64,000 nt of DNA, from contig CAVTBU010000005.1 of assembly GCA_963733035.1 (NCBI GenBank), forward strand, positions 160,001-224,000. The letters run 5' to 3'. Each line of letters begins with the position of its first letter. Position 1 is the first letter of the stretch. Made by a program: the position numbers and the translations under genes. Source of the stretch: Pirellulales bacterium (GTDB lineage Bacteria > Planctomycetota > Planctomycetia > Pirellulales > PALSA-1355). The notes below the pieces were generated by a model. That model made no database searches, was not told the origin of the DNA, and saw only the letters and a list, made by a program, of their open reading frames with translations. Positions 1-64,000 of this stretch are shown here, piece after piece.

Positions 1-1
1 C

Positions 2-598
2 GTCTCACCCAACGTCGACTCCAGCGAGCCGATAACTCGCAAGGGTCTTTACACGTCGCTAAGGTTTTCGGTGCGCGGCCGCGGCACTCCAGAACAGTTG
101 ACGCGGTTCCTATACGAGTTCTACCGAGCGGATCATCTGCACCAGATCGAATCGCTCAACCTCACACCGGTGCCCAAGAGCGATGAGTTGGACATTGCGC
201 TTTCGCTTGAAGCCCTGTCGCTGCCTAACGGAGAGCGGAAGGATAAACTCTCGACCCGGGTTTCCGATCGGTTGGCCTCAAACCAGTTGTCTGACTACGG
301 TGCCATCATGGAACGAAATTTGTTCGGCATTGGCGGCGGCAGCCTGGATGCAGCCGATTTCGCCTATCTGACCGCCATTACCGAAGTTGACGGTGAGGCG
401 GAGGCCTGGTTCACTCTGCGAGCTTCCGGTGAACTGCTGAAGTTGCGCAACGGGCAGTCATTCCACATCGGCGCGCTCTCGGGCAACGTCATCGAGATCA
501 CCGACGCCGACGTGATTCTGGATTGCGAAAACGAGCGTTGGCTGGTTGGCGTGGGCGAAAGTCTGATGCAAGCCAGCACGCTGCCTCCTGAATTCTGA
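2..598 (+). CDS. Partial (5'-truncated) PilO/GspM-like T2SS/T4P inner-membrane platform protein
   Basis: Frame is open from the window edge; 'FSVRGRGTPEQLTRFLYEFY..HQIESLNL' resembles the PilO/GspM ferredoxin-like region; lies directly upstream of a secretin. Confidence 0.55.
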   Translation, partial: VSPNVDSSEPITRKGLYTSLRFSVRGRGTPEQLTRFLYEFYRADHLHQIESLNLTPVPKSDELDIALSLEALSLPNGERKDKLSTRVSDRLASNQLSDYGAIMERNLFGIGGGSLDAADFAYLTAITEVDGEAEAWFTLRASGELLKLRNGQSFHIGALSGNVIEITDADVILDCENERWLVGVGESLMQASTLPPEF

Positions 599-811
599 TT
601 GTGCTCAGAGTCGGTGACATCGCCACGCGACTTTTCCGCGTTACCGAGCGGCGATTCCTGACCGCCCAGCCAACCCCAGCCCTCCAGCCTGACACGCATC
701 AACATTGATTGGTATTGGCGGTCAGGGCTCGCTTGGGTATTCTCCGGCCGCATTTCTCAGCCGCAAGAGCCCGCCTTCAGCGTGGTTCACAACGTTCGAC
801 AAGTCCTCTCT

Positions 812-3800
812 ATGAAGCAGTTTCGGCTACCGACATATCCTCTGCGCGCGGCGCGCGCTCGTATTTGCTCTGTTGTCTAGGGCTTACGATCGCGTTGTTG
901 GGAGCGGTTGCCTGGTCGCGGGGCCAAACTCCGCCCGACGCCTACGCGACCTATGCGCTCGCTAACGCCACGGCCGACGACGCCGGCCAGCAGATCGAGG
1001 CCGCCCTCAAGGGAACGGCGCAGGTGGTCGCCGATCGCCGCAACAATCGCGTTTACGTACGAGGCGGCGCCGAAGCGCAACGTATCGCCCAACAGGTCAT
1101 CGCGCAGCTCGACAGGCGACCGCAACGGCTGGCCGCCGCAACGTCTAGCGTGTTGACATCGGCAGCCGCTCGGGGACCAGTCGCCGGTTCTGCGCAACCC
1201 CCAACGGCGCCGCAAGTGGCGACCGTTTCACGAAGGTTGACTGTCAATTGGCCGCCGAATCAGGTCGAGCCGGAACTATCGCGTCTGTTCGGATCGCGGC
1301 TGTCGGCGCGGCACCACAAAATGCAAGCGAAGCCGCATTTATGGTGGCTTCACGTTCGGGACAGATCGCGGCAATGCGCGTCGATCCGTCCCAACATAGC
1401 GTGTTGTTCTCGGGCCCGGAACCGTTCGTATCACAAGTCCTGCGACTGGTTGCGGCCCAGGACGCGTCGCGTCGGCGATCTGCACAAGCGGTGCGGGCCG
1501 TGCCTCTCCGCAAGTCCGATCCACGGAAGGTCGAACGTGTCGTGGAAATCTTTCGCCAAGGAAACCGAGGCAATCCCACGGCCGCCGCCGGGCAGCTCGC
1601 TCAAGTGGCACCCCAACAGCCCGCGGCAAATCCACCAGCCGCCAGTTCGGAAGCTGAGGAAGGTCCGCAGAGGACCGACGCGGAACAAACGAACCAGAGG
1701 CTGCGTGAACTGGGCCTCGATCTGAATATCGAGGTTTTGCCGGACTTGGACGCGATTATCCTTCGCGGCAACAACCGCGACGTAAACGAAGTGCTGCGAA
1801 TCATCGAAGACATTGAACGGATCAGCGCCGAAGCGGTTCCTGAGGTCGAGGTAGTGCCGCTCCAACACGCTTCGTCCGAGGCGATGGCCCCTCTGTTGAC
1901 CACCATCGAACCAGACCTCGTCGCCGGCCGTCCGGGCAAGGTGACCATCACTTCGCTCAATAAACCCAACGCACTGCTTCTGATCGGCCGTGCCGAGTCC
2001 GTCAAGGCCGTGCGCGAGCTAATCGCCAAGCTCGATCAACCGGTGCCACCCGGCACACAAGTAAGAGTCTTCCGCCTTCGTCACGCGCCCGCCGCTACCG
2101 CCGTGACGACCGTGCAGGAGTTTTTCTCAAAACGGACCGGTCTGGGTCCGCGACTAGTCGTGGCGGCCGACGTGCGGTCCAACTCCCTCATCATTCAAGC
2201 GGCGCCGCGCGATCTGGCCGAGATCGAACTGTTGGTAAAGCGAATCGATACGCCCGACAGCGCGTCGGTCAATCTGGTGCGAATTTTTAAGTTGAGAAAC
2301 TCGCTGGCCACCAACCTTGCGGCGTCGTTGGAATCGGCCATTCAACCCGCTCGCAGCGGCCAGGGCGGTACGGCAAATGCCAAGTCGTCGGGCCTGGAAT
2401 TCCTCACGATTGATCCTCGGGGCCAGCGAGTGATCAAATCGGGGATTCTCTCGGACGTCAAAATCACGCCCGACGTCAAAGCCAACTCTCTAATCGTTAC
2501 GGCGCCGGCACAGAGCATGGAATTGATGGCGGCACTGATTGCCCAGATGGACGACGACGCCGCGTCGGTAGCCCAGATTAAAGTCTTCCATGTCGTCAAT
2601 GGCGACGCTTCGAGCCTGGTGCTCATGTTACGGACCTTGTTGCCCCAGCAGGGAGTGACTGGGCAAGCGCCACTGCTGCCCCGCTCTGGAGACGAATCCA
2701 ACTTCGTGCCGCTTCGCTACTCGGTCGACCCTCGAACCAATAGCATCATCGCGGCCGGTTCGGCCGGCGATCTGGCCATTATCGAGGCTTTGCTGCTACG
2801 CCTCGACGAGAGCGATGTCGAACAGCGCAAGAACTCGGTCTACCAGCTCAAGAACGCGCCGGCACTCGATGTGGCCGACGCCATCAACCAGTTCTTGCGT
2901 ACTCAGCGCCAGGTCGAACAAGCCGCGCCAGGTGAAATGAGTCCGTTCCAACAGATTGAAAAGGAAGTGGTGGTCGTGCCCGAACCGGTGGGCAATTACC
3001 TCATCATTAGTGCGTCGCCGCGGTACTTTGACGACATCGTTGAACTCGTCGAGAAGATCGACGAACAGCCGCCTCAAGTGTTGATCCAGGTACTGATTGC
3101 CGAGGTGGCGCTTACCGAAGACACGCAATTTGGTGTCGAGTGGGGCCTCCAAGATGGCCTGTTGTTCGACCGCAGCTTACTGGGCAACTTATTGACGACG
3201 TCGACGAGCACCACCTTCGGCAATCCGCCCACGACCACGCAAACGCAAACAGTCGTTGGTGCGTCAAACGAGCCGGGTTTCAACTTCAACAGTGCGGATA
3301 TTGGCAACAGCGGTAGCGCGGCCAGCCTGGCTACCGCCGCCCAAACGGGCAAGCAGGCGTTGGCCAATTTTGCCATGGGCCGCACGGATACTTCTCTGGG
3401 CTTCGGCGGCCTGGTCCTGTCGGCAGGCAGCAAGAGCATCAACGTTCTGTTGCGAGCCTTGCAGCAAAACCAGCGACTCGAAGTGCTCAGTCGCCCGCAG
3501 GTAATGACGATCGACAATCAACCCGCCTTCATTCAGGTCGGCCAGAAGGTACCGCTGATCACCAACGTCATTGTCAACCAGATCGGTCAGACGAACACCG
3601 TGCAGATGTCGAACGTCGGCCTCATTCTCGGCGTGACGCCTCGCATCAGCCCTGACGGCATGGTCGTGATGGAAATTGACGCTGAGAAATCGGACGTCGC
3701 CCCCGAGATCGAAGGTATTCCGGTGTCAATCTCCGCCTCCGGCGCCGTCGTACGCGCCCCTCGAATCAACATCACCACGGCGCAGACCACCATCAGCACC

Positions 3801-4391
3801 GCCAGCGGCGAAACCATTGTGTTGGGCGGTCTGATCACCAAACGGCGAATGACGATTAATCGACGCGTTCCGTACTTGGCCGACGTACCGGTCTTGGGAT
3901 GGATGTTCCGGTTCGACCAGTTCGAAGCGCAGCGGACGGAACTCCTGATCGTTCTAACGCCGCACGTCGTGCGGAATGCCGCCGACGCCGAGCGACTGCG
4001 CCAAATCGAAGCCGCGCGCATGCACTGGTGTGCCGCCGACGTTCATGAGATCCACGGCGACCCCGCCTTCTGCCGGCGAGGCGACTGCCCCGTTTGCGAT
4101 GCTCAGATGCCGGTCGTGTATCCAGATCTCGACCCCAGCGGAATGTCGCCAAACCAGATCATGGATATGGAGGAACTCGGTCCGGGCGAAGTCATCGAGG
4201 GACCATCAATCTTGCCCGGGCCTGACGATCCTCAGGGAAGCACGGCACCCAGCGACAAGCAGCGCAAGTGGAGCTTAGCGCGGCTGTTGCCTCAGTTCGA
4301 CGCGGCCAAGTCCACCTCCACCCCTGCGACCGCCGACCAAGTGCCCAAGCGACAGTCCATTCCGGCCAGCGCAGGCGAGTCCATTCAGTAG
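812..4391 (+). CDS. Large secretin (GspD/PulD/PilQ family) with about 8 N-domain repeats; apparent frameshifts near 845-880 and near 1305
   Basis: C-terminal secretin domain (QVLIQVLIAEV, LSRPQVM..DNQPAFIQVG, GETIVLGGLI, ELLIVLTPHVV); repeated 'D.R.NSLI..G/A' N-domains; signal peptide and first N-domain lie in ORF 709..1725, the rest in ORF 1248..4391; ATG at 812 is in a third segment. Confidence 0.85.
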
Positions 4392-4413
4392 TAGTAACCC
4401 TGATACGCACGCA

Positions 4414-5499
4414 ATGTCAAAGCGGAAACGGAACAACTGGATGGCTTGGTTAGCCCCCTTGGCTGGCCTCGTGAGCGGCTGCGCCACGATCGATCTTCCG
4501 AAGAAACTCGATTTCGCGGCTGCGGCCAACAAAGCCGAAGCACCGGCGCGGATGACGGCGCTATGGACGGATACCGTGTTGGTCGAGGCGGGTGTGGTGG
4601 GATTTGGCGGACGCGTCATGTTCTATGGGCGAGGAGACGAGGACCCGATTCGTGTCGAGGGCGAACTGACGGTGTTTGCCTACGACGACACGGACAGCGT
4701 CCGTGAGGACGCCGTACCGGCGCGCAAGTATGTGTTTCGCGCGGAGGAACTCGCCGGCCACTACAGCGAGTCAAAGCTTGGCCACTCCTACAGCTTCTGG
4801 ATTCCTTGGGATCGCGTGGGCGGCCCTCGGCGACAGGTCAGCCTGATCGCGCGATTCAAGAGCGCCCAGGGGGGCGTGGTGATGTCCGAGATGACGCGCC
4901 ACCTGCTGCCGGGATCCGACCCATCGAACACGCCCCTGGCAAACCACAATCACTCGCCGAAACGGAACACGTCGGTGTCACAAGCCACACACCAATCCCC
5001 GCTCCCCTCGAGCGTGCCGGAAATCGCCGACCATTCCAATAGCATGCAAACGACGACGATTCCCCTGAATGATGCATTGGGTGCTGCCGCGGCACGGAGT
5101 CAAGCACCAGAAGAACAGCTCGTTGACAGCGCCGCCCTGGCATACCCGACACCACCGCCGCCAAACGGAAATTCAGGCTCTCAAACCACACCGGTCAGCT
5201 CAGCCGCTAGTTCGATGGAACCAGACGAGATTCGGGCAATGGTTCGGGACGCGGTACAGGAAGCTCTGGCCGCAAACCAGGCGGAGCAACCTGTAGATCG
5301 TTTTGGACGTCGGAAATACCGGGCTCGAATAGCACCAAAGCTTCCGCCAGCTCGCGATCCCGCTCCGACGCAACTACCCCTCGGAGCACGGCAGTTCTCG
5401 TCTCCAACGACACCTCAAGGGGCGCTACCCACCGAATTGGCGCCCGCGTCAAGTGGCGCTCTACCGCAGTCACAACGGCTACCGGCTGGGGGCCCATAA
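4414..5499 (+). CDS. Secretin-associated lipoprotein with a low-complexity Pro/Ser-rich tail
   Basis: Lipobox LVSG-C after a basic/hydrophobic leader; compact N-terminal domain (GFGGRVMFY...YSFWIPW); starts 22 nt after the secretin stop. Confidence 0.7.
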   Translation: MSKRKRNNWMAWLAPLAGLVSGCATIDLPKKLDFAAAANKAEAPARMTALWTDTVLVEAGVVGFGGRVMFYGRGDEDPIRVEGELTVFAYDDTDSVREDAVPARKYVFRAEELAGHYSESKLGHSYSFWIPWDRVGGPRRQVSLIARFKSAQGGVVMSEMTRHLLPGSDPSNTPLANHNHSPKRNTSVSQATHQSPLPSSVPEIADHSNSMQTTTIPLNDALGAAAARSQAPEEQLVDSAALAYPTPPPPNGNSGSQTTPVSSAASSMEPDEIRAMVRDAVQEALAANQAEQPVDRFGRRKYRARIAPKLPPARDPAPTQLPLGARQFSSPTTPQGALPTELAPASSGALPQSQRLPAGGP

Positions 5500-5964
5500 G
5501 TTCGGGGCCAAGCACCAGCTTCGGCGGATAGGGTTGATTGGCCGAATTGGTGTCATTCGGTTCGCGATTGACTTCAGGAAGCACCGGCTCGCGGACCGAA
5601 GCGGCGGCCGGGGGCTGGCGACGTAGCCGAGCCTGATTCACGCCGGTAAACCCGCGCCATCTCCCGAATCGGTGCCGACGAAATCCGTCGGCCGGCGATT
5701 GCCACGCAAGAAACGCTCTGTGCCCGTCAGCGAGCCGCTGTTTTGGATCATCCCTTCCGCCGGGTTGCTGACCGCGCCGGGCGTCTGTTGCCGCGACAAG
5801 AACCCCCCAATCTCGCGTTGTCCAAACATCTGTGCATTGGCACGCGCGGAAGTCACGAGCAGCGCGGTCGCCAACGCCAATGCGAAACGGACACGTGGCA
5901 CGAGAATCTTCTCCGAGGCGGGCTGGGCGGGCGGTTTCTTTGAGATCGACCTGCCACCCAGCAT
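5207..5964 (-). CDS. Exported BON-domain protein; apparent 1-nt frameshift near 5648
   Basis: ORF 5638..6090 gives the signal peptide (FALALATALLVTSARANA/Q); ORF 5207..5641 gives the BON motif (AVLRGVVASERDRELAEALVLFEPGISDVQNDLQV); adding one T in GGTTTACC joins them. Confidence 0.7.
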
Positions 5965-6253
5965 ATCATAAACCACGTCCGCGGGGTGGGGTGCATGCAG
6001 CCTATTCCTCGCTGTTTTCGCAAGATAGCCACTCCAGGTGAATTGCTTGATTTCCCCAGGGCAACGCCCGCCGGAATCGCAATTCGACAATCTGACGGCC
6101 CCAGCAATCCCGAGCTAGGAATTCTAGGCAAATTGCGGCACCCATAACGGTTCAACAGACGTTTATGCAAACGTCGACCGTAATGGTCGAATCTATCAGT
6201 GGGTGTGAACCGATTGTAACGTCGCCCTTTGCGTTGCCGACCTGGGACGAAGC

Positions 6254-7360
6254 ATGCCACGTGTTGTCTTTGTTGTTGCATTGCTAGCGGTCTCGTGCCG
6301 CTTGGCGCTGGCCCAAGAGGTGGTCAACGACGGCTACCCCGTCTCGAGCCTGAGAATTCCGGGCACGGATCCGTTTGGGCTGATGTGGCCGTGCATCGAG
6401 CCGTTTGTGTTTCAATCGCCGCTCAAGACCACCTATTTCACGGCCGACATGGTCGCGTTTCGCCGCGACTGGCAAGCCTCGCAAACTTTTGCCACGCTCG
6501 ATACATCCACCAATGCCGTGTTGGGAACGCACGACCTGCCGTTTGTCTTCCAGCCAGGTATGCGCCTGCTGGCGGGACGACGATTCAATGATTGGTTCGC
6601 GCTGGAAGCCAGCTACATCGGCCTGCTGGACTGGAATGAGTCGCGGTCGGTACGTGATTCGACCAGCAACGCCCTCGGCACAACCGGAAACTTGTTTTCG
6701 CCATTCTCGAATTTTGGCGATCCACCGATCGTGGGCTTCGACTACAACTATTTTGCCTCGATCCATGTCGTTTCGACGTTCAACAACGCGGAACTCAACC
6801 TGCGGCAGCGACTGGCGACTCCACCCTCCTGCTTACAAGCCACGGCCATTTGGGGCCTGCGCTACATAAATATCCAGGACCGGTTCTCATACCGCACTCA
6901 GTCGTTCGAACCGGCGCCAGGGGGCACCAATACGGCCATCGACGTGCAAGCCCGCAACAACCTGTTCGGCGTTCAAGTCGGCGGAACGGTGGAATTTCAA
7001 GTTGAGCGTCGCTGTTGGCTCATGTTTGAGGCAAAGGGAATGCTGATGGCAAACTCAGCAAGCCAGCAGACCTCGTACACCGCCGGCACCTTGGCGGGTG
7101 CCGGGTCGACCGTGACGGGTAGCCGCTCTCAGGGACGCGCCATGTTGGGCGCCGATTTGGCTGCGACGCTGGAATGGAAAATTCTGCCGGGGCTGATTGC
7201 ACGCTTCGGATACCAGGGTATCTTTCTCGACGGCCTGGCGTTGGGCTCCAACAATTTCCTCCGCAACCTGGCCGACATGGCCATCAATCCGAATCAACTC
7301 TCCGAGAACGGCCACCTCGCTTATCAAGGGCCTTTCGCAGGCGTCACGTTGACTTGGTAG
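6254..7360 (+). CDS. Outer-membrane beta-barrel protein (planctomycete BBP7-like)
   Basis: Signal peptide, amphipathic beta-strands, 'NNLFGVQVG', 'ARFGYQGIFLDGLALG', C-terminal aromatic residue (GVTLTW). Confidence 0.75.
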   Translation: MPRVVFVVALLAVSCRLALAQEVVNDGYPVSSLRIPGTDPFGLMWPCIEPFVFQSPLKTTYFTADMVAFRRDWQASQTFATLDTSTNAVLGTHDLPFVFQPGMRLLAGRRFNDWFALEASYIGLLDWNESRSVRDSTSNALGTTGNLFSPFSNFGDPPIVGFDYNYFASIHVVSTFNNAELNLRQRLATPPSCLQATAIWGLRYINIQDRFSYRTQSFEPAPGGTNTAIDVQARNNLFGVQVGGTVEFQVERRCWLMFEAKGMLMANSASQQTSYTAGTLAGAGSTVTGSRSQGRAMLGADLAATLEWKILPGLIARFGYQGIFLDGLALGSNNFLRNLADMAINPNQLSENGHLAYQGPFAGVTLTW

Positions 7361-7800
7361 TGAGATTCGCCTTGCCTGCGGCACTTCCCCGCGGGTTGCA
7401 CGCGCATCCCGGATCGCATCCGTGCCTTCAACCCCTGCTGCCGCAACGGCAGTGGCCTGTCGCGCTGCGGTCTCGTCGACTCCACATGGACACGTTCGGC
7501 CTGTCGGTAGCTGGGCCGTGCAGTTCGCATGAGCACGCCGACGCCCGTGAAAGTTGATACTCCTCAGCGTGCGTCGATCGAGTTCGTCAACGAACATGAC
7601 GGCGATTTCCAAGATTGCATCGCCGCTCTACGATTGGTCGGGTTGAGCCGCTTCAAAAAATGTCTTTGGTGTAGGGGCGGCTCGTTTTTTGCCCCCCCAT
7701 CTTGATTGCTGATACCAACCCAATTAGTCTATGACAGGAATTGAGCGACCTCGCGGCAGGGGCAAGCCGCCGACCATCGACCTCGCTCGAGGCAAGCCGC

Positions 7801-9622
7801 GTGAGAGAAAACGTTCTCGGCATCTCCGCTTATTATCACGACGCGGCCGCAGCCTTGGTGTGTGGTGGTGAAATTATCGCTGCTGCGCAGGAAGAGCGAT
7901 TTTCTCGCAAGAAACATGACCCGCGCTTCCCCAAACGGGCAATCAACTATTGCCTAGGGGAAGCGTTTGTCGACCCCTCCGAGCTAGCCGCCGTCGTCTT
8001 CTACGATAACCCCTTGCTCACTTTTGACCGTATCGCCAAGAACGCGGTCAGTGTCGCCCCGAGTGGTCGCGATCAATTCGTCGAGGCCTGTCGCGCCTTC
8101 TTGGGCACGAAAGTCCGCATTCTGGACGAGCTCGAGGAAATCCTCGGCCAACGTCCAAATTTGCTCGTTACACATCACCACATGGCCCACGCCGCCAGCT
8201 GCTTCTACCCGTCCCCGTTCGAGGAGGCCGCGATCCTCACGGTCGACGGCGTGGGCGAATGGGCCACCTGTTCACTCGGTTACGGCAAGGGGAACCAAAT
8301 CAGCCTCTTGCACGAAATCCATTACCCCCATTCGCTGGGCCTGCTTTACAGCGCGTTTACCTACCACTGCGGGTTCAAGGTGAACTCAGGCGAATACAAG
8401 TTGATGGGACTTGCGCCATACGGAGAACCGAGATACGCCGATCTGATTCGCGAAAAGCTCATCGATGTGCGCGACGACGGTTCGTTTCGCCTCGACACGA
8501 GCTATTTCGGCTACCTCGAAAAACAACGGATGACCAACGACCGCTTTGACGAACTTTTCGGCCCGCCGCGCAAACCGGAAACGCCAATCACACGGTATCA
8601 GATGGACCTGGCCGCGTCGGTCCAACAGGTCACCGAAGAGGTGATGCTCAAGCTCGTGGCTCACGTTACTGAACTAACCGGCACGAAGAACGTCGTGATG
8701 GCGGGCGGCGTGGCACTCAATTGCGTCGCCAACGGACGCGTGTGGCGCGAGTCTGGGCTGGATGGTCTATTCATCCAGCCAGCGGCGGGCGATGCTGGTG
8801 GTGCCCTTGGGGCGGCACTCCTGGTCGCGCATCAACTATTGGGTGCTCCTCGCACCGTGAACGGCGGCGATACCCTCCGTGGAAGTTACCTCGGTCCAGC
8901 GTTCGGTTCACACGAAGTTGAGGCGTTTCTCGATCGCCAGGCCGCACCACATACTCGCGTGCGTGATGCGGAAAAGCGTGCCGGTGTCATCGCCGACGCG
9001 CTGGCCGATGGAAAGGTCGTCGGGCTCTTTAGCGGACGTATGGAATTCGGCCCGCGAGCGCTGCGCCCGTTCCATCCTTGGTGATCCGCGCCGCGCTGAC
9101 ACGCAAACGACGATGAACCTCAAGATCAAGTATCGCGAAAGCTTTCGTCCGTTTGCCCCGGCCGTGCTCGCCGACCAGGCGGACGATTTCTTCGAACTCG
9201 ACGGAGACAGCCCCTACATGCTGCTCGTCGCGCAAGTTAAGCGAGAGCGTCAGCTCCCCATGGACAGGTCGGTTCACGACAGCGACGACATGCTGGAAAT
9301 CGTCAGCCAGCCGAGGAGTGATGTGCCGGCCATCACGCACGTCGACTACAGCGCCCGTGTTCAGACCGTCAAGGAGGATGATTCGCCTGAGTTGCACCGA
9401 GTTCTCCGCGCGTTTCACGACAAGACAGGCTGCCCGATTGTCGTCAACACGTCGTTCAACGTGCGCGGCGAGCCCATCGTTTGTTCGCCGCAAGACGCCT
9501 ATCGCTGCTTCATGCGTACGGATATGGATCTGCTTGTGCTCGAAGACTGTCTCATCTGGAAAAACGAACAACTCGCGACCAAGAGCGACGAGAAGTGGAG
9601 GACGACCATTGAACTCGACTGA
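7801..9622 (+). CDS. O-carbamoyltransferase (NodU/CmcH/TobZ family); apparent frameshift near 9063
   Basis: GISAYYHDAAAAL, QEERFSRKKHD, HHMAHAAS, DGVGE, GEYKLMGLAPYG, GGVALNC, EFGPRAL|(G)ARSILGDPR, KYRESFRPFAP, NTSFNVRGEPIV; split across ORFs 7741..9084 and 8879..9622. Confidence 0.92.
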
Positions 9623-9974
9623 CAAAGACCCTCGCAAACTCGCGGGCGCGCTTTTCGACGAAGTGATCGCCCCGCTCGCTGCGGCTCGCAAGGCCGCAAG
9701 CAATCCGCCGTATTTTGCCGCGGCGGCGGACATGACCCTTGCGAGCTATTACCAAGAGCCGATCGTCAGCGAATTGCAGGCGGCCGACTATCAATTCCCG
9801 GGCGGCGGTTCGGCCGACGGATTCATTGACGCCTTGGCGGCCCACTGGCTGGCCCAGGGCGAAACCGAACTGGCGGCCATGGCGCCGCGGTTGAAAGAGA
9901 TTGCCGCGGAATTGAAACGGGAAGCATCCCAAGGCGATGGCACGATCAGCGCACTTTGCTACACGATGTTCTAA
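9609..9974 (+). CDS. Small soluble protein (about 121 aa) ending ...SALCYTMF-COOH
   Basis: TTG at 9609 overlaps the carbamoyltransferase stop; it is the 3' part of ORF 9153..9974; helical, protein-like composition. Confidence 0.75.
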   Translation: MNSTDKDPRKLAGALFDEVIAPLAAARKAASNPPYFAAAADMTLASYYQEPIVSELQAADYQFPGGGSADGFIDALAAHWLAQGETELAAMAPRLKEIAAELKREASQGDGTISALCYTMF

Positions 9975-10032
9975 GCCAAGATGGCCGCCGAGGTCGGTCG
10001 TTGGCCTCCCAGGTCCGAAAGCAGGACGAACC

Positions 10033-10590
10033 ATGAGTACCACCGATTCGCTGCATGAACAGATTGAACAGGACATTTGGAATTGGATCAACGAGTTCGT
10101 CACCGCATCGAACGAGTTTTACAAATTCAAATTCGCGCCCTGCCCCTATGCCCGGACGGCCGTCTTGCAAAACAAAGTCGACGTGAAAATCTGGGAATCC
10201 GGAGATATTCGCCAATTCATTCGCGAGGGTGCGGTCGACATGCGCGAGTCGCCGCAGTTGACCACGCGAGTCATGACATTCCCGCCGAAAACGCGTTTCC
10301 TGTGGGGAATCAATGACTACGTCGAACAACTCAACGTCGAGTTGGTCCCGACCAATGTATTCCTCAATACAGGCGTGGCCAGGACCACGCAAAGCCGCTA
10401 TTCCGGGTCGACCGACCCGTACTTCATCGTGATTGCCAATAGCCTGGCGGCCGTGTTGGCGGGAGCCGAATCGCTCGCGAAATCCGACTATTACCAGGAT
10501 TGGCCCGCCGATCATTACGCCCACGTGGTCGAGCGGCGAGCACGCATGGCTAAGCATTTCGGAATCAAGCCCGAACTTCCGCCACAGTAG
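10033..10590 (+). CDS. Hypothetical protein with W...PCPYA motif (DUF1415-like N-terminus)
   Basis: ATG at 10033 after AGGA; 'IWNWINEFV...FAPCPYARTAV' resembles the DUF1415 'W...V...CPFA' signature. Confidence 0.7.
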   Translation: MSTTDSLHEQIEQDIWNWINEFVTASNEFYKFKFAPCPYARTAVLQNKVDVKIWESGDIRQFIREGAVDMRESPQLTTRVMTFPPKTRFLWGINDYVEQLNVELVPTNVFLNTGVARTTQSRYSGSTDPYFIVIANSLAAVLAGAESLAKSDYYQDWPADHYAHVVERRARMAKHFGIKPELPPQ

Positions 10591-10629
10591 CGCGTTTCCA
10601 CTCGCATTGACTCTCAGAGGCGTACCTCC

Positions 10630-11619
10630 ATGTGGAATTCGCTCACGAAATACCACCCGCGGATTGGCTACACGTTCATGCCGAGCGTCCGTTCGCGCAT
10701 ACCCTGGGAAACCGGCGGCTACCTGGTAAGCACTAACAGTGCGGGCTTCCGCTCCGATTTCGAGTTCATCAAGGAGCGCACGGCGGGAAAGTTTCGGGCG
10801 ATCGTCTTTGGCGATTCGCAAACGGCCGGCGACGGTCTGAGCAACCGCCAGCGATACAGCGACGTGCTTGCCTCGCTCGTTCCCGACCTGGAAGTCTATA
10901 ACTATGGCCTTCCCGGCTCCGGCACCGACCAGCAATACCTCACCTATCTTGATTGCGCGGACGTCGAACACGATCTGGTCATCATTGGCTTGCACGTCGA
11001 AAACATCGGCCCAGTCTCCCATCGCTTTCGCCCCTACAAGGACGGCGAAGGCAACGAAGTGATTTATGCCAAGCCGTACTACTCGCTTGAGAATGGCGAC
11101 CTCGTGTTGCACCACATCCCCGTGCCCAAGGCGCCGATGACGCGGGCCACGATTTCCACAGACGATGCCCTGCATGTCGATTGGGGAGTACCGTTCGCCG
11201 GATTGCGAACCGTTGTGAAGAAGCTCGGCATGCGCGATCTGATGCAAAAGATCACGAAGTTTCAGCCCGTGCCGGACTATGATTCGCCCACCAACGGCAA
11301 TTGGCTGTTGCTCCGAAAAATCCTGGAGACATGGATCCGCGGGAGCAAGACACCAGTGTTGTTGCTGCTGATACCGATGTGGCCGTTTGTGGAACAATCC
11401 AGCGATCCGACAAACTACCAGTCGCGGTTTCGCGAACTTGCCGAGGAGACGGGCTGTCGTTTGCACGATCCGCTCCCAGACCTGTGGCAATACACCGACA
11501 GCCAGCGTCGTGGTTTCCGCTTCAAAGTCGATTCACATTTGACGCCCGACGGTCATAAGGCAATCGCCGTCTCACTGGCGCCCGCCGTCGAGCGGATCTT
11601 GGCCGAACAGCGTGGTTAG
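10630..11619 (+). CDS. SGNH/GDSL hydrolase family protein with no signal peptide
   Basis: Block I FGDSQTAG, block II NYGLPGSG, block III ..VEN, block V DSH..PDGH. Confidence 0.88.
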   Translation: MWNSLTKYHPRIGYTFMPSVRSRIPWETGGYLVSTNSAGFRSDFEFIKERTAGKFRAIVFGDSQTAGDGLSNRQRYSDVLASLVPDLEVYNYGLPGSGTDQQYLTYLDCADVEHDLVIIGLHVENIGPVSHRFRPYKDGEGNEVIYAKPYYSLENGDLVLHHIPVPKAPMTRATISTDDALHVDWGVPFAGLRTVVKKLGMRDLMQKITKFQPVPDYDSPTNGNWLLLRKILETWIRGSKTPVLLLLIPMWPFVEQSSDPTNYQSRFRELAEETGCRLHDPLPDLWQYTDSQRRGFRFKVDSHLTPDGHKAIAVSLAPAVERILAEQRG

Positions 11620-11690
11620 TCGGCCCGGGCTTGGCCCTTACACGGGGCCGTCGATGCGTCAGTCGACTTCGGTTCCTCTGGGAATCACCC

Positions 11691-12227
11691 TCAGTTGCTG
11701 TCGCGATGTGTCGGCAACGCCGCGGTGCGACTCACTGTCCCCGATTGCCTTGACGGTGCCACATGCTTCGTGGGGAAAAGCTTCGGAGATTTGAGCGCTT
11801 TTTCGCCCTTGATCACGACAACGCGCTCGACGGACATTTTGGCGTCGTAGTGCACCTCCAATTGAACTTCGGTGCCGTCGACAAGCGTCTCGGCGGGCAC
11901 GCCCACCACTTCCCACAGGCCAAATGTAGCGACGTCGGCCGCGCCGTGCGCCAATGCTCGCGCGGCTTTCGTTGTCTTGGCATATCCTTGCTTGAACGCG
12001 AACACGTCCACCTGCCGACCGTCTTGCTTCTCGCTCCACACGGGCGGTCCCAATTCGGCAATCACGTGCGTGCGCGGGATGCCGGGATCGAGCACTCCCA
12101 GATCGCGCTTGTTCGGTTGTCGCGAGGCAATCACCGCGGCGCAACCGGGAAGAACTGCTGTCAGTGCGCCGAACGCACAAGCAACGACCGCGCCGACTCG
12201 ACTGATTCGTTTTATTCGGTACGACAC
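11691..12227 (-). CDS. Hypothetical lipoprotein
   Basis: GGAGG then GTG at 12227; basic N-terminus, hydrophobic core, lipobox VLPG-C; 'ADVATFGLWEVVGVPAE' core. Confidence 0.7.
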   Translation of the reverse strand: MSYRIKRISRVGAVVACAFGALTAVLPGCAAVIASRQPNKRDLGVLDPGIPRTHVIAELGPPVWSEKQDGRQVDVFAFKQGYAKTTKAARALAHGAADVATFGLWEVVGVPAETLVDGTEVQLEVHYDAKMSVERVVVIKGEKALKSPKLFPTKHVAPSRQSGTVSRTAALPTHRDSN

Positions 12228-12383
12228 ACAGCCTCCGAAATCGACAACCATCCCCCCTGTCGGCCAAAGGAGGAGGATCATAGGCACCTGTTGCGTTCGT
12301 GTGAATCTCATTTAGCGAGATCGCCTCCTTCGCTCTTGTCAGGCCTGAAACAGGCCCCCTAAACACGAAGGGACGCCGAAATC

Positions 12384-12434
12384 TTGACGTTCTCCCCCAA
12401 AAGCACCATACTGTTGCGGTTAGTGAGCACTAAC
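12384..12434 (+). promoter_or_regulatory. Sigma70-type promoter with a palindromic TetR-type operator
   Basis: TTGACG (12384-12389), 17 nt, CATACT (12407-12412); perfect inverted repeat GTTAGTG-AG-CACTAAC at 12419-12434. Confidence 0.7.
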
Positions 12435-12452
12435 TTACCTCAACAGGCCGAC

Positions 12453-13205
12453 ATGAGTACCGCTCGTAACCACCGTCCGCGTCGGATGACAGCCAAAGAG
12501 CGCAGGCAATCCATCCTGCTGGCTGCCGCACCGGTCATTGCCGAATCCGGCCTACACGGGGCATCCGTAAAAAACATTGCCGAGGCGGCCGGCGTCTCCG
12601 AGGCTCTGCTCTATAAACATTTCCCCAGCAAACAGGCTCTCTACGACGAGACGCTCGCGACGGCCCGCGAATTTTCGCGGTTTACCATCGCCCGATTTGC
12701 CACGCTGACTCCCAGCACCGAATCGTTCGTCCTGCTGACTTATGCCACGATTGATTTCATCCTGTTCGGATTCCCCGGACGCGAAGCGCATGAACAGGGA
12801 GCCGCGCGGCTGGTGTTGCAAAGCCTGCTCGGCGACGGTACCTACGCTCGCACCATTTTCGCCGACACGGCCGCGAGTTGGATGGACTACGTGATGGCCA
12901 GTTACACGGCGGCGGTGGCCGCCGGCGACATTGTGAAAATGGAAATTGAGCCGGCTCAACGTTTCCGATTCGTGCAACAGCTTGGCATGGCGCTGCGAAT
13001 CAGCCACCTGCCTGAGCCACCGGCCATCGACCACCACGGCAGCAAACGAGAACTCGTCAATAACGCAACCTTGTTCTCGTTGCGCGGTGTCGGAGTTACG
13101 GATCGAGCAATAGCCGAATACTTCCAGCCGGCCAGCCTTGCCAAGATGCTGTCGGACCTTTTCCCCGTTGATAGCGCGGGCGGCATCGCCCGCCCCTGTT
13201 CGTAA
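12453..13205 (+). CDS. TetR/AcrR family transcriptional regulator
   Basis: ERRQSILLAA...GLHGASVKNIAEAAGVSEALLYKHFPSKQALY helix-turn-helix. Confidence 0.92.
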   Translation: MSTARNHRPRRMTAKERRQSILLAAAPVIAESGLHGASVKNIAEAAGVSEALLYKHFPSKQALYDETLATAREFSRFTIARFATLTPSTESFVLLTYATIDFILFGFPGREAHEQGAARLVLQSLLGDGTYARTIFADTAASWMDYVMASYTAAVAAGDIVKMEIEPAQRFRFVQQLGMALRISHLPEPPAIDHHGSKRELVNNATLFSLRGVGVTDRAIAEYFQPASLAKMLSDLFPVDSAGGIARPCS

Positions 13206-13246
13206 CTTGCGCAGGATCGTTCCGCGATTATCAGGAGTGATGCGTC

Positions 13247-15085
13247 ATGCGAGCCCGTCCAAGCAGAAGCTTCAGCGTCCTATTAGCGAGCCTGACATTG
13301 GCAGTGTTCACGCCTTGCGCCGTCGGTGCCCCCGTCGGTCCGGGAACCTTGGTCGATGATTTTGAAATGTCGGACCTCTATGGCCGCCAGCACAAAATAT
13401 CGGACTATGGCGATCGGCACGCTGTCGTACTGGCGTTTGTGGGAACCGAATGTCCACTCGCACGGCTCTATGCACCGCGGCTCGCGGCGCTGTCGAAGAA
13501 ATACGAATCTGCCGGCATCAGCTTCCTGGGCATCAGTTCAAATCTGCACGACAACGTAACCGAGTTGCGGCACTTTGCTCGTGAACATGGCATCGAGTTC
13601 CCAATTCTAAAGGATGTGGGCAACGTGTTGGCCGACCGTTTGCGAGCCGAGCGGCTTCCCGTGGTGTTCTTGCTGGATCGTGATCGGGTTATCCGATATT
13701 GCGGCCGCATTGATGATCAATACGGCCTGCAATCTACGCCGGCCGGCAAGCGAGTGAGTTACCAGCTGTCCGAAGCACGACGGCAGGATCTGGCACTGGC
13801 AATCGATGAGTTGCTCGCCGGCAAACCGGTGAGCGTCGCCACCACGGAACCCAGCGGCTGCCTGATCGGCCGCAGGAAACAGGCAAACGAAGCGAGTTCC
13901 GTGACCTACTCGAAGCAGATTGTGCGGCTCTTCAACCAGCACTGTGTGTTCTGTCACCGCGAGGGACAGATTGCGCCGTTCGCCCTGGAAAGCTACGATG
14001 ACGCCGCCGGTTGGGCCGAAATGATCAACGAAGTCGTCCAGGAGCAACGCATGCCTCCCTGGCATGCCGATCCGCGATACGGTCACTTCATCAACGATGC
14101 CAGGCTCAGCAGCGACGAAAGGGAATTGATTGCCACATGGGTCGAAGCAGGCGCGCCGGAAGGCGAAAAGTCCGATCTGCCCGAGCCACCAAAGTTTGCC
14201 GAAGGCTGGATGATCCCGGAGCCGGATCAAGTGATTTACATGCCCCAGGCGTTTGACGTCCCGGCAGAAGGCACTGTCGAGTACAAGATGTTTATCGTCG
14301 ACCCTGGGTGGACCGAAGATAAGTGGGTGGCCGCGATGGAGCCGCGCCCGGGCAACCCCGCGGTTGTGCATCACATTGTCATGTACGTGCTACCACCGCG
14401 AGGCGTGTCGAAGTACTTTAGCGCCGATCTGCCCAAGACTCAGCTCGATTGGTTCGCTTCCTTTGCGCCGGGTTTGCGTCCGCCCGTGTTGCCGGAGGGA
14501 ACGGCTCGCTACATTCCCGCGGGCAGCAAGCTCGCGTTCCAGATGCACTACACCCCCAACGGCAGCGCCCAGTCGGACCGCAGTTACGTGGGAATCAAGT
14601 TTGCTGATCCGCGAACGGTCAAGCGCGAAGTGGCCGTGCAACATTCAGGGTCGCACGACTTCGTGATTCCGGCCCATGCGGCCAATCATCGAGTGGATTC
14701 GTCGTACACGTTCGAACATGACTCACTGCTGTGGTCGGTTTCGCCGCACATGCATCTGCGCGGCAAAGATTTCCTCTACAAGCTGATCTACCCCGATGGC
14801 AAGGAGGAAATCGTACTCAACGTGCCGCAATACGATTTCGGCTGGCAAACGACTTACATTCTCCGAGAACCCAAACGCATTCCCAAAGGGACGAAATTGC
14901 ACTGCGTCGCACACTTCGATAACTCGGAGGATAATCTAAACAACCCCGACCCGTCGATTGAGGTCCGCTATGGACCGCAGACCTGGGAAGAGATGTGCTA
15001 TGGCTGGTTTGAAATCTGCCTGGCGGATCAGGATCTCTCGGGTCAATTGGCACAAAATCGTCCGTCGGCGGCTTCGGAAAAATGA
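13247..15085 (+). CDS. Exported redoxin (AhpC/TSA) - c-type heme - copper type II monooxygenase-like fusion, paralog 1
   Basis: Signal peptide; FVGTECP redoxin; CVFCH heme motif; VVHH...QMHY; PHMH...EEM. Confidence 0.85.
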   Translation: MRARPSRSFSVLLASLTLAVFTPCAVGAPVGPGTLVDDFEMSDLYGRQHKISDYGDRHAVVLAFVGTECPLARLYAPRLAALSKKYESAGISFLGISSNLHDNVTELRHFAREHGIEFPILKDVGNVLADRLRAERLPVVFLLDRDRVIRYCGRIDDQYGLQSTPAGKRVSYQLSEARRQDLALAIDELLAGKPVSVATTEPSGCLIGRRKQANEASSVTYSKQIVRLFNQHCVFCHREGQIAPFALESYDDAAGWAEMINEVVQEQRMPPWHADPRYGHFINDARLSSDERELIATWVEAGAPEGEKSDLPEPPKFAEGWMIPEPDQVIYMPQAFDVPAEGTVEYKMFIVDPGWTEDKWVAAMEPRPGNPAVVHHIVMYVLPPRGVSKYFSADLPKTQLDWFASFAPGLRPPVLPEGTARYIPAGSKLAFQMHYTPNGSAQSDRSYVGIKFADPRTVKREVAVQHSGSHDFVIPAHAANHRVDSSYTFEHDSLLWSVSPHMHLRGKDFLYKLIYPDGKEEIVLNVPQYDFGWQTTYILREPKRIPKGTKLHCVAHFDNSEDNLNNPDPSIEVRYGPQTWEEMCYGWFEICLADQDLSGQLAQNRPSAASEK

Positions 15086-15179
15086 ACATGCGAGTGGAAT
15101 CCTTTGTCGAACCCCGATAAACTCACGAGCGCTTCGTTCGAGGCGCCGAACCGAATCATGTCTTAGGGAGGTTTGAGCG

Positions 15180-16985
15180 ATGTTTTCATCGAGTCCGTTT
15201 AGCGCGGCCCGCGGGGCCGCCGTCGTGTCCGTTTTGTGTGGCTTAGTTTGGGCATCAGGAGCGTCCAACGGTGCAACTCCCGATCGAAGCGGCCAAGACA
15301 GCCGAGTAGGGCGCAAGATCGAAAACTTCACGCTCGAAGACTTTCGCGGTACGCCCCGCTCGCTCGACGATTTGAAAGACGCCAAACTCGTCGTGGTGGC
15401 CTTCATGGGAACCGAGTGTCCTTTGGCGAACCTTTATACGCCGCGGCTGGCGGCATTGGCCAAGAAGTTGGAGGACCGGGGAGTGGCGTTCCTGGGAATC
15501 AACTCCAACCAGCAGGATTCGATCACCGAAGTTTCCGCCCACGCGCAGCGGCATAATATCCCCTTCCACGTACTTAAAGATCCAGGCAACAAGGTTGCCG
15601 ACGCCTTTGGCGCGGTCCGCACTCCTGAGATGTTCGTCCTCGACAAGGATCGCGTGGTCCGTTACTGGGGCCGCATTGATGATCAATTTGGCGTCGGTTT
15701 TCAGAAGGAAGAACCAACTCGCAACGATCTCGAAGTCGCCATCGACGAATTGCTGGACGGCAAGCCGGTCACGATCGCCACGACGACCGCCCCCGGTTGC
15801 TTGATTGGGCGCGTGCATCGGCCGAACCCGTCGGGTGAGGTGACCTATGCGAATCAGATTTCCCGGCTTATTCAGAAGCGATGTGTCGAGTGCCATCACG
15901 ATGGCCAGATCGCGCCCTTCGCGCTGACCAAATTCGACGAAGTTGTCGGTTGGGCCGAAATGATTCAGGAAGTCGTGCACCAACGGCGAATGCCCCCCTG
16001 GATGGCCGCTCCCGAGCATAACGAATTCAAGAACAATCCATCTCTAACCAAAGACGAATTGGCGCTGGTCGATACCTGGGTCGCCAACGGGTGCCCAGAG
16101 GGAGATCCCTCGCAGTTGCCACCGCGGGCGCAATACGCCGAAGGCTGGGGCATTTCCGAGCCGGACGAGATCTTCTACCAGAGCGATGAGCCGTTTCACG
16201 TCTCCGCCGACGGCGTGGTCAACTACCAGTACTACACCGTCGATCCCGGCTGGAAAGAAGACAAGTGGATACAGCAGGCCGAGGTTAAGGCCGGAAATCC
16301 GGCCGTCGTTCACCACGTGATCGTCTTCATCCAGGAGCCTGGTGGTCAGCCGTTCGGCGCACCGCAAATGGCCTACGCGCCTGGCATGACGCCTCGGCGA
16401 TTCCCCAAGGGCGTCGCAATTCGTGCCCGTGCCGGCTCGCAGCTCGTCTTCCAGAATCACTACACACCCAATGGTACGCCTCAGGAAGACCGCAGTTATG
16501 TGGGTTTCGTGTACGCCGATCCGAAGGACGTAACTCACGAGGTGCTCGGCGGCAGCTGCGGACAGATGGTGCTGGCGATCCCACCGCACGATCCGAACTA
16601 CCGGGTCGAGGCCCGCAAACTCTTCCTCAAGGACTCCATCCTCCTTGGCATGAACCCCCACATGCACGTTCGCGGCAAGTCGTTTAAATACGAATTGCAA
16701 CTACCGGACGGCACACGCGAGGTCCTGCTGGACGTACCTCACTACGACTTCAACTGGCAACTCTGGTATATGCTCAAGGAGCCGAAGCTAATCCCCAAGG
16801 GGAGCAAGATGGTCTGCACGGCCTACTACGACAATTCGGCCGACAACCCCGCGAATCCCGACCCCGACAAGGAAATCAACTGGGGAGAACAAACCTGGGA
16901 AGAAATGATGTTCGGCTTCTATTCCACAATTAAAGAGCGAACGGACATCGAACAGAAAGAGACGAAGACGTCGGCCACAAAGTAG
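15180..16985 (+). CDS. Exported redoxin - c-type heme - copper type II monooxygenase-like fusion, paralog 2
   Basis: Signal peptide; FMGTECP; CVECH; VVHH...QNHY; PHMH...EEMM; collinear with 13247..15085. Confidence 0.85.
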   Translation: MFSSSPFSAARGAAVVSVLCGLVWASGASNGATPDRSGQDSRVGRKIENFTLEDFRGTPRSLDDLKDAKLVVVAFMGTECPLANLYTPRLAALAKKLEDRGVAFLGINSNQQDSITEVSAHAQRHNIPFHVLKDPGNKVADAFGAVRTPEMFVLDKDRVVRYWGRIDDQFGVGFQKEEPTRNDLEVAIDELLDGKPVTIATTTAPGCLIGRVHRPNPSGEVTYANQISRLIQKRCVECHHDGQIAPFALTKFDEVVGWAEMIQEVVHQRRMPPWMAAPEHNEFKNNPSLTKDELALVDTWVANGCPEGDPSQLPPRAQYAEGWGISEPDEIFYQSDEPFHVSADGVVNYQYYTVDPGWKEDKWIQQAEVKAGNPAVVHHVIVFIQEPGGQPFGAPQMAYAPGMTPRRFPKGVAIRARAGSQLVFQNHYTPNGTPQEDRSYVGFVYADPKDVTHEVLGGSCGQMVLAIPPHDPNYRVEARKLFLKDSILLGMNPHMHVRGKSFKYELQLPDGTREVLLDVPHYDFNWQLWYMLKEPKLIPKGSKMVCTAYYDNSADNPANPDPDKEINWGEQTWEEMMFGFYSTIKERTDIEQKETKTSATK

Positions 16986-17021
16986 GTAGTCCGTGACGCA
17001 CAACGCTTCCGCGTTCGACAT

Positions 17022-17059
17022 CGGCAGCGCCCGCATTCGACGGGCGCTGCCGTTTCTTT
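17022..17059 (+). terminator. Rho-independent terminator between convergent genes
   Basis: Perfect 12-bp stem CGGCAGCGCCCG/CGGGCGCTGCCG, 7-nt loop, followed by TTTCTTT. Confidence 0.8.
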
Positions 17060-17069
17060 GTCCATCGGA

Positions 17070-18512
17070 TCAGGCAGGCCGTTGGCCTTTCTGGAGAATG
17101 TCCCACACGACCTTGGGCTCGGCACCGTCCATGAGGCTGCCGTTGCCGGTGGGTCGCGGAAAAGTGACCTGGTCGACCGAGAGACCAAACAGGTGTAACA
17201 GCGTGGCGTGGTAGTCGTGGTGGGTGACAACCTTCTCCGCGGCCTTATGCCCCAATTCGTCGGTCGCGCCGTGGACGAGGCCGCCTTTCACACCGCCGCC
17301 GGCCAGCCACATACTAAACCCGTAGGTGTTGTGATCGCGGCCGATGTTCTTCTCGTTTTGAATCACCGGCAGTCGTCCCATCTCGCCACCCCAGTGCACA
17401 AGCGTGGTATCGAGCAGCCCCCGTTGTTTCAAATCCTTGACCAAGGCGGCCGCCGGTTTGTCGGTCTTTTGGCATACGTCGGGAAGCGACTTCTGAATGT
17501 TGCCGTGGTGGTCCCAGGTTTGGTTGCCGGTGTGAATCTGCACAAACCGCACGCCGCGCTCGACCAGCCGCCGAGCAATCAGGCAGCGTGTGCCGTAGTC
17601 GCGCGTGATATCCTCGTCGATGCCGTACAACTTGTGCGTCGCCTCGGTCTCGCCGGAGATATCCAAAGCCTCCTTTGCAGCCACTTGCATCCGCGCGGCA
17701 AGCTCGTAGCTGTGAATCCGCGCCGCCAAGTCTTGCTCGCCTGGGTGACGGTCAAGATGTTCACGATTCAGGTTTTGCAAATAGGTCAGAAACCGTTTCT
17801 GGGCCGGTCCGCGCAGCTTCTCCGGCGGATCGAGGTTCAAGATTCTCGGCTCGTGCGGCCGCACGACCGTTCCCTGGAAGAGCGAAGGAAGCCAACCATT
17901 GCTCCAATTTTCCACTCCCAACACGGGCAGCCCGCTCGGATCGCTAAGCACAACGAATGCCGGCAAATTCTGACTCTCCGATCCCAGGGCATACGTTACC
18001 CAAGAACCGAGTGCGGGCCGGCCACCGATGAAGTTACCCGTGTTGAGGGCGTTGATCGACTGCCCATGATTGTTCACGCCGGTGTGCATCGAGCGGATCA
18101 GGCAGATGTCATCAGCCACCTCTCCCAGGTGCGATACCAACTCACTCAGTTCCATCCCACACTGGCCGCGTGGTGAAAACTTCCAAGGGCTGCCGAAGAG
18201 CTTGGCGCTGGCCTCCGCGGCGTTGTCGTATTTAATGTCGCCAGTGTAGGTCTGCATATGCCGCTTGGTCAGCTCCGGCTTGGGGTCGAACAAATCAATG
18301 TGACTCGGTCCCCCCTGCATGAACATCGAAATCATGGCCGTGGCTTGAGGCTGCACCACGGGTTGTCGCGGTTTGACGTCGAACGTGCGTTGTTCGAGTT
18401 CTGGCTTGACCGGCGCACCGGCAGCGCTCTTTTGCAAGAGCCAAGAGACCGCCAGAGCCCCGAGTCCGAACGCTTGCTGGCTGAGAAAGTGGCGGCGTGT
18501 GAAGTGCGACAT
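17070..18512 (-). CDS. DUF1501 domain protein (Tat-exported, sulfatase-like fold)
   Basis: TRRHFL Tat motif; FMQGGPSHIDLFDPKP; ARRLVERGVRFVQ; WDHH; GEMGR.P; GRDH. Confidence 0.92.
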   Translation of the reverse strand: MSHFTRRHFLSQQAFGLGALAVSWLLQKSAAGAPVKPELEQRTFDVKPRQPVVQPQATAMISMFMQGGPSHIDLFDPKPELTKRHMQTYTGDIKYDNAAEASAKLFGSPWKFSPRGQCGMELSELVSHLGEVADDICLIRSMHTGVNNHGQSINALNTGNFIGGRPALGSWVTYALGSESQNLPAFVVLSDPSGLPVLGVENWSNGWLPSLFQGTVVRPHEPRILNLDPPEKLRGPAQKRFLTYLQNLNREHLDRHPGEQDLAARIHSYELAARMQVAAKEALDISGETEATHKLYGIDEDITRDYGTRCLIARRLVERGVRFVQIHTGNQTWDHHGNIQKSLPDVCQKTDKPAAALVKDLKQRGLLDTTLVHWGGEMGRLPVIQNEKNIGRDHNTYGFSMWLAGGGVKGGLVHGATDELGHKAAEKVVTHHDYHATLLHLFGLSVDQVTFPRPTGNGSLMDGAEPKVVWDILQKGQRPA

Positions 18513-18531
18513 CGCTGAAAAATCCCCTGCC

Positions 18532-21154
18532 CTAATCGACGTACAAGAATTCATTGGAGATCAATAGTGCGTGACAGAGTTGAGATAGCGCCGTCTGTTC
18601 CGGCGGCGCCGCCTTGTCGTCGACGGACTCCGCAGCCGCTTGTTCTTTAAGCGCGGTAGCCTGTTCGCTCATGAATGCAACTCCCGATTCGACCTCCGCC
18701 TCGGTGGCCGGCCGCGAGTATGCCAGCAGCCACGCCCGCCGAAATTGCATCGCAGGATCATCTCCCGCTTCGTCGCGAATCCGCGCGGCCATGGCTTCGG
18801 CCTGCGTCACGACCAGATTGCTGTTCATCATCAACAACGACTGCGGGGCAACGGTGGACGAGGAGCGCTGCTCGCAGTTGGGTGTCATGACCGGTAGATC
18901 GAAGGGCTCGAGCATCCCTAGTGGCATCGAGCGCCGCGCTTGCACGTAAATGCTGCGTCGAAATTCTTCCTCGCCAAGCGGTACGACTTTGCCCGAGGGA
19001 CGCCCGGCCGAATCGCGCGTGTCGACACCGACCACAACCTGCCCCACGTCGTCCGGCATGACCGGCACCGGCGGCCCATACATTTTGGCCGACAGCCGCC
19101 CGCTGGTGGCCAATAGCCAATCGCGAATCGTTTCGGCCTCGAGCCGCCGCACGCTCATGCGGCCCAGCAGCCGGTTCTCGGGGTCGATCGCGTCCAGTTC
19201 AGCGCACCGTGCCGACGATTGCCGATAGGCCCTGGACGTAACAAGCATTCGCTGCAGCGGCTTCAACTTCCAGCCGCCGCGCATGAATTCATCCGCCAGC
19301 CAGTCGAGCAACGGCGGATGCGACGGCAGCTCGCCCTGCGCACCAAAGTCGGCGGGGGTTGCCACGATGCCGCGGCCAAATACGTGCAGCCAAAAACGAT
19401 TTACCAACACGCGAGCCACCAACGGATGCGTTCCGTCGGTTAGGTGTCGCGCATATGCCAGGCGGCGACCACTGGTCGAACGGTTGGGATCGTCCTCGGG
19501 AATTCTCCAGTCGTCGTCGTTCAAGATGGCCAATTCGCCCGGCGCCACTTCCTGGCGTGGACTGTTGAAGTCGCCCCGCGAAAACAGAAACGTCGGCGGA
19601 ATTTTACCGGGCACCTCGGTCAGGCACCGCACCAGGTCCTCTTCGGGCCGCTTGGATTTGGTGGCTTCCGTAAGTTCATCCCATTTCTTATTGAAGCCCC
19701 GCAAACGATCGGGCAAGTAGAGATAGACCGATCCGCGATCTACGTTCAAAAACGGATACTCTTTGATCAACTGCTTCTGTTTGTCAGTACGCTCCTTTTC
19801 CGGCGTCTCGCGTGCCGCCTTGGCCTGCGGCTGGATTTCCTCGGGCAGTTTCGCCAGCTCCTCATCAAATGTCTCCTGTACAAGCGAGTCCAGTTCCTCA
19901 TTGCGTCGCCGCGCAACTTCCTTTAGTTCCGTATCCACCGCGTCCGCCTTTGCTCGCACCTCATCCGACCATAGTGACACGAGCCGCGCGTCGGCATTTC
20001 GCCAACTCTTCCAATCGTATGCGGGTTCGAACAGGGCTCGAATGCGATGATAATCCTCGTGCGAAATCGGATCGTAGCGATGCGCATGACATTGCGCAGC
20101 CAACCGACAACCCCAATAGCGAAGTGGACACGATCTTGATCGTTTCAGCCATCACGTCGTTGCGGGCCACGTTCTGGTCGGCGGATCCGCCGGTACCGTC
20201 GGGTCCCATGCGCAGCATGCCGGTGGCGATCAGTTTGTCGGCATCTGCGGCGGATAGGTTTGCGTAAGGCGGTGACAACAATTCATCGCCGGCCAGTTGT
20301 TCGACCAGGAACTCGTCCCAGGATTTGTCAGAGTTAAACGCCCGAATCACATAGTCGCGGTATTTGTAGGCCCACTTTCGCTCACGGTCGAGTTCGTCGT
20401 AGCCGTTCGAGTCGGCGTAGCCGGCCACATCGAGCCAGTGGCGCACCCAACGTTCGCCATATGCCGGAGACGCCAGCAATCGATCAACCAACTGCTCATA
20501 GGCGTCGTCTGCCGGATCGTTGACGAACTGCTCGATCTGCTCAGGCGACGGAGGTAAACCGGTCAGATCGTAATACAACCGCCGAATCAGCGTCGCACGG
20601 TCGGCTTCCGGCGAAAAACTGAACCCTTGCTCTTCCAGGCGGGCCAGCAAAAACGCGTCGATCGGCGTCGCGATCAACTCGGACCTGTTCACTTGGGGCA
20701 GCGACGGACGCCGAATCGGTTGAAACGACCAATGCGATCGCTCCTCCGCGGTAAAGACATTCCCCGCGGCGAGCGTCTCCGGTTCTGGCCGACTGGTCGG
20801 CGCTCCGGCGTCGATCCATTTGGCCAGCGTAGCGACTTGCGCCTCGGGCAAGGGTTTGTCGCCGGGGGGCATTTCGCCCGCGCTGATCCGCTGGTAGAGG
20901 AGACTCGCGCCGTGGTCACCCGCCACAATCGCCGGGCCAGAGTCGCCTCCCTTGACTAGAAATCTGGCCAGGCGAGCGTCGAGCCCGCCTTCGAGTTCGG
21001 CATCCTCGCCGTGGCAATGCCAGCAATGTGCCTTGAGGATCGGCCGGACGTCGGCTTCAAACGAAAGGGAAGAAACCGATGCCGTCTCGCTATCGGCGGC
21101 GAGCAGCGGGACGGGCGCCGCCAACAACATCAAACACAACAGAATTCTGACCAT
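18532..21154 (-). CDS. Planctomycete cytochrome c / DUF1549 / DUF1553 (PSD1) protein; apparent frameshift near 20094
   Basis: CWHCH; YGERWVRHWLDVAGYADS; GC|AQCHAHRYDP split across ORFs 19961..21208 and 18532..20103; PSHPPLLDWLA; RRSIY; NEFLYVD. Confidence 0.9.
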
Positions 21155-21277
21155 GGCGAGACCGCGAGGCAGGAAGCGGGCAGGTGGGACAACGCGCCAT
21201 TGCAGCAAGGCTGATTGTAACCGTTCGAGCGGTTCCGCTCAACCTTTCGTTGGCGGGGCGGGCTATACCGCGCACGG

Positions 21278-21306
21278 TTGACGCTATGTCGCCGGCGGCC
21301 GAAAAT
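21278..21306 (+). promoter_or_regulatory. Candidate sigma70 promoter for the sterol-desaturase-family gene
   Basis: TTGACG, 17 nt, GAAAAT, about 50 nt upstream of ATG 21354. Confidence 0.35.
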
Positions 21307-21353
21307 CGAGGTTTGAGTCCGATCAACGCCCCTCCCGCTTCCACCGCACGATC

Positions 21354-22718
21354 ATGGGCACGTTCGTCGACAAACTGCTCGGTTCCGACATTAACTACAT
21401 TTCTCTCGCCGTTCCCTTTTTCTTTCTGTTGATCGGCGTCGAGTTTGTCGCCGGACTGATTCAAAACAAAAAACTCTACCGCTTCAATGACTCGATTAAC
21501 GATCTTAGCTGCGGAATCATCGACCAGACGATCGGCATCTTCCTCAAAGGCTTGCTGTTTGCCGGCTACCTGTTCCTGTTCGAGAACTTTCGGCTGTTCG
21601 ACATTGCCGCGGCGCCGGCAGCCGCGAAGTGGGTGGCCGCGGTTGCGTTGATGTTGGGCGTCGATTTCTGCTTCTATTGGTTTCACCGCATCGCTCACGA
21701 ATATGCCGCTCCCTGGGCCACGCACGTCGTGCACCACCAGAGCGAGGAATACAATCTCACGGTGGCGTTGCGGCAAAGCGCGCTCGAGGGCTGCTTCGCC
21801 TGGGTATTCTATCTGCCACTGGCGGTGATCGGCTTTCCGCCAGCCTGGTACGTGGCCATGTCGGCGTTGAACTTGCTCTATCAGTTTTGGATTCACACCG
21901 AAGCCATCGGCCGTCTGGGCCCGCTCGAATACGTGTTCAACACGCCGTCGCATCATCGGGTGCACCACGCACGCAATCCCAAGTACCTCGACCGGAACTA
22001 CGCCGGCATGTTCATCATCTGGGATCGCATGTTCGGCACGTTCCAACCGGAGGAAGAAGAACCGGTCTACGGACTCACCAAGCCACTACATAGTTGGAAT
22101 CCGCTGTGGGCCAACTTGCACGAATGGGCATCGCTCGCGCAAACGGCTTGGCACGCGCCGCGGTGGCGCGACAAAGTAAAGGTCTGGTTCATGCCGCTCG
22201 GCTGGACGCCTCCTGGTTTGCCCGAGGGACCACGCGCGCAAGAAGTGACTCGGGCGACCCTCCGCAAATACGACCCGCAGTTGCCACTTGGCTTGAACGT
22301 CTACGTGCTGTCGCATTTCGTGGTGACGCTCGTGCTATCCGTCCAGGTGCTTACGCTGTCCGACCAACACGAGCCGCTCACTTCGATCGTGCTGCCGGCC
22401 CTGTTTGTCCTGTGGTCATTGGCAAATCTGGGTGGAATCTTGGAACGCATGGCGTGGTCGCCTTGGGCAGAGTTGGCTCGATTGGCCACGCTCCCGTTTG
22501 CCGTGGCCCTGTTCGCAACCGATGACTGGTATGGCACTACCTTGGCCGCCAGCGCGGTGTTTTCCGCCGTCTCTGCGTATTGGTTGTGGAGTTTTCGTCG
22601 CGAGTTCAACCACAACGCCGCGGATGAAGCGAGCGATGCGCGTCCACTTGATACGATTTCGATGCCGCGGGCAAACGCGTCCGGCACTTACGCGCCCCCG
22701 GCGGGCGATCTACAATAA
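21354..22718 (+). CDS. Sterol desaturase/fatty acid hydroxylase superfamily protein, alkylglycerol monooxygenase-like
   Basis: Di-iron His boxes YWFHRIAH, HVVHHQSEEYNL, QFWIHTE, PSHHRVHH; DRNYAGMFIIWDRMFGTF; extra C-terminal TM region. Confidence 0.88.
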   Translation: MGTFVDKLLGSDINYISLAVPFFFLLIGVEFVAGLIQNKKLYRFNDSINDLSCGIIDQTIGIFLKGLLFAGYLFLFENFRLFDIAAAPAAAKWVAAVALMLGVDFCFYWFHRIAHEYAAPWATHVVHHQSEEYNLTVALRQSALEGCFAWVFYLPLAVIGFPPAWYVAMSALNLLYQFWIHTEAIGRLGPLEYVFNTPSHHRVHHARNPKYLDRNYAGMFIIWDRMFGTFQPEEEEPVYGLTKPLHSWNPLWANLHEWASLAQTAWHAPRWRDKVKVWFMPLGWTPPGLPEGPRAQEVTRATLRKYDPQLPLGLNVYVLSHFVVTLVLSVQVLTLSDQHEPLTSIVLPALFVLWSLANLGGILERMAWSPWAELARLATLPFAVALFATDDWYGTTLAASAVFSAVSAYWLWSFRREFNHNAADEASDARPLDTISMPRANASGTYAPPAGDLQ

Positions 22719-22798
22719 ATGCCATTATGGCTCCTGGGCCGACATTTCGCTGATGTCATGCCGCGGAGCCTTCACGCACTGCCGTGGGAAGCGCTGCA

Positions 22799-25285
22799 AT
22801 GAGTCGATCGGCAATCGCGTTTGCAACCAGTAGCTGGCTGTGGCTGGCTTCGCTTGTCGGCGCTGCCGCTGCCCCACCAGGCAGCATCGACTACTCGCGC
22901 GACGTCCGACCGATCCTCTCGGCCCACTGCTTTCAATGCCACGGTCCCGACGCCGATGCTCGCCAGGCTGGATTGCGGCTAGACGACGAGGCCGCGGCAA
23001 CCGGCGAGTTGCCCAGCGGTTCACGCGCCGTCGTACCTGGCAGTCCATCCGCGAGTGAACTTATCAAGCGAATCGCGACCGACGACGAAGACCTTGCCAT
23101 GCCGCCAGCCGACGCTGGTAAGCGTTTGACCGAACACGAGGTCGCGATCGTGCGCCAATGGATCGACGATGGCGCGGCCTACACGCGGCACTGGGCCTAT
23201 GTTGCCCCCGAACGTCCCGTTCTTCCCATTGTCTCGAAACCTGCCTGGGCAAGAAATCCAATCGACTCCTTCATCCTTGCGCGGCTCGACCGCGAGGGCC
23301 TGAGACCGGCCCCCGCAGCCGACCGGGCCACGCTGCTCCGGCGGGTGGCACTCGACCTGACAGGGTTGCCGCCTACGATTGCCGAGGTCGATCGGTTTGT
23401 CGCCGATCCGTCACACGATGCCTACGAACAGGCAGTCGACCGGCTGTTGGCAAAGCAATCGTACGGCGAGCGGTTCGCCGCCATGTGGCTCGACTTGGGG
23501 CGCTACGGCGACTCGCAAGGCTACATTCACGACCCGCCGCGGACGATCTGGCGATGGCGCGACTGGCTGATCGAAGCCTTGAATGCCAACTTGCCGTTCG
23601 ATCAGTTCACGGTCGAGATGCTCGCAGGCGACCTGCTTCCCGAACCCACCACGGACCAGCTCATCGCCACCGGCTTCCACCGCAACACGACCAACAACAC
23701 CGAGGGGGGCGCAAATCCGGAGGAATACCGTCATGCTTCGGTCGTCGACCGAGTGAACACGACCATGCAAGTCTGGATGGGCACCACGATCGGTTGTGCC
23801 CAGTGTCACACGCATAAGTACGATCCCATCACGCAGCGTGAGTACTACCAGGTGTTTGCCATCTTCAACGGCACTCGCGATAACAACAGTGAAGACCCGA
23901 CGCGCGAAGTCCCCCGCGTCGGCGACGACGACCGTTTTGCCGTCACCAGCGAGACACTCAAGAGAGCCCGCGGCGAATTGTACGCCGAGACAAAGCGAGC
24001 TGACGAGACGCTACCCGACTGGTTGAATTCGGTTGATCCCACGTCGCTGCCAAAGGAAATCGCCGAGATCGTCGCGATGCCTGCCGACGATCGGAACATG
24101 GAACAACGAGAAATGCTCGCGGCGCATCATCGATCGCTCAGCGACTCCTGGAAAGCCGCGCAGGAAGTGGCCGACAGGTACAAGGCCGACCTGAGCACGG
24201 TCTCGACGACAACGCTGATCATGAGCGAAGGACCGGCCCGCGAAACGCACGTGGCAATTCGCGGCAACTACCGCAATCATGGTGACGCGGTGAAGCCCGG
24301 CGTACCGGCGGCCTTTCATCCGCTTCTGCACGCGGGCAATTGCGACCGCCTGAGCTTCGCCCGCTGGCTGGTCGATCCGGCCAACCCGCTAACGGCACGC
24401 GTGGCTGTCAACCGCTTGTGGCAGGAAATATTCGGCATTGGTATCGTGGAGACCGCTGAGGACTTCGGCAACCAGGGTGAGCCGCCGACACATCCCGAGT
24501 TGCTCGATTGGCTCGCGATGGAATACATCCGGCTGGATTGGGATACCAAGGCGCTCCTGCGCCTCATGGTCACTTCCGCGGCCTATCGACAAGCGTCTCA
24601 AACGACACCGGAGTTGGCCGCCCGCGACCCGCTCAATCGCCTGTTGGCTCGCGGGCCACGCGTGCGTCTGACAGCCGAGGCGGTGCGCGATCAAGCACTT
24701 GCGGTCGCCGGTTTATTGACTCCCAAGCTGTATGGTCCGCCGGTCCATCCGCCGCAACCGACGAGTGGCCTGTCTGCGGCGTTTGGCACGAGCACGGATT
24801 GGAACACCAGTGACGGCGAGGACCGCTACCGGCGAGCTTTGTATACCCGTTGGCGTCGCAACCTGCCCTACGCGTCGATGATTGCCTTTGATGCCCCGGA
24901 GCGAAGCGTATGCAGCACTCGCCGCATTCGTAGCAACACGCCACTCCAGGCGCTTGTGACGCTGAACGACGCGGTTTTTGTTGAAGCCGCGCAAGCCTTG
25001 GCTCGCCGCGCGATTCAAGAGTCCGGTGGCGATGTGTCGGCCCGCGCGGAATACGCGTTTCGTAGCGTGCTGTTGCGGCGTCCCGAGCCTGCGGAACTCT
25101 CGCGGCTTGTCGCTCTCTTTGAGCAAGCCCGGTCGAGCCTCGCGAGCGCCCCAGACGAGGCCCTCGCGCTTGCGACGAAGCCACTGGGAGCATTGCCAGC
25201 GGGAATCGATCCGGCGGACGCCGCCGCCTGGACCGTCGTTGCCAATGTGCTTTTAAACCTCGATGAAACGCTTGCGAAACCCTGA
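22799..25285 (+). CDS. Planctomycete cytochrome c / DUF1549 / DUF1553 (PSD1) protein
   Basis: [72 protein letters not shown]. Confidence 0.92.
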
Positions 25286-25303
25286 CCGCCGTCCAAGGCG
25301 CTG

Positions 25304-26770
25304 ATGCAAATGCTACGGCCCACCCACCACGAACTTGTCGCCGCACAAACTCGGCGACATTTCCTGCGCGATGGCTCGCTCGGCCTGGGTGCGCTGGCAT
25401 TGAGCGGGCTGCTCGGACGCGATGCAAACGCCGCTGTTACGAGCGAGACCGATCCGTTTGCCCCCAAGGCACCACACTTTCCGGCGAAGGTCAAGAACGT
25501 CATCTTCCTCAGCATGTCGGGCGGACCGCCACACCTCGATCTGTTCGACTTCAAACCGGAGCTTGTGAAGCGTAGTGGCGAGGATTGCCCTGCCTCGCTC
25601 ATGGAAGGCAAACCGTTCGCGTTCACCGGTCCCTCGGCCAAACTACTGGGTACGCCGCAAAAATTCGCCAGGCACGGGCAATGCGGCGCGTGGTTTTCCG
25701 CGGCACTGCCGAATCTCGCGGCATTGGCCGACGAGTTGACTTTCATCAAGTCATTCACCACCGATCAGTTCAATCACGGGCCGGCGGAGCTGTTGCTCTA
25801 TACGGGTATTCCCCGCACGGCCGGACGACCATCGTTCGGTTCGTGGACGACCTACGGACTGGGCTCCGAGAGTCGCGACTTGCCGAGCTTCATCGTGTTC
25901 GTCTCTGGCGGCTCGTTGCCCAGCGTGGGCAAGGCGGGCTGGGGCGCCGGTTTTCTCCCCTCGGTCTACCAAGGCGTGCAGTGCCGTACAGGCGGCGATC
26001 CGGTGTTGTACTTGTCGAACCCCGAGGGCATGAGCCGCCAGCTGCGTCGCGTGGGGCTCGATGCGCTGCGCGATCTGAACGAAATCGAGGCCGCGAAGCT
26101 CGGCGACCCTGAAACACGGACACGCATCGCGCAATACGAGTTGGCGTTCCGCATGCAGACCATCGTCCCCGAGGTGATGGACATTTCCACCGAACCGGCC
26201 GCCGTGCTCGAAGATTACGGGGCCGCACCCGGCGCGGGTTCATTTGCCAATAACTGCCTGCTTGCTCGTCGACTGGTCGCAAAGGGCGTGCGGTTTGTCC
26301 AGCTTTATGATTGGGGCTGGGATTTCCACGGCACGAACCCCAAGGAAGACTTACGCGAAAATCTGATCGAACGTTGTGCGCTAATGGACCGACCGGTGGC
26401 GGCGCTGATCCGCGACCTCAAGCGCCAGGGGCTGCTGGACTCGACACTTGTCATCTGGATGGGTGAGTTCGGACGCACACCGTTTCGCGAGGGGCGGACG
26501 GCGGACGGCCAGTATATCGGCCGCGATCATCATCCGTTCTCCAACACCATGTTCATGGCCGGCGGCGGACTCAAGCCGGGCACAACTTTCGGCGAAACCG
26601 ACGAATTGGGCTTCTTTGTCACCGAGAACCCCGTCGTTCCTCATGACATTCAGGCCACTATCCTGCATCTGCTCGGGCTCGATCACACCAAGCTGACCTA
26701 TCACTTCCAAGGTCGCGACTATCGCCTGACCGACGTCAGCGGACGCGTGGTTCACGAAATCTTAATTTAA
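25304..26770 (+). CDS. DUF1501 domain protein (Tat-exported)
   Basis: TRRHFL; MSGGPPHLDLFDFKP; ARRLVAKGVRFVQLY; WDFH; GEFGRTP; GRDHHP. Confidence 0.92.
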   Translation: MQMLRPTHHELVAAQTRRHFLRDGSLGLGALALSGLLGRDANAAVTSETDPFAPKAPHFPAKVKNVIFLSMSGGPPHLDLFDFKPELVKRSGEDCPASLMEGKPFAFTGPSAKLLGTPQKFARHGQCGAWFSAALPNLAALADELTFIKSFTTDQFNHGPAELLLYTGIPRTAGRPSFGSWTTYGLGSESRDLPSFIVFVSGGSLPSVGKAGWGAGFLPSVYQGVQCRTGGDPVLYLSNPEGMSRQLRRVGLDALRDLNEIEAAKLGDPETRTRIAQYELAFRMQTIVPEVMDISTEPAAVLEDYGAAPGAGSFANNCLLARRLVAKGVRFVQLYDWGWDFHGTNPKEDLRENLIERCALMDRPVAALIRDLKRQGLLDSTLVIWMGEFGRTPFREGRTADGQYIGRDHHPFSNTMFMAGGGLKPGTTFGETDELGFFVTENPVVPHDIQATILHLLGLDHTKLTYHFQGRDYRLTDVSGRVVHEILI

Positions 26771-26939
26771 TCGTGATCGTACCACTCGCCGGGTTTTACT
26801 CTTTGGGGTGCGCAGCACTTTCCCCGGTTGCTACAATCCACTGCGTAGCCAAGCATTGACGGTCGACGGAGCGAACCACCACGTATTTTTCGGCGCGACG
26901 TTGTCGGCGAGTCTCTCGCCCGGCAGCGGCAGGATTGCC

Positions 26940-28136
26940 ATGGAACCGCGCGCGTTCAATTTGCTCACGCTCAACACAGGCTCCTCGAGCCTGAAGGGGG
27001 CGGTCTATCTTGGCGGCTCGCAGCCCGAGCGGGTCCTCTCCGCCGACGCCATTGGAATCGGCCAAGGGGCGGGGCGTATTAGAGTCGTCGATGTTCGCGG
27101 CAACGTGCTCTTGGAGCGCAACGATCCGCTGCCCGACCATCCCGCCGCGCTAGAGCTCTTAGTTGCCTGGCTGCGCGAGAACGGACGGCTGGACGCCATT
27201 GCCGGCGTGGGCCATCGCGTGGTGCATGGCGGCCTCAAGTACCAACAGCCTGTAAGAATCGACGCCGCGGTGTTGGCCAATCTCAAGGCCCTCGTGCCGT
27301 TGGCGCCCGATCACTTGCCACAGTCCATCGCGGCGATCGAAACCCTTGCCAAAAGCTTACCCAAAACTCCCCAAGTTGCATGCTTCGACACCGCGTTTCA
27401 CCGCACGCTACCACCACGCGCCCGCACGCTCCCGCTGTCTCGTAGCCTGGACGAGCAGGGCGTGGTACGGTTCGGATTTCACGGCCTCTCCTACGAGTAC
27501 CTGGTCGAACAACTACAAAGCCTCGATCCGGTCCATTGCGGTGGCCGGGCGATCCTGGCGCACCTGGGCAATGGCGCAAGCATGGCGGCCGTGCGGCGCG
27601 GCCAAAGCGTTGACACCAGCATGGGCTTCACCCCAGCCGGCGGACTGGTAATGAGCGCGCGCACCGGCGATCTGGATCCCGGCGTGCTTGTGTATTTACT
27701 CAAAACAAAAAGCTATACCGACGAGCAACTGAACGCATTGGTCAATCGCGACTCAGGGCTGATGGGAATCTCGGGATTGAGCTCTAGCATGCAAGAGCTG
27801 CTCGCCGCGCGGGAGACGCACGAGCGGGCCGCGCTGGCCGTCGACATCTTTTGTTATCAGGCGCAAAAGTTTCTAGGCGCCTATGCCGCGGCGCTGGGGG
27901 GCCTCGATACGGTTGTTTTTGCGGGCGGCATTGGCGAAAACTCCGCCACGATCCGGCAACAGATTTGCACTGAGCTAGAGTTCTTGGGGATCCGCCTGGA
28001 TTCTTCCCGAAACCAGGCCCACGCGGAGGTGATCTCCGCGGCGGACAGCGGCGTCACCGTGCGTGTGATCAAGACGGATGAAGACCTGATGATTGCCCGC
28101 CACACGAACCGACTTTTGGCCCAACAGGAGGAATGA
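26940..28136 (+). CDS. ackA: Acetate/propionate kinase
   Basis: [54 protein letters not shown]. Confidence 0.93.
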
Positions 28137-30613
28137 TCATGTCGTCCACGCAAGCATCCACGCCGGTCGGGGCCAAGTCGCAGAAGACATCGGCCGAGCA
28201 ACCACTGTCGGCTGAACTGCTCGACAAGATGCACCGCTACTGGTGCGCCGCCAACTACCTGACAGTGGCACAGATCTATCTCTGCGAAAATCCTCTGCTC
28301 CGCGAGCCGCTTTCGGTCGACCACATCAAGCCGCGCCTGCTGGGTCACTGGGGCACTTCACCCGGCCTGAATTTCCTGTATGTGCACCTCAACCGTCTGA
28401 TTAAACAACACAATCTGAACGCTATTTTTGTCACCGGCCCGGGCCACGGCGGCCCAGCGCTGAACGCGTCAACGTACTTGGAAGGTTCCTACAGCGAGGT
28501 ACATACAGAAATTACGCAAGACGACGGAGGATTGCGGCTGTTGTGCCGCCAATTCTCCACGCCTGGCGGAGTACCCAGCCACGCCGGCCCGCACGTTCCG
28601 GGGTCGATCAACGAAGGTGGTGAATTGGGCTACTCCTTGCTGCATGCCTATGGGGCCGCGTTCGACAACCCCGACTTGCTGGTGGCCTGCGTCGTCGGCG
28701 ATGGCGAGGCGGAAACCGGCCCTCTCGCCGGAAGCTGGAAGAGCAACAAGTTCCTCAACCCCGTTCGCGACGGCGCGGTGCTTCCGATCCTGCATCTGAA
28801 CGGCTACAAGATTTCCGGGCCCACGGTCCTCGCCCGCATCCCCCAGGAAGAACTCCTGGAGTTGATGCGCGGCCACGGATACGAGCCCCACGTGGTGGAA
28901 GGCGATGAGCCGCTCGACATGCACCAGCGGTTTGCCGCCACGCTCGACCGCTGTTATGCCCGGATCCGGGCCATCCAGGATGCGGCGCGCCAAAAGGGCT
29001 TCACCCGCCGCGAAGCATGGCCGATGATCATCTTCCGCACGCCCAAGGGCTGGACCGGACCAAAAGTGGTCGACGGCATCCCAGTCGAAGGAACCTTTCG
29101 CGCCCACCAGGTTCCGCTGGCCAACGTGCGCAACAATCCCGAGCATCTCAAAATGCTCGAACAGTGGATGCTCAGCTACAAACCGCAGCAGCTGTTCGAC
29201 AAGCGCGGCCGGCTGATTCCGGAGTTGGCCGATCTGCCGCCGCAAGGCGACCGAAGAATGAGCGCCAACCCACATGCCAACGGCGGCCGCGAAATTGTGG
29301 AGTTGGACCTTCCCGACTTCAATCACTACGCGCTCGAGATTCCGGGTCCTGGCCAGGTGACCGCCGAAGCACCACGCAAGCTGGGTGAATTCCTCCGCGA
29401 CACGTTTCGCCTGAATCCAGACAATTTCCGATTATTCTGTCCGGATGAAACAAATTCCAATCGCCTGAACGCCGTTTTCGACGCCACCAATCGCTGCAGC
29501 ACCGCCTCGCGCATCCCAATCGACGATCACGTATCACCCGACGGGCGAGTGATGGAAGTACTCAGCGAACATTGCTGCGAGGGCTGGCACGAGGGTTATG
29601 TCCTGACCGGCCGGCATGGCGTGTTCCCCACTTACGAAGCGTTTGCTCAAGTTGTCGACTCGATGCTTACGCAACACGCCAAATGGCTCAAGGAATGCAA
29701 GGAACAAGCCTGGCGGCGCCCGATTCCGTCGATCAATTACCTGCTCACCAGCCATGCTTGGCGCAACGATCACAACGGCTTTAGCCATCAAGCGCCTGGC
29801 TTCATCGATAACGCCCTGGTGAAGAAGAGCACCATCGTGCGCACCTATTTTCCACCGGACGGCAATTGTCTGATGAGCACTGTCGACCACTGCCTGCGCA
29901 GCCGCAACTACGTGAATCTGATGGTCTGCGGCAAACAACCGCAGCTCCAATGGTTAACGATGGAAGAAGCTCGACGCCATTGCTCCCAGGGTGCTGCCAA
30001 GTGGGACTTCTGCAGCAATGACGGCGACCAGGAGCCCGACGTGGTACTGGCGTGCTGCGGAGACGTACCGACGATTGAAGTGGTTGCAACCGCCTGGCTC
30101 CTGCAAAAGTACGTGCCCGACATCCGCGTGCGGGTCGTTAACATCGTCGACCTGGGAGTCGTCATGCATCCCGACTCGCACCCGCACGGCATGGACAATC
30201 TGTCCTTTGAAGATTTGTTCACCACCGCCGCACCCGTGATCTTTGCCTTCCACGGCTATCGCTGGGTCATCCATAGCGTCGTGCACGGCCGGTCGAACGA
30301 AGCCCGTTTTCATGTCCGCGGCTACATGGAAGAAGGGACGACGACCACGCCCTTCGATATGGTCGTGCAGAATAAGATGAGCCGATTCCAATTGGTGATC
30401 GACGCGCTGAAGTACGTGCCCAGGCTTCGTTCACAAGCCGGCCCCGTGATCGACCTGTTCGAGCGCAAGCTCTTCGAACATCACACCTATGTTCGTGAGA
30501 ATCTGGTCGACCTGCCCGAGATCGTAAATTGGCGCTGGACTGACGACTTCAGCGAAGCCAACGAGCCGCCACCGACGGCCCGGCAAGAAAAAGCAACCTT
30601 CACCGACGCGTGA
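28133..30613 (+). CDS. xfp: Xylulose-5-phosphate/fructose-6-phosphate phosphoketolase
   Basis: [23 protein letters not shown] motif GDGEAETG...[36 protein letters not shown]; overlaps the ackA stop (ATGA). Confidence 0.96.
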
Positions 30614-30714
30614 CGCGAGCGATGCACTGACTATCCTGACCGTTTCTGCCGGGAACGAACCTCGGCGATTGCACCGGCCGCTGCCCGGCTTCCGACCGCG
30701 AAATCGCGGGCGGA

Positions 30715-31214
30715 CTATTCGTCGCCGTGAGCGGCATCTTTTAGCGACGTCAGGCAAGCCAGCACCGCCTCGCGCCGTGGGCCAGGAATCCGCTTGAGAA
30801 TCTGCATGATGCGTTCGATCCGCCGGTCTTCGCGGATTTGCATCAGCTCGCGAGCCCGCTCGGTGAGCTCCAGATTTCGCACCCGCCGGTCGTCTCCCAG
30901 CGGGCCGCGTGTTACCATGCCAGACGCTTCGAGCCGATCGGCAAGTTGCGTCACGGCACTCTGAGAAACCCCCAGCTCGAGGCTGAGCTCCTTCATGCTT
31001 CGCGCGCCTTCGAACAGCGCAGCGCAGACGCGAAGTTGTCGGAGCGGGAATTCTGATGCCGGATCATCGTCGATGAACATACGGCGCCCAGCGCCTTGAA
31101 TATGACGTCCAAGTCTCGCGCCTGCTGACGAATGGCAGGTGGCGCGGCCGAATGGCCATCCGAATTCGGATGGCCGACACCATCGGCGCGGCGCGGAGAG
31201 GCAATTTGATTCAT
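30715..31214 (-). CDS. MarR family transcriptional regulator; apparent 1-nt frameshift near 31088
   Basis: SMKELSLELGVSQSAVTQLADRLEASGMVTR...DDRRVRNLELT; N-terminus is in ORF 30993..31214 and joins if one G is added at CTGGGCGCC. Confidence 0.85.
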
Positions 31215-31249
31215 GTCGCTATGCTATTAATCTGAATTAACTGAATCAA
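31215..31249 (-). promoter_or_regulatory. Leaderless-type marR promoter with an AT-rich palindrome in the spacer
   Basis: Minus strand: TTGATT, 17 nt, TAGCAT, 6 nt, ATG; spacer contains TTAAT-TCAG-ATTAA. Confidence 0.6.
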
Positions 31250-31386
31250 GGAAACGAATGTCCGCCCGGACTCAAACGTTGTTAAGCGGAGAAGACCTCG
31301 CTGCCAGCTTGGAACTCGGACATGCGTACGGGAAGATTCACCTGCCACATTTGCAAAACGGAGACAGCCTTGAGCGACCTGTTCCC

Positions 31387-32853
31387 CTAGATCGCTTCGA
31401 ATGGAAACAACGGTTTTCGCCGGTGCTGGTATTTGAGCTGCGTCATGTCGGCGGTTGTAACACCGGGTGTGTTCACGCGCAGCATGGTTGGGCAAATCGA
31501 CGCGTAGGCCGCGACCGGGGCGTGGACGCCCTTGGCGACGATCGCCCGAAACTTCGCCGGATCGATCCCGCAGCTGGTAAGTTGGCCCAGGCTGAACGGC
31601 GCAATGCGGCGACTGGTGAGCATGACGGTCTGTCCGCCCGCGAGTTCCACGACCGCCGTGGGCCCCATGTCGTACTCCGTGCGGCCTCCGTGCCGGGCTT
31701 GCGATTCGTGAAACTTGCCGTCGTATAGCCCGACGACGCGCGCCTTGCCGACAAACGGCTTGCCACAACGCGGGTCGGCCTTCCCGCCGAGCGTCATCTC
31801 GATCGTCTTACCAATGCCAGCTTGCGTGGCGGCTTCCACGGCGTCTGGATCGTAGAGGCTGGCAAACGATTTTGCGACGCCTCCGTCTACCAAGGCCCGC
31901 AGCAGCACCGTTCCGTCGCCCGGCGCGCCGCCGCCGACGTTGTCGCCCATGTCGAGCAGGCAAACGGGTGTCTTGCTGTCGGCGGCTTGCGCTACGGCCG
32001 TGGCCACGTCGATGAACTTCCCGGCAAACGTTTCGCGCCGCAGTCGTAGATGTTCGGCAAAGTTTTCCGCAAGCGAACGGGCCAGGTCCGGTTCGTCGTT
32101 GGTCACCACCAGCACGCTGGTACCCATCTCGCGGACGTCGGCATAGGGAAAGCCCAGCAGCAAACTGGCCGCCAACACCCGATTGTCGGATAGCAAGTCG
32201 CACAGCGCCTCGAAACATTCGCGACATGGTGAGTCGCTGGTACTTTGCCGCTCAATATTGATGGCCAGCGGCGGATACGATGCGGCTTGAGTTGGCTGCA
32301 CCTCCCCACGCAAAATTCGGGCCAGCAACCGGGCCGCTTCGACACCCCGATCGCGTTGATCGAGGTGCGGGTTCGTGCGATAGCTAAGAAGCGCGTTGGT
32401 GGCACGCAACATCGTTTCCGTCAAGTTGGCATGCAAATCGAGCGTGCCGACGATCGGCATCTGGGGTCCCACGCGCGAGCGCAGTTCGCGGAGCCAGGAG
32501 CCGTCCATGTCCGGTGCGTTTTCGGCCACGCCCGCCCCATGCGGTGCCACTAACAGGCCGTCGAGTTGGCCCGCGTTTTTCAACTCGTCGAGCATCTGGG
32601 CCAACAGCGTTTCCAGAGTACGAGCCGTGACAACGCCACCGGGCATGGCCCAGGCCAGGAAGATCGGAACCGCTTCGACTTCGGCTTCGGCCAGGCCGGC
32701 AAAGAACCCGCCTACCTCGTGGTGCGAGTCGGCATAGGCGTCGCGAATTGCCCGGCCGGTTAGCAAGGCACCTTGTTCAAAATCGTTCCGCGTGGTGGCC
32801 CGTTCGCAGAACGTGTTCGACTCGTGCTGCAAGGCAATAATGCCAACCCGCAT
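31387..32853 (-). CDS. M81 family metallopeptidase (MlrC-like)
   Basis: QHESNTF, PHGAGV, LDLHAN, YRTNPHLD, GFPYAD, DMGDNVGGGAPGDGT, VAKGVH. Confidence 0.9.
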   Translation of the reverse strand: MRVGIIALQHESNTFCERATTRNDFEQGALLTGRAIRDAYADSHHEVGGFFAGLAEAEVEAVPIFLAWAMPGGVVTARTLETLLAQMLDELKNAGQLDGLLVAPHGAGVAENAPDMDGSWLRELRSRVGPQMPIVGTLDLHANLTETMLRATNALLSYRTNPHLDQRDRGVEAARLLARILRGEVQPTQAASYPPLAINIERQSTSDSPCRECFEALCDLLSDNRVLAASLLLGFPYADVREMGTSVLVVTNDEPDLARSLAENFAEHLRLRRETFAGKFIDVATAVAQAADSKTPVCLLDMGDNVGGGAPGDGTVLLRALVDGGVAKSFASLYDPDAVEAATQAGIGKTIEMTLGGKADPRCGKPFVGKARVVGLYDGKFHESQARHGGRTEYDMGPTAVVELAGGQTVMLTSRRIAPFSLGQLTSCGIDPAKFRAIVAKGVHAPVAAYASICPTMLRVNTPGVTTADMTQLKYQHRRKPLFPFEAI

Positions 32854-33515
32854 CAGAGCACTCCATATTTTTTGAAGACTTCGCCGGCTTTGCTGCCGGC
32901 GCGGATTTCGTTACGCACGACGTTCTCGGCCGTGACTTTCTGCCAGGCCTTGGCAATCGCTTCGGCTTCGACGGCGCTGGGCACTACGACTGCGCCGTCA
33001 TCGTCGGCCAGTAACAAATCTCCCGGTTCGATCTTCACGCCGCCGATTTCCACCGGCACGTCAACCGCCACCACACGCTGCCGGTGCATGCTGTCGAGCG
33101 GGCACGTTCCCCGCGCAAATACGAGAAAGCCCATTGCACGGGTCGGCGCAACGTCGCGCACCGCGCCATCCACTAGCGCCCCTGCGCAGCCCCGGTTGCG
33201 GGCGGCCGTCGAAAGCAACTCGCCCCAGATACCCGACCGCATCGAACCATTTGCGGCGGCGACGATCAACTCGTCGCGTTCGCACTGGTCGACCGCTTGC
33301 AGCTCGAGTTCATAGGGCCGCGGATCGTGGTGCTCCACGTCTTCCCACAGCGTCGGCTTGGCGCGTCCGATGAGCAGCCCCGCGCCGCTTTGCCTGGGCA
33401 ATGAGATACCGAGCGATTGGTGACGCAGCCCGAGCGCGTCGAGAACATCCGCCACGACGGCCGTATACAGTACGGTGCGCAGGCTGGGAATATCTTGCGG
33501 GGCGTCGGCGGTCAT
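32853..33515 (-). CDS. RraA family protein (HMG/CHA aldolase-like)
   Basis: YTAVVADVLD, WGELLSTAA, GALVDGAVRD, GDLLLADDDGAVVVP; coupled to the M81 gene by TGATG. Confidence 0.88.
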   Translation of the reverse strand: MTADAPQDIPSLRTVLYTAVVADVLDALGLRHQSLGISLPRQSGAGLLIGRAKPTLWEDVEHHDPRPYELELQAVDQCERDELIVAAANGSMRSGIWGELLSTAARNRGCAGALVDGAVRDVAPTRAMGFLVFARGTCPLDSMHRQRVVAVDVPVEIGGVKIEPGDLLLADDDGAVVVPSAVEAEAIAKAWQKVTAENVVRNEIRAGSKAGEVFKKYGVL

Positions 33516-33785
33516 GGCGCGTGGGGGAGGTTCGATTGCCAGGGAGATGGCCCGCGGGCACCAAGCGCGAATCCGCCATCTTTCGCGCTGCCCGACTGGC
33601 CCGCAGTATACACGCTTTGTCAGCCGTGTGCAGCCGCCGGGCGCGATTGTAGCGTCATTGCCGGCTGCGCCGCCCCCCAGCGGACGTCATCGTTGCGCTT
33701 TGCTGAAGCCTGATGCGCTAAACGTGGCGTATGTTTCTTGGGGCAGAGCCCTGGTAGAAGTGAAAACGAAACCATGGGGTGAGTA

Positions 33786-34157
33786 ATGGCGATGCGGGCA
33801 GAAGAAAAACCAACGCTGATTTCGCCGGGCAAGGCGATCTATCAGTTGATCGTCGAAGCCAAGGCGGCTCTCAAAACCGACCGTCGTGCGGAAGTGCGAT
33901 ACGCGTTCTTTCGGCCGGTCTCGGTCGAACTGGACGATGGCCACCGCTACTCGGCGTTTACGCGCGAAATCTCCGAGACCGGCATCGGCCTGATCCACAA
34001 TATGGATCTCCCCGAGGGCGAGGTCGAAGTCAGCATTCGTAGCGATTGCGGCTATTCGATTCGCGTGCGAACGAGAGTCATCTGGTGCCAATCGTGCGGC
34101 GAAGGATGGTACATCAGCGGCTGCCGTTTTATCGGCATCGCCTCGATCGGCCGCTAG
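33786..34157 (+). CDS. Stand-alone PilZ domain protein
   Basis: RRAEVR (RxxxR), EISETG (D/NxSxxG variant), V.WC...GWYISG..F ending. Confidence 0.82.
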   Translation: MAMRAEEKPTLISPGKAIYQLIVEAKAALKTDRRAEVRYAFFRPVSVELDDGHRYSAFTREISETGIGLIHNMDLPEGEVEVSIRSDCGYSIRVRTRVIWCQSCGEGWYISGCRFIGIASIGR

Positions 34158-34599
34158 GAGAGTTCCCCACCAAAAAATAAATCGGCCGGCATCGAGGCAC
34201 GCTTCAACGAGCGGCCACCGGCACTCCGCGAAACCTCTTGGCGACGGCGGCCCGGTCCGCTCTTTTCGTCCGATTCGGCCGTTGTCCCCACGCGGGATAT
34301 CGGTCGGGTTCTGCGAAAGGGTCGGACCGGGCTCCTCGCTTTTTACGGCGCCGACTCTTGCCCGAAGCGGTGCTGAGACTCGCCGACCCTTTCTTCTCTA
34401 GCCGCTCCAGATCGGAAACGAAATGCACGGGCGGCCCGATCCGCTGGAGCTGTCGCACCGGGCCGCCAGCACACGAACCGATTGGAATTGCTGGGCGTTC
34501 CGCGGCGTCCGTCGAGAAAGCATGGATTTCAGCGGCCCCCGTCGGTACGATCCAGGCTGCCTTGAACGACTTCGGGACCCGGCACAAAGAAAGACACCG

Positions 34600-35544
34600 A
34601 TGAAATCTTGCCTCTCCCTTTCCCTCGCGGCCATCGCATGCTCGGTCGCCCTGCCCCTCCAGGCACAACATCGGCTCATTACCCAAGGAGACGGTCAACT
34701 TGCCATCGTCGGGCGCGACGGGCAGGTCGAATGGCAAATGCCCTGGGGCGGAATTCACGATCTGCATGTGCTGCCCAATGGCAACATCATGGTGCAACAG
34801 GGTGCCAGCAAAGTCGTCGAAATCGACCGCGGCCGCCGCGAGGTCGTCTGGTCGTACGACTCGGCTATCTCCAACGGCAACAAAGGCCACAAGGTCGAGG
34901 TGCATTCGTTTCAGCCGCTGGACGACGGCCGCGTGATGATTGCCGAGAGCGGACCGGCCCGGATCATCGAAATCGATCGTCAGGGTCGGCTGCTACACGC
35001 CGTCAAGCTCCAGGTCAACCATCCGCATCCCCATACCGACACTCGCCTGGTGCGTAAACTGTCCGATGGCCACTATCTCGTTTGCCACGAGGGAGACGGC
35101 GTGGTACGCGAGTACGATCAGGCCGGAAACGTGACCTGGCAGTTCGACGTGCCGCTGTTCGGCAAGCAGCCCCTGCCGGGTCACGGCCCCGAGGCCTACG
35201 GCAACAAGTGCTTCGCGGCCGTTCGCCTGCCCAGCGGCAACACCCTCGTCAGCACCGGAAACGGCCACGGCGTGCTCGAAGTCACGCCCGAGAAGGAAAT
35301 CGTCTGGCAGCTCCAGCAGCGCGACCTGCCCGGCATCACGCTGGCCTGGGTCACGACGCTCGAAGTTCTTCCGGGCGGCCACCTCGTGCTGGGAAACTGC
35401 CACGCCGGCCCGGGCCAGCCGCTACTCGTCGAGCTCGACCCCAAGACCAAACAGGTCATCTGGACGTTCAACCAGTACGAAACCTTCGGCAATTCCGTTT
35501 CGAACTCGCAGATTCTCGATGCGGGCAAGGATACGCTTCGCTAG
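34600..35544 (+). CDS. Secreted beta-propeller protein (PQQ-like/arylsulfotransferase-like)
   Basis: Signal peptide; repeated L.NG..L...V.E.D..G..VW blades. Confidence 0.75.
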   Translation: MKSCLSLSLAAIACSVALPLQAQHRLITQGDGQLAIVGRDGQVEWQMPWGGIHDLHVLPNGNIMVQQGASKVVEIDRGRREVVWSYDSAISNGNKGHKVEVHSFQPLDDGRVMIAESGPARIIEIDRQGRLLHAVKLQVNHPHPHTDTRLVRKLSDGHYLVCHEGDGVVREYDQAGNVTWQFDVPLFGKQPLPGHGPEAYGNKCFAAVRLPSGNTLVSTGNGHGVLEVTPEKEIVWQLQQRDLPGITLAWVTTLEVLPGGHLVLGNCHAGPGQPLLVELDPKTKQVIWTFNQYETFGNSVSNSQILDAGKDTLR

Positions 35545-35584
35545 TCGAGCGTGACGGCGTGCCGTTTTACCGAATGCAGTCAAC

Positions 35585-36226
35585 GTGGATATTCGCACAA
35601 GCTACGATTCTGCGGCCGAGGCGTACGCTGAACATCTCGCTTCCGAGTTGACGCAAAAGCCACTTGACCGTCATTTGCTTGATCGGTTTGCCGAAGAAAT
35701 GCGCGGCCGCGGTCCGATTGCCGACCTGGGCTGCGGTCCTGGACACATTGCTCGATATCTTCATGACCAGGGCGTTGACGTCTTTGGAATCGATTTTTCC
35801 GCGGAGATGATTCGAGTCGCAAAGAGCCGCAACCCTGGCATTGAGTTCCGCGTTGGTGATATGAACCGGCTTGAGCTGCCCGACGGATCTCTCGCGGGGG
35901 CCGTCGCGTTCTATTCCATCGTCCATCTGGATCCGTGCGAGCTCCCTCAAGTCCTGCAGGAGCTCCGGCGGGTCGTCGTTGCCGATGGCCTGGCGCTCGT
36001 CGCGTTTCATATCGGCGACCAGGTAGTTCACGTTGAAGAATTGTTCGGGGCGAAGGTATCGTTAGACTTTCGCTTTTTTGAGCCCAGCAAAGTTGTCGAA
36101 GCGTTCCAATCTGCCGGTTTCAAAGTCATTGAGCACGTCGAGCGTGAACCCTACGAGAAAGCGGAGTACCCAAGTCGACGGTGTTATCTCCTGGCAAGGA
36201 CTACCCAAAAAGAGCAAGACGAGTGA
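35585..36226 (+). CDS. Class I SAM-dependent methyltransferase
   Basis: ADLGCGPGH, GIDFSAEM, GDM..L, FYSIVH. Confidence 0.9.
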   Translation: MDIRTSYDSAAEAYAEHLASELTQKPLDRHLLDRFAEEMRGRGPIADLGCGPGHIARYLHDQGVDVFGIDFSAEMIRVAKSRNPGIEFRVGDMNRLELPDGSLAGAVAFYSIVHLDPCELPQVLQELRRVVVADGLALVAFHIGDQVVHVEELFGAKVSLDFRFFEPSKVVEAFQSAGFKVIEHVEREPYEKAEYPSRRCYLLARTTQKEQDE

Positions 36227-36396
36227 TTATTTGCGCGAGGGTCGCCCCTTAGCCGTAACTTTCAAGTTACCGGCGAACACAGGTTTGTCTCAGTCCCGCT
36301 GTCGGGCCCCTTCGCGTCTCGCGGCGCTTTGAGCGTTGGATGAACAACGGACATCGACCACGACCAGCTGTACCGTTCGCCTGCCACCTCCCGCTG

Positions 36397-37695
36397 CTAG
36401 TACGGAATCGACAGGCTCATCGTCGCGAAATGAGCGTTGGCCCGATACGTGCTGCCGTTGAATTGGCCGCCAATCAGGGAGCTGGTGCCGACGTGTCGGG
36501 GGTGGCCGTGCGAGTACTGATAAGCCGCGTTGAAGATGACTCGCCGCAATTTACGACTGAAGCCAATGCTGAACACGTGTTGTCGCACGCCACCGAGGAA
36601 CGGATTGAACGTCGAGTCGGGTGCCGGGCTCGGTTGATAGTCGTAGCCGAGGCGGAGCACGTCGACATCACTAAGATCGGCCTCGTAACCGAGTCGGAAG
36701 GCGACCGTGTCCGTCCACCTGAGCGGCACATCCTGATTGACTGGCAGCGACCCGCCGGCGGTGGCCAGCGCTGCTCGAATCGCCGGGTTGCTGGGGTCGT
36801 ACAACACCAGGTTGATGTCGCTGAAGGCATGGGCCCAATCGGTCCACACCATGTCAACCGCGATCCGGCGGTGGGGGCAAAGGTCGTGCTTGATGCCAAT
36901 GGCCACGCTGCGCGGCCAGCGAAGGTGGATCTTGCTGTCAAAGCGGCTCGCGATAAACGAGCCGTCGAACAGCGTGGCGTTGGTCGCCCCGTGCATCCAA
37001 AACGTACTTTGCGACGTGTAGGTGGCACCAATCCGAGTGTTTTCCGTCAGTTTGTACTGCATTCCAAAAGCCCCGACCGGTGCCACTCCGGTGCCGCGCG
37101 TATCGAGCAGCGCCGGCGTGCCGGCCAGCGAGCCCGATTGCAGAAAGGCGGGCCCGTTAAATGCGGCATACGACAAACCGACGCCCAGGGAAAGCCCCAG
37201 CGCCAAGCGGTCGGTGGCGCGATACGCCATCGCCGGGACTAGCTTGACCAAGGCTCCCTTCGAGCTCGACAGGCTGGGCCCGAAGGTCGGATTGTTGAGC
37301 GCGCCGTAGCTGGCGCCGAAGGCGGACGGAGCAAACAAGCCGACGCCGAACGCCCATTGACCGCTGGGCGTCTTCCTTGTGATGCCCAACACCGGCCCCG
37401 GCTGGGGTCGCACCTTGGCATTGACATCGTTGCCGTAGGAATCGGAGTAATGGCTGGTGGAGATCGCCGTGGCAACACCGAGTTCAATCAGGCCGTCCCC
37501 ATCCACGTTAACCATGCTGGCCGGGTTATCGAGGATCATCTCCGCGTTGTCGGCGAAGGCCTGGTTGGCGCCGCCGCGGCCGGTTGGAATCGGCCCCAGG
37601 CCATCGCGACTGAGACTGCTGGCCCGTACCGCAACGGCACTGCAGAACCAAATCCCGGCCAGCAGAATCGCAGCCCTCAGGTGGCGAAGCTCCAT
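36397..37695 (-). CDS. OmpP1/FadL/TodX family outer-membrane hydrophobic-compound transporter
   Basis: Signal peptide; hatch motif GRGGA..A.ADNA....DNPA; W.D....RLGYE; C-terminal aromatic residue. Confidence 0.85.
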   Translation of the reverse strand: MELRHLRAAILLAGIWFCSAVAVRASSLSRDGLGPIPTGRGGANQAFADNAEMILDNPASMVNVDGDGLIELGVATAISTSHYSDSYGNDVNAKVRPQPGPVLGITRKTPSGQWAFGVGLFAPSAFGASYGALNNPTFGPSLSSSKGALVKLVPAMAYRATDRLALGLSLGVGLSYAAFNGPAFLQSGSLAGTPALLDTRGTGVAPVGAFGMQYKLTENTRIGATYTSQSTFWMHGATNATLFDGSFIASRFDSKIHLRWPRSVAIGIKHDLCPHRRIAVDMVWTDWAHAFSDINLVLYDPSNPAIRAALATAGGSLPVNQDVPLRWTDTVAFRLGYEADLSDVDVLRLGYDYQPSPAPDSTFNPFLGGVRQHVFSIGFSRKLRRVIFNAAYQYSHGHPRHVGTSSLIGGQFNGSTYRANAHFATMSLSIPY

Positions 37696-38542
37696 CGGAT
37701 CGGCCCTCTCCGTCGCCTCAATGACACTGCGCACAGGCGGCAAAACCCCCGAGCTTACCTAACCGGAACACTCGAGGCGCAAGTTGAAGGGTTGTATAGA
37801 CTTGATCGTCGATCCCCCCAGGCTGACTCGAAAGAATCGCCGGAAGAACTGCTACAACCCGTCCCATCGGACGCTGCAAAGCCAGCCTAGGCCGCCGCGA
37901 CCGGTCCATGTTCGGGTGCTTTGCTGGCACGCCGACGCAGCAGGGAAATTGTGGACACAAGATCATTGCGCCGGATGCCGTATGGCAGGCCCGATCGATG
38001 GACTTACCCATTGTTGCCCGCCGCTGAAAGATCGGCGCCGCTCGTCTCCCCCGCGGTTTGCATCCCGACAAAAACTGAATCGAATTCCGCGCTTGAAATC
38101 GGGCCAGCACCTGCGGCATACTCACCCGCGGTCGGATGGCCTGCGACGTGTGGACGAGCAACAAGCCTGGGACCTTGGTTGTCTTGTCTTTGGAACCTGC
38201 CCATCCCCGCCGACACGTTTCGGCGGCACGAGGATTACGGGGTTCGCTTGCGTCCACATGTTCGCCGCTTGGCCGCGCAGATACGACGGCGCCGGGGATA
38301 CCACGGCGCTGCAACTTGCGCGGCAGGTCTGGCTGTCTTTGCCGCACGAAGGTTTTTTAGCCTGGCTTGGCGGTGGCGGAAGCCGCCGTCACTTGACGTA
38401 CTGGTAAAACGAGTGCTTCGTGCTGCATGCCGCGTGTCGCGCCGCTCGGTCGATGGCCGAGGAGTGACCAACCATTAACCACTTTCAAAGTCCAATCCCG
38501 GCTCAACCGAGCACGACACGCTTCTGTTTTTAAAAAGCGTCC

Positions 38543-38588
38543 AACCAAACGCCGCGCGCACCCTTGCGCGCTGGCGTTTGGTTTTTTT
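38543..38588 (+). terminator. Rho-independent terminator-like hairpin upstream of the P450 promoter
   Basis: AACCAAACGCC-GCGCGCA cccT TGCGCGC-t-GGCGTTTGGTT followed by a T run. Confidence 0.65.
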
Positions 38589-38591
38589 CAC

Positions 38592-38640
38592 TTGTACTCC
38601 ATCATCCACTCGCTAGAATGAACAATATACATATTCATTC
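38592..38640 (+). promoter_or_regulatory. P450-tetR promoter with an inverted-repeat operator
   Basis: TTGTAC, 16 nt, TAGAAT (38614-38619); GAATGAA-N11-TTCATTC at 38616-38640 overlaps the -10 and the predicted start site. Confidence 0.6.
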
Positions 38641-38670
38641 ATTATTCATTTTGGGCTGGAGGCTCAAGTC

Positions 38671-40083
38671 ATGAGCGGTCCATCGTCCGCCGTTGCCCAT
38701 CCGCAGCATGCCGGTCCGTCCGCGGTCACAAGTTCTGGACCCGCGAAAATCTGGCCCGAGGTGCGCGGTACGCGTCTGCTCGGTTGCTTGCGGCAGGTGC
38801 AGAACGAGCCGTTGTCGCTCTACCGAAATGCCTGGCAGAAGCACGGCGACTACATTAAGTTTCGCGTCCTGCCGAAAGTCTACATGTACCTGCTCGCCCA
38901 TCCCGCGGCGATCGAGTACGTGTTGCACACGAACCTCAAGAACTATCGCAAACCCGACTCATTCAACCATTCGGTGCAGCTGCTGGCGGGCAATGGCATT
39001 CTGACCAGTGAAGGGGAATTCTGGCGCACCCAGCGGCGGCTGATGCAGCCGGCCTTCTCGCGCAACTCCGTGGCTTCGATCGGCGTGCACATGACGGATT
39101 CGCTCGGTCGCTTCGTCGACGAATGGAGCGCGGCCGGCGACGCCCGCCAGGTCGACGTGCTTCCCGAGATGATGCGTCTGGGCTTGCGAATCGCCAGCCG
39201 CACGCTGATGGGCACCGACATCAGCGACGACGCCGACGCCATTGGCCAGGCCTACCGCACGACGTTTGAATACGTCAGCCTGAAAATGAACGGCCACTTG
39301 ATGTTCTCGCCGCTCTGGCTGCCGACCCGCCTCAACCGCGAGTTCCGCGCGGCCAAATCGCTGTTGGATGGTGTCGTAATGGATCTGATCGCCCGCCGGC
39401 GCCGGGAGCCGGAGCACAACGACGTGTTGGGGCGGCTCATCGCCGCGCAAGACGAGGAGTCGGGCATCGGCATGACCGACTCACAACTGCGCGACGAAGT
39501 GATCACGCTGCTCACGGCCGGTCACGAAACCGGCGGCGCGGCGCTTTCCTGGGCCCTCTATCTCCTTGCCAAACATCCCGATGCGCAGCAGCAGCTGCAC
39601 GACGAGGTACATGCGGTGCTTGAAAATCGCCCCGCCTGCGTGACCGACCTGCCCCAGATGCCGCTGGCCACGGCTATTTTCGAAGAAACGTTGCGACTCT
39701 ATCCGCCGGCGTGGGGCATGCCGCGTGAAACACTGGCCGCCGATGAGGTCCTTGGCTATCCGATCCCCGCCAAATCGACCCTGATGCTCTCGCAGCTACT
39801 GGCCCACCGGCATCCCGATTTCTGGAGCAAGCCCGATCAGTTCGATCCGGCGCAGTTTCTCGGCACGCACGATCGGGCGAAGTTCGCGTACTTCCCGTTT
39901 GGCGGCGGTGCGCGTATCTGCATCGGCAACCATATGGCGATGCTCGAAGGACCGCTGGCGCTGGCCACCTTGGTCGATCGGTTTCATTTCACGTTGGTGC
40001 CGAATCAACAAATCGTGCCCGACCCCACGTTCACCCTGCGACCCAAATACGGCGTGCAACTCGTCGTGCGAAAGCGATCATGA
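38671..40083 (+). CDS. Cytochrome P450
   Basis: I-helix AGHET, K-helix EETLRLYPP, heme ligand FGGGARICIG. Confidence 0.96.
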   Translation: MSGPSSAVAHPQHAGPSAVTSSGPAKIWPEVRGTRLLGCLRQVQNEPLSLYRNAWQKHGDYIKFRVLPKVYMYLLAHPAAIEYVLHTNLKNYRKPDSFNHSVQLLAGNGILTSEGEFWRTQRRLMQPAFSRNSVASIGVHMTDSLGRFVDEWSAAGDARQVDVLPEMMRLGLRIASRTLMGTDISDDADAIGQAYRTTFEYVSLKMNGHLMFSPLWLPTRLNREFRAAKSLLDGVVMDLIARRRREPEHNDVLGRLIAAQDEESGIGMTDSQLRDEVITLLTAGHETGGAALSWALYLLAKHPDAQQQLHDEVHAVLENRPACVTDLPQMPLATAIFEETLRLYPPAWGMPRETLAADEVLGYPIPAKSTLMLSQLLAHRHPDFWSKPDQFDPAQFLGTHDRAKFAYFPFGGGARICIGNHMAMLEGPLALATLVDRFHFTLVPNQQIVPDPTFTLRPKYGVQLVVRKRS

Positions 40084-40706
40084 GCAAAGAGCAGGCAATT
40101 GTCGAAGCGGCCGCCAAGCGATTTCGCCACTACGGCATCGGCAAGACCACCATGCAAGAAATCGCCCAGGACGCCGGCATGGCCGTGGGGACGCTGTATT
40201 TGTATTTTGCCAACAAGGACGCGCTGGTCGTGGCCTGTGCCGAGAAGTTTGCCGAGCGCCATCGCCGCGAAGCCGCCGAGGTGCTGGCCTCCAAGGTTCC
40301 GGCCGACATGAAGCTGCGACGTTACATCCTGGCTCGGTTTCGCCAGACCGAGGAAACCCGCACTGCCTCCCCCCACGCCGCGGAGATCACCCGTGCCGTG
40401 TTGCGGGTCAAGCCCAATCGAATTCAGGAAGACGGGATGATGATTTGGGAGGTCGTCGTCAAGATCCTCGCCGAGGGCAACGCGGCGGGGCTATTTCGAG
40501 TGGCCGACCCGCGGCGCGATGCGAAGGTGTTTCTGTACTCGTTGGCGGCGTTCTTTCCCAATGCGCTTTCTCCGCCGCCCGTCGAGCCAAAGGAAGTCGA
40601 CCTGATGCAAGTGATTGACTGGTTTCTCGACGTGTGGAAGACGGGATCTCGCACCAAGTCTACAAGTGGTCCGCGCCGCCGAACAGCGCGCTTGCGCGGA
40701 AAGTGA
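40080..40706 (+). CDS. TetR/AcrR family transcriptional regulator
   Basis: FRHYGIGKTTMQEIAQDAGMAVGTLYLYFANK; ATGA overlap with the P450 gene. Confidence 0.92.
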   Translation: MSKEQAIVEAAAKRFRHYGIGKTTMQEIAQDAGMAVGTLYLYFANKDALVVACAEKFAERHRREAAEVLASKVPADMKLRRYILARFRQTEETRTASPHAAEITRAVLRVKPNRIQEDGMMIWEVVVKILAEGNAAGLFRVADPRRDAKVFLYSLAAFFPNALSPPPVEPKEVDLMQVIDWFLDVWKTGSRTKSTSGPRRRTARLRGK

Positions 40707-40771
40707 ACCCGACAACGCTTGCCGGTGTCTTGCGGGCGTTCGTCTTCCGTCAACCCGCATGAGGCATACGT

Positions 40772-41584
40772 ATGTCCGCCAAATCCAGCCTTCCAATGTA
40801 TCTCATCGACGCTTTCGCCGAACGCCCTTTTACCGGAAACTCGGCGGCGGTGTGCCTGTTGGATGCCTGGCCCAGCGATAGCTGGTTGCAGAGTGTCGCG
40901 GCGGAAATGAAACATTCGGAAACGGCATTTCTGGTCCGCGACGGGGATGGTTTTCACCTGCGGTGGTTCACGCCAGGCGTCGAAGTGGCGCTGTGTGGCC
41001 ATGCAACATTGGCCAGCGCCCATGTGCTGTTGAGCACCGGCGCGGTCGATTCGAACCGAAGTATTCCTTTTACGACGCTGAGCGGCGTGCTCGCGGCGAA
41101 GTCGTGTGGCGAAGAGATCGAGCTCGACTTTCCCGCCACGCCCGCCGAAGATGCCGCGCCGCCGCCAGGCCTGCTCGAGGCGCTCGGTGTCCAGGCCGCG
41201 TATGTCGGTAGAAATCGTTTCGATTACCTGGTTGAAGTTGCCAGCGAGAGCCAGGTGCGTGCGCTCCAGCCGGACTTTCGCAGCCTGGCCGCGGTCGAGT
41301 GTCGTGGCGTGATCGTGACGGCCCCGGCCGACAGCGATCGATTCGATTTCGTGTCGCGGTTCTTCGCGCCGGCCGCCGGCATCGACGAAGACCCGGTCAC
41401 CGGCAGCGCGCACTGCGCGTTGGGTCCGTTCTGGCAGCAGCGTCTGGGTAAGGCGGAACTGCGCGCATTCCAGGCTTCCGCACGCGGCGGGGCCGTGGGG
41501 GTTGTGGTCGACGGCAGTCGAGTTCGCTTGCGCGGCCGGGCAATAACAATTATGAAGGCAGAACTGCTGGTCGCGGCCGATTGA
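40772..41584 (+). CDS. PhzF family isomerase
   Basis: DAFAERPFTGNSAAV, SETAF, LRWFTP..EVALCGHATLA, EDPVTGSAH. Confidence 0.92.
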   Translation: MSAKSSLPMYLIDAFAERPFTGNSAAVCLLDAWPSDSWLQSVAAEMKHSETAFLVRDGDGFHLRWFTPGVEVALCGHATLASAHVLLSTGAVDSNRSIPFTTLSGVLAAKSCGEEIELDFPATPAEDAAPPPGLLEALGVQAAYVGRNRFDYLVEVASESQVRALQPDFRSLAAVECRGVIVTAPADSDRFDFVSRFFAPAAGIDEDPVTGSAHCALGPFWQQRLGKAELRAFQASARGGAVGVVVDGSRVRLRGRAITIMKAELLVAAD

Positions 41585-41647
41585 TGGTTTGCTTTCGGCT
41601 TGATACAACGTCCTCATCACACGACGAGCACAGGAGGCACTCAGCCC

Positions 41648-42010
41648 ATGGCCCAGTACGTCGAAAAGCCGACCAGGATTGAAGCCGCCGGTCATCCGCC
41701 CAAGACGATCGAGGAGTTCATCGGCCGTGTTAATTCGCAGACCGAAGCGGTCAGCATTGCCCGCATGAAGAGCCCCAGCGGCTGGACCGAGCCGCCGCAA
41801 ACGCCCGAGTTCGACGAATACACCGTCGTGCTGCGCGGCGCGTTGCACGTGAAACTCAAAGATCGCGAATTCGACGTCGCTGCCGGTCAGGGGGTCATCA
41901 TCCACGGCGGCGAGTCAGTGCAATACAGCACCCCGGGCCCCGAGGGCGCCGAATACATCGCCGTCTGCCTACCCGCCTTCTCGCCGGCCACGGTGCATCG
42001 GGAAGGTTAG
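41648..42010 (+). CDS. Cupin domain protein
   Basis: GGAGG RBS; KTIEEFIGR, WTEPPQTPEFDEY, AEYIAVCLPAFSP. Confidence 0.85.
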   Translation: MAQYVEKPTRIEAAGHPPKTIEEFIGRVNSQTEAVSIARMKSPSGWTEPPQTPEFDEYTVVLRGALHVKLKDREFDVAAGQGVIIHGGESVQYSTPGPEGAEYIAVCLPAFSPATVHREG

Positions 42011-42016
42011 TCGCGA

Positions 42017-43270
42017 TTATTTCGACTTGCCGAATTGCCGGTCGGCGAAATCGAGATACTTCAGCCAGTCGAAGTCGGACAGCGCGTGTTTGCCGGTGCG
42101 GATGTGGTAGCCAATGGCGTCCCCCACGGACTTGTTGAGCGGGGGCTGCGAGTCGGTCCCCAGGCCCTTCAATCCGAACAGCGCATAGACCGGTTCGGCG
42201 CCGGCCGCGGCCAGGAACTCGCCCTTGGGGTCGGCCCAGCCGTCTTCGGCGGCACTAGCCACATACACGGGCCGAGGAGCACACAGCGCAACCAATTCAT
42301 GCTGATCGACGGGCAACTGGTCTTCGTGGTCGTTGTACTGGTCAAAGTTCCCGCAAAACCAGTGTGGAAAGACATGGTTGATGCGGGCCACGGTTTCACC
42401 AAAGCGGCGCCGCGAGAGGGCGGCGCCGCCACAGCCTGAATCGTTCGAGATGACAATCGCAAACCGCTCGTCCTCGGCGCCTGCCCACAGCGCCGTCTTA
42501 CCGCGCCGCGAATGACCGATCACCGCGACACGCTTGGCATCGATGTCGGGGTCGGTTTCCATGTAGTCCAAAGCGCGGCTAAGTCCCCAGGCCCAAACAG
42601 CGATCGCTCCCGGTTCCTCGGCGCCCGGAGGGCCGCTGCGGTCGGGGTACAGGTAGTTAAGTGCCCCCTCGCGATATTTGTCCTTGTCATCGGGGCAAAG
42701 ATCGTCGGGGTCGATTGTGGCAATCGCATAACCGCGGTCAAGAATCACATCGAGCAACCCGTCGCCGGGAAGCGGCTCGCCGACGTCGGCGTTGAGTGGA
42801 CTGCCCGGATTGGGCGCGTCGGACTTCGTATCGAACAGATGGATGCCCAGGAATGCCGGCACGGGCTTCTTCGCCGCCGTGGGCGTGAAAAGCGTGAACG
42901 CCAATAGCTGCACCGGGCCGTCCGATCCGGGCGCAAGCACTTTGACATCCTTGCGCGTGCCCTTGCCGTGCAAATAGGAGGGTGTCGATTCGACGACGTC
43001 GAACGTCATGCCATCCGGCCTTGGCGGTCGCTGGCCGTAAACCTGGCTACGGAACAGTGCAAGCAATTCGGGGCGGCGCTCGCTACGCCATAGCTTGGCG
43101 CTTGTCACCTGGCGGCCATCCTGCATCTTCAGCGGGTCGGGCAATGTGTAGCTGGGAACCTTGGTTTCGTCGTAGTTGAATTCCCCGTCGGCGGCGGCTG
43201 CCGAAGTGGCGCACATGCCAAGTAGGCCGCAGGCGGTCAGGGCGGTCATTAGCCAAAGTGTGTTCGTCAT
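42017..43270 (-). CDS. Secreted carbohydrate esterase, CE15 glucuronoyl esterase-like
   Basis: Signal peptide; NYDE.KVP.YTLPDPL, WAWGLSRALDY, GHSRRGK nucleophile motif, SGCGGAA, LPVDQH..ALCAPRP, WADPKGE. Confidence 0.88.
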   Translation of the reverse strand: MTNTLWLMTALTACGLLGMCATSAAAADGEFNYDETKVPSYTLPDPLKMQDGRQVTSAKLWRSERRPELLALFRSQVYGQRPPRPDGMTFDVVESTPSYLHGKGTRKDVKVLAPGSDGPVQLLAFTLFTPTAAKKPVPAFLGIHLFDTKSDAPNPGSPLNADVGEPLPGDGLLDVILDRGYAIATIDPDDLCPDDKDKYREGALNYLYPDRSGPPGAEEPGAIAVWAWGLSRALDYMETDPDIDAKRVAVIGHSRRGKTALWAGAEDERFAIVISNDSGCGGAALSRRRFGETVARINHVFPHWFCGNFDQYNDHEDQLPVDQHELVALCAPRPVYVASAAEDGWADPKGEFLAAAGAEPVYALFGLKGLGTDSQPPLNKSVGDAIGYHIRTGKHALSDFDWLKYLDFADRQFGKSK

Positions 43271-43368
43271 GCTTTCCCGTATCACTTGTGAGTTGGCCCA
43301 ATGCAGGGCGATGTCATACCGTTATAATGTGGCAACCAGGATCGTCCGATGCAAGCAAGGAACCAATC

Positions 43369-44124
43369 ATGATCGAAATCGAACAGCAAGGCGCCGTTGC
43401 CATCGTGCGCGTGCAGCGAGGCAAAGGCAACGCGCTCAACTTCGATTTGCTCCAGGCCTTCGACGACTGCTTGGCAAAGCTCGAAGCGAGTGAAACCCGC
43501 TCCGTCGTTGTCACCGGAGAGGGGAAAGTGTTCGGGGCCGGCGTGGATCTACCGGAGCTAGTGGCCGGTGGCGAGTCCTACGTGCGCAAGTTTGTCCCGC
43601 TAATGTCCAAGGTGTTTGAGCGGCTTGCCAGATTTCCCAAGCCGATGATTGCGGCCGTCAATGGGCACGCGATTGCTGGAGGCGGAATTCTCGTCCTGGC
43701 CTGCGATCAACGGATTATGGCGCGGGGCAGCGCTCGCATCGGCCTGACTGAAATACAAGTCGGCGTGCCGTTTCCTGCCTGGGCCTTGGAAATCGCACGG
43801 TTTGCAATTCCACCCGAGCATTTTCAGACGGTGATCCTGACGGGTCGCACTTGGACGGCAGACGATGCGCTGGCCCGCGGGCTGGTCGATGAAGTGATCG
43901 AGCCCGAACGGTTGATGGACCGAGCGATCGAAGTTGCACGCGAGATGAGCAACCTGCTGCCAGACACCTATGCCACGACGAAGCTCGCCGTCCGGCGGCC
44001 GCTGTTCGAAGCGGTGGACCGCAGTTTGGCGGGCGAGGCCGCCATCATGGAAACCTGGAGTTCCCCGGGCGTGCTCAATCAAATGAAAGCCTTTGTCGAG
44101 CGGACGATCAAACGCAAGTCATGA
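43369..44124 (+). CDS. Enoyl-CoA hydratase/isomerase family protein
   Basis: FGAGVDL, PKPMIAAVNGHAIAGG, IGLTE..VG; TATAAT at 43323-43328 upstream. Confidence 0.9.
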   Translation: MIEIEQQGAVAIVRVQRGKGNALNFDLLQAFDDCLAKLEASETRSVVVTGEGKVFGAGVDLPELVAGGESYVRKFVPLMSKVFERLARFPKPMIAAVNGHAIAGGGILVLACDQRIMARGSARIGLTEIQVGVPFPAWALEIARFAIPPEHFQTVILTGRTWTADDALARGLVDEVIEPERLMDRAIEVAREMSNLLPDTYATTKLAVRRPLFEAVDRSLAGEAAIMETWSSPGVLNQMKAFVERTIKRKS

Positions 44125-44139
44125 CCGAACGAGCATCGC

Positions 44140-45081
44140 ATGAATTCTAAACTAGTCGCCCGTAGCCTCACACTATTGATCGTGGTTTGGACGTTGACCG
44201 GTTCGGCGATTGCGTCGGAGCAACGAGTGACCTTCGCGCGCGAGGCTGGTCGCGTACGAATGGAAGTCGGCGGCAAGCCACTGGCCACGTACGTTTACCA
44301 AGATCCTAAGATTCTGCGGCCGTATTTGACCCACGTGTATGCGCCGAACGGCACGCAGGTCACGCGAAATCATCCGCCGGTCGAAGGCGTCGACACTGCC
44401 GATCATGCCACGATGCATCCCGGTATTTGGATGGCGTTTGGCGACATTTCCGGTGCCGATTTCTGGCGGAATAAAGGACGGGTAGAGCACGTCGGTTTTG
44501 TCGAGGAACCGACTGCAGTGGCATACGGCGGGCAATTCGTCGTCCGCAATCGCTACCTGGCGGGCAAGAAACAGGTTTGCGAAGAGCTCTGCAAGATCGC
44601 GGTCTGGGTTCGTCCCAAGACCTCGATCATCGTCTGGGATTCTCGGTTTTCCGCCTCGCACTTGTTTTACTTTGGCGACCAAGAAGAAATGGGACTTGGC
44701 GTGCGCGTCGCCACGCCGCTAGCAGTGAAAAACGGCGGAATGATTACCAATAGCGACGATCTTAAGAACGAGGAACAGGTCTGGGGGAAACCGGCCGACT
44801 GGTGCGACTACTCAGGGACGATCGATGGCCAGCAGGTCGGCGTCATGCTCGTGCCCGATCCGGTGAATTTCCGACGCAGCTGGTTTCATGCCCGGGACTA
44901 CGGCGTGCTGGTGGCAAATCCGTTTGGCCAAAAGGCCTTCACCGGCGGCCAGGCTAGCCGCGTGGCGGTGCCGGTAAACAAATCGCTCCGCTTGCGGTTT
45001 GCCGTCGTTGTCCATTCCGGCGAGCTGGACCTTTCGGCCGCGGCCAGCGACGCCCTGACGCAGCTAAACGCCACGCGCTAA
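44140..45081 (+). CDS. Secreted 'PmoA-like' (DUF6807-type) protein of unknown function
   Basis: Signal peptide; RPYL..V....G.QVTR..P, DH..HPGIW, GLGVRVA, VWGKPADWCDYSG, WFHARDYG...ANPFG. Confidence 0.75.
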   Translation: MNSKLVARSLTLLIVVWTLTGSAIASEQRVTFAREAGRVRMEVGGKPLATYVYQDPKILRPYLTHVYAPNGTQVTRNHPPVEGVDTADHATMHPGIWMAFGDISGADFWRNKGRVEHVGFVEEPTAVAYGGQFVVRNRYLAGKKQVCEELCKIAVWVRPKTSIIVWDSRFSASHLFYFGDQEEMGLGVRVATPLAVKNGGMITNSDDLKNEEQVWGKPADWCDYSGTIDGQQVGVMLVPDPVNFRRSWFHARDYGVLVANPFGQKAFTGGQASRVAVPVNKSLRLRFAVVVHSGELDLSAAASDALTQLNATR

Positions 45082-45148
45082 TCGAACCTGCTTCTTGCAG
45101 CGAGTGTCCCAGAAGCGGTGAAGACTCTCCTAGCAAAAGGTGCGCTTA

Positions 45149-45775
45149 ATGTACATCCCCGCCAGCTTTCGGCAGTCCGACCGGCAGACGCTGCTCGAAT
45201 TTGTGCGGCGCCATAGTTTTGGCGTGCTCGTCTCGCAGCACGACGGCGAACCGTGTGCCACCCACCTGCCGCTGTTGTTGGATGCCGACGTCGGCCAGCA
45301 TGGTCACCTGTTGGGACACGTCGCACGGCCCAACCCGCAGTGGCAACAGTTGGCGGGGCAAGAGGTGCTGGCAATCTTTTCGGGACCTCACGCGTACATA
45401 TCCCCGTCGTGGTACGGCGTCGCGCCGGCAGTGCCGACGTGGAACTACCTGGCCGTGCATGTTTATGGACGTTGCCAGCTTATTGACAACGAAGCCGACT
45501 TGCTCGAACTGCTGAGCAGGTCGGTTGAGACGTACGAGCAGCCCATGCCGACGCCCTGGCGATTTGTTCCCGACGATCCGTTCGTCCAGAAGCTACTTAA
45601 CGGCATCGTCGGTTTTCGCGTGGTGGTTAGTCGCATTGAGGGCAAGTGGAAACTGGGGCAAAACCATGCAGTCGGAATGCGCGAGAATGTCGCCTCCCAG
45701 TTAGCCACCAGTGCCGACGCCGATGCGCGCGAGATCGCCGCGCTCATGGTCGAGACGCTTGGCACCGATGACTAG
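45149..45775 (+). CDS. PaiB-like FMN-binding protein
   Basis: MYIPASF, ATHLP, GHVARPNPQW, GPHAYISPSWY, VPTWNY.AVH, GKWKLGQN. Confidence 0.9.
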   Translation: MYIPASFRQSDRQTLLEFVRRHSFGVLVSQHDGEPCATHLPLLLDADVGQHGHLLGHVARPNPQWQQLAGQEVLAIFSGPHAYISPSWYGVAPAVPTWNYLAVHVYGRCQLIDNEADLLELLSRSVETYEQPMPTPWRFVPDDPFVQKLLNGIVGFRVVVSRIEGKWKLGQNHAVGMRENVASQLATSADADAREIAALMVETLGTDD

Positions 45776-46854
45776 CGGCCGGCGCGGTGCTGAAAGAACT
45801 CCAACCAATCGGCGGTGATACCGCCGGCAATAGTCTCTGTGGCGCGGCACTCGGCCGCCGTTTGTCCCCAGTAGAAACCGATCCAACCAGACACCTCCGG
45901 CAGAGAGTCGATAACATCGCCGAGCTGCGCAGTCGAACATTGAAGCGGAAAAGTTTCCTCGACGATCAGTGGCTTGCCGACTTCGAAACCGCGAATCGTT
46001 TCCACGGCCGTATCGAGCTTATCGGCCTTCGGATACACGTGCACGGCTAGAAAGTCGAGCTGATCGGCGATTTTGTCCGGCACAAACCCGGAGGTGAGCC
46101 CCGCACGATCGAGACTCCAATCGACGAGGCCGACCGTGATCATATGCCGACGGTCGCGCTTGCGAATTGCGGAAACCAGGGTTGCCATCCATTGTCGGGC
46201 GACATCGGATCGCTGACGGCCGGACAGGTCGAGCGTGATGAACTGGACAAAATGTTTGCCCGCGAAGGGCGGTCCCAACCAGTCGTTGCGCCTGCCTTGG
46301 CCGGAAACGACCGGTTCGTTCATCAGGTCGTAGCAGAATACGGCGGGGCTGTCGGCACACTTGGCTGCCACGGCTTCCCAGAACCTTGCCTGGGCAGACC
46401 AGCGTGCAGATTCCGACAACGCGTCGTACCACTCCGGTACGTTGTTTTTGTGGTAGCAGCCGAGGCCAGTCAGATCGAGATACAGCCCATTTTGCTTGGC
46501 CAGCTCCAAAAGCCGCCCGAGCTGTTGAAGGGCGCCGGGGTTGGGTTCGGTGGAACTTTTCATAAACCGTGCGAACTGCAAGTGGATCCGTACGACGTTG
46601 GCACCCAGCCGCCTCATTTCTGCGAAGTCCGCCTCGACGGTTTGCCATTCGTCCTGCCAATAGTCTTCGATCAACCGACCATCGCGGTCGTGATCGTAGT
46701 TGACGCCCCAGACGCGAAAGGGCCGACCCGATTCGCTCAGTTCGAAGCCGTGCTTGTCCTCGGCAACGCCGATAAAGTCCATCTCCGCGGAACGTGCGGT
46801 CCCTTGGTACGCCAGCGTGACGAGAGCAAAGAAGGCGACTTGCAAGGGTTTCAT
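45772..46854 (-). CDS. Secreted GH5-like (cellulase family) glycoside hydrolase
   Basis: Signal peptide; WGVNY, GANVVRIHL, YDLMNEP acid/base, VHVYP, KPLIVEE nucleophile. Confidence 0.85.
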   Translation of the reverse strand: MKPLQVAFFALVTLAYQGTARSAEMDFIGVAEDKHGFELSESGRPFRVWGVNYDHDRDGRLIEDYWQDEWQTVEADFAEMRRLGANVVRIHLQFARFMKSSTEPNPGALQQLGRLLELAKQNGLYLDLTGLGCYHKNNVPEWYDALSESARWSAQARFWEAVAAKCADSPAVFCYDLMNEPVVSGQGRRNDWLGPPFAGKHFVQFITLDLSGRQRSDVARQWMATLVSAIRKRDRRHMITVGLVDWSLDRAGLTSGFVPDKIADQLDFLAVHVYPKADKLDTAVETIRGFEVGKPLIVEETFPLQCSTAQLGDVIDSLPEVSGWIGFYWGQTAAECRATETIAGGITADWLEFFQHRAGR

Positions 46855-47024
46855 GGCGTTTGGACGTGATTCGGAACCGTGTCGGCACAAACACGATTGT
46901 AATCGGGCTGCAGCGCAAGGTGGTTTTCTAGCCGTCAGGAAAGGTGAAAACATTTGCCGGTATCAACCGGGCCAGTCGGAAACTAAAATGACCCCGTACT
47001 CACCAACCCTCGAAGGTTCGCACC

Positions 47025-49187
47025 ATGCTTTTCCTGCGACCGCACGGCCTCATTCGATTCCTTCTCACTTTTGCGGTGCTCGCTCCAGCGGTCTTCCTGG
47101 CTACCACCTTCCACTGCCGGGCGTCCGAAAAGCCAAACATCGTGTTCATTCTAGCCGACGACTTGGGATGGACAGATCTCGGCTGCCAGGGATCGGAATA
47201 CTACGAAACGCCCCACATCGACAACCTGGCGGCCTCCGGCATGCGGTTCAGCGATGGCTATACCTGCGGACCGAACTGCCAGCCGACGCGGGCGGCCCTG
47301 ATGTCCGGGCAGTACGGTCCACGGACGGGCGTGTATACCGTCGGCAGCATTGACCGCTTCGACTGGCAATCGCGGTCGTTGCGGCCGGTCGACAACGTGC
47401 AGAATCTGCCGCTCGATCGGCAGACCGTGGCGGCCTCGCTCAAAAAGGCCGGTTACGCGACAGGCATGTTTGGCAAATGGCATCTGGGCAACGACGAGAA
47501 GCACCATCCCTCGAGGCGCGGTTTCGATGAAGCAATTGAAAGTTCGGGTCGGCACTTCAAATTCAAAACCAATCCGCCGGTAGAGCATGACCAGAACGAC
47601 TACCTGGCAGACTTCCTGACGGATCGAGCCGTCGACTTCCTAAGACGGCATAAGGACGAACCGTTCTTTCTCTACTTGCCGCACTTTGGGGTGCATTCCC
47701 CCTTTCAGGCCAAGCAGGACCTGATCGCGACGTTTCGCAAGAAGCGCAAAGCGGTTGGACATTATGATCCGACGTACGCCGCCATGATTGCCAGCGTCGA
47801 TGACAGCGTCGGCAGAATTGTCGCCACGCTCGATGAGTTGGGGCTGTCGGACAACACGTTGGTTATCTTCTCCAGCGACAACGGCGGAGTCGGCGGCTAC
47901 GAACGCGAGGGGATCAAATCTCGGTCGATCACCGACAACGCGCCGCTGCGCGGCGGCAAGGGAATGCTCTACGAAGGCGGCATTCGCGTACCGTACATCT
48001 TCCGCTGGCCGGGCGTGATTCCGTCCGGCGTCGTCTGCGACGAGCCGATCAATAGCGTGGATCTTTATCCCACCCTCCTCGAAGTTGCCGGGGCAGATCG
48101 CCCATCGCAACCGCTCGACGGCACGAGTTACTGGCCGGTCCTAAAGTCCGGCGGCAAGCAGGGGCTGGATCGCGAGGCGATCTTCTGGCACTTTCCCGGC
48201 TATCTCGGCTCTTCGCAAAACACGTGGCGTACGACGCCCGCCGGGGCTGTACGCTCAGGCGATTGGAAGCTGTTGGAGTTTTTCGAGGACGGGCGGCTGG
48301 AACTCTACAATCTGAAAGAAGACCACGGCGAAAAGAAAAACCTGGCCGACCAGATGCCGGAGAAGGTCAAGCAATTGCAATCGCGTCTGGCTGCCTGGAG
48401 GGAGGACGTCGGGGCCCCGATGCCCACCCCCAACGAAAAGAAAACCGCAGCGCGTGAAGAGGTGTTCCACGCAGTGCGGTGCGAGGGATTGTATCCCGGT
48501 CACTTGCAAGGCATTTGCACCAATAACCGCGATGCCATTTACTGGCCCTTCACGACCGTGCTGGTGAAGACCGATCTGGCCGGCCGGATGCTTAAGAAGA
48601 TCGACGTCGCCAGCCATCACGGTGACTTGTGCTTTTACGACGGCAAAGTCTACGTGGCCGTGAATCTGGGCCAGTTCAACCTGCCAGCTGGCAAAGCCGA
48701 CTCCTGGGTTTACGTTTACGATGCCGACACGCTTGAAGAACTGGCTCGTCACAAGACGCCCCAGGTCGTCCATGGCGCCGGTGGTATTGCCTTTCACGAC
48801 GGGAGATTCCTGGTAGTCGGCGGTTTACCGGTGGGAGTCGATGAAAATTACCTCTATGAATACGGGCCAGATTTTTCATTCCGAACGCGTCACGTCTTAA
48901 ATAGCGGTTACACGTTTCTGGGTATCCAGACAGCCGCCTTTGCCGACGGCCATTGGTGGTTTGGGTGCTACGGCAGTCCGAAGTGGCTCCTGAAAGCCGA
49001 TCCTCAGTACAAACTCGACGGGCGGTGGAAACTCGATGCCTCACTCGGCATCGTCGGCCTACCCGATGGCCGCTTGCTGGTAGCCAGGGGCACGCGCGAG
49101 GGAAAGCAACACGGAGCGGCGGTGGATGTGGCCGTGCCCGATGAACAGGCGGGATTGAAGATCACCGAACCCGCGCCGATCCCGTGA
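47025..49187 (+). CDS. Cys-type sulfatase fused to a C-terminal beta-propeller-like domain
   Basis: KPNIVFILADDLG, CQPTR, GKWHLG, SSDNGG, KG.LYEGGIRVP, ELYNL..D; about 240 extra aa after APMPTPN. Confidence 0.9.
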   Translation: MLFLRPHGLIRFLLTFAVLAPAVFLATTFHCRASEKPNIVFILADDLGWTDLGCQGSEYYETPHIDNLAASGMRFSDGYTCGPNCQPTRAALMSGQYGPRTGVYTVGSIDRFDWQSRSLRPVDNVQNLPLDRQTVAASLKKAGYATGMFGKWHLGNDEKHHPSRRGFDEAIESSGRHFKFKTNPPVEHDQNDYLADFLTDRAVDFLRRHKDEPFFLYLPHFGVHSPFQAKQDLIATFRKKRKAVGHYDPTYAAMIASVDDSVGRIVATLDELGLSDNTLVIFSSDNGGVGGYEREGIKSRSITDNAPLRGGKGMLYEGGIRVPYIFRWPGVIPSGVVCDEPINSVDLYPTLLEVAGADRPSQPLDGTSYWPVLKSGGKQGLDREAIFWHFPGYLGSSQNTWRTTPAGAVRSGDWKLLEFFEDGRLELYNLKEDHGEKKNLADQMPEKVKQLQSRLAAWREDVGAPMPTPNEKKTAAREEVFHAVRCEGLYPGHLQGICTNNRDAIYWPFTTVLVKTDLAGRMLKKIDVASHHGDLCFYDGKVYVAVNLGQFNLPAGKADSWVYVYDADTLEELARHKTPQVVHGAGGIAFHDGRFLVVGGLPVGVDENYLYEYGPDFSFRTRHVLNSGYTFLGIQTAAFADGHWWFGCYGSPKWLLKADPQYKLDGRWKLDASLGIVGLPDGRLLVARGTREGKQHGAAVDVAVPDEQAGLKITEPAPIP

Positions 49188-49197
49188 AGCGAGTCGT

Positions 49198-50496
49198 CTA
49201 TTTCCTGACCAGCTTGCGGTTGCGTGCCGCTTCGGTAAGCTCGTCGCGAAAGTCAGGATGGGCGATCGCGATCAGCGCCTCGGTGCGCTCGCGTACTCCG
49301 CGGGCATGGAGATTAGCGATGCCGTACTCGGTGACCACGTAGTGCACGTCTCCGCGACTCGTTACCACGCCGGCACCCGCGCTGAGTTCCGATACGATGC
49401 GGCTCACACGGCCGCGGTTCGCCGTGCTGGGCAGCGCGATAACTGGCCTACCGCCGCGGCTGCGCGAGGCCCCGCGAATGAAATCGACTTGGCCGCCGAT
49501 GCCGGAGTAGAAGTGCTCGCCGATCGAGTCGGCGTCGACCTGCCCGGTCAGGTCGACTTGCAGCGCACTGTTGACGGCGACCACGTTGTCGTTTTTGGCG
49601 ATGACGAACGGGTCGTTGGTCAATTCGTTACCGTGAAAAGCCAACAACGGATTGTCGTCGACGAAGTCATACAGTTGCTTGGTGCCCATCGCAAAGCTGC
49701 AGACAATCTTGCCGGGCATGATCGTCTTGCGACTGCCGTCGACGGCTCCTGCCCTGAACAGCTCGACGATCCCATCCGTAAGCATCTCGGTATGGATGCC
49801 CAGGTGGCGGCGATCGTGCAGTCGAGCCAGTGCGGCGTTCGGTATTGCGCCGATACCGGTTTGTAGACAGTCACCGTCGCGGATCAAACTCGCGACGTGC
49901 TCGCCAATGCGGTCCGTCACGTCGCTGGCTGCCGGCGGTGTCAATTCATCCAGCGGACGATCGACTTCGGTAATCGCCGACAACTTTGAGACATGAACCA
50001 TGGTGTCGCCCCAGGTGCGAGGCATCTGCGGATTGATTTCCGCGGCCACGTGTTTCGCCTGCCGAATCGCCGATAACACGACATCGGTGGCGACACCCAC
50101 GGTGCAATAGCCGTGTTTGTCTGGCGGGCTGAGCTGCACGAAGGCCCAGTCCAGCGGATAGGCGCCCGTCCAAAGCCGCGGAATCTCATGCAGGAACATC
50201 GGTACCAAATCCGCACGGCCATCCTGCACAGCGGCCCGTACGTTGGCGCCGGTAAAGAAGGTCAGACAGTGAAAACTCTCAGCGAACCTAGGCTCGACAT
50301 AGCGTGCCTCGCCAGTAGTGAGGATGTGAAGCAATTCGACGCCCCGGAGGCGATCGGCCTGATCCACCAGCGCCTCGACTAGCGAATGTGGCGTACCGGC
50401 ATTGCCGCCAATGAAGACGCGTTGACCGGACTGCACGCCTGCGACCGCCTCCGCGGGCGAAACGGCTTCAATTTCCCTATTCCTAGGCTTTGTCAT
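49198..50496 (-). CDS. Acetyl-CoA hydrolase / 4-hydroxybutyrate CoA-transferase family protein
   Basis: VQLSPPDKHGY, LQTGIGAIPNA, LGIHTEM, SGIGGQVDFIRGA, VVTEYGIA, IAHPDFR. Confidence 0.92.
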   Translation of the reverse strand: MTKPRNREIEAVSPAEAVAGVQSGQRVFIGGNAGTPHSLVEALVDQADRLRGVELLHILTTGEARYVEPRFAESFHCLTFFTGANVRAAVQDGRADLVPMFLHEIPRLWTGAYPLDWAFVQLSPPDKHGYCTVGVATDVVLSAIRQAKHVAAEINPQMPRTWGDTMVHVSKLSAITEVDRPLDELTPPAASDVTDRIGEHVASLIRDGDCLQTGIGAIPNAALARLHDRRHLGIHTEMLTDGIVELFRAGAVDGSRKTIMPGKIVCSFAMGTKQLYDFVDDNPLLAFHGNELTNDPFVIAKNDNVVAVNSALQVDLTGQVDADSIGEHFYSGIGGQVDFIRGASRSRGGRPVIALPSTANRGRVSRIVSELSAGAGVVTSRGDVHYVVTEYGIANLHARGVRERTEALIAIAHPDFRDELTEAARNRKLVRK

Positions 50497-50625
50497 GTCC
50501 GAGAGTATACCGTTGTGGCGGCAGCGAGCCAGCGGCCGGCCGTGTGCTATCGTTTTGCAGACGGTGCGGGATTGTAGCGGACATGCGGGCTACTTGCGTC
50601 AATCGACAGAGCCAATGGGTACGTC

Positions 50626-52089
50626 ATGCAATTGGAACTTGTGCTCAGTAATGATCCTCGCGTGCTGCCCAGCGTGCGGGCTTTTGCCAGTGAAACGCTC
50701 CGCCAATTGCCGCTGGACATTGCCGACTCGGCGGCACTCGAAAAACTGATGCTCGGCGCCGTCGCAGACGCTGTGGCCAATGCCTATCGTGAAGGCGACG
50801 AGGGCTCGATCAAGCTTTCGATATCTGACACGCATGGCAGGCTGGAAATCCTGGTGCGCGACTATGGCATGCCCCAGGACGTGGAGCAATTGGAACGGCG
50901 ACTACATGAGCCCGACGCTGGCGGAGGCCGTCTGTATGGTTGTCCCGTCGAACGTCTCGACGAAGTGCACTGGCTGGCATACGGGCCCGAGGGTAAGTCG
51001 CTGCAGGTTCGCAAGTGGCTGCACGGCGAAAGCGTGGCCGAAGGAGCGGATGCCGAGACTTTGACTCCCTTCACGAAAGATAGTCCACTCGCGCCACCGC
51101 AGCAATACGAGGTGCGCCGCATGCTCCCTGGCGAAGCGGTGCAAGTATCGCAGTTGATGTATCGCACCTACGGCAGCACTTATTTCAATCCCGACGTGTA
51201 CTATCCGGCGCGGGTGGCCGCACACAATGCCAACGGCTCGGTTGTTTCGTTCGTCGCTTGTACACAAGACGGCTATGTGGCCGGCCACAGCGCGCTCGAA
51301 TTAAACCAGCCCGGACCCGTGGCCGAGACAGGACAGGCGGCAGTCGATCCGGCCCACCGTGGTCGTGGATTGTTGAGCCGAATGAAAGAACTCTCGCTCG
51401 AAGAGGCCCGGCGACGCCAATTGGTCGGCTGGTATTCCGACGCCGTGGCAGTGCACACGCTCACCCAGAAGACCAACGTCGATCATGGCGGCCGTTTGAC
51501 CGGCGTGGATTTGGCCGTTTCACCCAAGACGGAGCAATTCAGCGGCTTTGACGACCAGCCACAACGTGTGACGTGTCTCCTTTACTTTCACTGGTTACAG
51601 ACGCCTGCCGTGCGCAAGTTGTACTTGCCGCAGTGGCATCAAGAAATGGTCGGATCGATCTACCAACGGCTCGAATGTCCGATTGAGTTTGTCGCAGGAG
51701 CCGTGCCTGAGGGACACGGTACGCTGGCCGTGAAAGTGGACCCGGCAGCCGGCACGGCCTTTGTCCGCGCCGATCGATTGGGGGCGGACACAGTACACGC
51801 GGTGCGCCATGCCAAGCGAGAACTTGTCGAACGTTCGGCCGCGGCCGCGGTCTTTGTGGAATTGCCGTTGGACGATCCAGGCACGGCATCGGTGATGACG
51901 GATCTCGAACAGTACGGTTTTGCATTTACCGGCATTGCCCCACACTTCTCCCCGCGAGGTGATTTGGTCCGAATGGCATACCTGGTCGAACCCCTCCAGC
52001 GTGAGCCCATCAAGACCTTCGACGCCGACGCGGCCGAGCTAGTCGAATATGTCCTTGCCGAGCAGGCACGGATCAGCCAGTCTCTCTAG
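50626..52089 (+). CDS. RsbW-like HATPase_c - GNAT acetyltransferase fusion
   Basis: N-terminal DAVANAY...VRDYG (N and G1 boxes); central AAVDPAHRGRGL acetyl-CoA motif; extra C-terminal domain. Confidence 0.78.
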   Translation: MQLELVLSNDPRVLPSVRAFASETLRQLPLDIADSAALEKLMLGAVADAVANAYREGDEGSIKLSISDTHGRLEILVRDYGMPQDVEQLERRLHEPDAGGGRLYGCPVERLDEVHWLAYGPEGKSLQVRKWLHGESVAEGADAETLTPFTKDSPLAPPQQYEVRRMLPGEAVQVSQLMYRTYGSTYFNPDVYYPARVAAHNANGSVVSFVACTQDGYVAGHSALELNQPGPVAETGQAAVDPAHRGRGLLSRMKELSLEEARRRQLVGWYSDAVAVHTLTQKTNVDHGGRLTGVDLAVSPKTEQFSGFDDQPQRVTCLLYFHWLQTPAVRKLYLPQWHQEMVGSIYQRLECPIEFVAGAVPEGHGTLAVKVDPAAGTAFVRADRLGADTVHAVRHAKRELVERSAAAAVFVELPLDDPGTASVMTDLEQYGFAFTGIAPHFSPRGDLVRMAYLVEPLQREPIKTFDADAAELVEYVLAEQARISQSL

Positions 52090-52206
52090 GTGACCGGATT
52101 CGGCGTGGCTCGAAAGTATCGCTTGCGTTGATGGGCCCCGGCGACTACTTATGGGGATAGCTTCCCGCCGAATATCCCACCGCCCGCTGTCAGGATACAT
52201 TTCGTC

Positions 52207-53856
52207 ATGCATGCCCTCATTCTTTGCCTTTCACTGCTTGCCGCTCCCAAGGATACGTTCCTGGCCTGGTCCACCGAGCAGATCGTGGCCGATCGGCTTC
52301 CCCCCTCAGAGGGCACTCGGCTGACGGATGACGAACTCGTAGCGCTGGACGCGGGAGAACCGCGAATGCCGTTTGTTGATTCGACGGTCGGACTGCGCAG
52401 TCTGGAGGGTGAATACTGGATCGGATCGCAGCATGGTTTGCAGTACCTGCCCCCAAGCGGAAACCGCTGGCGCGTGTTTCACTCGCGCCGTTGGCTGCCA
52501 GACAACAAAGTACTCAACCTTGCCTTGGCGCCTGATGGCGCGCTATTTGTCGAGACCCCCGCGGGCATCGTCAAGATCGTGCGCCGCCCCCAATCGCTTG
52601 AGCAGAAGATGCTCGAGATCGACGACATGCTCCAGAAGTATCATCTTCGCAATGGTTTCGTCACTGAGATTAATCTGCCTGAACCGGGAGATCTGGCTTC
52701 CGCGCAATTGCAGTCCTCCAACGACAACGATGGCCTATGGACCAGCATCTATGTTGCCGCCGAGGCGTTTCGCTACGGCGCCACGCACGATCCGGCAGCC
52801 AAACAGAATGCCCGTCGTGCACTCGAAGCGCTGATGTTTCTGGAACGCGTGTCGACGGTACCGGGTTTTGTTGCTCGCAGCGCGGTCCCGATTGACGAGG
52901 ATCCGAGGCCGCACGGCGGCGAGTGGTATCGTTCGGCCGATGGAAAGTGGTGGTGGAAGGCCGACACGTCAAGCGACGAGGTCGTGGGTCACTATTTTGC
53001 CTACCAGATCTACTACGACGTGGCCGCCGACGCGCGGGAGAAAGAGGAAATCCGCGGCTACGTCGAACGGATTACGGATAACATTCTCGACCATGGGCTG
53101 TACTACGTCGGGCCACCGGGTAGGCCAACCACCTGGGGCGTCTGGGCGCCGGAGGGACTGAATCACGACTTGCGGCGGATCGGCGACCGGGGACTCAATT
53201 CGCTCGAGATTCTCTCGCACTTGAAAGTCGCCGAGCACATCGTCGGCAAGCCGCGCTATACGGAGAAGATCAACGAACTCGTTCGAGACCATGGCTACGC
53301 GACGAACACGGTGCAGCAGAAGCGGATTTGGCCAGCGTGGCTCGTCAACCACAGCGACGATGAACTGGCCTTCCTGTCGTACTATCCTCTGTTAATCCTC
53401 GAACGCGATCCGCATCTGCGGAAGGTCTACCTCGCCAGCCTTCGGCGCTCGTGGCAAATCGAGCGGCCCGAGAAGAGTCCGCTGTTCAATCTGATCTATG
53501 GTGCCGCGCTGCAGGCAAGTCACTGGACCAACCCGCTCCGGCGACCGGACCAGCCGTATGTCGATCCAGTCGACTATGACCAGGAAGTCTGCCTGGAATG
53601 GTTTCGCGATGTCCCTTCCGACACGATTAGCTGGACCGTGAGCAACGCGCATCGTCGCGACGTCACGATCGTGGGGAACAACCGAGCGCGGCGAGCGCGC
53701 GGCGATACCGTACTGCCCGTATCCGAACGGCGCGTGATGCGCTGGAACGGCGATCCTTACACGCTCGACGGCGGCAACGGGGGGCGAGACCGCGACGATG
53801 GGGCGGCCATTTTGCTTCCCTATTGGATGGGGCGATATCACTTGCTGATTAACTAA
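52207..53856 (+). CDS. Secreted hypothetical protein: short propeller segment plus a probable alpha/alpha-toroid glycosidase-like domain
   Basis: RWLPDNKV propeller segment; DNDGLWTSIY, WWWKADTSSDE..GH, NHSDDELAFL, LLPYWMGRY. Confidence 0.65.
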   Translation: MHALILCLSLLAAPKDTFLAWSTEQIVADRLPPSEGTRLTDDELVALDAGEPRMPFVDSTVGLRSLEGEYWIGSQHGLQYLPPSGNRWRVFHSRRWLPDNKVLNLALAPDGALFVETPAGIVKIVRRPQSLEQKMLEIDDMLQKYHLRNGFVTEINLPEPGDLASAQLQSSNDNDGLWTSIYVAAEAFRYGATHDPAAKQNARRALEALMFLERVSTVPGFVARSAVPIDEDPRPHGGEWYRSADGKWWWKADTSSDEVVGHYFAYQIYYDVAADAREKEEIRGYVERITDNILDHGLYYVGPPGRPTTWGVWAPEGLNHDLRRIGDRGLNSLEILSHLKVAEHIVGKPRYTEKINELVRDHGYATNTVQQKRIWPAWLVNHSDDELAFLSYYPLLILERDPHLRKVYLASLRRSWQIERPEKSPLFNLIYGAALQASHWTNPLRRPDQPYVDPVDYDQEVCLEWFRDVPSDTISWTVSNAHRRDVTIVGNNRARRARGDTVLPVSERRVMRWNGDPYTLDGGNGGRDRDDGAAILLPYWMGRYHLLIN

Positions 53857-53994
53857 AGTTTACGGAGTCGCCTAACGTCTTCTCGAAACGGTTCGTAGAG
53901 TTCCAAAACCGATTCCATCGGTGATACCGGCGGCTGTGCCGGCGAACCAGGGATCCAGCGCATTGTCCAACAGGTATCGCAATCGCTACGAATT

Positions 53995-55422
53995 ATGAAT
54001 CGCTTCACCGTTTCAATCGTACTTGTTCAAATGAGTTTTGCCTGCACGCTTACCGCCCAGGATGCCGCGCGGCAATGCTCGGTCCGCGAGTTCGGTGCCG
54101 TCGGAGATGGCGTGGCCGACGACACGGTGGCGATTCAACGTGCAGTCGACGCTGGACATGGGCTGGTGCGGTTTCCGCCGGGGCGATATCGAATCACCGA
54201 ACCGATCCTCGTGGAGCTCGACAAAGTTGGCTATTCGGCCATTGCCGGCGAGGCCGCGGCGCAGATCATCATGGCCGGCCCTGGCCCCGCGCTGCGGTTC
54301 GTCGGAACGCACGAGGGCACGGCCGCACCCAATACGTTCCAGCCGAACGTCTGGCAGCGGCAGCGCACGCCAGCCGTGGATGGCGTGGAAATCCTCGGTC
54401 GACATGCCGACGCTTGCGGCATCGAAGCGACCGGAACGATGCAACTCACGTTGACCCGACTTGTCGTGCGAGAGGCCTTGCACGCGGTGCATCTGGTGCA
54501 GCGCAACCGCAACGTGACGCTGTCGGAATGCAATCTCTACGACAACCATGGAATTGGCGTGTATTTAGATGGCGTGAATCTCCACCAGATCAACATCGCC
54601 AATTGCCACATCAGCTATAACGACGGTGGCGGCGTGGTCGTTCGCAACAGCGAGCTGCGCAACCTGCAAATCGGCACCTGCGACATCGAAGCGAACATGG
54701 GCGGTTCCGATTCCAAACCAACCGCAAACGTGCTGCTTGACTCGACGGGCGGTTCGGTGGCCGAAGTGACCATCGTCGGCTGTACAATCCAACACGCGCA
54801 CAACGCCCCCAACTCAGCGAATATTCGGATCAACGGCCGGTCCGTGCCGCGCCCCAATACCGACGAACTTCGTCACGGGCACGTCACGATTGCCGACAAC
54901 GTTCTGTCAGACGTGCGGGTGAACCTCGACCTGGTCAACGTACGCGGCGCCACGATCACCGGCAACACAATGTGGCAAGGCTACACGCACAACCTGACGG
55001 CCACGAATTGTGCGAACGTCGTCTTCTCCCACAATGTCTGCGAGCGCAATCCCCGGTATCACACCGGCGATGCGGCCGACGCGAAGCTGGGACTGGTGCT
55101 TACCGACTGCAACGGCTGGACGCTTACCGGCAATCATTTGCAAGGAATTGATTGCCAGCCCGCGGCCCTGGTATTGCGCAACTGCAATCGCATGAACCTG
55201 ACCGGCAATACGATTCTCGACTTTGGCCCCTGCGGCCTGCTGCTCGATAAGGTCACCAATAGCCGGGTATCCGACTCCTTAATCCAGGGCGAGCGAGAAG
55301 TTCGCACGACACTCAAATTGAGTGGCGGCCATGGCAATCAGATTGTCGACAACCTGTTCAGTGATGAGGCACACATTGAAGAAGGCACCGGCGTCGCGAA
55401 AGACAACATGGTTGTCCACTAG
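53995..55422 (+). CDS. Secreted right-handed parallel beta-helix protein (pectate lyase 3-like N-terminus)
   Basis: SVREFGAVGDGVADDTVAIQRAVD...FPPGRYRI; Asn-ladder repeats. Confidence 0.85.
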   Translation: MNRFTVSIVLVQMSFACTLTAQDAARQCSVREFGAVGDGVADDTVAIQRAVDAGHGLVRFPPGRYRITEPILVELDKVGYSAIAGEAAAQIIMAGPGPALRFVGTHEGTAAPNTFQPNVWQRQRTPAVDGVEILGRHADACGIEATGTMQLTLTRLVVREALHAVHLVQRNRNVTLSECNLYDNHGIGVYLDGVNLHQINIANCHISYNDGGGVVVRNSELRNLQIGTCDIEANMGGSDSKPTANVLLDSTGGSVAEVTIVGCTIQHAHNAPNSANIRINGRSVPRPNTDELRHGHVTIADNVLSDVRVNLDLVNVRGATITGNTMWQGYTHNLTATNCANVVFSHNVCERNPRYHTGDAADAKLGLVLTDCNGWTLTGNHLQGIDCQPAALVLRNCNRMNLTGNTILDFGPCGLLLDKVTNSRVSDSLIQGEREVRTTLKLSGGHGNQIVDNLFSDEAHIEEGTGVAKDNMVVH

Positions 55423-55439
55423 CCGGAAGCCGAAAGCGG

Positions 55440-56966
55440 CTAGGCCAGCGCCGCCCGGGTTCGTTCCACCAGTTTGTTGTCGCGGCCGCCGCTGCCCCGG
55501 AGGTTGAACACGCTCGAGGCGAGGAACTGGCCGCGGTACTGCGGCGAGACGTGCTTGTAATCTTCCAGCACCGCACTACTGAACTTGTAGTCGTGGGCGT
55601 TCGTACCCTTCAGGAAAATTAGCACCCGCGCGGCGTCGATGAACTCTTGCGGATTGGGATGCGACTGCACATAGGCCAGCGTCTTGCCGGCGGCGGTCAT
55701 CTTGTTCTGGCTGATGTCCGCGAAGATCTCCTCGACGGCTTTGGATGGGTCGGCCGCAAGCGCACCCGGCTGCAACTCGTCGAGCTTTTGATCGCCGACC
55801 TTGCCGCGATCTCCCATCGCTTCGCGGAACATCGGCAAGAACGCGGCATTCTGTAATAGCAACATCCTCCGCGTGTCGTCGCTGTCGCTGGTTCCCCACG
55901 CATATCGCAGGGCGTTGGTCGTCGTGACCGCGTGCAGCGCCACAATGCCCGGCTTGCGCACCAGGAGTTCGCCGGCACCCAACAGCATTGCGTCCCATAT
56001 CGATTGCGGGGCCACACCGCGATTGATCAGTTCGATCGCTTTCTCGCACGACTGGTTTTCGTCGGCTTCGCGCAGCGCGGCTCGCATGTCGCTGGTGGCT
56101 GCGTCGTCGGGCCGGCCTTCGAGCCAATTGCCGTTGATGGACTTGGCACGCTCGAGATTCAACCGCCAGGGCCGGTCGGCCTGCTCGTCGCTCTTTGCCG
56201 GGTTCGGACCATCGTGCTGCAACAGTGCGTACGCGAGCGACCGCAACACCGGCTCGGTGTGCTGGCTTCCGATGCAATTCAGCGTCCGCAGGCTGTTGGA
56301 GACAAAGATCGCCTTGTGACCGATATCGCGAAAATCGCGGGCGCCGTAACGGAACATCAACTCGAAGATCTCGCTCGTTCCAGCGGAGCGTGCCAGTCCG
56401 GCCGCTGCCGCGTCGGTGGCTGCCTCGTCCCAGCCGTCCATAGCCTCGACCAGCGCCGCCTTGGCCCTGTGCGCCTTCGGCACGGCCGATTCGTCGACGG
56501 CGCCCATGGTCCAGTCGCCCTCTCGGACATCGTCTTCCTGTGCGTCCTTGAAGTAGTCCAATGCCCAAAAAATCGGCAGCCAACGATGCTCGGGCGGCGA
56601 GGCCAGGCTGGCCAGGTGTGCCGAATTGACGACCAACACCGCGTGGAACTTGAAGCCCACGTGCGGTCGCGGTTGCACGTTGCGAACGCCGGCCAGCAGC
56701 AGTGCCGCCAGCAGTTCCTGGTAGTTCAACCCCGCATGAATTCGACCGGCCACAACCTCGAGCAACTGGGCGCGCGGCGTGTCTTCGAGCAACCGCACGA
56801 GTGGTTCAATGTCGGAGTCCAGCTGCACACGATTGGGCTGAGGCGTCGCGTCGGCGGCGCTCACCGGCGCAAGATGCGACAGAAAGCTCAGGTCGCCCAA
56901 GCCGGCTAGGGCTCCGGCAGATGTCGCGGTTTGCAAGAAATGTCGCCGTGAATTCCCCTTTGCCAT
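55440..56966 (-). CDS. Tat-exported all-helical hypothetical protein
   Basis: GAGG RBS; SRRHFL Tat motif; long ORF with repeated His-led helices. Confidence 0.78.
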   Translation of the reverse strand: MAKGNSRRHFLQTATSAGALAGLGDLSFLSHLAPVSAADATPQPNRVQLDSDIEPLVRLLEDTPRAQLLEVVAGRIHAGLNYQELLAALLLAGVRNVQPRPHVGFKFHAVLVVNSAHLASLASPPEHRWLPIFWALDYFKDAQEDDVREGDWTMGAVDESAVPKAHRAKAALVEAMDGWDEAATDAAAAGLARSAGTSEIFELMFRYGARDFRDIGHKAIFVSNSLRTLNCIGSQHTEPVLRSLAYALLQHDGPNPAKSDEQADRPWRLNLERAKSINGNWLEGRPDDAATSDMRAALREADENQSCEKAIELINRGVAPQSIWDAMLLGAGELLVRKPGIVALHAVTTTNALRYAWGTSDSDDTRRMLLLQNAAFLPMFREAMGDRGKVGDQKLDELQPGALAADPSKAVEEIFADISQNKMTAAGKTLAYVQSHPNPQEFIDAARVLIFLKGTNAHDYKFSSAVLEDYKHVSPQYRGQFLASSVFNLRGSGGRDNKLVERTRAALA

Positions 56967-57169
56967 GGCGCCGCCCTCCTCAGTGGATTTCGCCGTGAAC
57001 GTGAGCTCATGCCGCACAGGCATTATAGCGGCCTTGGCCACTCCGACCCGACGAAAAACGACCGATTCCTCGCTACCGACCGCGGTCGGCTGGACGCGTA
57101 CCGTTTTGCGGGCGACAATAGACTATCTCTCCCGTTAACCGCCTTCGTCCCATTCCCCCCCAAGCGTTG

Positions 57170-58270
57170 ATGAGTCGCCAAACCGCAGACGAGAAACGTT
57201 CCATGCGCCGCTCGCCACGGGGTGCCCGCTCGTGGCGAGGCTGGCTGTTCGCAGGTGGCATCCTGGTGCTGGTGCTGGGCGTCTTCGCGCCAGCTTTCTG
57301 GCCCACGAGTCACTCGACGGCTGAAAGTGACGTCCCCGAAATCAACACGGCCGCGGCTCCCGAGGCCGCGCCCGACAAAAACATGGTCTGGGTGCCCGGC
57401 GGTTGGTTCTGGATGGGCAACAATGGCTTTCCCGACGCTCAGCCCGAGCATCTCGTGTATGTGGATGGATTTTGGCTGGACCGGCACGAAGTGACGAACG
57501 CCGAGTACGCCAAGTTCGTCGAAGCGACCGGCTACAAGACGGTCGCGGAACTGCCCCCCAACCCCGAAGACTTTCCGGGTGCTCCGCCCGAAGTTCTAGT
57601 GCCGGGCTCGATCGTATTCTCACCGCCCGACGAGCCCGTGGCGCTCGATGATCACTTGCAATGGTGGCGCTATGTACCGGGTGCAAACTGGCGGCACCCC
57701 GAAGGTCCCGAAAGCACGATCAAGGGCCGCGAGAATCATCCGGTCGTCCATATTTCCTGGAACGACGCCAAGGCCTACGCCGACTGGGCTGGCAAGCGCC
57801 TGCCGACCGAAGCGGAATGGGAATTCGCCGCGCGCGGTGGCCTCGACAAGCAACCGTATTGTTGGGGCGACAAGCTGCGTCCCGATGGTCAGTGGCAGGT
57901 GAACATCTGGCAAGGACGCTTCCCCCTGCAGAACACGGCTGGCGACGGCTATCGCACGACCGCTCCGGTAGAAAAGTACAAACCGAACGGGTACGGACTG
58001 TACGACATGAGCGGCAACGTCTGGGAATGGTGCGCCGACTGGTACCGCCCGGACACCTACTTGCACACCACTGACAAAAACCCGACCGGCCCGCAAGACA
58101 GCTTCGATCCCGCCGAGCCGGGCATTCCAAAGCGCGTGCAGCGAGGCGGTTCGTTCATGTGCAGCGATTTGTACTGTATCCGCTATGTCCTTGGTTCGCG
58201 TGGCAAGGGTGAACCGGAAAGCGCGGCCGGCCATATCGGATTTCGCTGCGCAAAGTCGCCAGGAAAATGA
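57170..58270 (+). CDS. Formylglycine-generating enzyme (SUMF1) family protein with an N-terminal membrane anchor
   Basis: F.MG, EVTNAEY, HPVVHISWNDA, RLPTEAEWEFAARGG, GLYDMSGNVWEW, RGGSFMCSDLYC.RY, GFRC. Confidence 0.92.
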   Translation: MSRQTADEKRSMRRSPRGARSWRGWLFAGGILVLVLGVFAPAFWPTSHSTAESDVPEINTAAAPEAAPDKNMVWVPGGWFWMGNNGFPDAQPEHLVYVDGFWLDRHEVTNAEYAKFVEATGYKTVAELPPNPEDFPGAPPEVLVPGSIVFSPPDEPVALDDHLQWWRYVPGANWRHPEGPESTIKGRENHPVVHISWNDAKAYADWAGKRLPTEAEWEFAARGGLDKQPYCWGDKLRPDGQWQVNIWQGRFPLQNTAGDGYRTTAPVEKYKPNGYGLYDMSGNVWEWCADWYRPDTYLHTTDKNPTGPQDSFDPAEPGIPKRVQRGGSFMCSDLYCIRYVLGSRGKGEPESAAGHIGFRCAKSPGK

Positions 58271-58404
58271 TCTCGCTCGCACAACCACAGACTTGGCGCG
58301 CGTTTGCCCATTACCTTCAGGCTTAGGCTGTGCTTAGAATCTATGGTCAGTGGACAAGTTGCTCGCCGAATCTTCATGCCCATCGTCTCCCGCGGAGCTT
58401 CTTC

Positions 58405-60126
58405 ATGAACGCTTGCTTTCTTTCTCGCTACTTTCGGTGCGTTGGGCTGGCCGCCTTCCTGATCGTCTGGACGTGCAGCGCTGCCTGGGCCCAGGCTCCC
58501 GATGGCGAGGTCAAGCCAACCGATCCACAGCCGCCACTCAAATACCACGGCCTGGTTCCCGGCATGTCGACCGCGGCTGACGTTCGCGAGGCTCTCGGCC
58601 AGTCGATGCATGAAGCCAGGTGGTACGCTTACAAAATGCTCTTTCCGGCGGCTGGCCGCGACAATTTAATCGATTCGGTTCACCTGCACGGCAAGGACGG
58701 AGGATACTCCTCCACGGAAGCCGCGACCATACCCGCCGGTTTTGAGAGTCGCGAAAAGGTCTTGGCCGCGTTTGGCTCGCCGGAGCAAGAGATCAAGATG
58801 GCCACTTTCTCGGTTCTCGACTATACGCATCTGGGTGTGCGGTTTGTCTTCAATGTGCAAGGCGAAACCATCGGCGTCGCATACGTTCCGAACGTGCTGA
58901 CGCGTGTTCCGGACGGCGGGCCGCGCCTGCTTGACATGAGCAAGCTTCGTTCGGGACCACAACCGAGCCCCGAAAAGCCGGCGCCGGTGGGCAATCTGAA
59001 AGCCGGCACGGCCGAAGTTACCATCACGCCCAAGAAGGAATGGATGCCGCCACGCATTCGAGATGCCTTCCGCGTGCACGATGACATGCGCGCCCGCGTC
59101 GTCGTGTTTGAAAAGGACGACGTCCGCATCGCCCTCGTCGGTGCCGACTTGTTTGGCATGCTTAGGACGGACATCGATGCGATTCGCGCTCGGGCCAAGG
59201 AATCGGGCATCGACTTCCTGTTATTGGCCATGTCACATAATCATGCTGCTCCGGATACCATCGGCGTTTATGGTCACTACCCGGCCGAGTACGTCGCCTA
59301 CATCCAAGATCAAGTGCACGACGCCGTGCAGAAGGCGGTCGGCAGCTTGCAGCCCGTCAAGGAGTTTCGCACTGCGTCGCGTGAACTTCCGATGGACGGG
59401 GCACGCGTGATCGGCTACTTCCGCAATGCCCGCAACCCGGGCATTCTCGATCCAACGATTTCGATCCTGCAGCCGATTGGCGACGACGGCAAACCGATCG
59501 CCACGCTCGTGAACTTTGCTTGTCACGTGGAAGGCCTGGAAAATGGCCCCGCCGACTGCAGCGCCGATTTCCCGGGATATATGTGCGAGCAGATTCGAGC
59601 CGATGGCGGTGGCCAGGGCGTATTTCTCAACGGGGCTGTCGGCGGCATGGTCAGTGGCGATAACAATGCCCGCACGCATGACAAAGCGCAGGTGATGGGC
59701 CTCGGACTGGCAAAAATTGTGAAGGAACTGGCCACCACGGCACAACCGCCGGCCGAGTTCCACTATGGATTTACCACCAGTAAGGTCACCTTTCCGATGA
59801 CCAATCCGCGGTTTCTGCCGCTGTATGAGGCTCGTGGCGGTTTGGATGAAGGCCGAGTGACAAGCGAAATGGCGCTAATCAGGCTGGGTGAGGCGGAATT
59901 GATTACCCTGCCCGGCGAGGTTCTCCCCGAGGTGAGCTTCGAAATCCTCCAGCAGATGAAGGGCTTTCCGCGCATCCTGGTCGGATTGGCGAACGATCAG
60001 CTGGGCTATATCATTCCAGAATACGACTTCCGGTCGAACAGCTACGAAGAGACGATGTCGCAAGGTAAGGCAACGGCCGCAGCGGTACGCGATACGGCCC
60101 TGAAACTGCTCGCCGAAGAAAATTAG
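58405..60126 (+). CDS. Secreted neutral/alkaline ceramidase-like protein with an extra N-terminal region
   Basis: VHDDMRAR, SHNHAAPD, NFACHVE, SADFPG, FLNGAVGG, LPGE..PE, GLANDQLGYIIP, YEETMS. Confidence 0.72.
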   Translation: MNACFLSRYFRCVGLAAFLIVWTCSAAWAQAPDGEVKPTDPQPPLKYHGLVPGMSTAADVREALGQSMHEARWYAYKMLFPAAGRDNLIDSVHLHGKDGGYSSTEAATIPAGFESREKVLAAFGSPEQEIKMATFSVLDYTHLGVRFVFNVQGETIGVAYVPNVLTRVPDGGPRLLDMSKLRSGPQPSPEKPAPVGNLKAGTAEVTITPKKEWMPPRIRDAFRVHDDMRARVVVFEKDDVRIALVGADLFGMLRTDIDAIRARAKESGIDFLLLAMSHNHAAPDTIGVYGHYPAEYVAYIQDQVHDAVQKAVGSLQPVKEFRTASRELPMDGARVIGYFRNARNPGILDPTISILQPIGDDGKPIATLVNFACHVEGLENGPADCSADFPGYMCEQIRADGGGQGVFLNGAVGGMVSGDNNARTHDKAQVMGLGLAKIVKELATTAQPPAEFHYGFTTSKVTFPMTNPRFLPLYEARGGLDEGRVTSEMALIRLGEAELITLPGEVLPEVSFEILQQMKGFPRILVGLANDQLGYIIPEYDFRSNSYEETMSQGKATAAAVRDTALKLLAEEN

Positions 60127-60137
60127 CCTTGGTGCGA

Positions 60138-60179
60138 TTGCACAACCGGCCGGGAGCGGATACTTTGGATTGCAAAGCA
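60138..60179 (+). promoter_or_regulatory. Promoter with overlapping wHTH operator, copy 1
   Basis: TTGCAC, 17 nt, TACTTT; TACTTTGGATTGCAAAGCA at 60161-60179 (CTTTG-N5-CAAAG). Confidence 0.7.
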
Positions 60180-60212
60180 CCTTTGCGCTTTCGTTAAGCA
60201 AAAGGCCCGCGC

Positions 60213-60818
60213 ATGGAACTTCGCGAAGCACTCACGCAGATCGCCGAAATCCGTCGGCAGATGGCCAAGAGCGACGTGTTCCGGGGTTACCGCTCGGCTC
60301 CGGTCGCGGTGTCGGGGGCACTGGCGCTTTCGGCAGCGATTGCTCAGCCCTACGTCGTGCCTGATCCGACGGCCGACATCATGGCGTATCTATCGCTTTG
60401 GATCGGTATGGCCCTGCTGAGCGTCGCGGCCGTGGCCGTGGAGATGGGAGTGCGGATGTATTGGACCCACGATTGGGCCTATCTCGAGCCTACGCGTTTG
60501 GCGGTGGAGCAATTCATTCCGCCGATGATTGCCGGCATCTTGCTGACGGTCGTTCTGGTGCGCAATGCCCCTGAAAATATCGCGCTGCTACCCGGGCTGT
60601 GGCAGATTCTGTTTAGCCTGGGCATCTTTGCTTCGGCGCGCTTGTTGCCGCGCCCCATCTTCGCAGTGGCCGGTTTGTATTTGATGACGGGTATTATTGT
60701 CGTCATCTGGGCAAAGGGCGAATTCTCCCTCGAGCCCTGGTGTATGGGTGTACCGTTTGCGGTGGGTCAGTTTTCGGCCGCGGCGATTCTTTTTTGGACC
60801 TTGGAGCGACGAGGATGA
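60213..60818 (+). CDS. Integral membrane protein (about 6 TM) paired with a wHTH regulator
   Basis: MELREALTQIAEIRRQM amphipathic start followed by several hydrophobic helices; ATGA overlap with the regulator. Confidence 0.8.
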   Translation: MELREALTQIAEIRRQMAKSDVFRGYRSAPVAVSGALALSAAIAQPYVVPDPTADIMAYLSLWIGMALLSVAAVAVEMGVRMYWTHDWAYLEPTRLAVEQFIPPMIAGILLTVVLVRNAPENIALLPGLWQILFSLGIFASARLLPRPIFAVAGLYLMTGIIVVIWAKGEFSLEPWCMGVPFAVGQFSAAAILFWTLERRG

Positions 60819-61213
60819 ACGAGCCGTCAATCACCACCCCGAAGTGCGACGCACCTTTCGCTTACGATGGGCTCGAGCGCGTGATTCACGAGAAAGCTCG
60901 ACTCGGAATCCTGTCGTCTCTCATCGCGCATGCCGAGGGATTGGCGTTTTCCAACTTGAAACAGCTGTGCGCCCTCACTGACGGAAATCTGAATCGTCAT
61001 TTACAGGTGCTGCAAGAAGCCGGATTGGTTGACGTTCGCAAGGAGACCAGCAACAAGCGCCCACAGACGCTCTGTCGCCTGACCAGCGAGGGTCGTCGCC
61101 GCTTCGCCGAATATATCGGCGTGCTTGAGCAGATCGTTAGCGACGCGATGGGCGCCCACGCCCGCAGCGCGGTAGCGATCCATCCGTTGGGCAAAGGCTT
61201 CATGCCAACCTGA
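60815..61213 (+). CDS. Winged-helix transcriptional regulator (HTH_34-like)
   Basis: LERVIHEKARLGILSSL, F..LK..C.LTDGNL.RHL..L.EAG.V, T.C.LT..GR..F..Y. Confidence 0.88.
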   Translation: MNEPSITTPKCDAPFAYDGLERVIHEKARLGILSSLIAHAEGLAFSNLKQLCALTDGNLNRHLQVLQEAGLVDVRKETSNKRPQTLCRLTSEGRRRFAEYIGVLEQIVSDAMGAHARSAVAIHPLGKGFMPT

Positions 61214-61290
61214 CTTGGCGCCGCGGGGCGCGGAACGTGTCGACCGCTGCCTTCCAAGTGACAAACCGCCAGGGATCTCTTACCGCCAAC

Positions 61291-61309
61291 TACTTTGCAT
61301 TACAAAGCA
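61291..61309 (+). promoter_or_regulatory. wHTH operator, copy 2
   Basis: TACTTTGCATTACAAAGCA, 17 of 19 positions identical to 60161-60179, ending 7 nt before ATG 61317. Confidence 0.7.
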
Positions 61310-61316
61310 ACATCCC

Positions 61317-62482
61317 ATGAAAACCTATGACGTGGTCGTGGTCGGAGCGGGACTAGCCGGCCTGCAGTGCACGCGGCTACTGGCCGGGCACGGTCTGCAC
61401 GTGCTGCTTGTCGACCGGAAACAATCGCTCGACGAAGCGGTGCACACCACGGGCATCTTCGTGCGCCGCTCGCTCGAAGATTTCGCCCTGCCTGCCGCGC
61501 ACCTGGGACCGCCTATCCGTCACGTGACGATCTACTCGCCCGGACGGCGCCGGCTTGACTTTGCCAGCGCCGAGACGAATTCCGCATCGGACGCATGGGT
61601 CCGCTCTATCAGCGATTGTTGAAGGACTGCCGCGCGGCCGGCGCCGATTGGCTCCCGGCGACAAGTTTTCTGGCTGCATCGCCCAGCCACAACGGCTCGC
61701 GTGTGGTTCTGCGTACAGCGGGCGCGGACGAGGCCGTCACTGCTCGAATGCTGGTCGGCGCAGACGGCACGAACTCTCGCGTGGCACGGGAACTGGGCCT
61801 GAGTGAGAATCGTCGCTGGATCGTCGGCCTGGAAGAAGTTTTCGAGACTCCCACTAACGATCGCGCACCGCGCTTGCATTGCTTCTTTGACCGTCGTGTT
61901 GCCCCTGGCTATATCGCCTGGATTGCAGACGATGGTACCAGTGTTCACGTCGGTGTCGGCGGCTATGCCGAGCGGTTCCAGCCTGCCTTGGCGCTTGCGG
62001 AGTTTCGCGAGAGCATTCATTCAGTTGTAAATCTTAACGACGCGCAACTTTTGGAGCGACGCGGAGGACGAATTCCGGTTGGGGGCGTGTTGCCTCGATT
62101 GATCAATCGTCGCGGACTGCTGTTGGGGGACGCCGCTGGTGCCGTATCGCCGCTAACCGCCGGCGGGCTCGATCCGTGCCTGCGGCTTTCCGAACTGGCC
62201 GCCACGACGGCAAACCGCTTTCTCGCCACTGGCGATGAAAGCTGCCTGTCTGCCTACGACGGACGACAGTTCCGTCAAAAGTTTCGTGCGCGGCGAGCAC
62301 TGCGGGCCGTGTACGACCTGGCCGGTTCCAACCTGCTACTCGAACTTGGCTGCGCGGCGCTGAGAACGTCACTTGGTCGACGTGCCGCCCGGAAAATATT
62401 CTTTGGCAACGGCTCCTTTCCGGATGTCATTGCAAGTGCCAAGCCAGGGGCCTTGCTTCCGCCCGCTCGCAGAGCGACCTAG
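61317..62482 (+). CDS. NAD(P)/FAD-dependent oxidoreductase (geranylgeranyl reductase-like); apparent frameshift near 61572
   Basis: YDVVVVGAGLAG; VGADG..SRVA; GDAAGAVSPLTAGG; split across ORFs 61215..61622 and 61595..62482. Confidence 0.85.
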
Positions 62483-62501
62483 TCGAGCAACTTGTCGGAA
62501 C

Positions 62502-63350
62502 TCACCCCTCCAATCCCAGCAGTCGCAAACTGTCGCGATGGATCATTGCGTCGAGTTCCCGCTCGTCGAGACGTGGGAAAGCCGTACCCGCGAGCATCTG
62601 ATTGAGCGTGCGGAGGCCGTCGATCGACGCATTAACCGTTGTGAACGGATAATCGCTGCCGAACAACACTTTGTCCCAGACGCCGTATTCCTGAACGAGC
62701 ATCAGGCTGTGATAGAGCTGGAACGGGCGGTAATGAAGTGCGCTAATGTCGGCATAGACGTGTGGATGTTTGCGGATCACCGCCACACATTCGCCTTCAT
62801 AAGGGTGCCCCAGATGTGCAAGTATCATCTTTACGCGAGGATAGCGCGTCGCCACTCGGTCGAGATGCCTCGGCAGCGTGAACTCGAGTACGGACTGCGA
62901 AACAAAAGTCGTGCCCGCGTGCAACAGCACCGGCAATCCCTGGTCCGAGGCATAAGACCAAAGTGGATTGAGCAAGTCGTCATCCGGACGGAACCCGGCA
63001 TACATCGGCAACAGCTTGATGCCTCGCAGGCCGAGCTTCCGGTGCCCCTCATGCATCTCGTCGTGCCAGCCGTCCTGCGTGGGGTCGACCGATAGAAAAC
63101 CAACTAGCGTGTCTGGGTGCTCGGCAGCGTACTGGGCAACGTAGCTGTCGTCGACCCACAGCCCGCTAAGCCGCGCCTTGCCACCGAAGACGATAGTTCG
63201 AACGTCTTCTGGGCAACTGGCGCGATAGTCTTCGTACCGCACCGCGAGGTCGACGTCTTCGGCTGGTTTTGCCCGTTTTGTCTGCGTGACGAAATCACTA
63301 CCAAAGTGCTGGGGAAAACTCCAGGCGTGACTATGGACATCAACAATCAT
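62502..63350 (-). CDS. Amidohydrolase_2 family metal-dependent hydrolase/decarboxylase
   Basis: IVDVHSH, GLRGIKL, PVLLHAG, ILAHLGHP, VYADIS, LFGSDYP. Confidence 0.9.
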   Translation of the reverse strand: MIVDVHSHAWSFPQHFGSDFVTQTKRAKPAEDVDLAVRYEDYRASCPEDVRTIVFGGKARLSGLWVDDSYVAQYAAEHPDTLVGFLSVDPTQDGWHDEMHEGHRKLGLRGIKLLPMYAGFRPDDDLLNPLWSYASDQGLPVLLHAGTTFVSQSVLEFTLPRHLDRVATRYPRVKMILAHLGHPYEGECVAVIRKHPHVYADISALHYRPFQLYHSLMLVQEYGVWDKVLFGSDYPFTTVNASIDGLRTLNQMLAGTAFPRLDERELDAMIHRDSLRLLGLEG

Positions 63351-63396
63351 GGCTGACACCAGGCCAAGCATTGGGCCGGGGAAGCAACTAGCGCAT

Positions 63397-63439
63397 AAAT
63401 TACCCCGGCGCGGGGTGGTGTCAAACCCGCGCGCCGGGG
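63397..63439 (-). promoter_or_regulatory. Candidate amidohydrolase promoter embedded in a GC-rich inverted repeat
   Basis: Minus strand: TTGACA (63424-63419), 16 nt, TAATTT (63402-63397); repeat arms 63403-63416 and 63425-63439. Confidence 0.5.
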
Positions 63440-63668
63440 CGTCCCTGGTAGTTACTCTTGTATTCGATGCTCAGCGACAGAGCTTGGTTCACGAATCGAA
63501 CGATTTTTCGAACGTCCGAAGTCCATCCTCGTTCGAACACAGAAAAGAATAGTTCCACAGGCCAGTACCCCTTCCGGCCGCGAAAAGATTCAACTGCGGG
63601 GAAAAACTTTGCACTTTCCGGAACGCATTGCCACAACGCGCACTTTGGGAACCTTCGTGAGCGTGCGA

Positions 63669-63998
63669 TCACTCGACCGAAGCTGAATCGGCACTGGCAG
63701 TTGCGATATGCCCTGCGGTCAGACGAGTTCGCTCCAGCGAGTCGGTGTTCTCCACCAAAACGATCTTCGCCATCCCGTCGCGATAGTTTGGAAGCAGCTG
63801 GGTGGCATTTTGACCAACCTCCCAATTTGGAATGGGTATGAACTGCGCCGGTTGGTTTCCAGATGCCCAAGTCCCACTTGGCACGCGCGACAGCGTCGCA
63901 GGTGCGCCTAGGGCCACGGGGACAATTCGCACGTCCGGCCGCATTGTCTGGGAGATGAGCTCGTATTGCGATTCGTCCCGCAACCGTGCTGGCACGGC
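63669..63998 (-). CDS. Probable 3' end of a hypothetical protein running off the window
   Basis: Frame is open to the window edge; no recognised motif. Confidence 0.35.
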   Translation of the reverse strand, partial: AVPARLRDESQYELISQTMRPDVRIVPVALGAPATLSRVPSGTWASGNQPAQFIPIPNWEVGQNATQLLPNYRDGMAKIVLVENTDSLERTRLTAGHIATASADSASVE

Positions 63999-64000
63999 TG

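Follow-up and report, generated by a model that had tools for sequence, protein, structure and literature searches.

A carbamoyltransferase cassette of a Pirellulales bacterium as a possible soluble counterpart of the tyrosine acyl shuttles

Introduction

Tyrosine acyl shuttles are a recent finding, so far limited to membrane systems in which MBOAT or AT3 proteins cooperate with SGNH proteins to acylate polymers of the cell envelope. In the consulted part of the source (PMC12148441), the shuttle is described as an FXYXXF motif with a Tyr that takes up the acyl group in DltX and PatA and that DltD and PatB, their SGNH partners, read. The motif is carried by a separate small protein (DltX) or is fused to the loader (PatA). 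For carbamoyl groups, a precedent within the CT superfamily is the HypF-HypE system: the portion of PMC12130793 that was consulted reports that HypF transfers a carbamoyl group to the cysteine at the C-terminus of HypE. Another group of proteins to be compared is DUF5989 (PF19451, 'SxtK'), membrane peptides of about 50 aa with one transmembrane (TM) helix, which are encoded beside carbamoyltransferases (CTs); no publication on their role was found in the literature searched.

Here, we describe a four-gene cassette found in a window of 64,000 nucleotides, the whole stretch of DNA analyzed (contig CAVTBU010000005.1, positions 160,001 to 224,000). An earlier note on this DNA had proposed that the cassette encodes a soluble carbamoyl relay.

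Organization of the cassette

The conserved cassette of the window consists of the genes for a CT, a 121-aa protein (g2), a 185-aa protein (g3), and an SGNH enzyme, all on the + strand (Table 1). The open reading frames confirmed the tight, co-oriented packing that had been noticed earlier: g2 and g3 are separated by 58 nt, g3 and the SGNH gene by 39 nt, and g2, starting with TTG, overlaps the CT stop codon (9620-9622) by 14 nt and ends with L-C-Y-T-M-F, as also noticed. For the CT, TTG at 7741 and GTG at 7801 are the start candidates. For g3, the best start is 10033, where the homologs begin; a start at 9937 was rejected on this ground.

Table 1 Features of the cassette in the window
Feature	Position	Strand	Remarks
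CT N-terminal part (NodU/CmcH type)	7741..9062	+	frame 1 up to frameshift; Pfam Carbam_trans_N 2.4e-87
Frameshift site in CT	9062..9063	+	two letters absent relative to near-identical contigs
CT C-terminal (YrdC-like) part	9063..9622	+	frame 2; stop 9620-9622; Pfam Carbam_trans_C 1.7e-58
Ribosome-binding site GGAGGA	9597..9602	+	6 nt ahead of g2 start; from sequence
g2, soluble helical protein, 121 aa, flexible C-terminal tail	9609..9974	+	56 homologs, 573 clusters
g2 terminal hexapeptide L-C-Y-T-M-F, proposed carrier site	9954..9971	+	Tyr118 = 9960-9962
g3, alpha/beta protein, 185 aa	10033..10590	+	225 homologs; Cys37 = 10141-10143 in P-C-P-[Y/F]-A
SGNH/GDSL enzyme, without signal peptide	10630..11619	+	Pfam Lipase_GDSL_2 2.3e-11; Ser63 = 10816-10818 in F-G-D-S

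Two features distinguish this cassette from the membrane systems. One is that g2 and the SGNH enzyme, as the earlier note had stated, show neither a TM helix nor a signal peptide: their 19-residue Kyte-Doolittle maxima (0.95 and 1.12, respectively) lie below the threshold of 1.6 used for a TM call, and a hydrophobic N-terminal stretch is absent from both. Another is that the cassette encodes neither SxtJ nor any other membrane protein (Pfam, hydropathy), and neither an MBOAT nor an AT3 protein (Pfam).

The SGNH enzyme carries the residues expected of the SGNH/GDSL superfamily, i.e., the G-D-S Ser of block I, the Asn of block III, and the His of block V. In an alignment of 19 SGNH sequences (A7), S63, H303, and D62 show no variation and N125 almost none, while the block V Asp varies within part of the family. 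Its matches to solved SGNH structures are weak, the best being 7ddy (E 0.0047).

The C-terminal tail of g2

No Pfam or NCBIfam entry matches g2, and the family to which it belongs, comprising 573 clusters, is unnamed. It is also rare: among the genomes sampled, it occurs in 2 of 201 from Planctomycetota and 2 of 301 from Pseudomonadota, and no viral contig was found to carry g2 itself. The predicted structure (pLDDT 80.6) has a folded helical body, and its last 12 residues are of low confidence. The earlier note had suggested checking whether the terminal YxxF is invariant, and this is nearly so: among the 150 best representatives of the 573 clusters, 147 have xxYxx[F/Y] as the C-terminal end, and the three exceptions are matches that stop short of the profile end. 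The narrower pattern [FYWLIMV]xYxxF fits 117 of the 150. In the 56 homologs of g2 (33-100% identity), conservation of Y118 and F121 is 90% or higher, while the linker preceding the tail is variable.

Such tails are shared with DUF5989. The Planctomycetota peptides of this group end with [FW][IL]YxxF in 27 of 29 cases, in agreement with the tail given in the earlier note (roughly PFIYTLF), and the hexapeptides FIYTMF and FIYAMF are identical between the two groups. A CT lies within 1.5 kb of the DUF5989 gene in 19 of 30 Planctomycetota loci, and the peptide is often encoded directly after the CT, like g2. In contrast, the SGNH gene that the earlier note gives as a neighbor of DUF5989 was seen in only 1 of the 30 loci using two SGNH queries. 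DUF5989 and g2 differ in that g2 lacks a TM helix and, together with three distant members of its family, gives no match to PF19451 even at E 10; SxtJ (PF19588) is also absent. The putative link between g2 and DUF5989 rests on the six-residue tail and the gene position. In the CT tree, all 27 g2-linked CTs fall into a single supported group (98/96), which adjoins the DUF5989-linked CTs.

Conservation of the gene neighborhood

The order CT-g2-g3-SGNH was found in all 19 loci of the main subfamily (for the SGNH gene, this count includes two loci cut by contig ends and one locus with the gene upstream). These loci belong to Planctomycetota, Caulobacteraceae, Gemmatimonadota, and Acidobacteriota bins, and their flanks are unrelated: genes for GT2 or polysaccharide deacetylase flank 4 of the 19, and most flanks have no relation to glycans. 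In the second subfamily, g3 is missing, and the CT is present in 11 of 11 loci. Here, the SGNH gene was seen in three (L026, L031, and L032; order SGNH-CT-g2), where 7 of the 11 loci are truncated by the end of the contig and L028 lacks an SGNH gene although its upstream DNA is present. The order SGNH-CT-g2 occurs in two further genomes, G154 and G480; in the latter, the triad is surrounded by genes for CpsB, Wzy_C, a polysaccharide deacetylase, a sugar oxidoreductase, and a heparinase-like protein. The CT is present in every g2 locus having upstream sequence. The synteny with CT and SGNH genes, which the earlier note had also suggested checking, is therefore borne out. The conserved core consists of CT, g2, and SGNH, and g3 lies outside it.

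A proposed soluble carbamoyl relay

The resemblance to the DltX-DltB-DltD and PatA-PatB systems consists in the C-terminal hexapeptide with an invariant Tyr at position -4 and a terminal aromatic residue, and in the SGNH partner with a catalytic Ser (a Ser/His enzyme here). As in those systems, the motif carrier occurs alone or fused, the fusions of g2 being with CT or AT3. Four differences are also clear. One is that g2 is a soluble folded carrier of 120 aa rather than a TM micro-peptide; by hydropathy and Pfam, the window g2 is neither embedded in a membrane nor accompanied by an MBOAT or AT3 loader. Another is that the neighboring loader belongs to the ATP-dependent carbamoyltransferases instead of the MBOATs. 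The third is that the group carried would be carbamoyl. The last is that the SGNH enzyme lacks both a signal peptide and an anchor, and the window cassette shows no membrane step.

We consider the chances about even that the cassette is a soluble version, for carbamoyl groups, of the tyrosine shuttle systems of cell-envelope acylation. The CT would form carbamoyl-AMP from carbamoyl phosphate and ATP, as the CT family does, and would load the carbamoyl group on the Tyr118 hydroxyl in the flexible tail of g2, whose synthesis may keep step with that of the CT via the overlapping start and stop codons. The tail would then swing into the SGNH enzyme and carbamoylate Ser63, from which the group would be handed to an acceptor hydroxyl, most likely that of a cytoplasmic sugar or polysaccharide precursor. 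The g3 protein would have an accessory role, confined to one subfamily; it is probably a heme oxidase with a cysteine ligand, and its target would be either the acceptor, which it would prepare, or the Cys-Tyr tail.

In the relay as originally proposed in the earlier note, the conservation of the tail, the synteny, and the absence of SxtJ or a membrane partner in the window hold, while the purely cytoplasmic character cannot be extended to the whole family. This is because an AT3 gene is a neighbor in 3 of the 11 second-subfamily loci, and in two fusion clusters (P0177 and P0270), an AT3 acyltransferase is followed by a g2 domain ending with YIYAMF or YVYVMF.

The HypF-HypE system is similar in that an enzyme of the same YrdC/Kae1-like superfamily carbamoylates a residue in the flexible C-terminal tail of a partner. 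It differs in that HypE takes up the group on its last residue, the Cys of a PRIC motif, and the resulting thiocarbamate is dehydrated to a thiocyanate and not passed to a serine enzyme; in addition, g2 is unrelated to HypE.

The g3 protein and the fate of the tail

The g3 protein contains FAPCPYA, in which P36, C37, P38, and A40 are invariant. Among 51 members, 41 match DUF6875 (PF21780; best 4e-4) and 24 match DUF1415 (PF07209; best 9e-4) in Pfam, although g3 stays under the thresholds of both Pfam models, the window protein scoring 12.2 bits against a curated cut-off of 24.5. In hhalign, g3 is aligned with DUF1415 over 64 columns with a probability of 90, placing C37-P38 on C-P-F; an alignment with V-C-P-F of one DUF6875 member has a probability of only 1.9. 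The invariant Cys-Pro-[Phe/Tyr] lies behind the first helix, as in these families. The model of g3 (pLDDT 88.6) has seven helices and four strands, which resembles the fold of "cytochrome P422" as given in the part of the source consulted (bioRxiv 10.64898/2025.12.11.692455); the best structural match is AglA (9ub3; Z 6.4, rmsd 4.0, 145 aligned). On these profile comparisons, g3 is a predicted distant relative of DUF1415/DUF6875 ("cytochrome P422"), and Cys37 is a possible heme-thiolate cysteine. In the same part of that source, DUF6875 proteins are described as heme enzymes with a cysteine ligand, able to hydroxylate Trp and to form C-S bonds. There are two differences: the RxGxVCP motif is incomplete in g3, and the P422 members act on free tryptophan beside genes of Trp metabolism, whereas g3 is encoded in a carbamoyltransferase cassette. 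The earlier note had made this "CPYA protein" a member of the relay; the motif is confirmed, but the lack of g3 in the second subfamily removes the protein from the core.

In every one of the 19 g3-containing loci, the tail Tyr has a Cys neighbor, whereas none of the 11 loci lacking g3 shows this pair, a pattern that hints at chemistry on the g2 tail itself. It may accordingly be asked whether the tail is a substrate rather than a carrier, such that Cys-Tyr-x-x-Phe is oxidized by g3, carbamoylated by the CT, and trimmed or released by the SGNH enzyme to give a modified protein, a peptide-derived small molecule, or a cofactor. The kinship of g3 with the DUF6875 heme enzymes favors this explanation, as does HypE, in which carbamoylation of the C-terminal residue is likewise followed by its conversion (PMC12130793, in the part consulted). 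Phage loci point in the same direction. A g3-like gene precedes a Tyr-tailed micro-gene in four viral loci. In phage loci, the g3-like gene, a Tyr-tailed gene (33 aa), and a CT gene lie beside two radical SAM/SPASM genes, an AMP-ligase gene, and a Trp-halogenase-like gene, a setting that looks like peptide tailoring. The phage protein differs from g2 in being 33-34 aa long and basic, in ending with Y-K instead of YxxF, and in lying before the CT. Against the explanation, the core triad survives without g3, and the association of the Cys with g3 is a single evolutionary event between two clades. The conserved 110-residue body of g2, predicted to be folded, is unlike a leader peptide, and no conserved protease or exporter was found near the 19 main loci. 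Furthermore, the tail agrees with the proven shuttle motif and recurs at the end of the DUF5989 membrane peptides, which are widespread in Planctomycetota, being encoded in 65 of 121 genomes. We therefore regard a substrate role of the tail as unlikely, at about one chance in five.

Translational coupling and gene fusions

The 14-nt overlap between the CT stop and the g2 start is identical in 16 of 20 loci, spanning both subfamilies, and in one fusion (P0239), the C-terminal domain of a CT (67% identity) is followed by a g2 domain. This strict coupling and the fusion demonstrate a partnership, not covalent loading. Accordingly, g2 could be a non-covalent subunit of the CT (an adaptor, a chaperone, or a regulator), whose tail docks as a pseudo-substrate or latch and carries nothing. 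This would leave unexplained the invariant Tyr at -4 with the terminal aromatic residue, as in the proven acyl-Tyr shuttles, as well as the constant companionship of the SGNH enzyme and the AT3 fusions, and we give it a slightly smaller chance than the substrate role.

The frameshift in the carbamoyltransferase

Both domains of the CT are strong in Pfam, but the frame breaks in the window: frame 1 ends at 9084, frame 2 is open from 8879, and the shift lies at about 9062/9063. The window CT shares 60-77% identity with its counterparts in 19 related loci, which continue through this position in a single frame, and it gives weak NCBIfam matches to NodU, HypF, and TsaD. The earlier note had regarded confirmation of the frameshift by reads as a sign of decay, and the data point the other way. 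In runs from two other studies (X2 and X3), contigs about 99% identical to the window (record 9, 8967-9210, and record 17, 9003-9256, respectively) have 'TG' inserted behind 9062 and read through; in each, one other letter and two gap letters differ. Reads of the window's own source sample were not found, the best run holding 0.31 of the words. Since the assembly has 10 contigs, one of 2.99 Mb, a small assembly indel is plausible. That the cassette is a decaying remnant in this genome, with the CT a pseudogene in two overlapping open frames and the other genes disused, is improbable given these contigs and the intact g2, g3, and SGNH genes with all of their family-invariant residues.

Weighing of the evidence

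For the relay, we counted the tail, its match to the proven motif, the DUF5989 tails beside CTs, the synteny, the coupling, the fusions, the CT tree, the g2 model, the SGNH residues, the HypF precedent, and, as hints at the acceptor, the surroundings of the triad in G480 and the GT2 or polysaccharide deacetylase genes flanking 4 of the 19 main loci. Counted against it were the lack of a profile match between g2 and DUF5989, the mostly glycan-unrelated flanks, the association of g3 with the tail Cys, the phage setting, the variable block V Asp, and the break in the window CT. An O-aryl carbamate is also a poorer donor than an aryl ester, and this too counts against a carbamoyl relay. Taking both sides together, we hold the relay to have roughly a fifty-fifty prospect of being correct. 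A broader and more tentative idea, to which we give somewhat less than an even chance, is that carbamoyl-O-tyrosine is a general protein-bound carrier state, so far undescribed: one branch of NodU/CmcH-type CTs would load the tail Tyr of a dedicated partner (membrane DUF5989/SxtK, the soluble 120-aa g2 family, or the phage microprotein), and an SGNH enzyme or an AT3 channel would deliver the group.

Conclusion

If the relay is correct, the shuttle principle would be wider in chemistry (carbamoyl), in place (the cytoplasm), and in the loading enzyme, and DUF5989/SxtK and SxtJ beside CTs would gain a testable role. The broader idea would also account for the long-puzzling small genes beside the sxtI-type carbamoyltransferases and carry the principle of DltX and PatA into the cytoplasm; under it, a heme-thiolate g3 would, in the subfamily of the window, also work on the Cys-Tyr tail or the acceptor. 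Because all parts of the cassette are soluble, it should be much easier to rebuild in vitro than the membrane systems. The analysis brings to light an unannotated protein family of 573 clusters and ties a putative DUF1415/P422-like protein to carbamoyl transfer.

The carbamoyltransferase cassette and its surroundings

Four + strand genes within 3.9 kb of the window form the cassette: a carbamoyltransferase (CT), a protein with a tyrosine-bearing tail (g2), a protein with a C-P-Y-A motif (g3) and an SGNH/GDSL enzyme. When compared with NCBIfam, the CT matched NodU, HypF and TsaD weakly, and neither g2 nor g3 matched any Pfam or NCBIfam family at threshold. Hydrophobic segments were found neither in g2 nor in the SGNH enzyme (19-residue hydropathy maxima of 0.95 and 1.12, respectively). 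The earlier note had described four co-oriented genes, a g2 that overlaps the CT stop and ends in a Tyr-containing motif, and a lack of transmembrane helices in g2 and the SGNH enzyme; the gene layout, the family matches and the hydropathy bear out every part of this, and the observation is therefore confirmed. A promoter and terminator scan of 7300-12000 gave a result no better than that of shuffled sequences.

A porin gene lies directly upstream of the cassette. On the other side, the gene of a 206-aa protein converges on the cassette end, followed by a TetR-family regulator and a 612-aa, secreted-looking protein; in L016, one of the related genome loci, a TetR gene stands before the cassette.

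Coordinates of the cassette genes, of their neighbours and of features in other loci (L-numbers, loci; G-numbers, genomes, G000 being the window's own)
Feature	Sequence	Position	Strand	Characteristics
CT, NodU/CmcH type	window	7741 or 7801 to 9622	+	frame broken at 9062/9063; Pfam Carbam_trans_N 2.4e-87, Carbam_trans_C 1.7e-58
g2	window	9609..9974	+	121 aa; TTG start, GGAGGA six bases before; 14-nt overlap with CT stop; C-terminus L-C-Y-T-M-F
g3	window	best start 10033	+	185 aa; F-A-P-C-P-Y-A present
SGNH/GDSL protein	window	10630..11619	+	Lipase_GDSL_2, 2.3e-11
BBP7-family beta-barrel porin	window	6254-7360	+	PF07585, 1.1e-10
206-aa protein	window	11691-12311	-	no family match; hydrophobic stretch at about residues 40-60
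TetR-family regulator	window	12384-13205	+	TetR_N, 5e-16
612-aa protein	window	13247-15085	+	thioredoxin-like N-terminal part; C-V-F-C-H heme-c-type motif
Second CT, then SxtJ-family membrane protein	L022	G000:C5:1340000-1354000		PF19588, 1.4e-6
DUF5989 gene	L037 (G000:C5:432000-446000)	7103-7312	+	PF19451, 4.8e-19; end A-P-F-M-Y-P-L
GDSL and TPR protein	L037 (G000:C5:432000-446000)	5607-6989	-	460 aa; N-terminal hydrophobic anchor
SGNH-CT-g2 triad in polysaccharide locus	L165	G480:C1:25000-39000		tail FVYAMF
SGNH, CT and g2 matches in pieces	L019	3197-6365		several pieces each, different frames
Last 50 CT residues and g2	L028	1664-2171		no SGNH match
Viral g3-like gene followed by CT	L080	5001-7113		33-aa gene between

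The g2 family and its C-terminal tail

A word-based search yielded 56 g2 homologs (33-100% identity, nearly all 119-124 aa). When these are aligned, Y118 and F121 reach at least 90% conservation, whereas the linker before them is variable. An exhaustive profile search gave 573 cluster representatives at E ≤ 1e-3 (288 at 1e-10). The terminal YxxF, which the earlier note had singled out, proved near-invariant: among the best 150 of the 573, xxYxx[F/Y] forms the C-terminus in 147, and the three exceptions are matches that stop short of the profile end. The most frequent tails in these 150 are FIYVMF (28), FCYTLF (9) and LCYTMF (9). In the AlphaFold model (pLDDT 80.6), g2 has a helical body, and the last 12 residues are of low confidence. 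That g2 is a chance ORF in GC-rich DNA is ruled out by the 573-cluster family and the confident fold.

Foldseek against the PDB gave nothing below E 7 for g2; VIA wide gave generic helical bundles only (Z ≤ 6.3), with no specific structural neighbour, and Atlas gave unnamed clusters only (scores ≤ 0.88). The family is infrequent among the genomes sampled (2 of 201 from Planctomycetota, 2 of 301 from Pseudomonadota); it was not found in viral contigs, and metagenome contigs searched with alignment A5 gave no match. Fused forms also occur. In one cluster representative (P0239), a CT C-terminal domain with 67% identity to that of the window is connected by a linker, about 33 residues long, to a g2 domain with the tail FVYTMF, although this is a single cluster in which an indel artefact is possible. 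Two others (P0177 and P0270) carry a membrane acyltransferase (AT3) domain (PF01757, 1.3e-20) and a g2 domain ending in YIYAMF or YVYVMF (hhalign probability 99).

Conservation of gene order

The earlier note had described g2 in one run of genes with CT and SGNH, and this arrangement recurs. The order CT, g2, g3 was found in all 19 loci of species-representative genomes (L001-L019), and an SGNH gene is present in every one, cut by the contig end in two and lying upstream in L019. In this last locus the fragmented matches suggest that the copy has decayed or that a long-read assembly contains many errors. The bins carry the labels Planctomycetota, Caulobacteraceae/Caulobacterales, Gemmatimonadota and Acidobacteriota, with one Burkholderiales and one Alphaproteobacteria. 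Neighbouring genes vary from locus to locus, and no conserved flanking gene was detected across the 19 among 60 flank proteins scanned (from 111 non-overlapping ORFs).

A second subfamily comprises 11 metagenome loci (L023-L033) with tails P-[Y/F]-V-Y-A-M-F. Here g2 follows CT in all 11, g3 is absent from all 11, and an AT3 gene is convergent downstream in three. SGNH lies upstream of CT in L026, L031 and L032; in seven others the contig breaks off within CT or shortly before it. The remaining one, L028, has 1.8 kb of different upstream DNA and is possibly a truncated cassette. Two genomes, G154 (tail FIYVMF) and G480, also carry SGNH-CT-g2 without g3. Because these triads lack g3, the conserved core is CT, g2 and SGNH. 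The CT stop ends exactly 14 nt past the g2 start in 16 of the 20 placeable loci, which include both subfamilies.

Relation to known shuttle systems

In the FXYXXF "acyl shuttle" hexapeptide, as described in PMC12148441, the Tyr takes up D-alanine in DltX and acetyl in PatA and is the donor for the Ser of DltD and PatB, which are the SGNH partners. DUF5989 (PF19451, SxtK), a family of small membrane peptides, was found in 65 of 121 Planctomycetota genomes; at a distance of up to 1.5 kb, 19 of its best 30 loci have a CT and 12 have SxtJ. The tail that the earlier note gave for these peptides was recovered as [FW][IL]YxxF in 27 of 29. DUF5989 and g2 share the tails FIYTMF and FIYAMF, and in several DUF5989 loci the peptide comes directly after CT, the position that g2 has too. 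A maximum-likelihood tree of CT C-terminal domains (43 rows, 187 columns), midpoint rooted and so without direction, unites the 27 g2-linked CTs in a single group (98/96) and places it next to three DUF5989-linked CTs (89/87). A precedent within the CT superfamily for the loading of a partner's tail is found in PMC12130793, where HypF and HypE have the C-terminal cysteine of HypE as their target.

The window's own genome contains two further loci of this kind. In L022 the gene of an SxtJ-family membrane protein comes after a second CT, and no DUF5989 ORF was seen behind the pair. Since its neighbours are GT2, DegT-type aminotransferase, sugar transferase and UDP-sugar dehydrogenase-like genes, this locus is the canonical membrane version inside a polysaccharide cluster. 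In L037, a DUF5989 gene whose product lacks the terminal Phe is divergent from the gene of a membrane-anchored GDSL-TPR protein; no CT is near, so that the peptide is paired with an SGNH protein alone. The SGNH enzyme of the window showed no detectable closeness to this GDSL-TPR protein (probability 17.7).

Possible function of g3

Conservation of g3 is high: there are 225 homologs, and 51 sequences share 30 invariant columns, including P36-C37-P38-x-A40. Below the Pfam threshold, DUF6875 was matched by 41 of the 51 (best 4e-4) and DUF1415 by 24 (best 9e-4). Against 10 DUF1415 proteins, in which C-P-F-A is invariant, profile comparison gave a probability of 90 (E 1.7e-6) over 64 columns including the cysteine; in one DUF6875 member V-C-P-F was aligned to that cysteine with a probability of 1.9. 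A preprint (bioRxiv 10.64898/2025.12.11.692455) gives DUF6875 the new name "cytochrome P422" and reports that an RxGxVCP motif supplies the Cys ligand of a heme and that seven helices and four strands make up the fold; the g3 model (pLDDT 88.6) has equal numbers of both. Its top structural match is AglA (9ub3; Z 6.4, rmsd 4.0, 145 aligned), and nitric-oxide-synthase oxygenase domains match near Z 4.1-4.2. It is thus reasonable to propose, as a hypothesis, that g3 binds heme. Foldseek gave nothing below 1e-3 for g3, with weak methyltransferase-like rows; the g3 profile had 0 matches to PDB sequences at E 10, and the DUF6875 and DUF1415 models had no match in the window's own genome at E 1.

Mechanism and alternative readings

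The best-supported reading is a carbamoyl relay, to which we give about an even chance and of which all chemical steps are our inference. CT would place carbamoyl on Tyr118 of g2, whose flexible tail would then deliver the group to Ser63 of the cytoplasmic SGNH enzyme; from there the enzyme would pass it to a hydroxyl of an acceptor. The G480 triad is part of a polysaccharide locus that also encodes CpsB/CapC, a 1068-aa Wzy_C protein, a polysaccharide deacetylase, a fused ADH/GFO-IDH-MocA (sugar) oxidoreductase and a heparinase II/III-like protein. This locus suggests a glycan as the acceptor, and the GT2 or deacetylase genes adjoining 4 of the 19 main loci agree; the porin and the TetR regulator flanking the cassette in the window are uninformative on this point.

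Alternatively, the g2 tail may itself be the substrate of a modification, which we consider unlikely. Two features point this way and count against the relay. A Cys directly precedes the tail Tyr in 19 of 19 loci with g3 and in 0 of 11 without it, a pairing that counts as one event because there are only two clades; g3 may act on this Cys-Tyr pair. In addition, viral contigs often carry g3-like genes (192 relatives found, 80 kept), and the gene neighbourhoods in phages resemble peptide-tailoring loci. In four of the 80 (L080, L081, L082 and L097, on contigs of 108-345 kb) a CT follows; the intervening 33-aa gene, which ends R-D-P-F-I-Y-K, overlaps both neighbours, two radical SAM/SPASM genes lie upstream, and L080 has, downstream, genes for an AMP-ligase (AMP-binding enzyme) and a Trp-halogenase-like protein. 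A tblastn search of a phage record collection did not find g3. That g2 serves as a non-covalent adaptor seems to us less probable still.

Local decay of the cassette is the least likely reading. The two CT halves share one frame in all 19 related genome loci. No public run contains more than 0.31 of the window's sampled words. Four runs were compared, and the site is covered by X2 and X3 and lies outside the coverage of X1 and X4. X2 and X3, from two different studies, each provide one contig over the site, differing from the window over about 250 bases by one other letter and two gap letters. Both have "TG" behind 9062, which brings the CT halves into one frame, so that close relatives carry an intact CT; the two letters missing from the window were lost either in assembly or through a change that is very recent.

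As for the novelty of the finding, a search of one literature library gave no paper containing "DUF5989". Among the matches listed, SxtK or SxtJ was not found together with "acyl shuttle" or "FXYXXF", and those listed with both DltX and carbamoyltransferase were unrelated genome or transcriptome studies. The g2 system has the shuttle tail in common with DltX and PatA and differs from them in its soluble carrier and its loading enzyme. What is new is thus a family of soluble carriers that bear this tail and are tied to another kind of loading enzyme; the group transferred is probably different as well.
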